The notes beneath the pieces are model-generated. The model was not told where the DNA came from. It was given only the letters and a program-made list of their open reading frames with translations, and did no database searches. Shown piece after piece: positions 1 through 34,144 of a stretch of DNA of 34,144 nucleotides (positions are counted from its first letter, which is position 1; each line of letters starts with the position of its first letter). The DNA comes from a virus (lineage: Duplodnaviria > Caudoviricetes), in IMG/VR virus record IMGVR_UViG_3300049472_000055, positions 1 to 34,144 of that record; one strand, written 5' to 3'. The position numbers and the translations under genes were made by a program.

Positions 1-46
1 CCCCAATAGTCCCCACTTGTCCCCCCAAAGTATCGTAAAGTATCGT
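1..46. repeat. Short direct repeats upstream of integrase (possible att arm or regulatory sites)
   Basis: AAAGTATCGT twice in tandem (27-36, 37-46); CCCC blocks at 10-bp period (1, 11, 21); function is inferred. Confidence 0.45.
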
Positions 47-49
47 GGC

Positions 50-1114
50 ATGGGCAAACACCTGGGGTTCCGTGTCGTGCAAGAGGGTGAGCGCTGGCGC
101 GGATTCTACCGAGACGGCAAGCGCTACCGCTCCAAGACCTGGGACACGGAGGCTCTGGCCACGGCTTGGGCCAGCGGGAAGACTGCCGGCGGCAGCGTGC
201 CGGGGATCGCCCTACCCGTGGCAAAGTCTCGGGCCGATACTTCGGAGCTGGCCAAGACCTTCGTTGCGGCCCTCGACATCAAGCGCCGGTCGATCTCCCA
301 TCAGGCCAACGTCCGGCACACCCTCGACCTGATGGCAGCTGCCGTGCCGGATCTGGCTGCGCCTGATGCTCACCGGCAGATGGAGGCGTGGCTGGAGGGC
401 GTGCAGCTGGACCGGGTAGGGCGGCATCGCCGGAAGCGCAGCAAGGCCCCGAGCCCGGGCTACCGCAACCGCTTGATCGCGGAGGTCCGCGCCTTCTGCC
501 GCTGGCTGGTGCGGAAGGAGTACCTGACAGTGGATCCGAGCCGGACGCTGGAGCGGGCGACGGCACACCGGGAGATCAAGGCGCAGTTCAGCGTGGACGA
601 TGTTCGGCAGCTCTGCGCCCCGTGCGCCGACCATCCGCGGCAGCGCTGGGTGGCGCTGATGCTGCTGGCTGGGCTCCGAGCTGACGAGGCAGCAGCAATC
701 ACTTGGGCGGATCTCGTTGGCGGCCAGCTCTACGTTCGCAAGCACGCCGGCCACAGGCTCAAGCGGGGCAAGGAAAGGCTGGTCCCTCTCCAGGCACGTC
801 TAGCCGAGATTCTTGGCCCAGCGGGGCAGGGGACGGTCGCGCCGCTGACTGGAGCCCGCAGCACGGTCCAGATGGGCCGGCACTTCCGGACCTACCTGGA
901 TCACTGCGGCATCAAGCCCGGCCAGCGCACACCGCACAGCTGTCGCCACACCTACGGTGCCCTGATGATCGCCACTGGCTGCCCAGACATCCTGGTCAAG
1001 GCGTACATGGGGCATGAGGCGGTGGCGACTACAGCGGACTACGCCAAGGCCGCGCCGCTCCACGTCGAGGCGGTCAAGGGGTGGGGGATGGGGAATCTGC
1101 TGCCGGTGGCGTAG
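50..1114 (+). CDS. int: Tyrosine recombinase / phage integrase
   Basis: Catalytic set GLRADE (R), LKRGK (K), HSCRH (HxxR), MGH, ADY; ATG at 50 preferred over TTG at 17. Confidence 0.93.
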   Translation: MGKHLGFRVVQEGERWRGFYRDGKRYRSKTWDTEALATAWASGKTAGGSVPGIALPVAKSRADTSELAKTFVAALDIKRRSISHQANVRHTLDLMAAAVPDLAAPDAHRQMEAWLEGVQLDRVGRHRRKRSKAPSPGYRNRLIAEVRAFCRWLVRKEYLTVDPSRTLERATAHREIKAQFSVDDVRQLCAPCADHPRQRWVALMLLAGLRADEAAAITWADLVGGQLYVRKHAGHRLKRGKERLVPLQARLAEILGPAGQGTVAPLTGARSTVQMGRHFRTYLDHCGIKPGQRTPHSCRHTYGALMIATGCPDILVKAYMGHEAVATTADYAKAAPLHVEAVKGWGMGNLLPVA

Positions 1115-1376
1115 GCCAATCCCATGCAGCTGCGTCTTCTGGCCCCGTTGGGAGCGGCGTCGGCGTCGGCCGAAATGGATCTCGCGGCACCAGCGCCTCC
1201 GCCGGTCGCGGCAGCATATCGAATACCGCCTTGGATATTTGCGATTCACGTTCAGCCCACAGCATAATGGCCTCCGCTAGATCGCCGTCCCGGTAAGGGG
1301 CCTTTTTCTTGAGGTATCGTTTCGCCGTGCGGCACTTCTCATTTAGCCGCGCCATGGTGCTTGCTCGGGACTTCAC
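1074..1376 (-). CDS. Hypothetical protein, last gene of leftward operon
   Basis: GTGA overlap with the upstream stop at 1373; 3' end overlaps integrase 3' end by 41 nt. Confidence 0.55.
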   Translation of the reverse strand: MKSRASTMARLNEKCRTAKRYLKKKAPYRDGDLAEAIMLWAERESQISKAVFDMLPRPAEALVPRDPFRPTPTPLPTGPEDAAAWDWPTPPAADSPSPTP

Positions 1377-1645
1377 CGAAGCTCCATGTAGGCATGGAGC
1401 ACTGCCCAGCCACCTACGTTCACCACGGTTGCAACGTGCGTGAAGTTCGGAGGCGGCTCATCGTCACCGGTCGCAACGAGGATCACGCGGATCGGCGGGC
1501 CTTCTGGGACCACTGGGACAGCAGCCCACACACAGATGCCGTACCCCTGCTCCGCGACATGCAGGACGGCGCTGCCGCCTGGGATCTCGACCGCGGTTCC
1601 GCCATCCTCAAACCGATACTTCCAGATTTTGCGCTCGGTGCTCAT
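1373..1645 (-). CDS. Conserved-type phage hypothetical protein (IWKY...P.G..VLHV..Q...VWA...ATG pattern)
   Basis: MSTERKIWKYRF start overlaps the stop of 1642..1884 (ATGA); resembles a common small phage family. Confidence 0.75.
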   Translation of the reverse strand: MSTERKIWKYRFEDGGTAVEIPGGSAVLHVAEQGYGICVWAAVPVVPEGPPIRVILVATGDDEPPPNFTHVATVVNVGGWAVLHAYMELR

Positions 1646-1884
1646 GTCTTTACCAGCTCCAGCTTCATCCCGAAGTACCGGGCCAGCGCCTCGGCCTGCT
1701 CCAGGGTGATGTGGGTCTTGTAGCTCACTCCGTCCTTGGATGCCTCGCCGTCGTCCTTCTCGTAGTTGGCCAGGGTGGTGAAGCGAATGCCAGTCTTGGC
1801 ATCGATGGCGCGTAGGCTTTCTTTGCGATTCCGCAGCGCTTGGCGCAGAGCGCGGTCGCAGGGGGTGGCGATACGGGGGGGCAT
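1642..1884 (-). CDS. XRE/Cro-CI family helix-turn-helix regulator (candidate repressor)
   Basis: SLRAIDAKTGIRFTTLANYE...ITLEQAEALARYFGMKL fits the XRE HTH pattern. Confidence 0.8.
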   Translation of the reverse strand: MPPRIATPCDRALRQALRNRKESLRAIDAKTGIRFTTLANYEKDDGEASKDGVSYKTHITLEQAEALARYFGMKLELVKT

Positions 1885-2469
1885 TCAAGACTCCAGGTGA
1901 CGGTGTGCGTCGGCAATGGTCGCGGCGAGCTGGGCCGCGATCAAAGCGCAGCCGTCGCGCTCTGCCAGGATGGCGAGCAGCTTTTCAGACTCGGGCAGGT
2001 ACTTGGCCAGCCAGTCCTTGGGCATGTCCCTGATGCCGTCGCGCAGGTTGTCGATCCTGTCCGCGATCTTGATGAACGCGGCCGGGGCCGACATGCGGCG
2101 CAGCTCGGCCAGGAACAGTTCGCCCTTCACGCCCTTCCCCGTGGCCGGGTCAATGGGCTTGGTCAGCTCGCGGACCAGGGCCAGGGTGTAGGGCGACAGG
2201 CTGGCCTCCGCTTCCGCCTGGAACGCGGGGCAGTCCTCCAGCACGTCGTGGCACCAGGCCGCGGCGATCTGCTGTTCCGTGCCGCCGAATTGCTCGACCA
2301 GGCAGGCGACCCGGTACGGATGCACGATGTAGGGGATTCCTGTAACCTTGCGCCGCTGGCCCATGTGGGCGCGTGCTGCTAGGTCGGACGCCATGGCGAT
2401 CAGGTTGCTGTGAATCTGTCCGATTCCTGGCAACGCCGGCTTGAGCGATGGCTTGAGTGCAAGCTTCAT
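1885..2469 (-). CDS. Stand-alone HD-domain (p)ppGpp hydrolase-like protein (Mesh1/SpoT type, small alarmone hydrolase)
   Basis: AH.GQRRK..G.PYIVHP..VA, AAWCHDVLED, VRELT, IKIADRIDNL motifs; no synthetase domain; ATG at 2469 overlaps the upstream stop. Confidence 0.88.
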   Translation of the reverse strand: MKLALKPSLKPALPGIGQIHSNLIAMASDLAARAHMGQRRKVTGIPYIVHPYRVACLVEQFGGTEQQIAAAWCHDVLEDCPAFQAEAEASLSPYTLALVRELTKPIDPATGKGVKGELFLAELRRMSAPAAFIKIADRIDNLRDGIRDMPKDWLAKYLPESEKLLAILAERDGCALIAAQLAATIADAHRHLES

Positions 2470-2990
2470 GATGCACACTGTACGGATGGCGGACAAGAGG
2501 CAAGCTCCTGCCGCAACGTCTGGACAAACGGGCTCCACACCTTGGACCAGAACCAATCGACGCATGGCTTTTCCCGGTGCTGGATCCATTCGTACCAGCA
2601 TTCCCCGTTCACGGTTGGCAGGTCGGCAATGCTTTCCTCGCTCTCTGCTGACTCGACATCATCCCACAGATCGCGGGCCTGGCTCCGGTCAAGGCTGCCG
2701 TCGCGCCGGCATTCAATGATGTATCGCTTGATGTCGGTCTTGGTCTGGTCCTCGTCCCATTCCATCAGCCGGCGATTTCCAAACAGCTTGCCCGTGGCAT
2801 AGTCGCAGTTGAGCCCGATCAGGAACCGCTTGAGGCTATCGCTGCCCCTGGCCCGCCAGTAGTGGCTGCCGTTCAGTTCGTCGTACTCCGAGCAGGTTAC
2901 GGACACAAAGCCCTGGTCAGCGTCGAGGCTGATCATGCATGGGCCGACCTTGTAGGTTTCCAATTGCTGGCGGGTGACGGCGTAGGTCAT
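2466..2990 (-). CDS. Phage hypothetical protein
   Basis: 174-aa ORF with ATGA coupling at both ends. Confidence 0.8.
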   Translation of the reverse strand: MTYAVTRQQLETYKVGPCMISLDADQGFVSVTCSEYDELNGSHYWRARGSDSLKRFLIGLNCDYATGKLFGNRRLMEWDEDQTKTDIKRYIIECRRDGSLDRSQARDLWDDVESAESEESIADLPTVNGECWYEWIQHREKPCVDWFWSKVWSPFVQTLRQELASCPPSVQCAS

Positions 2991-3205
2991 GGCTTCGCCT
3001 CGCTGGCCAGCGCATCAACCTCGTCCGCGGTCTTAAGTATGAACGCCGGCCATGGGCCCATGGGCTCGTCCTCAAAGCTCTTAAGCAGCGTAGCGTCAGC
3101 TCTCATCTTCTGCGCACGCCACTTGATCTGGCGCACGGTGGCTCCCTTGGCGATGGCGGCACGGACGCCGGCAAGCGTGGCCTGGCGGATGTCTTCGTAG
3201 CTCAC
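2987..3205 (-). CDS. Hypothetical protein
   Basis: GTG start (VSYEDIRQ) overlapping the upstream TGA, GGAG RBS. Confidence 0.65.
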   Translation of the reverse strand: MSYEDIRQATLAGVRAAIAKGATVRQIKWRAQKMRADATLLKSFEDEPMGPWPAFILKTADEVDALASEAKP

Positions 3206-3348
3206 TTGGCTTTCTCCTTGGCGTCTTCTTCTTCGATCTCCCGGCGCAGCTTGGCGATCCATGCGGCGCATGCCTGGCACTGGCGGTCGTATGTGGCCTT
3301 CTGGTCGGGCGTCATGCCCACAGGCTGGTCGTTCTTGCGGCGTGGCAT
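3202..3348 (-). CDS. Small hypothetical protein
   Basis: GAGGA RBS before MPRRKNDQ; coupled to the next gene. Confidence 0.65.
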   Translation of the reverse strand: MPRRKNDQPVGMTPDQKATYDRQCQACAAWIAKLRREIEEEDAKEKAK

Positions 3349-3355
3349 GGCGTCC

Positions 3356-3619
3356 TCAGTCGATGTTGTTGGCGGCGAGGAACGACGAGTAATCCCCGTC
3401 GCGCTTCCGGTTGTATTTCGGCACGGGACCGACAGCCGGGCTGGTCCGCTTCTTCGGGCTGTCGTTGCAGACGTAGGCCCCGCCAATGTCGTTCAGGAGA
3501 TCGACAAGCATCAGCTCGGCCTCGCCGTAGTCCTTGGCCTGTAGCTTGTTCAGGGCCATGGCCACGAAGTTCTTGAGCCCTTCGGTCTTGTTCTTGGGGT
3601 CGGGGTAGGGGAGGCTCAT
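3356..3619 (-). CDS. Hypothetical protein
   Basis: AAGGA RBS before MSLPYPDPK; lies just downstream of the promoter/operator at 3642-3669. Confidence 0.7.
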   Translation of the reverse strand: MSLPYPDPKNKTEGLKNFVAMALNKLQAKDYGEAELMLVDLLNDIGGAYVCNDSPKKRTSPAVGPVPKYNRKRDGDYSSFLAANNID

Positions 3620-3641
3620 GGGTTCATTCCTTACGTTGGTT

Positions 3642-3669
3642 GTTGTACGGCATCCGTACTTGATTGCAA
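3642..3669 (-). promoter_or_regulatory. Leftward sigma70-like promoter overlapped by operator O3 (GTACGG-CAT-CCGTAC, 3645-3659)
   Basis: Minus strand TTGCAA-16 nt-TACAAC; palindrome matches the two operators at 4336 and 4388. Confidence 0.7.
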
Positions 3670-3671
3670 GA

Positions 3672-3845
3672 TCAAACTTCCTGCATCCCGCATCCGCCCC
3701 AGCCGCGGGGCTGGGCATCGTTGAATTCCTGGGCGCTGGCGAAGCCGTCAGCATCCATCAGCGCCTTGTCCAATTCCTGAGCATTGGCAAACCAGTTGTC
3801 GGCGGCGGCTCCGTCGTCGGGCGGATCGTTTGGAAAATCGGGCAT
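3672..3845 (-). CDS. Small acidic hypothetical protein
   Basis: AAGGA RBS before MPDFPNDPP (alternative start 3860). Confidence 0.6.
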   Translation of the reverse strand: MPDFPNDPPDDGAAADNWFANAQELDKALMDADGFASAQEFNDAQPRGWGGCGMQEV

Positions 3846-3856
3846 GGTGGGGTCCT

Positions 3857-4102
3857 TCATTGGTTGTGTTCTTCGTTCCACTTCAGCTCAGCCGCGTAGC
3901 ACGCTGGGCAGAACCCGGCGCGGTCGTCCAGGCACGGGCCGCGCACATCACTCAGGGTCGGCTTGTTGCACCGCCGGCAGGGGGAAACCTGGATCCGCTT
4001 GCTGAATCTCTGGCCACGGCTGGCGGCGACCTCGGCTGCGCAGGCGTTGATGACGGCAACGCTCTTGTCGATCAGGCGCTGGACGCTGGCTGGCCGGCTC
4101 AT
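3857..4102 (-). CDS. Zn-finger-like hypothetical protein
   Basis: CRRC...CPAC; ATGA overlap with the upstream gene. Confidence 0.65.
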   Translation of the reverse strand: MSRPASVQRLIDKSVAVINACAAEVAASRGQRFSKRIQVSPCRRCNKPTLSDVRGPCLDDRAGFCPACYAAELKWNEEHNQ

Positions 4103-4302
4103 CCGCACACCGCCAGCCGGACGCCGTTGGCGCTGTCCAAGTAAACGTAATAGGTATCCCGGCTCAGCTTGAAAGTCAGCGGCTTGCCCCAGCCGGGCAG
4201 GACGGCGACCAGAACGGGACTGGCCAGGCCGGCGCGGGTAGCAGCCGCGAACGACGCCAGGGCGGCATCGAACAGCTTGGGGTTGAAGGCGGCGAGCGGC
4301 AT
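4099..4302 (-). CDS. Hypothetical protein, first gene of leftward operon
   Basis: GGAG RBS; directly downstream of the leftward promoter. Confidence 0.65.
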   Translation of the reverse strand: MPLAAFNPKLFDAALASFAAATRAGLASPVLVAVLPGWGKPLTFKLSRDTYYVYLDSANGVRLAVCG

Positions 4303-4329
4303 TGCTGGTTCTCCGTGGGTGACGAGCGG

Positions 4330-4358
4330 AGCTTAGTGTACGGGTTCCGTACACGCAA
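4330..4358 (-). promoter_or_regulatory. Leftward promoter with operator O1 (GTGTACGG-GTT-CCGTACAC, 4336-4354)
   Basis: Minus strand TTGCGT-17 nt-TAAGCT; perfect 8-bp-arm palindrome fills the spacer. Confidence 0.8.
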
Positions 4359-4382
4359 GAGGAATCTGGTGGCGGAATGTTG

Positions 4383-4410
4383 TTGACGTGTACGGACTCC
4401 GTACTACTGT
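4383..4410 (+). promoter_or_regulatory. Rightward promoter with operator O2 (GTACGG-ACT-CCGTAC, 4390-4404)
   Basis: TTGACG-16 nt-TACTGT; palindrome in the spacer; AAGGAG/GAGG RBS before ATG 4435. Confidence 0.8.
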
Positions 4411-4434
4411 TCCAGTGTACCAAGGAGAGGACCG

Positions 4435-4620
4435 ATGAGCTTCAAGCCCAGCAACGACGCCAAGAAGGTCTTGGCCGACGCCTACAATATGGGCCTGGTG
4501 ACCGATGAGTCGGTTGCCGACCTCGCCGCCATGGCCGACGCTGGCGACTATGCCGGCTTCAACGCCCTGATGAGCGCGGTTGCCGCCAAGCTGGACGGCC
4601 TGAAGGAGGCGATGACATGA
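4435..4620 (+). CDS. Hypothetical protein
   Basis: Strong RBS, GC3-rich codons, first gene of rightward operon. Confidence 0.8.
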   Translation: MSFKPSNDAKKVLADAYNMGLVTDESVADLAAMADAGDYAGFNALMSAVAAKLDGLKEAMT

Positions 4621-4808
4621 ACATCATCATCGACGCCGAGCAGATTCGGGAAGAAAGCTACTTCAACCTGTGCGCTATCGCCAGCGCCACGGGGTATGCC
4701 AATCCCGTGGCGGCTCTGGCCGTGACCAAGGAGCTGGTTGCGTGCGAGAAGGACGAGAACGGAAACATCACCAGCGCCCGGTTGCTGGACACCAAGGAGG
4801 AAGCATGA
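4617..4808 (+). CDS. Hypothetical protein
   Basis: AGGAGG RBS and ATGA overlap. Confidence 0.75.
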   Translation: MNIIIDAEQIREESYFNLCAIASATGYANPVAALAVTKELVACEKDENGNITSARLLDTKEEA

Positions 4809-4933
4809 AGACCACCAAGCTGGCGGCGCTGGCTGGCAGTAAGACCCTGACCACCCGGACCCTGGAGCAGGCCACGGCCATGGGGTTCAGCGTTATGGTC
4901 GTCGCCAAGCCCGTCAGCTGGAAGGCGGCATAA
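4805..4933 (+). CDS. Small hypothetical protein (MKTTKLAAL...)
   Basis: AGGAGG RBS, ATGA overlap, TAATG coupling downstream. Confidence 0.65.
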   Translation: MKTTKLAALAGSKTLTTRTLEQATAMGFSVMVVAKPVSWKAA

Positions 4934-5166
4934 TGCCCTACGCCGGCAAGTTCCGCGGCCCGTTCCCGGTCAAGGCGTTTGCCTTGGCCAGCGTGATCGT
5001 GACCGAGCCAGCCGAGCGCAATCGTTGCAACCCCGTCTGGCAGTGGGCCGTCCTGAGCGCGGCCGAGAAGCTGACCGGATGGGCCTACGCCATGACCTTC
5101 AGCGGCGAAGTCCGCAGCATGGCTGTCCCGCGCACAACCCCCATCCCCAAACCGGAGCCAACATGA
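4933..5166 (+). CDS. Hypothetical protein
   Basis: TAATG coupling; 77 aa. Confidence 0.7.
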   Translation: MPYAGKFRGPFPVKAFALASVIVTEPAERNRCNPVWQWAVLSAAEKLTGWAYAMTFSGEVRSMAVPRTTPIPKPEPT

Positions 5167-5531
5167 ACGATGATCCCAAACTCATCCCCCGCGCCAACTG
5201 GCAGACCAAGCAGCGCGGCACCAACCAGGACGAGTATGAAAAACCTGAGCTACCTGGCTATGGACGAAGCTGGACAGCACGCCACGCCCTACGCCATCGA
5301 TCTGTTGCGTGCTTGAGCACCCGCGAAATGACCGTCGAAACTCCTGACGGGGAAGAAATCGACGCCACCGTCCACTACGAATACGAAGCCCCGAGCCGTG
5401 CGCCGGATGGCTGGATGAAGGGGGCGCTGTGGATCTACAAGATTGAACGGGATGGGGTGGAAATCTACGTGTCGGATGAGGTGAAGGGGAAGCTTGAGGA
5501 TATTTTGTATGAGCGGGAGTGCGGCCGATGA
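5163..5531 (+). CDS. Chimeric ORF: 26-aa N-terminus of an interrupted gene + off-frame terL copy + unrelated small gene (STREMTVETPDG...)
   Basis: GGAG RBS and ATGA start at 5163; open through the 74-bp duplication; ends overlapping the MTase ATG. Confidence 0.6.
   Translation: MNDDPKLIPRANWQTKQRGTNQDEYEKPELPGYGRSWTARHALRHRSVACLSTREMTVETPDGEEIDATVHYEYEAPSRAPDGWMKGALWIYKIERDGVEIYVSDEVKGKLEDILYERECGR
5242..5315 (+). repeat. 74-bp exact direct repeat, copy 1 (copy 2 at 12299-12372 inside terL)
   Basis: AACCTGAGCTACCTGGCTATGGACGAAGC...CTGTTGCGTGCTTG identical at both loci by eye alignment. Confidence 0.97.
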
Positions 5532-6172
5532 ACGTCCTCGTCGCCTGTGAATCCAGCGGAACGGTGCGCGAGGCGTTCCGCAAGCTGGGGCATAACGCAT
5601 GGTCCTGCGATCTGCTGCCGTCCGATGACAACAGTCCATACCATACAGTCGGGGATGCGCGATACGTCATCGCCAACATGATCGCCAACGACGGGCGCGA
5701 CATGATACCGATCAGCCAAGCGGAGTGGGATCTGGTCATCGCCCACCCGCCTTGCACGCACCTTGCGTCCAGTGGGGCGCGGCACTTCGCTGCGAAGCAA
5801 GCCGACGGTAGGCAGCGAGAGGGTATTGACCTGTTCTTGGCCATTCGGGAATGCTGCAAGAAGAACGCCAAGAAGTGGGCAATCGAGAACCCTATCGGCA
5901 TCATGTCCTGCTTGTGGCGGAAGCCTAACCAAATAATCCACCCGTGGCAGTTCGGGCATGACGCCAGCAAGGCAACCTGTCTTTGGACATATTGCCTTCC
6001 GCCGCTAATGCACACCCGTGTGGTGGAAGGCCGGGTTGTGAATGGAAGGGTTAGATACGGAAACCAGTGCGATAGCGGGCAGAACAAGCTGCCGCCATCC
6101 AAGGACCGCTGGAAGATCCGCAGTAAGACGTACCAAGGGATTGCGGATGCGATGGCGGCCCAATGGTCTTGA
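5528..6172 (+). CDS. Phage DNA cytosine methyltransferase-like protein
   Basis: MNVLVACESSGTVREAF...WSCDL, DLVIAHPPCT (PC motif IV), IENP (motif VI), QFGH...KATCLW, RSKTYQGIADAMAAQW. Confidence 0.85.
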   Translation: MNVLVACESSGTVREAFRKLGHNAWSCDLLPSDDNSPYHTVGDARYVIANMIANDGRDMIPISQAEWDLVIAHPPCTHLASSGARHFAAKQADGRQREGIDLFLAIRECCKKNAKKWAIENPIGIMSCLWRKPNQIIHPWQFGHDASKATCLWTYCLPPLMHTRVVEGRVVNGRVRYGNQCDSGQNKLPPSKDRWKIRSKTYQGIADAMAAQWS

Positions 6173-6197
6173 CACACCTGTCTTTACGAGGCCGCTG

Positions 6198-6524
6198 ATG
6201 ATCGCTGACCTCCACCGCTGGGGATACCACCTCGTCCCCTGGTCCCGATCCCCCCGCAAGCCGATGATCCAGGGCTGGCTGGACAAGCCGACCGATCCGA
6301 CTGGGTTCTTGCGGGCCTATGGGGATGACATGGATTGGGCGGTCGTTCCGAAGAACGGGGTTGTTGTACTGGACATCGAGATGAAGGGCGGACTGGATGG
6401 CCAAGCCGAGTTCGATGCGCCGGCCGCGCCGGTCTACCTAGACTGTGCCAACGACGGCAAGGGCGGGGACATCACTCGCGACGGTGCGCCGCTGCTGACT
6501 TATGACGAATGGATGGGGGCCTGA
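6198..6524 (+). pseudogene. Truncated bifunctional primase/polymerase (Prim-Pol) N-terminus fused in frame to the C-half of the interrupted small gene
   Basis: WGYHLVPW...KPMIQGW...VVVLDIEMKGGLDG stops before the expected His motif; followed by unrelated VYLDCANDGKGGDITRDGAPLLTYDEWMGA. Confidence 0.65.
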
Positions 6525-6688
6525 TGCCCCACGTCCGCACTGAATACCACTGGCTGGCCGACTGCCAGATGTGGATGTTCGTGGTCATTGATGACGCCGA
6601 TGAAGTCTATGCCTGCGGCAGCGAAGCCGACCTGGAGATCGCGGCGAAGCGTGCCGGTAAAACGCTGGAACGACTGAAAAAACAATAG
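6524..6688 (+). CDS. Small hypothetical protein (MPHVRTEYHWLADCQMW..., 54 aa)
   Basis: Not in ORF track; TGATG coupling, translated by hand to TAG at 6686-6688. Confidence 0.65.
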   Translation: MPHVRTEYHWLADCQMWMFVVIDDADEVYACGSEADLEIAAKRAGKTLERLKKQ

Positions 6689-6713
6689 GTTTATTCTATT
6701 TTGTCGTTTCATG

Positions 6714-6743
6714 TTGACAAGTAAGGTGTTTACCTTATACGAG
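6714..6743 (+). promoter_or_regulatory. Promoter for replication operon with its own palindrome TAAGGT-GTTT-ACCTTA (6722-6737)
   Basis: Consensus TTGACA at 6714-6719 after an AT-rich tract; -10 is imperfect (TATACG/TACGAG). Confidence 0.6.
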
Positions 6744-6749
6744 TACACA

Positions 6750-6912
6750 GCGCAGCGGCCCCTGGCAGGGACGCAGCAACGGAACCCTTCACAATGACCC
6801 TCAACAACCCCCGAAGCATCGCCAATCAAGAAGCCGGCCCGCGAGTGAAGGCGCGTGGTCTGCAAGCCAGCTTGATTGACGATGCTTCGTTTGCTGTTGG
6901 AGGCCGCTGCTG
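6750..6912 (+). ncRNA. Structured leader RNA upstream of the replication gene
   Basis: 18/19-bp stem 6812-6830 with 6871-6889; 9-bp long-range pair GCAGCGGCC (6752-6760) with GGCCGCTGC (6902-6910); further complementary words CTTCAC/GTGAAG. Confidence 0.6.
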
Positions 6913-6913
6913 A
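6794..6913 (+). CDS. 39-aa leader peptide (uORF) coupled to the replication gene
   Basis: MTLNNPRSIANQEAGPRVKARGLQASLIDDASFAVGGRC; its TGA overlaps ATG 6913; no clear RBS. Confidence 0.4.
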   Translation: MTLNNPRSIANQEAGPRVKARGLQASLIDDASFAVGGRC

Positions 6914-7728
6914 TGGCCCGTATCAGAACCGTCAAGCCTGAGTTCTTCGAAGACGAGAACCTGGCCAAGCTCTCCCCACATGCCCGGCTCCTGTTCATCG
7001 GCCTGTTCCAACTGGCCGACAAGAACGGTGTCCTGGAGAACCGGCCGGCCTGGATTCAGTCCAAGGTCTTCCCGTATGAGTCCGGGGAAGCATCGGATGT
7101 TTCCCGGTTGCTTCCCGGGTTGGTCCTGGGGAGGTACTTGGTCGAGTATGAAGTGAACGGCCGGGCCTACCTGGCTGTCCGCAACTTCTCCAAGCACCAG
7201 CGAATCACTGGTAAAGAGGCTAAGAGCAACGGGTTGCATCCGCTGCCTCCGTCAGGTGATGCGCCTGGGAAGCACCGGGGAAACACCGGGGAAGCACCCG
7301 GGGCGACTCCGGATGCCCAGGAACAGGGAACAGGGAACAGGGAACAGGGAACAGGGAACAGGGAGAATTCGGATGCGCCTGAGGCTGCGCCTCCCATCGA
7401 CCCCGAAGCCCGGTGGCCATACGAACGCGCCCTGCCCTGGGCAATCCAGATCCAGGCACTCGGGGGGAAGATCGGCTCGGGCAACTGGATGGCCTGGAAG
7501 CGGCTGAGCGAGCTGCACCCGGCATCGACCCTGGCCCGGGCAGCCGAGAGCGTGCGCGCCGATCAGCGCTGGCCCGATCAGGTCGAAATGGCGATCAAGC
7601 AAATGCCGCCGCCCGTGCGCAAGGTCGAGCGCAGGCCAGAGCCGACGCCCGAAGAACGCGAGCGCAGGCGGCAGGCGGTTGCTGAGCTGGCGAAGCGGAC
7701 TGGCCTAGCACCTGTGGGGGCAGCATGA
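6913..7728 (+). CDS. Phage replication initiator / replisome organizer-like protein
   Basis: MARIRTVKPEFF...LSPHARLLFIGL...AD..G N-terminus typical of this class; internal iterons and low-complexity linker. Confidence 0.8.
   Translation: MARIRTVKPEFFEDENLAKLSPHARLLFIGLFQLADKNGVLENRPAWIQSKVFPYESGEASDVSRLLPGLVLGRYLVEYEVNGRAYLAVRNFSKHQRITGKEAKSNGLHPLPPSGDAPGKHRGNTGEAPGATPDAQEQGTGNREQGTGNRENSDAPEAAPPIDPEARWPYERALPWAIQIQALGGKIGSGNWMAWKRLSELHPASTLARAAESVRADQRWPDQVEMAIKQMPPPVRKVERRPEPTPEERERRRQAVAELAKRTGLAPVGAA
7266..7310 (+). repeat. 11-bp iteron-like repeats (putative replication origin)
   Basis: TGGGAAGCACC, GGGGAAACACC, GGGGAAGCACC, then degenerate GGGGCGACTCC; related copy GGGGAAGCATC at 7084-7094. 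Confidence 0.7.
7320..7361 (+). repeat. Heptamer tandem repeat (GGAACAG) x6
   Basis: Six perfect copies, 42 bp, encoding EQGTGNR twice. Confidence 0.95.
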
Positions 7729-8438
7729 AGCCCCGCATCGTCCCCTCCATGGCCGAAGCGAAGGCATTGCCCGTGCAATGGACCGAGGGCGTCATCTGCA
7801 ACGCAGTGGCTGCGTATGTCGAATGGTGGCGCAACACCGTGGTGCCGAACGTCTATCTCGGACCAACTGGCCGCGAGATCGATGTGGCTGTGATGACCAA
7901 GGCTGGACTGCTGTGGGCGTTTGAGATCAAGACCAGCCTGGCCGACTGGAAGCGCGACCTAACGAAGCGCAGGTACCCGGCATGCGCTGAGCCGGCGCGG
8001 TTTTACTACGTCGTTCCCGAGACGCTGGTGCAGTGGGCTGAGCGCCCGACGTGCCATGCGTGGACAAAGTTGAGCCCAATTATTCCCGAGTGGGTTCCGA
8101 AGCACGCAGGCATCGTCTTCCTGCGCAATGACCGGCAGATGACCACTTACGACGATGGCGTTCATGTGTTCGATACACCGAAGCGCGGATACGTTCACCC
8201 ATGCAAGAGCATCCACCGTCGCCCGCTGGATCCGAAGTATCGCGGAGGTAGCATGAACATCTTCGAAGAAGTCGAAAAGCTCCCGCGGCACCACCGCCTG
8301 GCTCTGGCCGGCTACATCCTGCGCAGCGTCAAGCCCAAGGGCGATGAGAAGAAACGACTGCTGGGCAGGTACCAGACGGAGGAAGTTCACGATTACAAAC
8401 CACATGATCTCGGCGAAAGCCGCCCGGAGGGGGTCTAA
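7725..8438 (+). CDS. MmcB-like PD-(D/E)XK nuclease-fold protein, apparently fused to a second small gene
   Basis: EIDVAV...FEIKTSLADWKRD...RFYYVVP...AGI; internal GGAGGT + in-frame ATG at 8253. Confidence 0.7.
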   Translation: MKPRIVPSMAEAKALPVQWTEGVICNAVAAYVEWWRNTVVPNVYLGPTGREIDVAVMTKAGLLWAFEIKTSLADWKRDLTKRRYPACAEPARFYYVVPETLVQWAERPTCHAWTKLSPIIPEWVPKHAGIVFLRNDRQMTTYDDGVHVFDTPKRGYVHPCKSIHRRPLDPKYRGGSMNIFEEVEKLPRHHRLALAGYILRSVKPKGDEKKRLLGRYQTEEVHDYKPHDLGESRPEGV

Positions 8439-8740
8439 TGGGATGGTCACCAACCAAAACGCGCCGATATGCAAAGCCCACGACGAAGCGGGAATACGAG
8501 AGAATGCATGCGCGCGCTTTATCGGTTAAAGATCGTGAGCGCACATTGCGCGTGAGCGAAACATTTCGGCTCGTCATGCTGAAGCTGTTCCCGAAAGCTT
8601 CGCAGGCTGAAATCGCACGAGCTGTAGATCTCCCAGTGGCTGCCATCACCAAGATCATGTGTTGTGAGACATATGGCTATGACCGTCTGGAACCTGTGCT
8701 GGCACGAATTGCAGCATACATCGAAAGGATGAAAGCATGA
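8438..8740 (+). CDS. HTH-containing protein (candidate transcription regulator)
   Basis: ASQAEIARAVDLPVAAITKI HTH-like segment; GGAGG RBS, TAATG coupling. Confidence 0.6.
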   Translation: MGWSPTKTRRYAKPTTKREYERMHARALSVKDRERTLRVSETFRLVMLKLFPKASQAEIARAVDLPVAAITKIMCCETYGYDRLEPVLARIAAYIERMKA

Positions 8741-8848
8741 TCATCATTGGACAAGGATGCGGCAGAACCACCGGACACGGTGAAACCTGCTGTGCGAAGG
8801 CCGGCTTTGCGATGCATGCTCGACTATTCAACGCATGAGGGGAATCCG

Positions 8849-9022
8849 ATGAGACATCATCTCACCATGGCGCTGATGGCTGCACGGTTGTCGATATGCA
8901 GCGCTGACAGCCGTGGAGACATCCGCTGGCGTAAAGGATCGGACCGCCAGCTGAGCAAGCGGCAGAAGACCCGCGCCGCCAAGAAACGGAAGAAGCTGCA
9001 CAGGAAGCAGGGCCGCCAATGA
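8849..9022 (+). CDS. Small basic hypothetical protein
   Basis: GAGG RBS; Lys/Arg-rich C-terminus; ATGA overlap downstream. Confidence 0.55.
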   Translation: MRHHLTMALMAARLSICSADSRGDIRWRKGSDRQLSKRQKTRAAKKRKKLHRKQGRQ

Positions 9023-9198
9023 GACTGCCAAACACCACGATCAAGCGCGACGAGAAGTACGTCACCATCCGCATCCCGCTCCGCGTGGCAGCTGCCATGA
9101 CCCAGGAGTATTGGGACATGCTGGCGACCAACACCAGGCGATTGCTGCCAGACGTAACGCCAATCCAGAACCTGACAGCGAAAGTCAAAGCGCCATGA
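9019..9198 (+). CDS. Small hypothetical protein (MRLPNTTIKRDEKYVTIRIP..., 59 aa)
   Basis: Not in ORF track; ATGA overlaps at both ends. Confidence 0.65.
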   Translation: MRLPNTTIKRDEKYVTIRIPLRVAAAMTQEYWDMLATNTRRLLPDVTPIQNLTAKVKAP

Positions 9199-9476
9199 CA
9201 ATCATGGCCCATCACTTCGACATTGGCTGCAATGAGTGCGGCGACTGGCGGGCGGTCACAGCGAACACCGCTGGCGCTGCCCGTCGCTCACTCAAGGCCA
9301 AAGGCTGGGTGAAGATCAGCGAATGCGGTCGCATCAATGATCTTTGCCCAATGTGCGCAGGCCAGTGGCGAGCCACAAAACTGGCAATCAAAGCCGAACG
9401 CCAGCGAGAGCGATACCAGAAGGTATCAAACCCACAGCAACACCAATTCAAAACCAAGAAGGAATCCCATGTCTGA
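9195..9476 (+). CDS. Zn-finger hypothetical protein
   Basis: CNEC...AARRSLKAKGW...DLCPMC. Confidence 0.7.
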   Translation: MTIMAHHFDIGCNECGDWRAVTANTAGAARRSLKAKGWVKISECGRINDLCPMCAGQWRATKLAIKAERQRERYQKVSNPQQHQFKTKKESHV

Positions 9477-10116
9477 CGCCATTAACGCGGCTCGCGCCGC
9501 CCTCACCCTCATCTGGCCCGGAGGCGCTGAGTGCGTGGAATGCGGCCCGGGCGTGCGAGTGTTTGCTCTGGACGCCGCAGAGAAGCGCGAGGCCGAGCTG
9601 GTCGAAGCGCTGGAAGCCATGTGCGGTCAATACCTAAGCGTTCGCGACGGCAAGCTGCACCATGACTTCATGAGCGCTGGCGAGCTGGCATTTGACGCCT
9701 TGGGCTGGGAAGACACCGGGCACCCACTGGACGCCAGCCAGCTCTGCGAAGTGCCAGGCTGCGGCCAGGCGTGGTCATGCGGTGCCAACGGGAAGGACGA
9801 CAAGTACCACACCTTCTGCCACAACCACTTCAACGAGTGGATCGCCGCCGGTCACCACGAAACGCAGGAGCAGGCCGACGCCCGCTGGACCAAGAACCTG
9901 CGCGACAGCGGCATGAGCGACGAGGAGGTCGCCGCGCACCAGGAGAAGATCAGGAACATGCACAGCCAGTGGAAGGCGCTTCAGGACAAGATGCCGGAAG
10001 CGCAGCCGTTGGAGCTACTGGCCAAGGTCGTGAAGCTGGACGAGACGGCGAACCGCGTCGAGGCCCTGGCACACGAAACGGCACCGAGCAGCGCAGCGCA
10101 GGAGTTCGCATCATGA
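9469..10116 (+). CDS. Mosaic hypothetical protein with Cys/His clusters
   Basis: AAGGA RBS before MSDAINAA; CVEC, CEVPGC...FCHNH. Confidence 0.75.
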   Translation: MSDAINAARAALTLIWPGGAECVECGPGVRVFALDAAEKREAELVEALEAMCGQYLSVRDGKLHHDFMSAGELAFDALGWEDTGHPLDASQLCEVPGCGQAWSCGANGKDDKYHTFCHNHFNEWIAAGHHETQEQADARWTKNLRDSGMSDEEVAAHQEKIRNMHSQWKALQDKMPEAQPLELLAKVVKLDETANRVEALAHETAPSSAAQEFAS

Positions 10117-10364
10117 AAAAGAAACAGCTAACCGTCGATGAACACAAAGTCATTGGCGCTGAGCTTTATGAGATTAGGCGCAGGATTATGAAAATTGAGG
10201 ATCGGCTTTGGAAGGCCATTCCAATTAGCCACCGGATTAACACGAAGACTGCGGGCGTGCGGGGTAAGATAGACGCGCTGCGTAGCGATCTCGACAGCTT
10301 GCTGCGCGACCAGTATCCAAACGACTTCAGCACCAAAACATATTACCCAGGGGACAAGGCATGA
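10113..10364 (+). CDS. Hypothetical protein, lower GC than its neighbours
   Basis: AGGAG RBS, ATGA overlap, MKKKQLTVDEHKVIG. Confidence 0.7.
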   Translation: MKKKQLTVDEHKVIGAELYEIRRRIMKIEDRLWKAIPISHRINTKTAGVRGKIDALRSDLDSLLRDQYPNDFSTKTYYPGDKA

Positions 10365-10521
10365 GCCTCGCCGCTGTCCCCGATCGAAGGCCCGCGAGAA
10401 CGATCCAGAGGCCATTGCCGAGCTGATCAAGCGCGGGCTCATCGGAGATCCCGATGCCATCAAGAGGACCAGGGAACGACGCGAGAAGGCCCAGGACCGG
10501 GCACGGAAGTTTGAGCGATGA
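10361..10521 (+). pseudogene. Frameshifted or 5'-truncated small gene
   Basis: ATG 10361 frame stops after 21 aa, while a start-less -1 frame (KARENDPEAIAELIKRGLIGDPD...KFER) ends coupled to ATG 10518. Confidence 0.4.
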
Positions 10522-10652
10522 AGGCTAAAACGAAGGCCAAGGCCAAGCGCTGCCCGTGCTGCGGACGCTGGGTAAACCCCGGCATCCTGCGCATGTGCCA
10601 GGCGTGGTGGGCATGCTACCACTGCGGCGGGAAGGCTCCGACGTTCGCATGA
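10518..10652 (+). CDS. Small Zn-ribbon protein (44 aa)
   Basis: CPCC...CYHC; ATGA overlaps at both ends; not in ORF track. Confidence 0.65.
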   Translation: MKAKTKAKAKRCPCCGRWVNPGILRMCQAWWACYHCGGKAPTFA

Positions 10653-10885
10653 ACGACGACCCATACCACGATCTGCGCCTGAAAGCGCGAATGCTCAGCG
10701 ATCTGTTCAAGTACGGATGCACAGATGGCGGCTGCAAGATGCGACCGCGCACAGGCGGCATGCACACCAACGGCGGATGCCGGTGCATGGAAAGCCTGGC
10801 AGAGCTATCATTGGAGGTTGCAGCCGAAGCCGATCGCTTCACGCGGGGGAAGCCGCGGCCGGCTATGATCGGGCATATCCTGTGA
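10649..10885 (+). CDS. Cys-rich phage hypothetical protein
   Basis: GCTDGGC...GGMHTNGGCRC motif; ATGA start. Confidence 0.7.
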   Translation: MNDDPYHDLRLKARMLSDLFKYGCTDGGCKMRPRTGGMHTNGGCRCMESLAELSLEVAAEADRFTRGKPRPAMIGHIL

Positions 10886-11067
10886 GCACTGGAGATCTGC
10901 TGGCCGAACACCTGCTTGCCAAGGGCTATCCACAGGACGAAGTGGACATCGTGGTAGAACGCGCCGCCCTGCTTCAATTCCTCGCCGGCAAGACCCGGTG
11001 GAAGGCTGGAGTAGATGCGCAGATCGATCACCTGGGGAAGCTGGAGTGCAAGCAGCATGACATATGA
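10882..11067 (+). CDS. Hypothetical protein
   Basis: GTGA overlap start; helical 61-aa product. Confidence 0.55.
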   Translation: MSTGDLLAEHLLAKGYPQDEVDIVVERAALLQFLAGKTRWKAGVDAQIDHLGKLECKQHDI

Positions 11068-11290
11068 CCCATTGTTCCCCAGGCGGCAACCGTGCCCCTG
11101 TGGCAGCGGTAAGAAATTCAAGGAGTGCTGTGAAGTCCATGTCAGCGGCGATCGGGCAGTCGCCATCAACGCCGAACGGCTCATGCAGCGAGAGCGATTC
11201 AACCCCGGGCTGATCCAGAGCATGGCCGAAGGATTCGAACAGGAGATTGCCAGGCGCACCACCCAAACCAATCCGCACCCGACTCGGTAA
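11057..11290 (+). CDS. SEC-C motif (Zn-binding) protein
   Basis: RQPCPCGSGKKFKECC near the N-terminus; GGAG RBS. Confidence 0.8.
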   Translation: MTYDPLFPRRQPCPCGSGKKFKECCEVHVSGDRAVAINAERLMQRERFNPGLIQSMAEGFEQEIARRTTQTNPHPTR

Positions 11291-11353
11291 TGACGCCGAC
11301 CAGACGGTTACCGGCTTTCGCACTCGGGGCGCTGATTGCCACCCCGGAGGCTG

Positions 11354-11374
11354 TAACTCGGGGTGGATAGCAAG
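11354..11374 (+). promoter_or_regulatory. Late motif copy 1 (TAACTCGGGGTGGATAGCAAG), with an inverted core at 11339-11346
   Basis: Matches motif at 13425, 16967, 25069, 33109; 47 nt before ATG 11401. Confidence 0.65.
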
Positions 11375-11400
11375 GACTTATGAGCATAACGAAAGGTACC

Positions 11401-11955
11401 ATGACGATAGGACGGCCGACGCTTTATGACCCGGACGAGCACCCCAGCGCAGTGATGCTGTTGGCTCGAAATGGTAAGACGGTTGCCGATATGGCGGAAG
11501 CCCTTGATATTGGGTTGGCTACATTCAAGCGCTGGATGATAGATCACCCTGAGTTTCGGGCCGCCCTGGAGCTGGGGCGCGAGGCTGCAGACGAACGTGT
11601 TGAACGATCGCTGTTCGAACGAGCCACAGGCTACGAACATCCTGCGGTAAAGATCCTGACTGTGAGCGGTGGCCAGGGCATGGGCAGTCACATCGAAACC
11701 GTCCCCTACACCGAGCGCTACCCGCCCGATGTCGAGGCCGCGAAGTTCTGGCTGAAGAACCGCAAGCCTGCGAAGTGGCGCGAAAAGAGCGAGGTAGAGC
11801 AGAACGTGAAGCACTACGTTGTAGAGCTTCCGCCTGCTGTTGCCGACAACGATCCACTGACCTGGGCCAAGGAAGTCCGTGCTGAGCGGATCCGCAGCGG
11901 TGAATTGAAAGAGGATCCGCCACCGCCGCCTGGTCTACCGCAGTCCAATGGATGA
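11401..11955 (+). CDS. terS: Terminase small subunit
   Basis: GRPTLYDP, HTH, WMIDHPEF, VERSLFERATGY, PPDVEAAKFWLKNRKPAKWREK; directly upstream of terL; alternative start 11380. Confidence 0.9.
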   Translation: MTIGRPTLYDPDEHPSAVMLLARNGKTVADMAEALDIGLATFKRWMIDHPEFRAALELGREAADERVERSLFERATGYEHPAVKILTVSGGQGMGSHIETVPYTERYPPDVEAAKFWLKNRKPAKWREKSEVEQNVKHYVVELPPAVADNDPLTWAKEVRAERIRSGELKEDPPPPPGLPQSNG

Positions 11956-13426
11956 CACTGAGCGAATTCTGAGGCCGAACCCTGGGCCGCAGACATGGGC
12001 GCTTCGCTGCCCTGTAGATGATCTATTGTACGGTGGCGCTCGTGGTGGTGGCAAGGGAATCTTCCTCATCCTCGACTGGCTGCGGCATGCGGCGAAGTGT
12101 GGTGGAAGGGCTCGCGGCCTGATCCTGCGCAAGTATTTGACCGACCTGAAGGACTTCATCGCAGAAACGCAGAAGTACATGCCACGCTTGGGCTGGACGT
12201 GGCGGCAGCAGGACAAGCAATGGATCGGGCCTGATGGCTCCATCCTGAACCTGAGCTACCTGGAGCGCGAGCAAGACGCCGAAGGTCAACAGGGCTGGAA
12301 CCTGAGCTACCTGGCTATGGACGAAGCTGGACAGCACGCCACGCCCTACGCCATCGATCTGTTGCGTGCTTGCCTGCGTCTGACCGGTGTTCCCGAGCAC
12401 CTGTTGCGGCTGACAGCCAACCCTGGTGGACCTGGCCACAAGTGGCTGAAGGAACGCTATGTCGATCCAGCACCGCCATCTGTGCCCCATAGCGGTGTGA
12501 TCACCCTCCCGACTGGGGAGCGCGTGACCTACCAGCGTGTGTTCATACCAGCCCGACTGCGCGACAACCCGCTTTGTGACACCGCCGAGTACCGCAAGAA
12601 CCTGTTCTTGTCGGCCGGCGGCAGAGACTGGCTGGTCAAGGCGTGGCTGGAAGGTGACTGGAACGTCCAGCCTGATGGCGGCATCTTCGACGTGGACAAG
12701 ATCCAGTTCGGTGAGCCGCCGATCCTGGTGCCACTGGGCGGTCTGCCTCGCTACGGGGCCCCGCTCATTGAGCGCATCTGGCAGGGCTGGGATACGGCAT
12801 TCACGGTCAAGACCACGAACGACGAATGCGCTGGCCTGACCGTTGGTCGCGACGATCGGGCGCGGTTCTGGCTGCTGAACCTGGAGCATGGGCACTGGGA
12901 CACGGGCACGTCACCGCTCAAGATCATGGAGCAGCAACGCCTGTGGAACGCCATGCATGTGATGCTGGAAGGGGGTCCGGCCGGGCTCGCCATTGAGCCC
13001 ACCATCCAGGACTTGCGCCACCGCTCCATGCTGGGCGACAAGCCGCAGCACTTCGCTTTCGATCTCGTCAGCCACATGAGCGACAAGGTGGCCAAGAACA
13101 CCGCCTTTGCCTACGCCGTGAACCAGGGCCAAGTGTGGGTTGGCGGCACCAGGGAGAACCCGCCGCATTGGTGGCCCTACCTGCGCGACCAGCTGCTGAC
13201 CTTCAGCGGCAAGGACGGCATCCCAGATGACTGCGTTGATGCCGGTGGCGTGGCCTTCCGCGAGCTGCACCGCATCCTGGCAGCTGCACCGACCGAGCAG
13301 GAGGTCGGCCCACGCAAGGACGCCCTGCGGCCGGACATCCAGGCTCGCGTGGCCGAGGTCCGCGCCCGTCTTCCCCAGACCACCGGCGGCAGCGATGCAC
13401 CGCGCCGGATGTTCGGTCCCAGGTAA
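11948..13426 (+). CDS. terL: Terminase large subunit
   Basis: Walker A YGGARGGGKG, Walker B YLAMDEA, LTANPGGPGHKW, nuclease GWDTA and DDCVDA. Confidence 0.95.
   Translation: MDDTERILRPNPGPQTWALRCPVDDLLYGGARGGGKGIFLILDWLRHAAKCGGRARGLILRKYLTDLKDFIAETQKYMPRLGWTWRQQDKQWIGPDGSILNLSYLEREQDAEGQQGWNLSYLAMDEAGQHATPYAIDLLRACLRLTGVPEHLLRLTANPGGPGHKWLKERYVDPAPPSVPHSGVITLPTGERVTYQRVFIPARLRDNPLCDTAEYRKNLFLSAGGRDWLVKAWLEGDWNVQPDGGIFDVDKIQFGEPPILVPLGGLPRYGAPLIERIWQGWDTAFTVKTTNDECAGLTVGRDDRARFWLLNLEHGHWDTGTSPLKIMEQQRLWNAMHVMLEGGPAGLAIEPTIQDLRHRSMLGDKPQHFAFDLVSHMSDKVAKNTAFAYAVNQGQVWVGGTRENPPHWWPYLRDQLLTFSGKDGIPDDCVDAGGVAFRELHRILAAAPTEQEVGPRKDALRPDIQARVAEVRARLPQTTGGSDAPRRMFGPR
12299..12372 (+). repeat. 74-bp exact direct repeat, copy 2 (terL Walker B region)
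   Basis: Identical to 5242-5315. Confidence 0.97.
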
Positions 13427-13445
13427 GTCCGGGGTGTAAACCAAC
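13425..13445 (+). promoter_or_regulatory. Late motif copy 2 (AAGTCCGGGGTGTAAACCAAC)
   Basis: Intergenic, 45 nt before ATG 13470. Confidence 0.75.
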
Positions 13446-13469
13446 GCCTGGCCCTGTAGACCGCAGCCT

Positions 13470-15113
13470 ATGCCAGGCTTCGACCGCCTTATTGAAGACC
13501 ACCGGCGCGACCCGGATCCGCATCCGCGGCTCAAGAAGGCGATTGACGAGTCCATTGCAGCGCTGACGGCTCGCGTTGATCGCCTGGACCCAGACGTAGA
13601 GGGCTCGGCCGGCGTTGTCGTTGGCGATGCCATCCCCACGCCAACGGCCTACAACGCGGTGGGCGCACCGGGCACCTCGGAAGCCGCAGCCCGGCAGGAC
13701 CACCGGCACGAATTGATCCTGCCGGAGGATCAGGTGATCACCGGCGATGGCCTGGTCTACCGTGATGCAGTCAACGGCACGGCCGAGGGCACGCAGAACC
13801 CGACCGTATCGGGCACGATGTCGGCCGGAACCCTGCACGCCGATGATCAGCAGGGCACGGGCGAGCGCGTTGTCCTGGCTAGCGCCATTGGCGATCAGCG
13901 AGCAGAGGCGAAGCTGGCATGGTCCTCTGGGTCCGCAGTGACCGCACCATGGGTAGGGGTGTGGGATTTTGAAAACGTCGCCCTCCCGAACCTCACCGGC
14001 GGAACCGGTGGCGCGTTCACCAACGCTGCGCCAGGCTATGGAGGTTACGCGCTCGCGGCGATGGACACCACCACGCCGATCCGCGGGACCACCAGCATCA
14101 AGGTTCGGCACGGGTACCCATTGGAGGCCAGATATGCGACGTGGACAGCTGTGGCGTTCGCCACGATCACCTTCGGCGCGTGGATGTCTGACGGATCTGA
14201 ATTGTATGTTGCCCCGAGCCCAACTGATATAACTGCTGGTGGCCTTTCCGCTGCGTTCATAGTCGTCAAGAGCGACACGACTGGACTTGTTAGGCTGGGA
14301 ACCACATCGGCAAGCATTCTTGCTGTCGCTGCGCTTTCATCGGGTCCGGTGCATGTTGCCGTCGTGGCCAACAACGTCACCAAGGTCGTTGATGTTTACA
14401 TCAACGGCAGCCTCCACCAATCGGTGACGTGCGGCGCAGGTACCTTGGCAACGACGCATGGTGGTATCGGCACGTTCAGTCCGTCCGTTTCTACCATTTA
14501 CGGCAGCACGCGCCTAGATGAGGTGTTCCTGGTCAATGGTGCGCTGAACGCCGAGCAGATTGAGAGCCTGGCAAGCGGAACCGTTTGGAGTTCGGTCCCA
14601 GACGGCAATGACGGCAATGGCGTCCTGACGCTGGGTCCCAACGCAGCAGTCAAAGTGCTTAACCACGCCGGCACCGGTCAGCGCATGCAGACGGCGATGC
14701 CTGATGGCACGCTGACGCCGGTGTCGCAAGTCGTTTGGACTGGCATCTGGCTGGAGATCAGCGGGGCCGATGTCGCGGCAGTTAGCGCCAACGGCATCGT
14801 GGCGCGGACGGCCGACAACACCTTCGCCAGCCGATCCGTCGACGTGACGGTTGGGCACCTGACGGTCACAGACGGCGATGGCGTGGCCGGCAACCCCACG
14901 CTTGGCCTTCCGAACGTCGGAACACCAGGGGCATTCGGCTCGGCAACGAAGGCGGTAACCGTCACGACTGACGCGCAGGGTCGCGTTTCAAGCATTTCTG
15001 AGAACACCATTGCCAGCGGCACCGGGCCGTTCCCGTCGTCATTCGGGTTCCCACTTCCCCACACACCAACACCACGGCGACCAGATGTCGCCGCATTTTC
15101 ACTAGGAGTCTAA
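13470..15113 (+). CDS. Tail fibre/spike-like protein with LamG (concanavalin-like) domain
   Basis: HRRDPDPHP N-terminus; HVAVV...VYINGSL...LDEVFL...AL..EQI LamG pattern; DGDGVAGNPT and VTTDAQGRV fibre motifs. Confidence 0.7.
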   Translation: MPGFDRLIEDHRRDPDPHPRLKKAIDESIAALTARVDRLDPDVEGSAGVVVGDAIPTPTAYNAVGAPGTSEAAARQDHRHELILPEDQVITGDGLVYRDAVNGTAEGTQNPTVSGTMSAGTLHADDQQGTGERVVLASAIGDQRAEAKLAWSSGSAVTAPWVGVWDFENVALPNLTGGTGGAFTNAAPGYGGYALAAMDTTTPIRGTTSIKVRHGYPLEARYATWTAVAFATITFGAWMSDGSELYVAPSPTDITAGGLSAAFIVVKSDTTGLVRLGTTSASILAVAALSSGPVHVAVVANNVTKVVDVYINGSLHQSVTCGAGTLATTHGGIGTFSPSVSTIYGSTRLDEVFLVNGALNAEQIESLASGTVWSSVPDGNDGNGVLTLGPNAAVKVLNHAGTGQRMQTAMPDGTLTPVSQVVWTGIWLEISGADVAAVSANGIVARTADNTFASRSVDVTVGHLTVTDGDGVAGNPTLGLPNVGTPGAFGSATKAVTVTTDAQGRVSSISENTIASGTGPFPSSFGFPLPHTPTPRRPDVAAFSLGV

Positions 15114-15114
15114 C

Positions 15115-15528
15115 ATGGCTGGGACCCCGGAATACACCTCTCGCCCGATCAGCGCTGTTGCCACGCTCAGCGCCGCCAACACCAACCGTGACGGAACTAC
15201 CGGCACCTATGTGACCGCGTACACGTTCAAAGCGGCTGTTGACGGTGGCAGGGGCGGCCGGATCGACGCGCTGACCGTTGTCGGCATCGCGACGACAACG
15301 ACAGGAATGGTCCGCATGTTCATCAACACTGATATGGTTAGAGAAATTGCGATCACTGCCGTCACCCCGAACGCGACCACCAAGGGGTTCATCATCCCTC
15401 TGACAGAGGGCGCTGACGTAAACGGGCGTCTGCCGCTCGGCATCGTCTGCGCACCCGGCGACATCGTAAAATTCAGCACCGAGAAGGCAGAATCCTTCAA
15501 GGCTCGCGTCGAGGGCGGTGAGTTCTAA
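15115..15528 (+). CDS. Putative virion structural protein
   Basis: AGGAG RBS; Thr/Gly-rich beta protein in late block. Confidence 0.7.
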   Translation: MAGTPEYTSRPISAVATLSAANTNRDGTTGTYVTAYTFKAAVDGGRGGRIDALTVVGIATTTTGMVRMFINTDMVREIAITAVTPNATTKGFIIPLTEGADVNGRLPLGIVCAPGDIVKFSTEKAESFKARVEGGEF

Positions 15529-16514
15529 TGTACGGATTCCCAGCACCTCGACAAGGCGGCTTGGCCCTATCCTGGCGAGACGGGATGGTCAAGGAAGGTG
15601 CGGCACTGTCCGCGGATCTGATCATCCGCGGCGCACGCTTTGGATGTGGGCCTGGAGCAGCCCCTGTTCCATCTTCCATTGTCATAGGGGCGGAAGGGCC
15701 AGGCACATTGTCACCCGCGGCCTGGGGGAATGTCCCGACGAGTGTTTTTATTGGCAACCGGGCCGGGCGGTCTGCCGCTGTCGGTGCTGCACAGCTAGTC
15801 ATCGTCGGGGCGTTCGCCGCCTCCCAACTTACCACGGGGACCTATAGTGTTGCCATAGGATCTTCGGCAGCAAGTAACCTGGGAGCAGCGACACGGGTCA
15901 CAGCGGTGGGCGACTCGGCCTTGGCGACAGCATCGCCCCCCGGTGACAGAAACACTGTTGTTGGATACTTCGCTGGGAGAACCGCAACCGGGGGCTCAAA
16001 CGCATGCCTCGGGGATGGCGCAGGGGAGAACATTGGATCGGGATACAATAATGTGTGCCTGGGTGCCAGCAGTGGTGCTACCAGCGGCGGGCTCCAGGAC
16101 ACGATTGCGGTCGGATATGCGGTTCAACCAACCGTATCAAATCAGGCGGTTATCGGTAGGTCCGATAGGACCTTTTGGACGAAGCTGTTCGGGCTGATCG
16201 ACACCACGGGCGATGCGCATGACTTCGCCATAGAGTCAGTCTCTGCAAACACCACGCTCGGCATCACGCATCACACCCTTCTGGTGGATGCAACGAGCGG
16301 GAACAAGACCATCACCCTTCCGGTCGCATCGGCCACGAACGTCAATGGCCGGTACTACGTGGTGATCAAAAGTGACTCGTCTGCCAACACCGTGACGGTC
16401 ACCAGGGCCGGCAGCGATACCATTGAGGGTGCCACGACGGTGGTTCTCACCGCGCAATACCAGAAGACGAAGCTGCAAGCCTACGGGGCTGGATCCATAT
16501 GGTACATCCTCTGA
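15528..16514 (+). CDS. Fibre/adhesin-like protein with YadA-head-like (V/I)G..A repeats
   Basis: SVFIG..AG, SVAIG..A, VTAVG..AL, NTVVG..AG repeats; C-terminal DATSGNKTITLP...IKSDSSANTVTV module. Confidence 0.7.
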   Translation: MYGFPAPRQGGLALSWRDGMVKEGAALSADLIIRGARFGCGPGAAPVPSSIVIGAEGPGTLSPAAWGNVPTSVFIGNRAGRSAAVGAAQLVIVGAFAASQLTTGTYSVAIGSSAASNLGAATRVTAVGDSALATASPPGDRNTVVGYFAGRTATGGSNACLGDGAGENIGSGYNNVCLGASSGATSGGLQDTIAVGYAVQPTVSNQAVIGRSDRTFWTKLFGLIDTTGDAHDFAIESVSANTTLGITHHTLLVDATSGNKTITLPVASATNVNGRYYVVIKSDSSANTVTVTRAGSDTIEGATTVVLTAQYQKTKLQAYGAGSIWYIL

Positions 16515-16954
16515 TTCTGCTCCTGCTTACTGCTCTGCTTGGAGCTGCCACCGAAGCCGACCTATCGCCGCTGTCCGCCGACGTGTACCTGCTCGGCGTC
16601 TCCCACCACACGCACGGCGAATTCCGCGAGGTCAACCCCGGCCTGGGGTTCGGCATATCGTCGCAGGCCAATGATCATCTCGACGTGGTTGCTGTCGGCG
16701 TCACCTACAAGGACTCGTATAACCAGCGGGCGGTGGCGGTCATGGCCGGGGCCAGGCTGGTGGCCGGCGACCGCCGCGGGCTACATGTATCGGCCGCGGC
16801 GATGGTCGGGACGCTTCAGGGGAGCGGATGGAACGGCCCGGCCGTGATCCCGGTGTTCGCCGCTGGCTACGGCTTCGCCTCGCTGGAGGCAGCGCCATTG
16901 GACGTTGATGCCATCGGCGCATGGCTGCGGGTGTCGATCCCCCTGCGTGACTGA
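16499..16954 (+). CDS. PagP-like small outer-membrane beta-barrel protein
   Basis: Signal-peptide-like N-terminus; SHH...FREVNPGLG...YKDSY; alternating amphipathic strands. Confidence 0.6.
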   Translation: MVHPLILLLLTALLGAATEADLSPLSADVYLLGVSHHTHGEFREVNPGLGFGISSQANDHLDVVAVGVTYKDSYNQRAVAVMAGARLVAGDRRGLHVSAAAMVGTLQGSGWNGPAVIPVFAAGYGFASLEAAPLDVDAIGAWLRVSIPLRD

Positions 16955-16966
16955 GGCGAATGTCTG

Positions 16967-16987
16967 AAGTCCGGGGTGGATACCAAT
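16967..16987 (+). promoter_or_regulatory. Late motif copy 3 (AAGTCCGGGGTGGATACCAAT)
   Basis: Intergenic, 45 nt before ATG 17012. Confidence 0.78.
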
Positions 16988-17011
16988 ACTGGTTGTGTTA
17001 TCGCGGGGGGT

Positions 17012-17182
17012 ATGGCCGACATCGCACAGTTCAGCGCTGCCGTTGACCGGGCGATTGCCGTCCTGGAAAGCCACGGGCACATGGACGACGCGCTCATCCT
17101 GCGCCGCGATGGCCCCGAAGTCTTTCGACTGGCCAGGCGTGGCGAGCGGAAGCCAGAACCAACCGAACAGGATCGGAAATAA
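17012..17182 (+). CDS. Small hypothetical protein
   Basis: MADIAQFSAAVDRAIAVL; ATG 17012 preferred because GTG 16976 lies in the motif. Confidence 0.6.
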   Translation: MADIAQFSAAVDRAIAVLESHGHMDDALILRRDGPEVFRLARRGERKPEPTEQDRK

Positions 17183-17185
17183 CCA

Positions 17186-17536
17186 ATGGGCACGAAGGAC
17201 TCAGGTGAGGTGCAGGTCTTGGTGCTGAAGCTCCTGGAGGAGAACCGCGCCGACAACAAGACGCTGCTGGCTGGGCAAGCCACACTGAACGCCAATGTTG
17301 GCGAGGTGAAGGCCCAGTTGATCACCGGGCACGATCGCATGAACCGGTTCGAAAGCCGCCTGGAAGCCGTCGAAAAGCGCGAGCCCACGCCACCACCGCG
17401 CCGAAATGATCAGCGGGACATTCAGACCGATGTGATCAGGAAGCCAACGAAACTGGACCTCGCCATGTGGGTCAAGATCGGCACGCTGATCGGGGCAGCC
17501 CTGGCCGGCGTACTGGCATCAAAGGCCGTGCCATGA
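17186..17536 (+). CDS. Coiled-coil protein with C-terminal TM helix (holin/hemolysin-like architecture)
   Basis: Helical N-region then WVKIGTLIGAALAGVLA. Confidence 0.55.
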   Translation: MGTKDSGEVQVLVLKLLEENRADNKTLLAGQATLNANVGEVKAQLITGHDRMNRFESRLEAVEKREPTPPPRRNDQRDIQTDVIRKPTKLDLAMWVKIGTLIGAALAGVLASKAVP

Positions 17537-18168
17537 ACATCGACTGGGTACGGCTTTCGTGGCAGGCGATGGCGGCGGTGTTCTCTCTGCTGTTTTGGGT
17601 GTCTGTCGGCCTCGTCATCCTGACCCTGTGTGGCTGCGGATCCGAGACGCGGGCCGAAACGCGCACCGAAAAGCGCATCGTGACGGTGACCAAGGAGATC
17701 CGGCAGGAGATCAGCCCGACCGGCGAGATCGTGCAGCTGGAGACGGTGACGCGCACGACAACCAGCGAGGACGGGCAGCAGATCGGACAGACCGAAACAG
17801 AGATCAAGCAGCCACAGGTCGTGGGCATGATCGCCGCGCTGGCCAAGGCCGGCGCAGCTGTCATCGGCGGCCCTGCCGCTGGCCAAGCAGCGCAAACGGG
17901 CATCGACCTCATCAGCACCCTGCTTGGCACCTCTGCCGCAGTCGTTCCAGCTGGGATGGGGTACGTAGCGCTGCGCAAGCGTAAGTCCGAGGCTGATGCG
18001 CTGAAAGAGGAATTGGAAATTGCCGACCGCCACCGCCGTCAGCTGGTCAAGAGCGTTGAGCATGCGCGCTCCGTTCTGACCAAGGATGACGACGAGAACT
18101 TCACCACTGCTCTGGCAAAAAAGCAGGACGACGATCTGCAAGCATATGTCCAGGCACTAACCACGTGA
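17533..18168 (+). CDS. Putative lipoprotein / membrane protein (possible lysis accessory)
   Basis: ATGA start; hydrophobic N-terminus ending LTLCGC (lipobox-like); later hydrophobic segments and coiled coil. Confidence 0.65.
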   Translation: MNIDWVRLSWQAMAAVFSLLFWVSVGLVILTLCGCGSETRAETRTEKRIVTVTKEIRQEISPTGEIVQLETVTRTTTSEDGQQIGQTETEIKQPQVVGMIAALAKAGAAVIGGPAAGQAAQTGIDLISTLLGTSAAVVPAGMGYVALRKRKSEADALKEELEIADRHRRQLVKSVEHARSVLTKDDDENFTTALAKKQDDDLQAYVQALTT

Positions 18169-18175
18169 GGCAGTC

Positions 18176-18298
18176 ATGACCGATACCAACGATAAAATCC
18201 GTTCAACCCTCCTGGCCGGCCTGCTGAGCCCCAGGGTAGGCTTCGCCTTCCTGGCTGGCTTCATCGCCGGCTGGCTCAGCAAGTGGCTGGTGGGCTAA
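18176..18298 (+). CDS. 40-aa membrane peptide
   Basis: GAGG RBS; MTDTNDKIRSTLLAGLLSPRVGFAFLAGFIAGWLSKWLVG; not in ORF track. Confidence 0.6.
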   Translation: MTDTNDKIRSTLLAGLLSPRVGFAFLAGFIAGWLSKWLVG

Positions 18299-18301
18299 GC
18301 C

Positions 18302-18601
18302 ATGGCTGCGCAAACCATCACTGTCACTGATGCCGCCCCGACCCCTGTGGCCATCACCCTGGCTGCGGCCATCACCACCGTCTATCTGCGTGGTGATTTC
18401 GGCAACAACGGGGCCATCATCCTGGAAGGCAGCGATGATGGAGTTGAGCCGTATTCGCCCATCCATGGCTCCAGTGACATCGGCTTTGTAGGTCAGAGCG
18501 CTGTCATTCTTGGCCTGGTCCTGCCTGCGGGCTGGCGTCTGCGGGCCCGGCAGCTGCGCAAGGGCGGCGCAAACTTCAGCGTGCGGATTGCCGTCGAATG
18601 A
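18302..18601 (+). CDS. Small beta-sandwich structural protein
   Basis: GDFG...ILEGSDDG...LRAR pattern seen in small virion proteins. Confidence 0.65.
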   Translation: MAAQTITVTDAAPTPVAITLAAAITTVYLRGDFGNNGAIILEGSDDGVEPYSPIHGSSDIGFVGQSAVILGLVLPAGWRLRARQLRKGGANFSVRIAVE

Positions 18602-20325
18602 TTTTTCCGGCCCACTCTGGTGCCATACTCGGGGCAACAGGCGGCGCATTTCGCCGTTCTGGTGGGCTGCACGTTGATACCAAAGCTTGGATTGCCCGTA
18701 CCGCCACCAACGGCGGAAGCCTGACGCCGACCGAAATCGCCGCACACGACATCTGGCGTAGGGACATCGGAGACACGATCGCGGCCAAGTTCCGGGCCGC
18801 ACACTTCTACTGGGTCGGCAACAGTCTCGCCAAGCGCACTCCGTATTTTGCCACCTGGGGGCCGTCGCTGCTGACGGTGGAGGGTTCGCCCGGCGAGCCA
18901 GCACGCGGGTACTCGTTCACTGGAATCGCCGGCCAGCGCATCCGCACCGGCATCACCCCGTCGTCACAGTCGGGGTTCTCGCAGTTCGATCAGTTCTTCC
19001 TGCTGTGGACCTACGGTCGCAACGACCCGATGGTGTCCCAGGCCATGTTCGGAGCGCGCACAGGCGGCAGCGCCGAGTACCGCACCGGCATCAATTGGGT
19101 CACGGGAGCCAACAGCCTGGAGGTCAACGGCGGCAACAGCCTCCAAGCGAACAACAACTATACCCAAACCGAAGGCCCATTCTCTGGCAGCATCGGCCTG
19201 CGTGCCCTGTCCGGCACCGCTGAAAGCTATCGAAATGCGCTGCTGAAAACGACAACCTCAGCCTACTCGACTGATGATAAGCCAGCCGCCGAATTGTGGG
19301 TCGGCGGTCTGAATGGCATGGGGGCTCAGTATTTCAATGGTGATGTCGGATGCTGGTTTATCGGCAAGGGACTGACCGACGCCGAGTATGTCACAGTGTC
19401 CAACGCCACGCAGAAACTGGCCGATACGCTGGCGCTGGCGAACACGCTGGTGTCCCGCGGCGATTCATTGATCGCAGCTGGCAGCGGCATGGACGTTGCC
19501 AGCTACGTTACTGATCCGACCCTATGGTTCCAGTATTCGGTGAGTAATTTTGCGGTCGGCGGAACAACCATCGCTCAGATCCAGACCGCTCTCGACTCCG
19601 AGCTTGCCCCGCCGGCAATCAGGCGTGACCGTATCGGCGTCTACTCGGCAGGCCGCAACGATTTCCGTAATAACGCTGACGTTGCGGACATGACTACCAG
19701 GATCATGGCGCTGATGAGCACCCCCAACAGCAGGGGGCGGTATCGCTACATGGAGATCCCGCCCATGGAAATGGGCAACAACGATGAAGACGCCGGCTAT
19801 CCGTTCTTCATCCGTCGCGTGGCACTCAATGACGCTGTCGAGTCGATCATCGGCCAGCGCATGGTGCGCGTCGTCGAAGCCCTGCGCGCATCCGCCACGC
19901 TGTCAAACGCCAGCGACATTGCCACGCTGGATCGCGGACTAACTCCGACAACGATGCGCGGCGACACGGTGCATCCGTCGACCGCCGGCAAGTTGGTCAT
20001 GGCAAAAGCGCTGTGGGAAACGCTGCGCAGCGGGCTGGGGACGCCAGTTAACGCGCCGTCCAACTACATCCTGCCCCTCGTTTGGATCGCTGCGACCACT
20101 GGGAGCAACGCCACTGTCGGCCAGGTCCTCAAGGTCACGCCCGGTGGCTGGCGCGGAAATCCGGTCTTCAGCTTCCAATGGCAACGCAACGGCATCGACA
20201 TCAGCGGGGCCACGTCGAACACATATACGACCGTGTTGGCTGGCGCGCTGACGTGCATCGTTTCTGCGATCAACCCCTACGGCGGCCCGGTCACCGCAAC
20301 CAGCAACACCATCACCGTCGCATGA
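18598..20325 (+). CDS. Virion-associated SGNH/GDSL hydrolase with N-terminal lectin-like and C-terminal Ig-like domains
   Basis: Blocks RGDSL, AVGG, GRND, DTVHP; C-terminal VGQVLKVTPGGW...FQWQRNG..ISGAT..TYT. Confidence 0.8.
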   Translation: MIFPAHSGAILGATGGAFRRSGGLHVDTKAWIARTATNGGSLTPTEIAAHDIWRRDIGDTIAAKFRAAHFYWVGNSLAKRTPYFATWGPSLLTVEGSPGEPARGYSFTGIAGQRIRTGITPSSQSGFSQFDQFFLLWTYGRNDPMVSQAMFGARTGGSAEYRTGINWVTGANSLEVNGGNSLQANNNYTQTEGPFSGSIGLRALSGTAESYRNALLKTTTSAYSTDDKPAAELWVGGLNGMGAQYFNGDVGCWFIGKGLTDAEYVTVSNATQKLADTLALANTLVSRGDSLIAAGSGMDVASYVTDPTLWFQYSVSNFAVGGTTIAQIQTALDSELAPPAIRRDRIGVYSAGRNDFRNNADVADMTTRIMALMSTPNSRGRYRYMEIPPMEMGNNDEDAGYPFFIRRVALNDAVESIIGQRMVRVVEALRASATLSNASDIATLDRGLTPTTMRGDTVHPSTAGKLVMAKALWETLRSGLGTPVNAPSNYILPLVWIAATTGSNATVGQVLKVTPGGWRGNPVFSFQWQRNGIDISGATSNTYTTVLAGALTCIVSAINPYGGPVTATSNTITVA

Positions 20326-20480
20326 GCCAGCGCACACCAATCGCCAAGCGTGCCCGGCTGGGCCTGGATAAGACGACCACTGAATCGGTGGCCGTCCCCC
20401 GGGTTCGCATGATCACGGTGAACGGGGTCAAGGGCATCTGGGTGCCGATCCATCCCCTCGCTGAGTACCGGAGGGGCTGA
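20322..20480 (+). CDS. Small hypothetical protein
   Basis: ATGA and TGATG overlaps; 52 aa. Confidence 0.6.
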   Translation: MSQRTPIAKRARLGLDKTTTESVAVPRVRMITVNGVKGIWVPIHPLAEYRRG

Positions 20481-20953
20481 TGCTCGGCCTTCTGCCCATC
20501 CGTCACAGCCGCGCCGATGCGCTGCGCTTAACCACGGTGGTGACCACTGTCGACCCAACCGCCATTGACGATGCCGATGATGGATACCGGGTCGGTCAGC
20601 GCTGGGTCAACAGCACGTTGCTGACCACCTGGACCCTGGCCGATGCCACGCCAGGCGCAGCGGTGTGGGTGCAAGAGGACGGCGGTGGCGGCGGCGGTGG
20701 CGGGCCGGTTGCGCTCGGCGGCGATCTCGGCGGCACATCCAGCGCCGGCTACGTCAAGGCGGTGCGCGGCCTGAGCGCCACGCTGACCTATGACGGCAAC
20801 GGGCGTCTGTCCACCGTGACCACCAGCCATGGGACCAAGACCATGGGGTACAACGGCGACGGGACGCTGGCGAGCATCACCGCTACCGGCGGATACCGAT
20901 CCAAGTCATTCACCTATTCCGGCGGCAAGCTCGCCGGGATTACCGTTTCGTAA
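20480..20953 (+). CDS. Structural protein with poly-Gly linker and short YD-like repeats
   Basis: DPTAIDDADDGYRVGQRWVN...ADATPGAAVW module; TYDGNGRL, YNGDGTL, FTYSGGKL. Confidence 0.75.
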   Translation: MLGLLPIRHSRADALRLTTVVTTVDPTAIDDADDGYRVGQRWVNSTLLTTWTLADATPGAAVWVQEDGGGGGGGGPVALGGDLGGTSSAGYVKAVRGLSATLTYDGNGRLSTVTTSHGTKTMGYNGDGTLASITATGGYRSKSFTYSGGKLAGITVS

Positions 20954-20965
20954 AGGAACCATCGC

Positions 20966-21403
20966 ATGCCCAAAGGCACCACGACCTGCAACAAGCTGTT
21001 GTCCATCATGTACCTGGCGGTGGGCTGGGCAAACGTGGCCGACAATGCCGCGAGCGCCCCGCTGACCAACGTCTATGCGCGTCTGGCGACGGCGAGCTAT
21101 GGCCCCAGCAGTGTGGCCAACGCCAACGAGGTGGCGTACACCAATTACGCTGGTGGCATCGCCGTGCCGCGGTCGGCGGCTGGGTGGTCCACGCCGAGCG
21201 GTGGGCAGATTTCCAACGTCAACCCCATTGAATACCTCCAGTGCGGGGTGACGGGCGCCAACGCCACCAGTGCCTGCACCACCACGGCTGCGACGGGCGC
21301 CACGGACATCTGGCACTATGGCGACCTGAACAGCCCCATTGCCATCAGCAATCAGATCCAGCCCCGGTTCCCGGCCGGCGCCATGACCATCACGGAGGCG
21401 TGA
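20966..21403 (+). CDS. Putative virion (tail/decoration) protein
   Basis: AAGGA RBS; NEVAYTNYA...VPRSAAGW...P.FPAGAMTITE. Confidence 0.75.
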   Translation: MPKGTTTCNKLLSIMYLAVGWANVADNAASAPLTNVYARLATASYGPSSVANANEVAYTNYAGGIAVPRSAAGWSTPSGGQISNVNPIEYLQCGVTGANATSACTTTAATGATDIWHYGDLNSPIAISNQIQPRFPAGAMTITEA

Positions 21404-21660
21404 TGTTCGATTCGTTCCCGCCACTGTATGAGTGCAGCCAGTGCGGCGCCGCTGTGACGGTGACGCCGCAGGGGGAAGGCGTCGAACCGCTCAAGCAGTT
21501 CAGCTGCCCGCACACCACGGCCATTATCTGGGCCAACCGCAAGGTAACCCTGCGGGGGCGCGGGGAGCTGGAAGGCAAGCCGCTGATCGAACGCACCTGC
21601 ATCCGGCTGAAGCTCAACCTGCGCCAACTGCTGTCGCGCCTGACGGGGCGCAGCATCTGA
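21403..21660 (+). CDS. Hypothetical protein with Cys/His motif
   Basis: GGAGG RBS, TGATG coupling; CSQC...CPH. Confidence 0.7.
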   Translation: MFDSFPPLYECSQCGAAVTVTPQGEGVEPLKQFSCPHTTAIIWANRKVTLRGRGELEGKPLIERTCIRLKLNLRQLLSRLTGRSI

Positions 21661-21661
21661 T

Positions 21662-22519
21662 ATGCTGACCCACGCCAACGTCCTGTGTGCCGCCGATCTC
21701 GGCCGGTCGCTGACGCGCCCGTGGATCAAGAACCCATCGGTAGTGACCGCGGCCGGCATCCACGTTGATCTGACGTTCTTCGGCCGCTACCCCGCCGCCA
21801 ACTACTTCACGGACGGCGTACCGCTGACGGCGCGGCAGCTGCGCCGCAGCACGGACGGCGGGCTGGACCACGGAGCGAACAAAGGATCGGCCTACCGCAA
21901 GTGGCTGCAAGCCGCGACGGCGCTGAGCCTGACTGCCGGCGCGGCCCCGGCCACCTACTACCTGCTCGACTACCTGCTGTATTACCCGCTGATCCCGATG
22001 GAAGACGTGCAGACGATGGACAATACCATCACGCTGCCGCGCTACACTGACGGGGCTGGCGTGCAGCTGATGCTGCTGGAACAGTTCCCCTACGTCGGCG
22101 GTGGCACGCTGCGCTGCACCTACACCAACGCCATGGGGCAATCCGGCGTCGTCTCTCCGACCTGCACCGTCAATACCCAGACGGCGCTTGGCACGGTGGC
22201 GACCTCGGCGCCGGCCACGGCAGGATGCCCCGGCATGTTTGTGCCATGGTGCGGAAATTGCCGTGGCGTGAAGGCGCTGGAATCCATTGAGTTCCTGACC
22301 GCCGACGCTGGCAACCTGGCCGCGGTGCTGGTCAAGCCGCTGCGCATGTTCGGCACCTACGAAAACACCAACCCGGCCGAGTGGGACTTCCTGCGCGATC
22401 TGGGCTGGCTGGAAGAAATCACCGACGACGCCTATCTGTCGCTGGTCTGCTGCCCGACTGGCTCGCTCAACGGCGGCATCATCGACGGATCACTCGCAAC
22501 CATCTGGACGGAGACTTAA
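21662..22519 (+). CDS. Putative virion protein, paralog A
   Basis: TLPRYTDGAGV...YTNAMGQSG; similar to the next gene. Confidence 0.8.
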   Translation: MLTHANVLCAADLGRSLTRPWIKNPSVVTAAGIHVDLTFFGRYPAANYFTDGVPLTARQLRRSTDGGLDHGANKGSAYRKWLQAATALSLTAGAAPATYYLLDYLLYYPLIPMEDVQTMDNTITLPRYTDGAGVQLMLLEQFPYVGGGTLRCTYTNAMGQSGVVSPTCTVNTQTALGTVATSAPATAGCPGMFVPWCGNCRGVKALESIEFLTADAGNLAAVLVKPLRMFGTYENTNPAEWDFLRDLGWLEEITDDAYLSLVCCPTGSLNGGIIDGSLATIWTET

Positions 22520-22521
22520 CC

Positions 22522-23706
22522 ATGGCTGGATTCTCAGGACTCGACAACCGGCTGAACAGCATGTCGGCGCTTGGCAAGCGGTGGCAGCAAATGATGTCTA
22601 AGCAGACCAACCCGACCGCAGCAGCGGTGGCCAACGAATGGCACACCCTGTTCCGCGGCGGCGGCAATCCGCCGGCCGATGCGATCTTCGATGCCGGCAC
22701 GAACCTGTTGTTCCAGGCGCTGACCGACCAGACGCCCAACGCCGGCAGCCTGTACCACGGCGGCGACGTGGGCGCGGCCGGCGATGACTTCAAGATCCTG
22801 GAGACGGCGATGGCGAACACCGCCGCCGGTACGGTGGTCCCGGCCTGGGTCCAACTGATCGACGTGCTGGGCTTCATCCGCGTGACCACCGTCACCACGA
22901 CCACCGCGCAGACGGTCATCTGGCCATACAACGACGGCACGGCGACCGGCGGCGGCGAAGCCGTGACCTTCTCGTCGTCGAGCGGACTGCTGGGAACGTA
23001 CACCAACGATATTCAGAACCTCAGCAAGGTCCGTTTCCGCAACAGCGGCGGCGCCCTGCCCACCGGCCTGGTCGCCGGAACGGACTACTACACCATCCGC
23101 GTGACGGCCACCACCTGCCGCTTCGCCACCAGCCGCGCCAACGCCATCGCCAGTACGGCTATCGCCTTCACCGACGCCGGCAGCGGAACCAACGTCCTCG
23201 ACGTGCGCCTGCCGCGCTACTCGGACGGTGTTGGCGTTGATTGCATGTTCTTCAACCCGTCGACCACCGCGCTGGGCGCCGGCACCCCGGCCCTGACCAT
23301 CGGTTATCAGAACGGCGCTGGCGTGACCGCCAGAGCCACGCCGACCACCCCCAGCGCACCTGTGGGCAAGACGGCAGCGACGGCCAGCCACATCCTGTGG
23401 ACCGGCGCGACCGGCGCCGGCAAGTTCGGCCCAGCGATCCCGCTGCAAGGCGCCGACAGCGGCATACGCAGCGTGCAGAACGTGCGCAACAGCGCGACCT
23501 ACACGTCCGGTTCTTACACCGTGGCGCTGTACAAGCGCCTAGGCGAACCGATCCCGCTGCAAGTCCTTGGTCAGGCCGTGCCGTGGCGCTTCGACGGTGG
23601 CGTGCGCGTCTTCGACGGCGCCGCCATCTACGGCATCGTCAAGTCTGGTGTGGCGACCCCGGCCAACTCGCTGATCGAAGTGAATCTCGACTTCGGCTGG
23701 GCCTGA
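22522..23706 (+). CDS. Putative virion protein, paralog B with inserted domain
   Basis: GGAG RBS; RLPRYSDGVGV...YQNGAGVT...PLQGADSGIRSVQ. Confidence 0.8.
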   Translation: MAGFSGLDNRLNSMSALGKRWQQMMSKQTNPTAAAVANEWHTLFRGGGNPPADAIFDAGTNLLFQALTDQTPNAGSLYHGGDVGAAGDDFKILETAMANTAAGTVVPAWVQLIDVLGFIRVTTVTTTTAQTVIWPYNDGTATGGGEAVTFSSSSGLLGTYTNDIQNLSKVRFRNSGGALPTGLVAGTDYYTIRVTATTCRFATSRANAIASTAIAFTDAGSGTNVLDVRLPRYSDGVGVDCMFFNPSTTALGAGTPALTIGYQNGAGVTARATPTTPSAPVGKTAATASHILWTGATGAGKFGPAIPLQGADSGIRSVQNVRNSATYTSGSYTVALYKRLGEPIPLQVLGQAVPWRFDGGVRVFDGAAIYGIVKSGVATPANSLIEVNLDFGWA

Positions 23707-23709
23707 TCC

Positions 23710-24471
23710 ATGGGGCTAATGAACAACCACATGCGCCTGTACTGGCCCGACACGGTCGAGGGTAGCGCCCATGCGCTGCTGCCCGGCCAGTGGAACGGCC
23801 AGCGTGCGTGGGGGAAGTTCATCCAACCGCAGGGCGCCGCGGCGGTGCAGAAGACGGCAGCGAATCCACCGGGCCACTACCGCTGCGCCTGGAGCATGCC
23901 GATCACAGCCGGCGAGATGGCGCTGCGCACGCAGGGAGACGGCCGACTGGCGGCGAACCTCTACCCGTCGCGCAATATGTCGATTGACCTGACGGGCAGC
24001 GGCGATCTTGACGCCATCGCGGCGCTGGTGGTGTCGATGATCTGCGCCATGGGCGGGTCCGGAACGCTGGCGGCAACGATCCAGGGGCGGCAGAATATGT
24101 CGATCAACTTCGCTGGATCTGGCGGTCTGGATGCGGCCATGACCGCGGTAGCGAACATGACGGCGGATCTGGTGGGGACCGGCGACTTGGCGGCGACCAT
24201 CGCGGCCTATGGGAACATGGACATCGACATCGTGGTGACCGGCACCGGCCTGACCACGGCCAACGTGGGCGACATCGTCGCTGATGCCGTCTGGACCTAC
24301 CTGAGCCGCACCCTGACCAGTGGCGGTGGTGGTGGCGGCGGTCTGACCCAACAGGACGTGCGCGATGCGCTCAAGCTCGCAGCCAGCGCCGGAACGCCTG
24401 CCGCCGGCAGCGTGGACGCCAAGCTGAACGACATCGGCAACAACACCGGGTTGATCCCGGCGCTACTCTGA
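23710..24471 (+). CDS. Putative virion protein with G.G.L.A repeats
   Basis: About five 19-aa repeats (GSGDLDA, GSGTLAA, GSGGLDA, GTGDLAA); ADAVWTYLSRTLT. Confidence 0.75.
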   Translation: MGLMNNHMRLYWPDTVEGSAHALLPGQWNGQRAWGKFIQPQGAAAVQKTAANPPGHYRCAWSMPITAGEMALRTQGDGRLAANLYPSRNMSIDLTGSGDLDAIAALVVSMICAMGGSGTLAATIQGRQNMSINFAGSGGLDAAMTAVANMTADLVGTGDLAATIAAYGNMDIDIVVTGTGLTTANVGDIVADAVWTYLSRTLTSGGGGGGGLTQQDVRDALKLAASAGTPAAGSVDAKLNDIGNNTGLIPALL

Positions 24472-24479
24472 GGGCCACT

Positions 24480-24692
24480 ATGGATCTATTCAATCTGTTC
24501 CGCCGCAAACCCGATGGTCCGGTCTGGACCGTGGCCCTGGCCGACGTGCGCGAGGCCGGGACCAACCCCCAGGGCCTGTTCACCTACGAGGTGACATGGC
24601 GCAAGGGTCCGCAGACGATGACCGGCACCTACGCCTTTCCGACCCAGAAGCCGTTGGCGAAGGTCTTGTCGCTGGCGAAGGCGGATTGCTGA
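24480..24692 (+). CDS. Hypothetical protein
   Basis: GAGG RBS; 70 aa. Confidence 0.65.
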   Translation: MDLFNLFRRKPDGPVWTVALADVREAGTNPQGLFTYEVTWRKGPQTMTGTYAFPTQKPLAKVLSLAKADC

Positions 24693-24693
24693 C

Positions 24694-25062
24694 ATGGGTC
24701 GGGCACCTGTCCCCGGCCTGACCCTCACCGGGTCGAACCTGCGCACCAGGATCATCATTCCGGCCCTGGGGGGACGCCTCATCGACCTGATCATGGCGGC
24801 AGAGCCGGCGCTGAATGCCCAGATCGCCACCGTGCTCATCCTCGGGCGTCTGCCGACCGCCACCCCCGGGCAATTCACCGATCGGGCCGGGTTCACGGTA
24901 GCCGACCCACGGCCGGACGCCGATGTGGTAGCCAACGATTACGCCCTCCGTGGCGAGCCCGTTGGGCCTGGCGAGGACTATACCAGCCCGGCCGTTGGCG
25001 ACCTGGATTCCTACTTCAAGGCCGCGGTCGACTCGCCAGCGATTGCCGTCCTGTTCTGGTAA
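24694..25062 (+). CDS. Hypothetical protein
   Basis: Fills the operon gap; 122 aa. Confidence 0.65.
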   Translation: MGRAPVPGLTLTGSNLRTRIIIPALGGRLIDLIMAAEPALNAQIATVLILGRLPTATPGQFTDRAGFTVADPRPDADVVANDYALRGEPVGPGEDYTSPAVGDLDSYFKAAVDSPAIAVLFW

Positions 25063-25068
25063 CCTCCC

Positions 25069-25089
25069 AAGTCCGGGGTGGATACCAAC
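25069..25089 (+). promoter_or_regulatory. Late motif copy 4 (AAGTCCGGGGTGGATACCAAC)
   Basis: 20 bp identical to copy 3; 51 nt before ATG 25120, which has a GAGGA RBS. Confidence 0.78.
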
Positions 25090-25119
25090 ACGTTTGCTGA
25101 TCTCTTTGGCGAGGAACCT

Positions 25120-27360
25120 ATGGTAGACTTTGCCCCACAGATTTCTGGACCAGGCTCCATCGTGGCGGATCCGTCGCGGCCCATGGCCGAGGAACCAAGC
25201 GCTGTCGCTGTGGCCGTGGCCGTCCCGCCGAATGAAGTGCGCGAAGGCAAGCCGCATGAGCGAGCGCTGATTCGCAAGTGGATTGAGCAGGCCCGTGTCC
25301 CGAGCTGGTTGCGCAGTGGCTGGGAGCAGTGGAAGAAAGATCGGGACTACCTGCATACCGACTGCTTCGACGCGGCTGACCCGAAGCATTTCACCGTCAA
25401 CCTGGCGGCGCGGGCGATCCAGAAGAAAGAGCAGAAGATCACGCCAACGGACGCCGATGTCAGCGTCACCCACAATCGCGGCGTGGGCAGCGTTCGCGAC
25501 GTTCGCATTGACGCGATCCGCGAAACCAAGGCCAAGTTCGAAGCCATGGGCATCCCGCCCCAGGCTCCTGTCCTGATGTTCGCTGCCGACAAAGCCGAGC
25601 AGGAATACAAGGACGAGCTGGAGGCCAAGGAGCGGTTCTGCCAGACATCAGAAGCGCTGATCAAGAAGCTCATGGACGAAGCCCGCGTTACGCCCGTGGC
25701 GCAGATGTGGGCCAAGCAGGCGATGACCGTTGGCCCGGCTTGGGTCAAGGTCGGCTGGCAGCGCAATTTCGGCAAGGACTCCCTGGGTCGTAACCGGAAT
25801 GACGACTCCCAGGACCAGCTCAAGCTGCTTGGCCTGCGCTCATCCGAATATGCCAACGGGCAGTTCGGCCAGGATGATCCGAGGTATGCCGAGCTGATCA
25901 TGCTCAGCGACTACGCCCGCCAGGTTGGCAAGGAGGTTGTCAGCGGCGAGGTTGAGCCCGGGTCTTTGCCGTTCAGCCAGTGGAAGGCCATTGCCGACAC
26001 CCGCGACAGCGAGCCGGTCCCGCCGCAGTGGCTTCCCGAGCCCGATGTCTGGCAGGGCGCGATCATCGACACCGTGAAGCCGGAGGCCATGCGCTGGGAT
26101 TGGCGCACGCCGTTTGAGCGGTGGAGCGAGACGCCATGGGTTCAAGAGCAGAACCTGATGGACGTGGATCTGTGCGCAGCGCAATACGGCATGACGCCGG
26201 CCGAGCGCGACCGGCTGGGGACGCGCAATGCCCAGATCCCTGGCCAGAACACCACCAACAGCGCAACGCCTGCGTCGACCAGCGAGGCCGCGAACCCTGA
26301 CCGCGGCTCGTTTGAGGATCAGGTTCAGCAGGGGCAAGTCGTGGTATGGGAGCGGTGGGACCGCACCCTGCGCCGCCGCTGCATTTTCGTGGAAGGGCTT
26401 GAGCGCTTCCTGGTTGACGAAGTGCCGAAGGTCGTCGGCCCCAACTTCTACCCGTATGTGCCGCTGGCATTCGACGTGTTCGACGGAGCGCATCTGCCGG
26501 TATCGACGGTCACCTTCCTGCGCAAGATCCAGAATGCGATCAACCAGCGCCTGACCGATGCGGAGGAAAGCCTGTGGGCTTCCATGAAGCGGTATCTGGT
26601 CAAGAAGAACGCCTTCAAGCCCGGCGAGATCGACAAGCTGCGCGGGGCCCTGCCCCACGATGTCATTGAAGTCGAGAGCCCCGAGGAAATCGCCAAGAGC
26701 CTGCAAGAGCTGGCCAGCGACGACTGGAACCCGGCGAAATACACGCTGGATACGCTGTTTCGGCTGTTCGAATTGGTCAGCGGCATGTCGATCTCTGAGC
26801 TGGGCGTGACCGGCCAGGCAGATTTTGCCACCGAAGCCGCCATTGCCGATGCCGCCAGCAAGGCCACCAATGATCGGCACGCGAACATCATGGCTGCCGG
26901 CCTGACCGAGGTGGCCAAGATCATCCACCACTACGCATGCACGTCCTATTCTGAGAAGACCGTGAAGGGGCTGCTGAGCAGCCGCGCCGCCTATTGGCCC
27001 CAGGCACCGACCCGGGCCGATCTGCTGCGCAGCATGAACGTCAGGGTGACCGCTGCTGGCAGCACCGAGGCTGCGCACGCCAAGGCCGCGACCCAGGTCA
27101 AGGAAGCGATGAGCGCTGTCGGCGGCGTGCTGAGCCTGCGCATGCAAACGCTCCAGCAGGGCGGCACCTTTGACGAGGGCCCGTTGCTGACTGCCATCTT
27201 CCGCACGATCAACCTCGACCGGCCGGTGCGCGAGGTCATCAGCTTCTCGCAGATGCCACAGCAACCGGCCATGCCCGGTCTACCCGGTCAACCCGGTCAA
27301 CCTCCGGCCCCTGGCCAGCCTCCGGGCCAGCCGCTGCCAGGCCCGCCGCCCGGCCCCTAA
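25120..27360 (+). CDS. Portal protein (P22-like podovirus type, by size and position)
   Basis: 746 aa before scaffold and capsid; GPAWVKVGW, VVWERWD, FYPYVP, LRKIQNAIN, ELVSGMS...G...ATEA; Pro/Gln-rich tail. Confidence 0.78.
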   Translation: MVDFAPQISGPGSIVADPSRPMAEEPSAVAVAVAVPPNEVREGKPHERALIRKWIEQARVPSWLRSGWEQWKKDRDYLHTDCFDAADPKHFTVNLAARAIQKKEQKITPTDADVSVTHNRGVGSVRDVRIDAIRETKAKFEAMGIPPQAPVLMFAADKAEQEYKDELEAKERFCQTSEALIKKLMDEARVTPVAQMWAKQAMTVGPAWVKVGWQRNFGKDSLGRNRNDDSQDQLKLLGLRSSEYANGQFGQDDPRYAELIMLSDYARQVGKEVVSGEVEPGSLPFSQWKAIADTRDSEPVPPQWLPEPDVWQGAIIDTVKPEAMRWDWRTPFERWSETPWVQEQNLMDVDLCAAQYGMTPAERDRLGTRNAQIPGQNTTNSATPASTSEAANPDRGSFEDQVQQGQVVVWERWDRTLRRRCIFVEGLERFLVDEVPKVVGPNFYPYVPLAFDVFDGAHLPVSTVTFLRKIQNAINQRLTDAEESLWASMKRYLVKKNAFKPGEIDKLRGALPHDVIEVESPEEIAKSLQELASDDWNPAKYTLDTLFRLFELVSGMSISELGVTGQADFATEAAIADAASKATNDRHANIMAAGLTEVAKIIHHYACTSYSEKTVKGLLSSRAAYWPQAPTRADLLRSMNVRVTAAGSTEAAHAKAATQVKEAMSAVGGVLSLRMQTLQQGGTFDEGPLLTAIFRTINLDRPVREVISFSQMPQQPAMPGLPGQPGQPPAPGQPPGQPLPGPPPGP

Positions 27361-27408
27361 TCGTTCGTCCCGTTCCCACCCTCAAACCATGCACTTGAGG
27401 TTTTCACT

Positions 27409-28561
27409 ATGTCCGATAACATCCCTATTAGTCCACCTGAAGGCTCGGCTGCCCCCCCCCGTGGCGCTGAGCGAACCGGGTGGAGCTGCGGCACCGGCTC
27501 CGGCCGGCACGCCCTCCGCGCCATCCGCTGCGATCAGCAGCCCAGCGCCGGCCACCGGGACCGAGGCGTTGCCCGTCCAGCAAAGCAAAGCCGATCTGGC
27601 TTTTGATGCGCTGATGGCGGATCCGACTGCCCACGACAACCCGCAACCTGGAACCGCACAGCCCGCACCCGCAGCCCCACCGGCTCCGGCTCCAGCAGCT
27701 CCGGCCCCTCCTGTCCAACCGCCCGCCAGCGAACCGCCGGCAGCGGAGCAGCATGATAGTCCCGAGCCGTCGCAAGCCGAGCTTCAGGAAGGCAAGGTCC
27801 CGCTCAAGAAGCTCCTACGCGCACTCGACGTGCGCCGTGAAGCCAAGAGCGAAGCCGAAGCCGCCAAGCAGCAGGTAGCTCAGGAGCGAGCCCTGACCGA
27901 CCGAGTGATCAACGCCTTCAATGCCGCCGGCATCAGCGCTGATCAGCTTCCGACGTTCATCGCCAACCTGACGAGGCACCGGAACGACCCGCAGGCCCAA
28001 GCCCAGTTGCTCGCATCTCTCGGGGTGCAGGCACCGAAGCAGACGCCCGCTGTCGATCTGGCCGCAGTCCGCGCACGACTGGAAGCATATGACGCTGAAG
28101 GGGCTCTTGCCCTGATCAACGCCACTGCCCAGCCGCAGCAGCCTGCACCGACGCAGCCTGTTCAGCAGGCACCGCCGGCCGTGCAACCGCCCGCTCAGCA
28201 GCCTCCGGCCAACGGCCAGAACGTGCTGATCCAGACGGTGCAAACCATGGGCTCCGTCCTTCGGGCGACCTATGGCGATCAGGAAGCGAACAGGCTTGCA
28301 ACCATGATTGACGCCGAGGCCAAGGCCCGGATTCACGAAATGGACGAGCTGGGTGCGGTCGTGTCGCCGGAAGCAGCAGCCAAGGTCTGGCAGAAGGCCC
28401 AGGGAACGGTTTTGCGCGCCGAGGCGCAGAAGCGTACAGCTCCACCGACTCCACCCCCAGCGCCACAAGCGCCACCCATCCGCCCAGCGCAGCCGCCGCC
28501 GCCGAAGCCTCTCACAGCAGATGAGAAGTTCGCGCAGCTCCAGGCCAGCGGTGGCATCTGA
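27409..28561 (+). CDS. Scaffolding protein (likely start 27409, out of frame at a C9 run; in-frame alternative start 27389)
   Basis: Pro/Ala/Gln-rich with KVPLKKL and coiled coils, between portal and capsid; GAGGT RBS precedes ATG 27409. Confidence 0.7.
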
Positions 28562-28587
28562 AGTAAACCCAAGAACAGGAATATCAC

Positions 28588-30117
28588 ATGCCCGCAGTCA
28601 TCGGTTCATCCTACGCAGCCCGCATCGCGGGCCTCGCGCGCCAGAAGGTCATGGAGCGCAAGGTCCTCGCCGGCCGCAACCCCCGTCCCCTCGTCAACTT
28701 CGCGGACGCCCGCAAGCGCAGCACCCAGTTCACTGGTGGCGGCGTGATGACTCCGATCAAGGAGCCGGCATTCAACATCAATGCGCAGGAATGGTCGGGT
28801 GCCGTCACCCTCCAGAACCCCACGCAGATCCAGAACATGCTGATGGCCGAGTTCAAGCCGTCGAACATGTTCAGCAACTTCTACTGGCCGTATGACGACC
28901 TCCGCAAGGTGAGCGGCGTCACCATCCTGCCGAACCAGAACGGTGCCCAGACCGGCGATGCGCGTGCCGTCAGCCGCGACACCAACAGCGAGCGCGTGCT
29001 GTACGATCGTCTGACCTCCGACATGGAGAGTTTCGAAGATCGCGTGAACCAGCTCCGCGACCTGGCCATCCACCGTCCCGGCACCAGCAGCGCCGACGCC
29101 CTTCCCGGCGTTCTCGCCCTGCTGCCGATCGGCAACACCGGCAAGTTCGGTGGTCTGGATCGCGAGAGCGTCCAGGCGGTCCAGCACGTCGTCTTCGCGG
29201 GTGGCATCACCCCGCAGGCCGGCATCCCCTGGATCGACGCAGCCGGCACCACAGGTGGCTCTGGCACCCTGCTGACCCAGCTGGAGAAGTTCATCCGCGT
29301 CCTGCGCAACGCTGCATTCACCTGCGGCCTGCCGAAGGGTCGTTGGAAGCTGTTCGGCGGCAGTGGCTTCTTCGACAAGCTCAAGGCGCAGTGCCGCCTG
29401 GAGAAGGTCGCGTTCAACATCGACGCCGGTTCGTCCACGTCGAAGCTGAACCTGCTCCTGCCCGATGAGCGCATCGGCCTGAGCGCCGATGACATGGACC
29501 TCCAGCTCGACTACACCCTGGACCAGCTCGACACCGAGTTTTCCAGCGAAATCGGCCTGGCTCCAAGCGTGGTGACGGCGACGTTTGCCGGTGGCACCGT
29601 TGGTGCTGCGGACTTCCGTCTGCCCAAGGGCTATGTCGTGCTGCCGGCTTCCGGTGCCATGACCCCTGGCGTTGCCAAGCTGGTGATCACCGACCCGGGC
29701 CAGTCCCTGGCTGGTACGGCCGGCACCGGCACCACGGCCCTGACTGTGACCTTCTCGGCTCCGTCGAGCGGTTCCGGCCACAGCGCAACCGTGAAGTACT
29801 TCAGCGCCACGGCCAACGCCAACACCACGACCGCCGACGCCGACGACGTGCGTATCGGCCGCATGGATGGCACGGCAACGGTCTTCGTTGCCGGCACGTC
29901 GGTATTCCCGATGACCAGCACCGCGGCCCCGGCCACCAACCGTCTCTACGCCCTGTACGAGCCGGCGTGGGAATACCTGGTCCAGGAAGGGCTCGACAAC
30001 TTCATGTCGATCCCGGCCGACAACCCGCGCAACCGCCAGCTGGAGCAGCAGTGGGACCACACCCACTCGCTCATCAACTGCGCCCCGCGTTGCAGCGGCG
30101 TGTTCGTCGCGGCCTAA
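28588..30117 (+). CDS. Major capsid protein with inserted beta-rich domain
   Basis: Position after scaffold, strong codon bias, AGGA RBS; PGVLALL...GKFGGLDRE and C-terminal LINCAPRCSGVF resemble HK97-fold podoviral capsids. Confidence 0.75.
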   Translation: MPAVIGSSYAARIAGLARQKVMERKVLAGRNPRPLVNFADARKRSTQFTGGGVMTPIKEPAFNINAQEWSGAVTLQNPTQIQNMLMAEFKPSNMFSNFYWPYDDLRKVSGVTILPNQNGAQTGDARAVSRDTNSERVLYDRLTSDMESFEDRVNQLRDLAIHRPGTSSADALPGVLALLPIGNTGKFGGLDRESVQAVQHVVFAGGITPQAGIPWIDAAGTTGGSGTLLTQLEKFIRVLRNAAFTCGLPKGRWKLFGGSGFFDKLKAQCRLEKVAFNIDAGSSTSKLNLLLPDERIGLSADDMDLQLDYTLDQLDTEFSSEIGLAPSVVTATFAGGTVGAADFRLPKGYVVLPASGAMTPGVAKLVITDPGQSLAGTAGTGTTALTVTFSAPSSGSGHSATVKYFSATANANTTTADADDVRIGRMDGTATVFVAGTSVFPMTSTAAPATNRLYALYEPAWEYLVQEGLDNFMSIPADNPRNRQLEQQWDHTHSLINCAPRCSGVFVAA

Positions 30118-30122
30118 CGGCT

Positions 30123-30209
30123 GCCCCGGGCCATGCGCCTGGGTGACTTCCTGACTCCTGGTCCACCTGGCTGGTCGCTGCATGGAGCGCCAGTCAGGTG
30201 TGGCCTTTA
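30123..30209 (+). terminator. Tandem hairpins after the capsid gene (terminator or processing site)
   Basis: CACCTGGCTGG-T-CGCT (30164-30179) pairs with AGCG-CCAGTCAGGTG (30186-30200); smaller GC hairpin near 30123-30145; only a short T run. Confidence 0.5.
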
Positions 30210-30229
30210 CCACTCCCCATGAGGATACC

Positions 30230-30655
30230 ATGACCCTCTCAAGCAAGTTCCGGCTCTACGCCATCACCATCCACGACTCCACCACCCGCGAAGCCATCGT
30301 CCCCGAATACGAAATCGGCGTGATCAAGGCAGCGTGGCGGGGCACCAACGTCACATCCGTCGTCACCAACGACGTGCGCGAGATCGTGCGGGATCCGTCG
30401 ACCGCGTATCGCAGCCTGCTCAACCGCTACAACAAGGACGCCGTGATGGCCTACTTCCCCGGGCCGGAGCGCCTGGAGCAAGATATGGACCGTGCGGCCG
30501 AGAAGACAGCCGTCTGGCTGGAAGCCAAGGAAGCCTACGAGGCTGCCGAAGAAAAGCGTGTCCGCGATCTCGCCAAGAGCGAGCGCGAGCGCGTGACCCG
30601 CGAGGAAGCTGAGGCCAAGGCGAAGGAAGCCAAGGCCGGCGGCAAGGCTGCCTAA
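30230..30655 (+). CDS. Hypothetical late protein
   Basis: GAGGA RBS before MTLSSKFRL; charged helical C-terminus. Confidence 0.75.
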   Translation: MTLSSKFRLYAITIHDSTTREAIVPEYEIGVIKAAWRGTNVTSVVTNDVREIVRDPSTAYRSLLNRYNKDAVMAYFPGPERLEQDMDRAAEKTAVWLEAKEAYEAAEEKRVRDLAKSERERVTREEAEAKAKEAKAGGKAA

Positions 30656-30658
30656 GCC

Positions 30659-31564
30659 ATGCCAGCGCCATCGTCCATGACGCTTGAAAAAGCGGTCGAA
30701 GAAGTGCTCGGCCGCATTGGTCAGCTGGATGATGGCGTGTCCAATCCCATGCTGGTGGCCGAGGCCAAGGTCCACATCAACGCCGCCCAGCGCAAGCTGA
30801 TCGTTGAGCATGGGCTTGAGGCGCAGCGCCGCAGTTTGTCCGTGTCGATCTCGGCCGGTCGTCGCTATGTCGACCTGCCGTCCGATGCCCGCCGCGGCCA
30901 GATCAGCACCGCAGTGTGGGTCGACGCTAATGGCACTGAATGGCCGTTGGTCTGTGGCGTCTCGCCAGAGAGCCGCAACTACGACCCCCAGCGGCCTGCC
31001 TGGTACGACTTCAGCCCGTCCACCGGCATTGTGAGTGTGAGCGCCACTGGCGGCAGCGGCTACACGGCTGGCTACGGCACGGTCAGTGGCGGCACGAAGG
31101 TGGCCAGCGGCCACGACCCATCCGTCATCTTCGCCGTGAATACTGGAGTTCTGGCGGGCGCATCGGTGCAAGACACGGGTGGCGGCTGGACGGTGGCCCC
31201 GACCATCACACCGCCGGCCGGATCAGGCGGAACCGTGGTTGTCACCCTGGGCCCGGTCACCTTGGTAGACCTGTGCCCAATCCCGTCCGAAGCCGGCACG
31301 CTGGTGATGGAGTATCAGGCCACCGTCAGCCGCCTGGAGAACGACGAGGATCTTCTGTCGCTGGACGACGAGGCCGTGATCTGCCGCGCCGCGGTCCTGC
31401 TCGCTGTCACCAAGAACCTGCCGTGCGCCAACAGCGTGACGCAAGACTTCACCGCCTATATGTCGGCTTTCAGGTCGCAGCAGACGCCTGGCCGGAAGGT
31501 CAACCTGTCGTCCTGGCGGCGCGATGCCGTTGTTGGAGTTGATCGTCGGTACAGGACCGCCTAA
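30659..31564 (+). CDS. Head-tail adaptor / tail tubular protein A-like with inserted domain
   Basis: INAAQRKL...GRRYVDLPSD...P.WY...LCPIPSEA...EY adaptor pattern; position after capsid. Confidence 0.7.
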   Translation: MPAPSSMTLEKAVEEVLGRIGQLDDGVSNPMLVAEAKVHINAAQRKLIVEHGLEAQRRSLSVSISAGRRYVDLPSDARRGQISTAVWVDANGTEWPLVCGVSPESRNYDPQRPAWYDFSPSTGIVSVSATGGSGYTAGYGTVSGGTKVASGHDPSVIFAVNTGVLAGASVQDTGGGWTVAPTITPPAGSGGTVVVTLGPVTLVDLCPIPSEAGTLVMEYQATVSRLENDEDLLSLDDEAVICRAAVLLAVTKNLPCANSVTQDFTAYMSAFRSQQTPGRKVNLSSWRRDAVVGVDRRYRTA

Positions 31565-33300
31565 TGCCTACCAAGCAGCTCGGGCCATTCCGCGGCATCG
31601 ACGCCAGGCCGGGCGCTGCCGACAAAGCCGGCGGTCTGCTGGAGGCGCTGAACGTCATCGTTGCGGCCGATGGTGGACTCGTCCGTCGTCCGGCGCTGAC
31701 CGCTCGGGCAACCCTGCCGGCTGACTCCAAGGGGCTCTATGCCGTTGGCGATCAGCTGCGCACATTGGCCCCGTACCAGATCACAGCATCGACCACTACA
31801 AGCGGGACCAACAACGTCGGCGGCACCCAGCTAAACGTGGTCACCACCACCGGATTCCCGGCCAGCGGGTTCGTGACCACCATCGACGGCGATGTTATTC
31901 GGGAATACCCCTACGCATCGAAAACCGGGACGGCGTTCATCTTCCCGACCGTGCCGACTGCTGTCGTTTTGGTGTCCACGCTCGTGGCCGGTAAGGCAGT
32001 TCGATACGACGACTGCGCACAGGACAACGACCTGACGCCGACGATCTATGTCGACTACATCACCGATCCAACGCCGGACACGCTGGACACCGTGCTTGGC
32101 ACCATCATTGGATCGGACGGCCGGTCTATTTCGCTGACCAGATACGCGAACCGATCGACGGCCATTCACCGATCGCCGCTGACTGGTGAGCCACCGCAGA
32201 CGGACACGCTGGTTCCTGCCCTGGGGTTCACCCCGGACTTCTCCATCGTCAGAGCTGCCGGCCGTGCATTTGCCCTGGACGCAACGTTGCGGTATCTGCG
32301 GTATTCAGCGGTCGACAGCGCCAATCCCGATCGGCTGCTGGATTTCGGCCAGACGCTCTACCCGGTCCCCGACACTGACCCCATCGTCTACACCACATCT
32401 GTGGACCAGACGAGCGGTGCCGGCTTTCTGGAGGTCAGCCAATTCGCCAGCGGCGCAGGCAGCCCCCAGGGCCTGGCGCTGTTTGGTGGTCGCATGGTCG
32501 TTCTTTACCGGAGCGCCTTGCTGATCTACCGCATCGACGTGGACCAGTCGCGGTTCTTCCTGGAACAGCAGATCACTGGTCCCGGCACCAGCGCACCGCG
32601 CAGCGTTGCCGAGCTTGGAGCCGACACCATCTTCCTGTCGGAAGCCGGCGTTCGTGTGATCTCGACAGTGATGCAGACGCTTGATGCGCGAGAAGACGCC
32701 ATCGGCGGTCGCATCGACCACCTGGCCAAGCAGTTCGCGGCGAATGACACCATCACGCCGGTAGGCTGTTACTCCCGGCGGCTGGGCTGCTACCTACTGG
32801 CATTCGGACAAGACGTGCTGTGCCTGGGCGTCCTGCCTGGCAGCGCCATCCTGGGGTGGACCCGCTGGCGTCTGCCGGTGCCAGTTGATGCCTGGGCCGA
32901 GTCGAGTGGCCTTCAGTGGATGCGCAGTGGGACGACACTCTATGCCTTTGAAGACGGCGAGGATCAAGACGAAACGAGCCTTGGCGTCTATGTCAATGTT
33001 CCGGTTCTGGTCGAAACCCTGCCGATGCGCGGCACAACCCAGAACATCGCCACGGCAGTTTCTGCGGCTGCCACCGAGCCCATCATGGTTCAGGTGGTAG
33101 CGGATGGCAGGCCCGGGGTGGATAACAACGGCGCACCCATTGGACTACCCATTACCTTGCCTCCGCGTGCGCCTGAGCCGGCGCGTGCGATTCTCAGCAA
33201 GCTGGGAAGGACATTCAGCGTGCGCGTCTATGACGAAGCTGCCGTCGCTGGATGGCGGTTGGACAATCTCTGGCTGGATGTCGATCCGGTGAGGGCCTAA
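31564..33300 (+). CDS. Tail nozzle / tubular protein B or P22 gp10-like stabilization protein
   Basis: FRGID...LNV...GGLVRRP N-terminus; GTSAPRSV...IFLS..GV; GWTRW beta-propeller features. Confidence 0.7.
   Translation: MPTKQLGPFRGIDARPGAADKAGGLLEALNVIVAADGGLVRRPALTARATLPADSKGLYAVGDQLRTLAPYQITASTTTSGTNNVGGTQLNVVTTTGFPASGFVTTIDGDVIREYPYASKTGTAFIFPTVPTAVVLVSTLVAGKAVRYDDCAQDNDLTPTIYVDYITDPTPDTLDTVLGTIIGSDGRSISLTRYANRSTAIHRSPLTGEPPQTDTLVPALGFTPDFSIVRAAGRAFALDATLRYLRYSAVDSANPDRLLDFGQTLYPVPDTDPIVYTTSVDQTSGAGFLEVSQFASGAGSPQGLALFGGRMVVLYRSALLIYRIDVDQSRFFLEQQITGPGTSAPRSVAELGADTIFLSEAGVRVISTVMQTLDAREDAIGGRIDHLAKQFAANDTITPVGCYSRRLGCYLLAFGQDVLCLGVLPGSAILGWTRWRLPVPVDAWAESSGLQWMRSGTTLYAFEDGEDQDETSLGVYVNVPVLVETLPMRGTTQNIATAVSAAATEPIMVQVVADGRPGVDNNGAPIGLPITLPPRAPEPARAILSKLGRTFSVRVYDEAAVAGWRLDNLWLDVDPVRA
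33109..33129 (+). promoter_or_regulatory. Late motif copy 5 (AGGCCCGGGGTGGATAACAAC), intragenic
   Basis: CCGGGGTGGATA-CAAC match; about 190 nt before the tail fibre start. Confidence 0.5.
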
Positions 33301-34144
33301 TGGACCGCTACGAGAAGGCAGCGTTGCTGGATTTCGTGGCGACGGTCATCTGGACGTCGCGCACCGTGCGCTTGGTGACCACGCCGGCCGGCGAAGCCAC
33401 GTTTGACGTGATCGGTACCTGGGCAACGGCCACCGATCTCCCCATGGCCTGGATCAACGGGAACCGGGTCAGCGGATCCATCACTTGGGTCGACAGCAAC
33501 ACCGTGACCCTGCCGGTGACGGCACCACTGGGCAGCCAGGTCATCATCCTGGTTTCACCCGGCTCTGGCACCGGCTACCTGCCGCGCAACCCAGGTGCAG
33601 CTGCCATGCTTGGCGCTTTGTCGATGGCACAATTCACTATCGACAATCTCGGCGCGGCTGTATCCGGCCATCAGGCTGTGCGTAAGGATCAGGTCATTGC
33701 CCTAATACAGGCGCAGCTGGGCGGCAACTACCTGGCCAAGGCCGGCGATACGGCCACGGGGGTGATCAAGCTCGCCGCGGCGGCGATCCTGACGGAAGCT
33801 GCCGCCGCCGTGCGCCGGGATATGGTCGCACTGCTGGACGGCACGCAGCATTTCACCGGCAAGATCCGAGGCGTTTCGACCATTGACGGCGATGATGCCC
33901 TGACCCTGACCACCAAGGACTGGGTGACGGCGCACGTCGCCGCTCAGCTGGCGGCAGCTCAGCCGCCCAACCAGACGGCGACGTTCGCCACTGGCGGAAC
34001 GGGCTACAGCTGGACGGTCCCGCCCGGAGTCCGCAAAATCTGGGTGTACGTCAAGGGCGCGAAGGGTGGGCGCGGAGGTCGCTACACAGCCGGCCCCGAC
34101 TCCACGAACATCGGCGGCATCGGCGGGTTCATCTCTGGGTCCAT
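33300..34144 (+). CDS. Tail fibre protein (3' truncated by window)
   Basis: Not in ORF track; TAATG coupling; open to the end; YLAKAGDTATG, TTKDWV, SWTVPPGVRKIWVYVKGAKGG glycine-rich domain start. Confidence 0.8.
   Translation, partial: MDRYEKAALLDFVATVIWTSRTVRLVTTPAGEATFDVIGTWATATDLPMAWINGNRVSGSITWVDSNTVTLPVTAPLGSQVIILVSPGSGTGYLPRNPGAAAMLGALSMAQFTIDNLGAAVSGHQAVRKDQVIALIQAQLGGNYLAKAGDTATGVIKLAAAAILTEAAAAVRRDMVALLDGTQHFTGKIRGVSTIDGDDALTLTTKDWVTAHVAAQLAAAQPPNQTATFATGGTGYSWTVPPGVRKIWVYVKGAKGGRGGRYTAGPDSTNIGGIGGFISGS

Follow-up and report, generated by a model that had tools for sequence, protein, structure and literature searches.

An exact copy of part of an uncultured phage's own terminase gene opens a patchwork insert that splits one of its small genes

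How does a 56-codon phage gene come to be split by more than a kilobase of DNA that is itself made of gene fragments, and by what kind of event were the pieces joined? The question is raised by a locus in the 34,144-base stretch of DNA analyzed here (hereafter the window), which is an entire virus record, classed as linear and ~42% complete. An initial annotation of this locus had proposed the recent, non-homologous capture of a methyltransferase, kept because the insert is non-polar. We examined where the break lies, what each piece is, how well the joints are supported, and which mechanism fits them.

The phage looks like a temperate, tailed one, judging by its genes: tail and portal genes are present in the record, in addition to those listed in Table 1. 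A genome scan on the host question gave one weak hit only. Three repeat features lie elsewhere in the window. A 23-nt motif occurs in four copies (13425, 16967, 25069, and 33109; 74–100% alike) between late genes, and these are possibly late-promoter or activator sites. Tandem repeats of 7 bp at 7320–7368, within the replication initiator gene and common to other phages of the same sequencing run, are likely origin iterons. Directly upstream of the initiator gene is an inverted repeat (6802–6899) with 29-nt arms that are 83% complementary and a 40-nt loop.

The split gene and its target site

The interrupted gene is translated as 26 amino acids from 5163–5240, and as 30 amino acids plus a stop codon from 6432–6524. 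When the first 40 codons from 5163 were used as the query, intact 56-aa proteins were retrieved (P0001 and P0002, two of two candidates). Identity to P0001 is 24/26 for the 5′ half and 25/29 for the 3′ half (counted from 6435), and in locus L092 both halves align abutting one another, at 8001–8078 and then 8079–8168. The initial annotation had likened the joined 56-aa peptide to a small phage family and had suggested a BLASTP check; by the intact full-length relatives and the adjoining halves in family loci, this part of it was borne out. Its reading that the gene is coupled to its neighbors at both ends likewise agrees with the overlaps in the sequence (ATGA at 5163–5166 and TGATG at 6522–6526).

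The family was found in 378 viral stretches. Clustering at 50% identity gives 145 groups, and the right fusion of the window itself makes up one of them (P0063). Its proteins are ~50–90 aa long with many near-invariant residues, and some are fused to the end of longer proteins (P0004, P0065). No Pfam family was common to 60 members, nor was a PHROG; the product falls only in unnamed Atlas clusters, and its model (pLDDT 80) gave no match in a fold search. We fetched 110 family loci through searches for the best 80 hits, a procedure that favors intact genes. Both halves are matched in 100 of them (75 distinct gene sequences), and in all 100 the halves are exactly one codon apart. Among the remaining ten, contig ends truncate three and the N-terminus has diverged in five; in the last two (L112 and L115) one half is unrelated, and these could be old recombinants. 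None of the 110 loci, in this sample biased to intact genes, holds a family gene split by an insert.

The codon between the halves fixes the probable position of the break. It is Ile in 94 of the 100 loci, Val in five and Leu in one; among 148 aligned protein rows, Ile is found in 111 and Val in 4. The A at 5241 followed by the TC at 6433–6434 makes an Ile codon and, since homologs favor Ile at codon 27, the insert likely spans 5242–6432 (1191 bp). In this register the target has neither lost nor duplicated a base, and the insert begins on the first base of the terL copy described below. The initial annotation had placed it at 5241–6431, where codon 27 becomes Val and one untemplated A stands ahead of the terL copy; its length of 1191 bp stands, whereas its register should likely move one base to the right. 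Either register fits end-joining.

Table 1. Features of the window that bear on the insert
Feature	Position	Strand	Remarks
Tyrosine integrase	2–1114		profile match
Leftward gene block, then rightward series of small early genes	rightward series from ~4435		
5′ part of split 56-codon accessory gene	5163–5241	+	26 codons plus, likely, first base of codon 27
Insert piece 1	5242–5315	+	exact 74-bp copy of own terL, 12299–12372
Insert piece 2a, small ORF	5316–5531	+	71 codons open from the joint; may be 5′-clipped
Insert piece 2b, short C5-cytosine-methyltransferase-like gene	5528–6172	+	214 aa, full-length; phrog_757
Insert piece 2c, first 68 codons of ~250-aa stand-alone Prim-Pol	6198–6401	+	PF09250 family; cut short
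Insert piece 3 (likely)	6402–6432	+	25–31 GC-rich bases; no fit to Prim-Pol family
3′ part of split gene	6433–6524	+	in frame with Prim-Pol stub
Replication initiator	6913–7728
terS	11380–11955
terL, intact	11948–13426
Source of piece 1	12299–12372	+	inside intact terL gene

The pieces of the insert

The first piece is the Walker B region of terL (codons 118–142), which is read off-frame in the left fusion. It is identical to its source at 74 of 74 bases, and the match is not extendable by a single base at either end. The initial annotation had recognized a terL fragment here, correctly, and was silent on its origin in the phage's own genome, which is the most informative fact about the insert. 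The pair is the only long exact dispersed repeat within the window, and no exact dispersed repeat of at least 40 nt was present in 210 other fetched loci (1.71 Mb), which are shorter and partly redundant and in which assemblers will have tended to break at repeats. With no change in 74 bases, divergence is below 4% (95% bound). Because the scrap is a perfect copy of the phage's own terL, the sequence supports an insertion that is recent and happened in this lineage. At the joint between target and terL there is no shared base: of the run of five A found there, the target accounts for three and terL for two.

Several features of the scrap and its source deserve mention in their own right. The source gene has an internal exact direct repeat of 17 nt (12247–12263 and 12298–12314, 51 bp apart), which encodes the same five residues twice and is absent from the 14 relatives shown; the captured 74-mer begins on the second base of the second copy. 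The 74-mer and its source themselves form direct repeats 7057 bp apart. Recombination between these would remove the initiator gene together with terS and the beginning of terL, so the insert brings with it a built-in instability. In addition, an ATG at 5236 opens a 26-codon ORF (5236–5316) that reads the terL scrap in its own frame, Walker B included, to a stop created by the 5315/5316 joint; it has no clear SD motif and is probably due to chance.

The second piece (~1.09 kb) opens with a small ORF that is in frame with the 5′ half of the split gene. A sequence search returned no homolog of this ORF except itself, and by features it bears a weak likeness to unnamed phage proteins (0.92, with recognition below threshold). 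The methyltransferase-like gene that follows matches phrog_757 over residues 1–213 (E = 2.1e-66), and has the PPC and ENP motifs with C76 and E120, but no Pfam, NCBIfam, or PDB sequence match. GenBank phage records with a gene of this kind number 1360, and in 160 of these the match spans over 80% of the window's gene. The Prim-Pol stub is 63–86% identical to Prim-Pols of 220–252 aa (13 matches among 30 candidates). Its alignment holds to codon 68 and departs after GGLDG; positions 71–72 are Asp-Leu in nine of nine aligned homologs, and Glu-Phe in the window. The gene content given in the initial annotation, namely a small gene, an intact methyltransferase-like gene, and a truncated Prim-Pol, is thus upheld by the full-length phrog_757 match and by the cut after about codon 68 of ~250.

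Because the Prim-Pol alignment is lost after codon 68 and the Asp-Leu is missing, the last 25–31 bases, to judge from the alignment, are probably a separate third piece (6402–6432). A source for this tail was sought without success: it has no match with three or fewer mismatches elsewhere in the window and no exact match in viral contigs. The best match in the window (23402–23417, 15 of 16 nt) is at chance level, and one contig of run X1 matches from 6405, although a short GC-rich match in 3 Gb may be chance as well. Only 25 bases of the insert (6173–6197) are untranslated. An SD-like motif was recognized for the methyltransferase-like gene, for the Prim-Pol stub, and for the gene at 6524, while the small ORF has no clear one.

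Where might piece 2 have come from? It has no second copy in the record, and its contigs are at single-copy depth. Stand-alone Prim-Pols of ~250 aa with a separate helicase-like gene after them are seen at 3992–4753 of locus L117 and among P0008–P0017, and among GenBank phage records none matches this family across 80% of its length. The Prim-Pol of L117 sits in a helicase/Prim-Pol replication block, whereas the window phage uses an initiator protein instead. Based on its single occurrence, the single-copy depth, and the replication-block context in L117, we infer that piece 2 was likely derived from another phage. Composition gives no signal of foreignness: the GC of the insert genes (0.57–0.62) and their GC3 (0.71–0.79) are inside the range of the phage's own genes.

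A donor carrying the small ORF, the methyltransferase-like gene, and the Prim-Pol together was not found, as the methyltransferase was matched at 0 of 15 Prim-Pol loci and the Prim-Pol at 0 of 81 methyltransferase loci. Since no locus held both, piece 2 may itself be a mosaic. Close donors of the single genes were not found either. The best methyltransferase locus (L012) is 78% identical in amino acids, and 84% in DNA over the first 431 bp, with another gene order; the best Prim-Pol loci (L117 and L118) are 64% identical, and P0008 came without a viral locus. A small gene ahead of the Prim-Pol in L117 looks by eye like the small ORF, but the BLASTP match (E = 0.51) was not counted. Our searches, in collections that may leave out records very near the window, recovered no empty-site phage or close relative, the best terL relatives being 33–45% identical, and the small ORFs flanking the insert had no match under E = 0.05 in any fetched locus.

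How the pieces were joined

Contig evidence on the joints comes from one run of a freshwater sediment metagenome, possibly the source sample, of which ~80% was read. The right joint (6432/6433) lies 207 and 904 bases inside one contig (6226–7336), which has no mismatch. The 74-mer is a separate contig that starts exactly at 5242, and its depth of 22.6 is about the sum of those of the two paths that leave it, one continuing from 5316 (10.7) and the other in terL (11.2). Contig depth does not amount to a copy number, but this is how two real copies would be expected to look. Joint 5315/5316 is supported in part, by a 30-nt overlap plus this depth, and the left joint (5241/5242) is not covered by the contigs read; the gap from 4000 to 5241 was not counted as evidence. 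Could the assembler have joined unrelated pieces through the 74-bp repeat? The lack of a listed contig at the left joint, the fact that the sole run found may be the source sample itself, and an overlap at 5315/5316 that is under the 31-nt bridging rule would all allow it. However, such an artefact would not account for a right joint well inside one contig or for the exact start and summed depth of the 74-mer contig, and a mis-join would not leave the halves of a single gene precisely in register across 1191 bp. We consider it highly improbable.

Nor does the insert resemble a mobile element such as an insertion sequence, a transposon, or an MPME-type element. No transposase or element recombinase family was found for any insert ORF in Pfam or PHROGs (two ORFs were also blank in NCBIfam), and joint sequences, self-BLAST, and a target that rebuilds without gain gave no terminal inverted repeats or target-site duplication, in agreement with the initial annotation. 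An intron or intein was rejected, as there is no Rfam match at gathering score in the window, the frame of the host gene meets a stop at 5529–5531, and no intein family is matched. We also asked if the small gene might hold a recombination site at which the integrase or another enzyme collects cassettes. The phage does encode a tyrosine integrase, and an MmcB-like nuclease is located near the site, but the insert has no duplicated core or inverted ends, its pieces end mid-gene (the Prim-Pol being cut within its reading frame), the window has no Rfam element, and no split gene occurred among the 110 family loci, intact-biased as these are. An integron-like cassette was rejected on these grounds, and a dedicated capture system or hotspot of any kind seems very improbable to us.

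The absence of a shared base, the lack of mobile-element marks, and pieces that end mid-gene together fit the ligation of loose fragments into a break. We therefore favor, with somewhat better than even confidence, the view that the insert is a recent one-off repair scar, formed when two or three loose DNA pieces were end-joined without the aid of homology. A double-strand break would have occurred in the small accessory gene while a co-infecting phage or a co-resident prophage supplied the foreign block, and the break would have been sealed with the 74-bp terL scrap, the ~1.09-kb block, and probably ~30 bases from another source, perhaps by a Ku/LigD-like host pathway or another blunt-end pathway. 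The product would have survived if the gene that was hit is dispensable and the open frames keep the early operon translated; the methyltransferase may also protect from host restriction, which is a guess. End-joining is favored by a target rebuilt without loss or duplication, as measured against the 100 loci with halves one codon apart, by the homology-free joint at the sole place where both parents are known, and by a foreign block that ends mid-gene, as a broken fragment would. Against it, no Ku-like gene was seen among the 47 ORFs scanned in this ~42% complete record, and microhomology could be present on the donor side at the remaining joints. The sense orientation of all pieces is equally explained by template switching, no donor combining the small ORF, methyltransferase and Prim-Pol was found, the left joint is absent from the contigs, and this is one event in one sample.

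The main rival to end-joining is replicative template switching, in which a fork stalled in the small gene would have moved to terL ~5.9 kb downstream, then to the DNA of a co-infecting phage, and back to the exact base of departure, guided by microhomologies of 1–3 bases and assisted by a phage annealing recombinase or an AEP/Prim-Pol enzyme. The co-oriented pieces and a terL that was copied rather than removed speak for this, as does the start of the copy one base into the second 17-nt terL repeat (12247/12298), a possible slippage site. Phage precedents exist as well, since T4 is reported to join broken ends at minihomologies of 3–13 nt (PMC8262927) and many mosaics to be driven by Rad52-like recombinases (PMC3945230). 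However, the T4 repair, as described in that report, yielded deletions (PMC8262927). At the target/terL joint, moreover, both parents are known, and the five-A run is fully explained by their sum. Return to the exact base without loss or gain would also be unusual for template switching, a mechanism that we regard as unlikely here. In a stepwise history, the foreign block would have arrived on its own and out of frame, and a terL scrap added afterward would have been selected for bringing the 5′ half back into frame with the small ORF. This has one attraction: without the 74 bases the 5′ half meets a stop within ~10 codons, and with them it reads through. It nevertheless calls for two rare insertions at one and the same base. 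With a single event, this left frame arises in ~21% of random cases, and the methyltransferase-like gene carries its own SD-like motif, so that we judge such a history quite improbable.

We return to the proposed end-joining scar and to the question of why it was kept. Both fusions are open (5163–5531, 122 aa; 6198–6524, 108 aa), just as the initial annotation had stated. In a simulation with random pieces of the window, an open, in-frame join arose in 21% of cases on the left, in 27% on the right, and on both sides in 5.7%, or 2.8% when donor orientation was counted; as a post-hoc test of a single event, these figures hint at a filter for translated products. That the insert was kept because it is non-polar is no more than plausible, given a chance of ~5.7% that both joins are open. 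The methyltransferase-like gene and the gene after the insert have SD-like motifs of their own. No promoter or terminator signal above that of shuffled sequences bears on the insert. If the record is a decaying prophage, no selection at all would be required (PMC3945230, on defective prophages). As for the recent, non-homologous capture proposed initially, the exact self-copy, the intact target, and the joint without a shared base agree with it, and the capture of a methyltransferase-like gene is borne out at the level of gene content.

Relation to known systems

Non-sequence-directed recombination is the standard proposal for phage mosaicism (review PMC9262239, citing Pedulla 2003 and Morris 2008 on phage Giles), and De Paepe et al. 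describe ~70% of recent mosaics as having no trace of homologous recombination, leaving their origin open in that account (PMC3945230). The kind of event is therefore already known. The insert in the window adds a fresh case, unusual in one respect, and shows no new dedicated system. In the open-licence literature, we came across no natural phage described as having an insert that opens on an exact piece of one of its own genes. Most mosaic boundaries are too old to read. In the window, the joint is fresh, the target can be rebuilt to the base from relatives, and one parent is in the same genome, so that the chemistry of the joint (no shared base, no loss) can be read directly, albeit for one event in one uncultured phage. 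The case suggests a simple screen for short exact self-copies at insert edges. We tentatively raise the possibility, which we hold to be rather less than even, that multi-fragment end-joining is a route to mosaicism: two phage genomes would be broken up in one cell, host repair would stitch fragments of both, the recipient's own genes among them, into a break, and frame selection would retain the few translated products. If this were true, short exact self-repeats edging a foreign block would be a signature searchable across viral metagenomes.

The methyltransferase-like gene has its closest known counterparts in the short Dcm-like C5 methyltransferases of phages, which are likewise ~200–240 aa long with a PPC cysteine and an ENP glutamate at similar spacing (C76 and E120 in the window, C82 and E128 in K42). 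Its match to Dcm-type genes, other than K42 Dcm, of E. coli and Klebsiella phages is partial (~27–44% over residues ~68–158), and its activity is a prediction. K42 Dcm, which belongs to a distantly related class in E. coli siphophages, is reported to methylate cytosine and also to trigger the retron Ec86 defence (bioRxiv 10.1101/2023.08.16.553469), so that such a gene can cost as well as help.

The insert shares with illegitimate recombination, as reviewed, the joining of foreign DNA without homology or a mobile element and the presence of gene fragments at the ends; the surviving boundaries described in the review are, however, usually old and at gene or domain edges (PMC9262239), whereas those in the window are mid-gene, fresh, rebuildable to the base, and accompanied by a scrap of the recipient's own terL. 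A closer parallel for the proposed joining is found in Sinorhizobium meliloti, where Ku/LigD NHEJ puts heterologous DNA into a chromosomal break, with tandem fragments in 2 of 285 clones and with the 1-nt additions at blunt ends that are typical of bacterial NHEJ (PMC6379672); in Mycobacterium, too, NHEJ is reported to work on phage DNA (PMC12848934). The Sinorhizobium case is alike in that DNA enters a break without homology, that fragments can be taken up in tandem, and that single nucleotides are added at blunt ends. It concerns, however, a bacterial chromosome with an engineered I-SceI cut, and the window a natural phage. Finally, Rad52-like recombination (PMC3945230) and T4 minihomology end-joining (PMC8262927) resemble the present case in the recent exchange of small fragments among temperate phages and in the repair of broken phage DNA, respectively. 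As described in these sources, they need flanking similarity or repeats of 3–13 nt and replace or delete DNA, whereas in the window no part of the target is lost and no base is shared at the joint for which both parents are known.

Follow-up and report, generated by a model that had tools for sequence, protein, structure and literature searches.

An exact 74-nt copy of terL at the joint of a gene-carrying insertion in an uncultured phage: a probable filler from homology-free joining

Recombination without homology is the usual explanation of phage mosaicism, while fresh junctions whose target is fully known are seldom encountered. For the sharp mosaic borders in phages, illegitimate recombination is the current proposal (PMC2327257), and capture of filler or fragments at double-strand breaks is described for bacteria (PMC6379672) and yeast (PMC1976456). 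In the bacterial study, dealing with the Ku/LigD system of Sinorhizobium, a linear fragment was inserted into an induced break in all of the transformants analyzed (285/285), two of them with tandem copies, and untemplated bases were added at plasmid junctions (PMC6379672). A literature search, mostly of non-subscription journals, returned no direct phage precedent for templated insertion, filler DNA or template switching with duplicated fragments.

The window analyzed here is the entire record, a single contig of 34,144 bp, and the phage is likely temperate. The only public run with this DNA, run X1 from freshwater sediment, may itself have yielded the contig, so that its data do not stand independently of the assembly. 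The window carries an exact 74-nt copy of a part of its own terL at the left joint of an insertion, and this copy is probably a filler from a recent homology-free joining (end-joining or template switch) that captured a methyltransferase gene. The features concerned are listed in Table 1.

Table 1. Coordinates of the insertion, its target gene, the source of the repeat and other genes of the window
Feature	Position	Strand	Support and remarks
Integrase	17-1114		PHROGs
Split gene (conserved in phages, 51-58 aa), 5' half: codons 1-26	5163..5240	+	N half of P0002/P0007; loci L091, L119, L098
Extra A at the left joint (a second one if the target codon read GAG)	5241..5241	+	Absent from terL and from the target gene frame
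74-nt exact terL copy (probable filler)	5242..5315	+	3' junction inside contig 3 of run X1, depth 10.7
Cargo gene of ~72 codons	5313..5531	+	Fused in frame behind split gene and filler; one 122-aa ORF 5163-5531
Intact cargo DNA methyltransferase	5528..6172	+	phrog_757, E=5e-67; GGAG upstream
Primase-polymerase gene, 5' fragment	6198..6431	+	PF09250 relatives; fused in frame to the split-gene 3' half
Split gene, 3' half: codons 27-56	6432..6524	+	Stop overlaps next ATG; junction inside contig 4 of run X1
Phage's own replication initiator	6913..7728	+	phrog_16167, E=4e-35; between the two copies
Terminase small subunit (terS)	11380..11955	+	phrog_309, E=1e-42; between the two copies
Terminase large subunit (terL), intact, source of the filler	11948..13426	+	phrog_979, E=6e-39
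Portal	25078-27360		PHROGs

Apart from the insertion, a 23-nt motif was observed in four copies in the structural region (13425-13447, 16967-16989, 25069-25091 and 33109-33131; 74-100% to reference), with copies directly following terL and covering two predicted GTG start codons, that at 16976 and that of the portal gene; it is possibly a late promoter or a regulator box. Inverted arms of 29 nt with 83% complementarity (6802-6830 / 6871-6899) are situated just upstream of the replication initiator and represent a possible leader hairpin or antisense control. The MmcB-like protein encoded at 7725-8438 has an additional C-terminal block beginning at an internal Met and may be the product of two fused genes. 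Neither tRNA nor tmRNA genes were found in the window.

A single gene lies here in two halves, one in the ORF that starts at 5163 and the other in the last 30 codons of that ending at 6524. A short-protein search with the second ORF produced 21 proteins of 51-58 aa, among which P0002 and P0007, both of 56 aa, matched both halves. The first half ends at 5240 with codon 26 and the second begins at 6432 with codon 27 (26+30=56), so that not a single codon was lost or duplicated, and the insertion is thereby defined as 5241-6431, 1,191 bp in length and free of target duplication. The family to which the gene belongs (5163-5240 plus 6432-6524; L081-L121 and L220-L276) is widespread and well conserved, with proteins of 50-60 aa; the pieces in the window gave no Pfam or PHROG match, and both halves are still undecayed. 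For counting uninterrupted sites, 41 viral and 57 metagenome loci were fetched using the second half alone, and in all of them (98/98, with 47 distinct upstream strings) the first half was found directly upstream of the second. Because the halves are kept joined in every one of these homologous loci, the site is not a usual insertion hotspot, and that idea was discarded; the preliminary description had asked whether relatives carry other self-derived fragments at this site, and these uninterrupted loci gave no example. Two of the 66 proteins of the family (P0055 and P0080) have unrelated N-termini, joined a few residues further in. A search with the N-terminal half gave two weak matches, neither of them belonging to the family.

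A repeat search over the whole window showed that 5242-5315 and 12299-12372 are identical at 74 of 74 nt, on the same strand and with a spacing of 7,057 bp, in full agreement with the exact 74-bp terL copy in the same orientation 7 kb away that had been reported before. The match stops sharply and is extended by neither flank. With a 7-nt tandem at 7320 set aside, the second-longest exact dispersed direct repeat in the 34,144-bp contig is only 21 nt long, and in 53 other phage loci (each of at least 8 kb; 748,872 bp in total) no dispersed exact repeat was longer than 35 nt; therefore, the 74-nt identity is not due to chance. The absence of differences over 74 nt bounds the divergence of the copies at less than approximately 4%. 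The source of the copy lies within terL over the LAMDE motif, which aligned with the hhhhEE/DE acidic motif of homologues and which we take to be Walker B. The best matches of this terL had 33-45% identity among the best 80 of 582 viral loci and up to ~44% among the best 15 of 555 matches in GenBank phages. A 17-nt exact repeat within terL was also observed, encoding the same five residues on two neighboring ATPase strands.

The upstream gene reads through 5242-5315 without a stop in a frame other than that of terL, which bears out, for the upstream ORF, the earlier claim that the copy is read in another frame; the terL frame of the copy also opens an ORF of 26 codons (5236-5316), whose ATG precedes the copy. 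The preliminary description further had a TTG at the end of the copy replacing the ATG of the next gene: the TTG is indeed present at 5313-5315, while the replacement is unproven, since no sequence homologue of this gene of ~72 codons was found besides itself. Both outer junctions are in frame, with 5163-5531 forming one ORF of 122 aa at the left and the primase-polymerase fragment running into the 3' half of the split gene at the right. A random filler of 50-100 nt would be in frame and free of stops 21% of the time and, together with the right junction, the chance value is ~7%. The in-frame junctions hint at selection against polar effects; alternatively, the fusion proteins could have a role.

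The insert consists, in order, of the extra A, the 74-mer, the gene of ~72 codons, the methyltransferase gene and the first 68-78 codons of a primase-polymerase gene. The ~72-codon gene has no visible ribosome-binding site of its own and its stop (ORF 5163-5531) overlaps the methyltransferase ATG; its look-alikes in the Atlas were viral proteins without a name (score 0.92, low recognition). The locus closest to the methyltransferase gene, L124, has 84% nucleotide identity over 5528-5958. When L124:1044-1682 is compared with 5528-6172, this 84% is confined to the first 431 nt and the sequences are divergent beyond, which places a mosaic border inside the methyltransferase gene. The closest relatives of the primase-polymerase have 220-252 aa and belong to PF09250; the fragment in the insert is cut at approximately one third of this length, and the likeness fades past ~6401. 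In the locus L204, a primase-polymerase relative is preceded by a helicase-like gene (by motif reading) and by a gene for 72 aa; the alignment of the latter with the ~72-codon cargo gene was not significant (E=0.51), and the two are likened by position and size only. Considering the gene order in L204, the primase-polymerase gene cut short and the presence of the phage's own initiator, the remainder of the insert is likely a slice of the replication module of another phage. Between 6417-6434 and 23400-23417 (minus strand), 17 of 18 nt agree, with 5 of 150 GC-rich control windows being equally good, and a second, self-derived filler in the last 18-30 nt of the insert is thus a possible but weak suggestion. 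An overlap of 27 nt between a pair of run X1 contigs at 6223-6255 has the geometry of a 33-nt node common to another sequence, and a related primase-polymerase, perhaps from kin of the donor, may be present in the same sample.

The insert sits at a definable break and has no long homology to the flanks, and its filler is traceable to terL at 74/74 nt. The loss-free split without target duplication, the one or two extra bases and the tandem arrangement of two or three mutually unrelated pieces are consistent with the capture of fragments at a double-strand break. Such a break would have split the small gene between codons 26 and 27. By one route, end-joining would have ligated loose fragments, leaving one or two untemplated A and possibly a TG microhomology in the middle; by the other, the broken end would have primed briefly on terL and then switched to the donor. 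The gap now holds a piece of terL from the phage itself, followed by 1.1 kb that likely stem from the replication module of another phage. The variant presumably survived because the target gene is dispensable and the reading frames and translational coupling were kept, with a possible gain from the methyltransferase, and the 74-mer would have no sequence-specific job, being identical because it is young. At the joints, one or two extra A are left, that at 5241 likely being untemplated, and a TG overlap exists only if the donor had ATG. Template switching would leave a similar product, inseparable from end-joining without the donor sequence. Searches of viral, metagenome and genome contigs found neither a close relative with an empty site nor a donor genome, so that the junction microhomologies cannot be read off. 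The earlier proposal of a templated filler, produced by end-joining or template switching at an insertion junction, is thereby supported, the insertion now being defined by the 56-codon gene that it splits. The 74-nt copy is likely an ordinary patch from the joining of broken DNA and a neutral scar rather than a working device.

This reading presumes a correct assembly, for which the evidence comes from contigs of run X1: about 80% of the contigs of the run were read, and the contig findings are those of 8 of 55 placed contigs. The run contained 0.98 of the 907 words sampled from 4400-13400. Contigs start at 5286 (depth 10.7) and at 12343 (depth 11.2), that is, with the last 30 nt of each copy, as expected where an assembly forks behind a repeat that is present twice, at k=31, presumably the value used in the assembly of this run; because the contigs fork exactly at the 3' end of the repeat at these depths, a simple mis-assembly is unlikely. 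In the bin 5170-5503, the depth unexplained by the listed contig corresponds to a 74-nt piece at ~22.6, the sum of both copies, while no such piece is needed to account for the depth in the bin of the terL copy; this evidence is indirect, as related sequences also add some depth to other bins. A wider artefact of assembly or library, in which terL, the early region and a co-occurring phage were joined into a chimera, draws on the reliance on a single run, possibly the source itself and with a library type not on record, and on the position of the left junction, as well as the region 5' of the terL copy, outside the 8 of 55 contigs listed, the left junction being seen indirectly. However, both 3' exits of the repeat have genome-like depth, the listed contigs pass 5316 and 6431/6432 with no joint, indel, substitution or alternative path (that of 6226-7336 spanning the right end of the insertion without differences), and the left joint is located at the exact codon set independently by the right joint: a chimera is not expected to hit the very codon at which, 1,191 bp further on, the gene continues. 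Such an artefact is quite improbable.

If the assembly is accepted, the copy might still be something other than a neutral patch. The preliminary description considered that the repeat excises 5242-12298 as a replicon-bearing circle. An identity of 74 nt is sufficient for homologous recombination at a low rate, the segment includes the initiator, so that the circle would resemble lambda dv, and contigs alone cannot distinguish a linear repeat from a circle; but the depths inside the segment (6.5-12.7 vs 5.3-11.2 outside) show no excess and no joint was present in the 8 of 55 contigs listed, while the remaining genome would be deprived of the initiator, terS and the 5' part of terL, the rest of terL being out of frame with a stop after 64 codons. 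Excision between the copies, a rare circle included, might occur but would be fatal to the phage, and a recombination substrate in actual use is very hard to credit. Equally far-fetched is a functional decoy of a CRISPR or small-RNA target, as had been suggested, or else a regulatory RNA or a short TerL peptide with the Walker B strand from the 26-codon ORF. Exact identity to an essential gene and the terL-frame ATG ahead of the copy speak for such a function, but the identity bounds divergence only to the same few percent and is explained by youth, the copy has the same sense as terL in a run of plus-strand genes and is not antisense, and it can be reasoned that a second identical target gives the genome one more cut site and shields none. 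The weak tests for spacer-like matches were negative: a 32-mer of the copy had no exact match in viral contigs, its central 22-mer had none in metagenome contigs and one, by chance, in genomes (L219, inside a coding gene with no array), and the full 74-mer had no match in phages and one chance match in plasmids at 46% cover. The fold of the copy is not unusual (z=-0.22), no promoter-like site was found in it, the window had no Rfam match at gathering score, and no RNA holder of the DNA was listed; a decoy-protospacer precedent was not found in the literature, mostly of non-subscription journals. In a variant of the patch reading, the scrap would not be random but would come from DNA ends that terminase produced where packaging starts within terL. 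The copy begins right at the latter of the two 17-nt terL repeats (12247-12263 / 12298-12314), and in the corresponding region of the 54 distinct homologue segments listed, internal repeats of this kind reach at most 13 nt; against this, both repeats encode family-compatible residues, with preferred codons making the DNA identical by a ~3% chance when the five residues agree, and known pac sites are mostly in or near terS. This origin of the ends is improbable, and the broader proposal, that phages gain genes in one step with the breaks patched by loose scraps, their own included, and here from a terminase-cut end inside terL, is improbable too. If true, the 74-mer would be a footprint linking packaging ends with gene capture without homology and would point to an unusual site for the start of packaging.

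Several established types of insertion were rejected as well. An insertion sequence or transposon is excluded by the lack of a transposase among the ORFs of the insert and of exact repeats at its ends or flanks. A group I or II intron does not agree with the boundary bases, the patterns for such introns being U|...G and GUGYG...AY, and had no Rfam match. An att site of an integrative element in terL was dismissed, since excision would place the 3' part of terL, out of frame, after half of an unrelated gene.

The event is ordinary in kind and is a clear case of homology-independent gene acquisition by a phage. Taken alone, it is one scar in one uncultured phage, with the target codon, the self-derived linker and the captured methyltransferase visible together at the junction. 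If self-copied fillers prove to be common, junction statistics could separate end-joining from template switching in phage gene gain.

Compared to the known systems, the locus is similar to bacterial Ku-LigD end-joining and to fragment capture in yeast in having foreign DNA in a break that lacks homology at its flanks, a few bases that are probably untemplated and more than one piece in tandem. In contrast to these, it represents a natural phage event in which one piece came from a distant gene of the phage itself. With the phage mosaics and morons it shares the slice of a module of another phage, the sharp borders and the preserved frames, while it differs from them by a target gene split without loss and by a self-derived linker at one joint. 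Off-target integration by Cas1-Cas2 also pastes a short piece of phage DNA at a new site, but here there is no repeat-length duplication, the 74 nt are about twice the usual spacer and the cargo is 1.1 kb; an ectopic spacer was rejected because of the missing flanking duplication. The templated insertions of FoSTeS/MMBIR and polymerase theta are described mainly in eukaryotes, and verifying the junction microhomologies of the present locus would take the donor sequence; what they have in common with this phage is a short exact copy, present at the joint of a rearrangement, of a remote stretch of the same molecule.

Follow-up and report, generated by a model that had tools for sequence, protein, structure and literature searches.

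The window analysed here, that is, the whole 34,144-base stretch of DNA, is the entire virus record IMGVR_UViG_3300049472_000055, which is about 42% complete. Profile matches identify integrase, terminase and portal genes, so that the window represents a fragment of a temperate phage. The open reading frame (ORF) at 6913-7728 matches three PHROG families (16167, E = 4e-35; 2149, E = 8e-29; 1408, E = 1e-25) and, by family annotation, apparently encodes a replication initiator; no solved structure was found for the initiator profile. A contig from one public run, which may be the record's own source, is identical to the window over 6300-7336, showing that the leader in front of the initiator gene is not an assembly join, and nothing more. 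The gene and its leader contain the following features.

6714-6741, plus strand: putative sigma-70-type promoter, with a perfect -35 box TTGACA at 6714-6719 and a weak -10 candidate TATACG at 6736-6741
6722-6737, unstranded: 6-bp inverted repeat in the promoter spacer, a possible operator
6752-6777, plus strand: upstream target hairpin, with the 6-nt loop a1 (CUGGCA) at 6762-6767
6786-6792, plus strand: target site b1, which ends 1 nt before the start codon of the upstream ORF (uORF) and forms 7 of 7 pairs with b'
6794-6913, plus strand: 39-codon uORF that crosses the whole hairpin, its stop codon overlapping the initiator ATG (TGATG)
6801-6806, plus strand: 5' side of the lower stem extension, which pairs with 6895-6900 and covers the start of the initiator Shine-Dalgarno sequence
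6812-6830, plus strand: 5' arm of the long stem (18 of 19 pairs, one C.A)
6836-6860, plus strand: inner hairpin, whose loop (6844-6851) displays b' (GUGAAGG, 6845-6851)
6861-6866, plus strand: a' site, complementary to the a1 loop
6871-6889, plus strand: 3' arm of the long stem, which pairs with 6812-6830
6890-6896, plus strand: weak, uncertain a2-like site adjoining the stem on its 3' side; of its 7 positions, 5 form Watson-Crick pairs with a' and 1 a G-U
6899-6903, plus strand: initiator Shine-Dalgarno sequence GGAGG, for which folding of the full leader predicts pairing
6902-6910, plus strand: 3' side of the outer helix (9 bp with 6752-6760), which competes with the a1 hairpin and is specific to the window
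6913-7728, plus strand: phage replication initiation protein, 271 aa (PHROG family annotation)
7266-7302: iteron-like GGGAAGCACC repeats within the initiator gene

Several of these features had been marked in a first-pass annotation of the same DNA, which named covariation in homologous leaders and an Rfam search as ways to check them. The 18/19-bp stem and the 39-codon uORF ending in TGATG are present as described, and so are two short complementarities: the pairing of CTTCAC at 6787 with GTGAAG at 6845, in the loop of the stem, is really 7 bp long (6786-6792/6845-6851), and the near-complement of CTGGCAG at 6762 and CTGCAAG at 6860 holds at 6 of 7 positions.

The surroundings of the leader show some features of their own. 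Within the initiator gene, the stretches 7069-7119, 7266-7302 and 7320-7368 comprise GGGAAGCACC-type inverted and direct repeats as well as a tandem array of GGGAACA, present also in the related loci L126 and L001; the repeats and the array are candidate origin iterons. Farther to the left, the palindrome GTACGG-N3-CCGTAC occurs in three perfect copies (3645-3659, 4338-4352 and 4390-4404), two of them in a divergent promoter gap, where one stands beside a TTGACG box. The third occupies the gap that precedes the leftward ORF at 3622. All three are likely repressor operators, with no relation to the palindrome in the initiator promoter. The 108-aa ORF at 6198-6524 has no Pfam or PHROG match, and its first 70 residues presumably resemble a truncated N-terminal domain of a primase-polymerase; a contig of run X1 diverges from the window within this ORF, at 6405. 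The ORF could be the mark of the replacement of an older replication module.

The long stem stands well apart from chance expectation and is conserved by compensatory change. None of 300 shuffles reaches 19 bp with one mismatch, the shuffle maximum being 13, and the fold z of the leader is -3.35 and -3.92. A protein search delineated a tight subfamily of 26 initiator relatives, with 55-87% identity in the N-terminal domain, and L126 (with its duplicate, L133) has a colinear leader that includes TTGACA, the upstream hairpin, a uORF and a 19-position stem. The register of the stem is free of gaps between the window and L126, with 19 positions around a 40-nt inner region; of the 19 pairs, 9 differ on both sides and 6 are identical, and the remaining 4 can form in only one of the two sequences. 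When the structure is slid, 0-3 both-side changes are counted over its whole length; because the covariation rests on three distinct full members, such shuffle controls do not translate into probabilities. The third member emerged when a covariance model, built from the window and L126 only and devoid of the loop-target pairings, was run over 96 sources: it was found in L001 (29.3 bits, E = 5.8e-5), where the long stem has 13 of 13 pairs and the element lies about 180 nt further upstream than in the window. Given no structure, RNAalifold finds 14 of 34 pairs to be compensatory. Its prediction includes the upstream hairpin, the inner hairpin and the long stem along with the lower extension, and leaves out the outer helix. 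The extension is paired in 9 of 10 cells and shows no covariation.

Two further pairings connect the hairpin with sites upstream of it. The a1 loops of the window, L126 and L001 read CUGGCA, CUGCCA and UUGACG, and the respective a' sites, UGCAAG, UGGGAG and CGUCAA, which amounts to 5 of 6, 5 of 6 and 6 of 6 pairs; the mismatch in the window and that in L126 fall in the same column, and three columns are changed on both sides across the three members. The hairpin that presents a1 is in register, with 8, 9 and 8 of 10 positions paired. The b1:b' pairing comprises 7 of 7, 7 of 7 and 6 of 6 pairs, formed by different letters, and b1 ends 1, 0 and 6 nt before the uORF ATG, overlapping a purine run (GAGG or AGGG) in L126 and L001. 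Each b1 site matches the loop of its own member over 7, 7 and 6 nt, compared to only 3-4 nt for the loops of the other members, whereas for a1 this contrast is smaller (5 versus 3-5 contiguous nt). The two sites together, correctly ordered, turn up in 13, 19 and 0 of 22,734 background 45-mers for the window, L126 and L001, respectively, and the b pair alone has a background of 0.23% and 0.45%. Sampling of the genome yielded a 7-mer complement of the loop in 31 of 13,648 25-nt windows (0.23%); shuffling of the 25-nt stretch gives a weaker contrast, with 1,328 of 20,000. The predicted probability of being unpaired is 0.81 (mean) for b' and 0.62 and 0.28 for a', which is predicted to pair in part within the hairpin. 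Unconstrained duplex energies computed over the whole region do not favour cognate over non-cognate pairs. The a2-like site has a similar counterpart in L001 and none in L126.

The uORF comprises 39 codons in the window, 37 in L126 and 82 in L001, and its ATG lies 67, 64 and 64 nt from a', that is, in the same frame in all three members. In two of the three, the uORF ends at the initiator start, overlapping it in the window and abutting it in L126 (TAG-ATG); in L001, the stop is located 36 nt upstream of the initiator, and a 10-codon ORF ending in TAATG bridges the gap. The uORF peptides have no match in Pfam or PHROG and are unlike each other. The shared frame, together with the dissimilar peptides, fits the notion that translation of the uORF matters rather than its product, which is how we would read these sequences. 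The uORF of the window has only a weak Shine-Dalgarno sequence. Covariation in homologous leaders is thus borne out for the long stem, both loop-target pairings and the a1 hairpin, and the frame of the uORF is likewise kept.

Other parts of the leader are not shared. The -10 candidate TATACG lies at a spacing of 16 nt from TTGACA, and this -35 box is found at the same place in L126, with TTGCGC in L001. A consensus promoter scan did not include the plus-strand initiator promoter among its sites and is therefore not sensitive; over 3000-9500, it found a single promoter-like site, a minus-strand one at 6720-6693 that is directed away from the leader. This sigma-70-like site (10/12) overlaps the initiator promoter and is directed leftward, antisense to the small ORF at 6524-6688; no counterpart is evident in L126. 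The first-pass annotation had assigned the TTGACA promoter a palindrome of its own: both are present, at 6714 and 6722-6737, the -10 box being weak, and the palindrome is specific to the window. As it is seen in neither L126 nor L001, we rejected it as a feature of the family.

The same annotation had noted a 9-bp long-range pair overlapping the ribosome-binding site. The complement exists (6752-6760/6902-6910) and touches only the last two bases of GGAGG; by shuffling it is borderline, with 15 of 300 shuffles containing a perfect helix of at least 9 bp and 53 of 5,000, one that reaches the ribosome-binding region. L126 retains only 4 Watson-Crick pairs and 1 G-U of the 9, and RNAalifold omits the helix, which was accordingly rejected as a family feature. 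The start regions of the ORF at 6198 and of the initiator (6188-6202 and 6900-6915) are near-identical, with GAGGCCGCTG ahead of the ATG, so that the 3' half of the outer helix may be merely the habitual ribosome-binding context of this phage. In the window, the full-length fold prefers the outer helix over the a1 hairpin (P = 0.99 versus 0.01), and both the Shine-Dalgarno sequence and the AUG of the initiator are predicted to be paired in the full leader. The predicted probability that the Shine-Dalgarno region is unpaired is 0.16 in the full leader of the window and only 0.30 after removal of the 5' half; for L126, the respective values are 0.47 and 0.65. In folds predicted for a growing transcript, the a1 hairpin comes first. 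The b1:b' pairing is seen at two of the intermediate lengths and, from 6882 on, the long stem prevails; the transcript has to reach 6912 for the outer helix to form.

The element has a narrow distribution among the loci searched. Besides L001, the two-sequence model detected a 5'-truncated candidate in L146 (E = 0.0011). In this locus, a long stem at positions 20-125 has two inner hairpins, with CGCCAA where a' would be, and lies ahead of an HNH-like gene upstream of the initiator; the 5' part is beyond the contig. The model R1, applied to 73 further loci, returned only L181, which is the same contig as L001, and in 151 genomes (phylum of G001), it gave one weak match (E = 0.0018) that was rejected as apparently lying inside a coding region. 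A blastn search of phages and plasmids with the leader detected no homolog, and in five DNA-pattern searches of viral contigs, two of which covered 17-18 of 64 parts, no new member was among the matches listed; one of the five gave just L001's own contig. A descriptor search recovered L001, L126, L198 and L170, missed the window and produced 5 unrelated matches in control loci, and is not counted as evidence. The element is present in three of the seven close relatives with enough upstream DNA (the window, L126, L001, L124, L127, L131 and L164; for L125, L128, L129 and L130, the upstream DNA is too short) and hence is dispensable for the gene family. The window, L126 and L001 belong to one 8-row branch of the initiator tree (support 94/99), with L164 left out.

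Runs X2 and X4 contain an initiator about 88-90% identical to that of the window, with other bases directly upstream. In a second contig of similar depth from these runs, 32 of 39 bases match window positions 6865-6903, followed by a different ATG; ahead of the match lies a 5-bp hairpin with an 8-nt loop (AGATGAGG versus AGTGAAGG in the window). This 4-kb contig, seen in runs X2-X5, is a possible fourth member located before a different gene, which, as judged from the portion downstream of its 5' part, hints that the cassette may move between genes. Leaders that cannot be aligned with the element and are analogous to it precede distant initiators: those of L178 and L198 contain two nested complements, that of L234, two in parallel order, and those of L151, L149, L147 and L131, a single one. 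The leaders of L178, L198, L234, L151, L149, L147, L166, L167 and L131 combine a long stem with an upstream site, near a uORF start, that complements a loop of this stem; between the close alleles L149 and L147, site and loop have changed together. Among 101 non-redundant loci with 235 nt upstream, a perfect complement of at least 7 nt between the loop and the upstream region occurs in 5 of the 6 leaders with both a promoter (score at least 9) and a stem (score at least 11.5), the window included, compared to 8 of the 95 others (Fisher p = 9e-5, with the two cut-offs chosen after the table had been seen); L001, with its element beyond the range scanned, is counted as one of the 95.

The first-pass annotation had surmised an unlisted RNA family, and this holds for Rfam 15: neither the gathering score nor a cut-off relaxed to E = 10 brought up a match in the window, L001 or L126, and a search with 14 whole loci together with these three yielded chance-level matches only. 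The P1 c4 control scored 68.8 bits with C4, 51 bits with c4-a1b1 and 35.1 bits with isrK (E = 1.1e-5). For the c4-2 RNA motif (Weinberg 2017, PMC5737381, in part), the comparison covered Rfam 15, which may or may not include it and in which no family matched.

The proposed parallel with P1 C4 and P4 CI proved apt for the anatomy, that is, the order of the sites and the letters of the a1 loop. As in P1/P7 C4 and P4 CI, antisense sites and their targets lie on one transcript, in the order a1 (in a hairpin loop), b1, b' loop and, just 3' of it, a'; the C4-type nesting of a'/b' with respect to the upstream a1/b1 was found in 3 of 3 members. The a1 loop of the window shares 6 of 7 letters with UUGGCAG, the consensus loop of c4-a1b1 (RF03163), and the window reads GGU-CUGCAA, compared to AGU-CUGUCAA in P1. 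However, the C4 covariance model (RF01695, clan CL00128) has no match at the 45-bit threshold in the window, L001 or L126. C4 comprises three stems, P1, P2 (with a tetraloop) and P3, whereas the window and L126 have a long stem and one inner hairpin, without the tetraloop arm. The a2/b2 sites of C4 (seqC in P4 CI, whose targets are seqA and seqC) are set on the ribosome site of the next gene. In the P1 control, the annotated a1, b1, a2 and b2 sites came back as complements of 7 of 7 and 8 of 8; the best a2 in the window has 5 Watson-Crick pairs and 1 G-U of 7, the best b2, 5 of 7, and L126 has neither. The outer stem of C4 carries RNase P-type ends, with GGW at the 5' start and CACC at the 3' end (PMC5320573 and alignment rows of PMC2864571, both in part), a signature that is absent from the stem of the window element. 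Furthermore, the blocked frame here would be a uORF that starts upstream of the hairpin and crosses it, and the next gene is a replication initiator rather than icd-ant or kil. The site order, the placement of a' just after the b' hairpin and the a1 loop letters suggest a distant kinship with C4.

The uORF arrangement has a parallel in isrK-orf45 of Gifsy-1 (RF01394), which likewise combines a promoter, a structured 5' part and a uORF of about 40 codons that runs across a complementary hairpin and encodes a non-conserved peptide (PMC4825925, in part). The stop-start junction of isrK-orf45 is found in the window and in L126; in L001, the uORF ends early and the mini-ORF forms a bridge. In contrast to the roughly 30-nt helix of isrK, the element has two short complements, of 6 and 7 nt, and no isrK model match; its downstream gene is an initiator, and that of Gifsy-1 encodes an antirepressor-like protein. 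In the plasmids ColIb-P9 and R1, replication is controlled by a leader-peptide mechanism. The repZ pseudoknot and Inc RNA of ColIb-P9 and the CopA system of R1 resemble the element in tying an initiator to a leader peptide (PMC8383071, in part), and the a1 hexaloop is similar to UUGGCG (PMC10724649, in part). ColIb-P9 and R1 use counter-transcribed antisense RNA, whereas none is evident here by the insensitive promoter scan. The element would work like C4/CI and isrK-orf45 and is a member of neither Rfam family.

The first-pass annotation had read the leader as an RNA-based replication or immunity switch. The covarying stem, both pairings, the a1 hairpin and the uORF frame support such a reading; the outer helix and the promoter palindrome, which had been counted toward it, are specific to the window. 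'Switch' and 'immunity' are what we infer from the sequence. With moderate confidence, we interpret this conserved structured leader RNA with its uORF as a translational off-switch for the replication initiator. Ribosomes translating the uORF would unwind the long stem and then reinitiate at the initiator by translational coupling, as in orf45-anrP of Gifsy-1 (PMC4825925, in part). To block this, a' would dock on the a1 loop, and b' would then pair with b1; because b1 lies on the ribosome-loading site of the uORF, this pairing would shut off the uORF and the initiator. Antisense control within the same transcript has precedents (PMC4825925, PMC5320573 and PMC10111431, each in part). By analogy with P1 C4 and P4 CI, the blocking partner might act in trans, as a stable hairpin RNA released by cleavage of earlier transcripts; this is the least certain step, to which we would assign perhaps half of the confidence placed in the off-switch. 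Alternatively, the partner would be the same molecule. With neither a CACC 3' end nor a b2 target, a trans-acting processed RNA is without direct support. If the partner is such an RNA, the initiator would be expressed in a brief burst after infection and silenced in the lysogen, with sequence-specific immunity as the outcome. If loss of uORF translation led to Rho-dependent termination, this would fit the off-switch and not constitute a separate model.

The same pairings could also act in the opposite direction, as an activating pseudoknot of the kind found in I-complex plasmids: the uORF would open the stem, and pairing of a1 (and b1) with a' (and b') in cis would free the Shine-Dalgarno sequence from the 3' arm, turning the initiator on. 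This scheme gains from the similarity of the loops CUGGCA and UUGACG to the ColIb-P9 loop motif UUGGCG, given in a reference title in PMC10724649 (in part), from the CGCCAA of L146, and from the presence of b1:b' in the best fold of transcripts that end at 6855 and 6875, in which the 3' arm is still incomplete. However, compared with the long-stem fold, a structure constrained to contain b1:b' is less stable by 13 kcal/mol, and one that also contains a1:a', by 19.5 kcal/mol, pseudoknots being outside the folding model; b1:b' would block the very uORF that the scheme requires; and the promoter scan, insensitive as it is, shows no minus-strand promoter for a counter-transcript over the leader. 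We consider such an activator unlikely. Similarly unlikely is an IsrK-type arrangement, in which the leader would be locked off in cis and a short 5' RNA containing a1 and b1 would unlock it in trans via a' and b'. Its precedent is isrK-orf45-anrP of Gifsy-1, with the same gene order, a uORF across a complementary hairpin and an overlapping stop-start (PMC4825925, in part). From b1 to the stem there are 15-19 nt of linker, so that, by rough geometry, cis pairing could be possible. Against this arrangement, there is no terminator hairpin between b1 and the stem to release a short 5' RNA, and the isrK model finds nothing.

A transcription attenuator, in which the long hairpin would serve as the terminator and uORF translation or an alternative pairing would decide on read-through, is improbable. 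The window does have 5 T in the 8 nt after the stem, and P4 CI works through termination (PMC4825925 and PMC10111431, both in part), but the T run is lost in L126 (3 of 8) and L001 (2 of 8), so that an intrinsic terminator was rejected as a family feature, and the stem encloses a loop of 40 nt. Finally, only the long hairpin might be functional, in RNA stability, as a nuclease site or as a DNA cruciform, with the complements and the uORF arising by chance. The small number of members, the shortness of the complements and the non-specific whole-region duplex energies would be compatible with this simplest account, but three phages have both complements in corresponding positions, each with letters of its own, and L001 was found by a model that lacks these pairings; we regard the account as largely refuted and highly improbable.

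Returning to the translational off-switch, the leader is best read as a real, covarying, uncatalogued RNA element with a uORF, which places same-transcript antisense control on a phage initiator gene. We found no description of the element in the literature searched, including those parts of the supplements of the two main motif catalogues that were covered; four 12-letter motifs of the element are absent from 6 supplement files of PMC10690425 (in part). Control of this type has already been worked out for P1 C4, P4 CI and Gifsy-1 IsrK, and the Rfam families come from Proteobacteria. The present element follows this logic in a form without a match in Rfam 15 and sits directly on a replication-initiator gene. 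With their different loop codes, the three natural alleles lend themselves to a cross-specificity test of whether the loops serve as an immunity code, and they could be a compact starting point for designing orthogonal RNA switches. A broader, tentative possibility, which we hold to be doubtful at present, is that many non-enterobacterial temperate phages gate their initiator with a stripped-down, C4-related mobile cassette, consisting of a target hairpin, a uORF start and a two-loop antisense hairpin, that moves between genes and phages. The loops would then constitute a fast-changing immunity code, conferring incompatibility and superinfection immunity by RNA only, and the cassette would link C4, IsrK-orf45 and the leader-peptide controls of plasmids.
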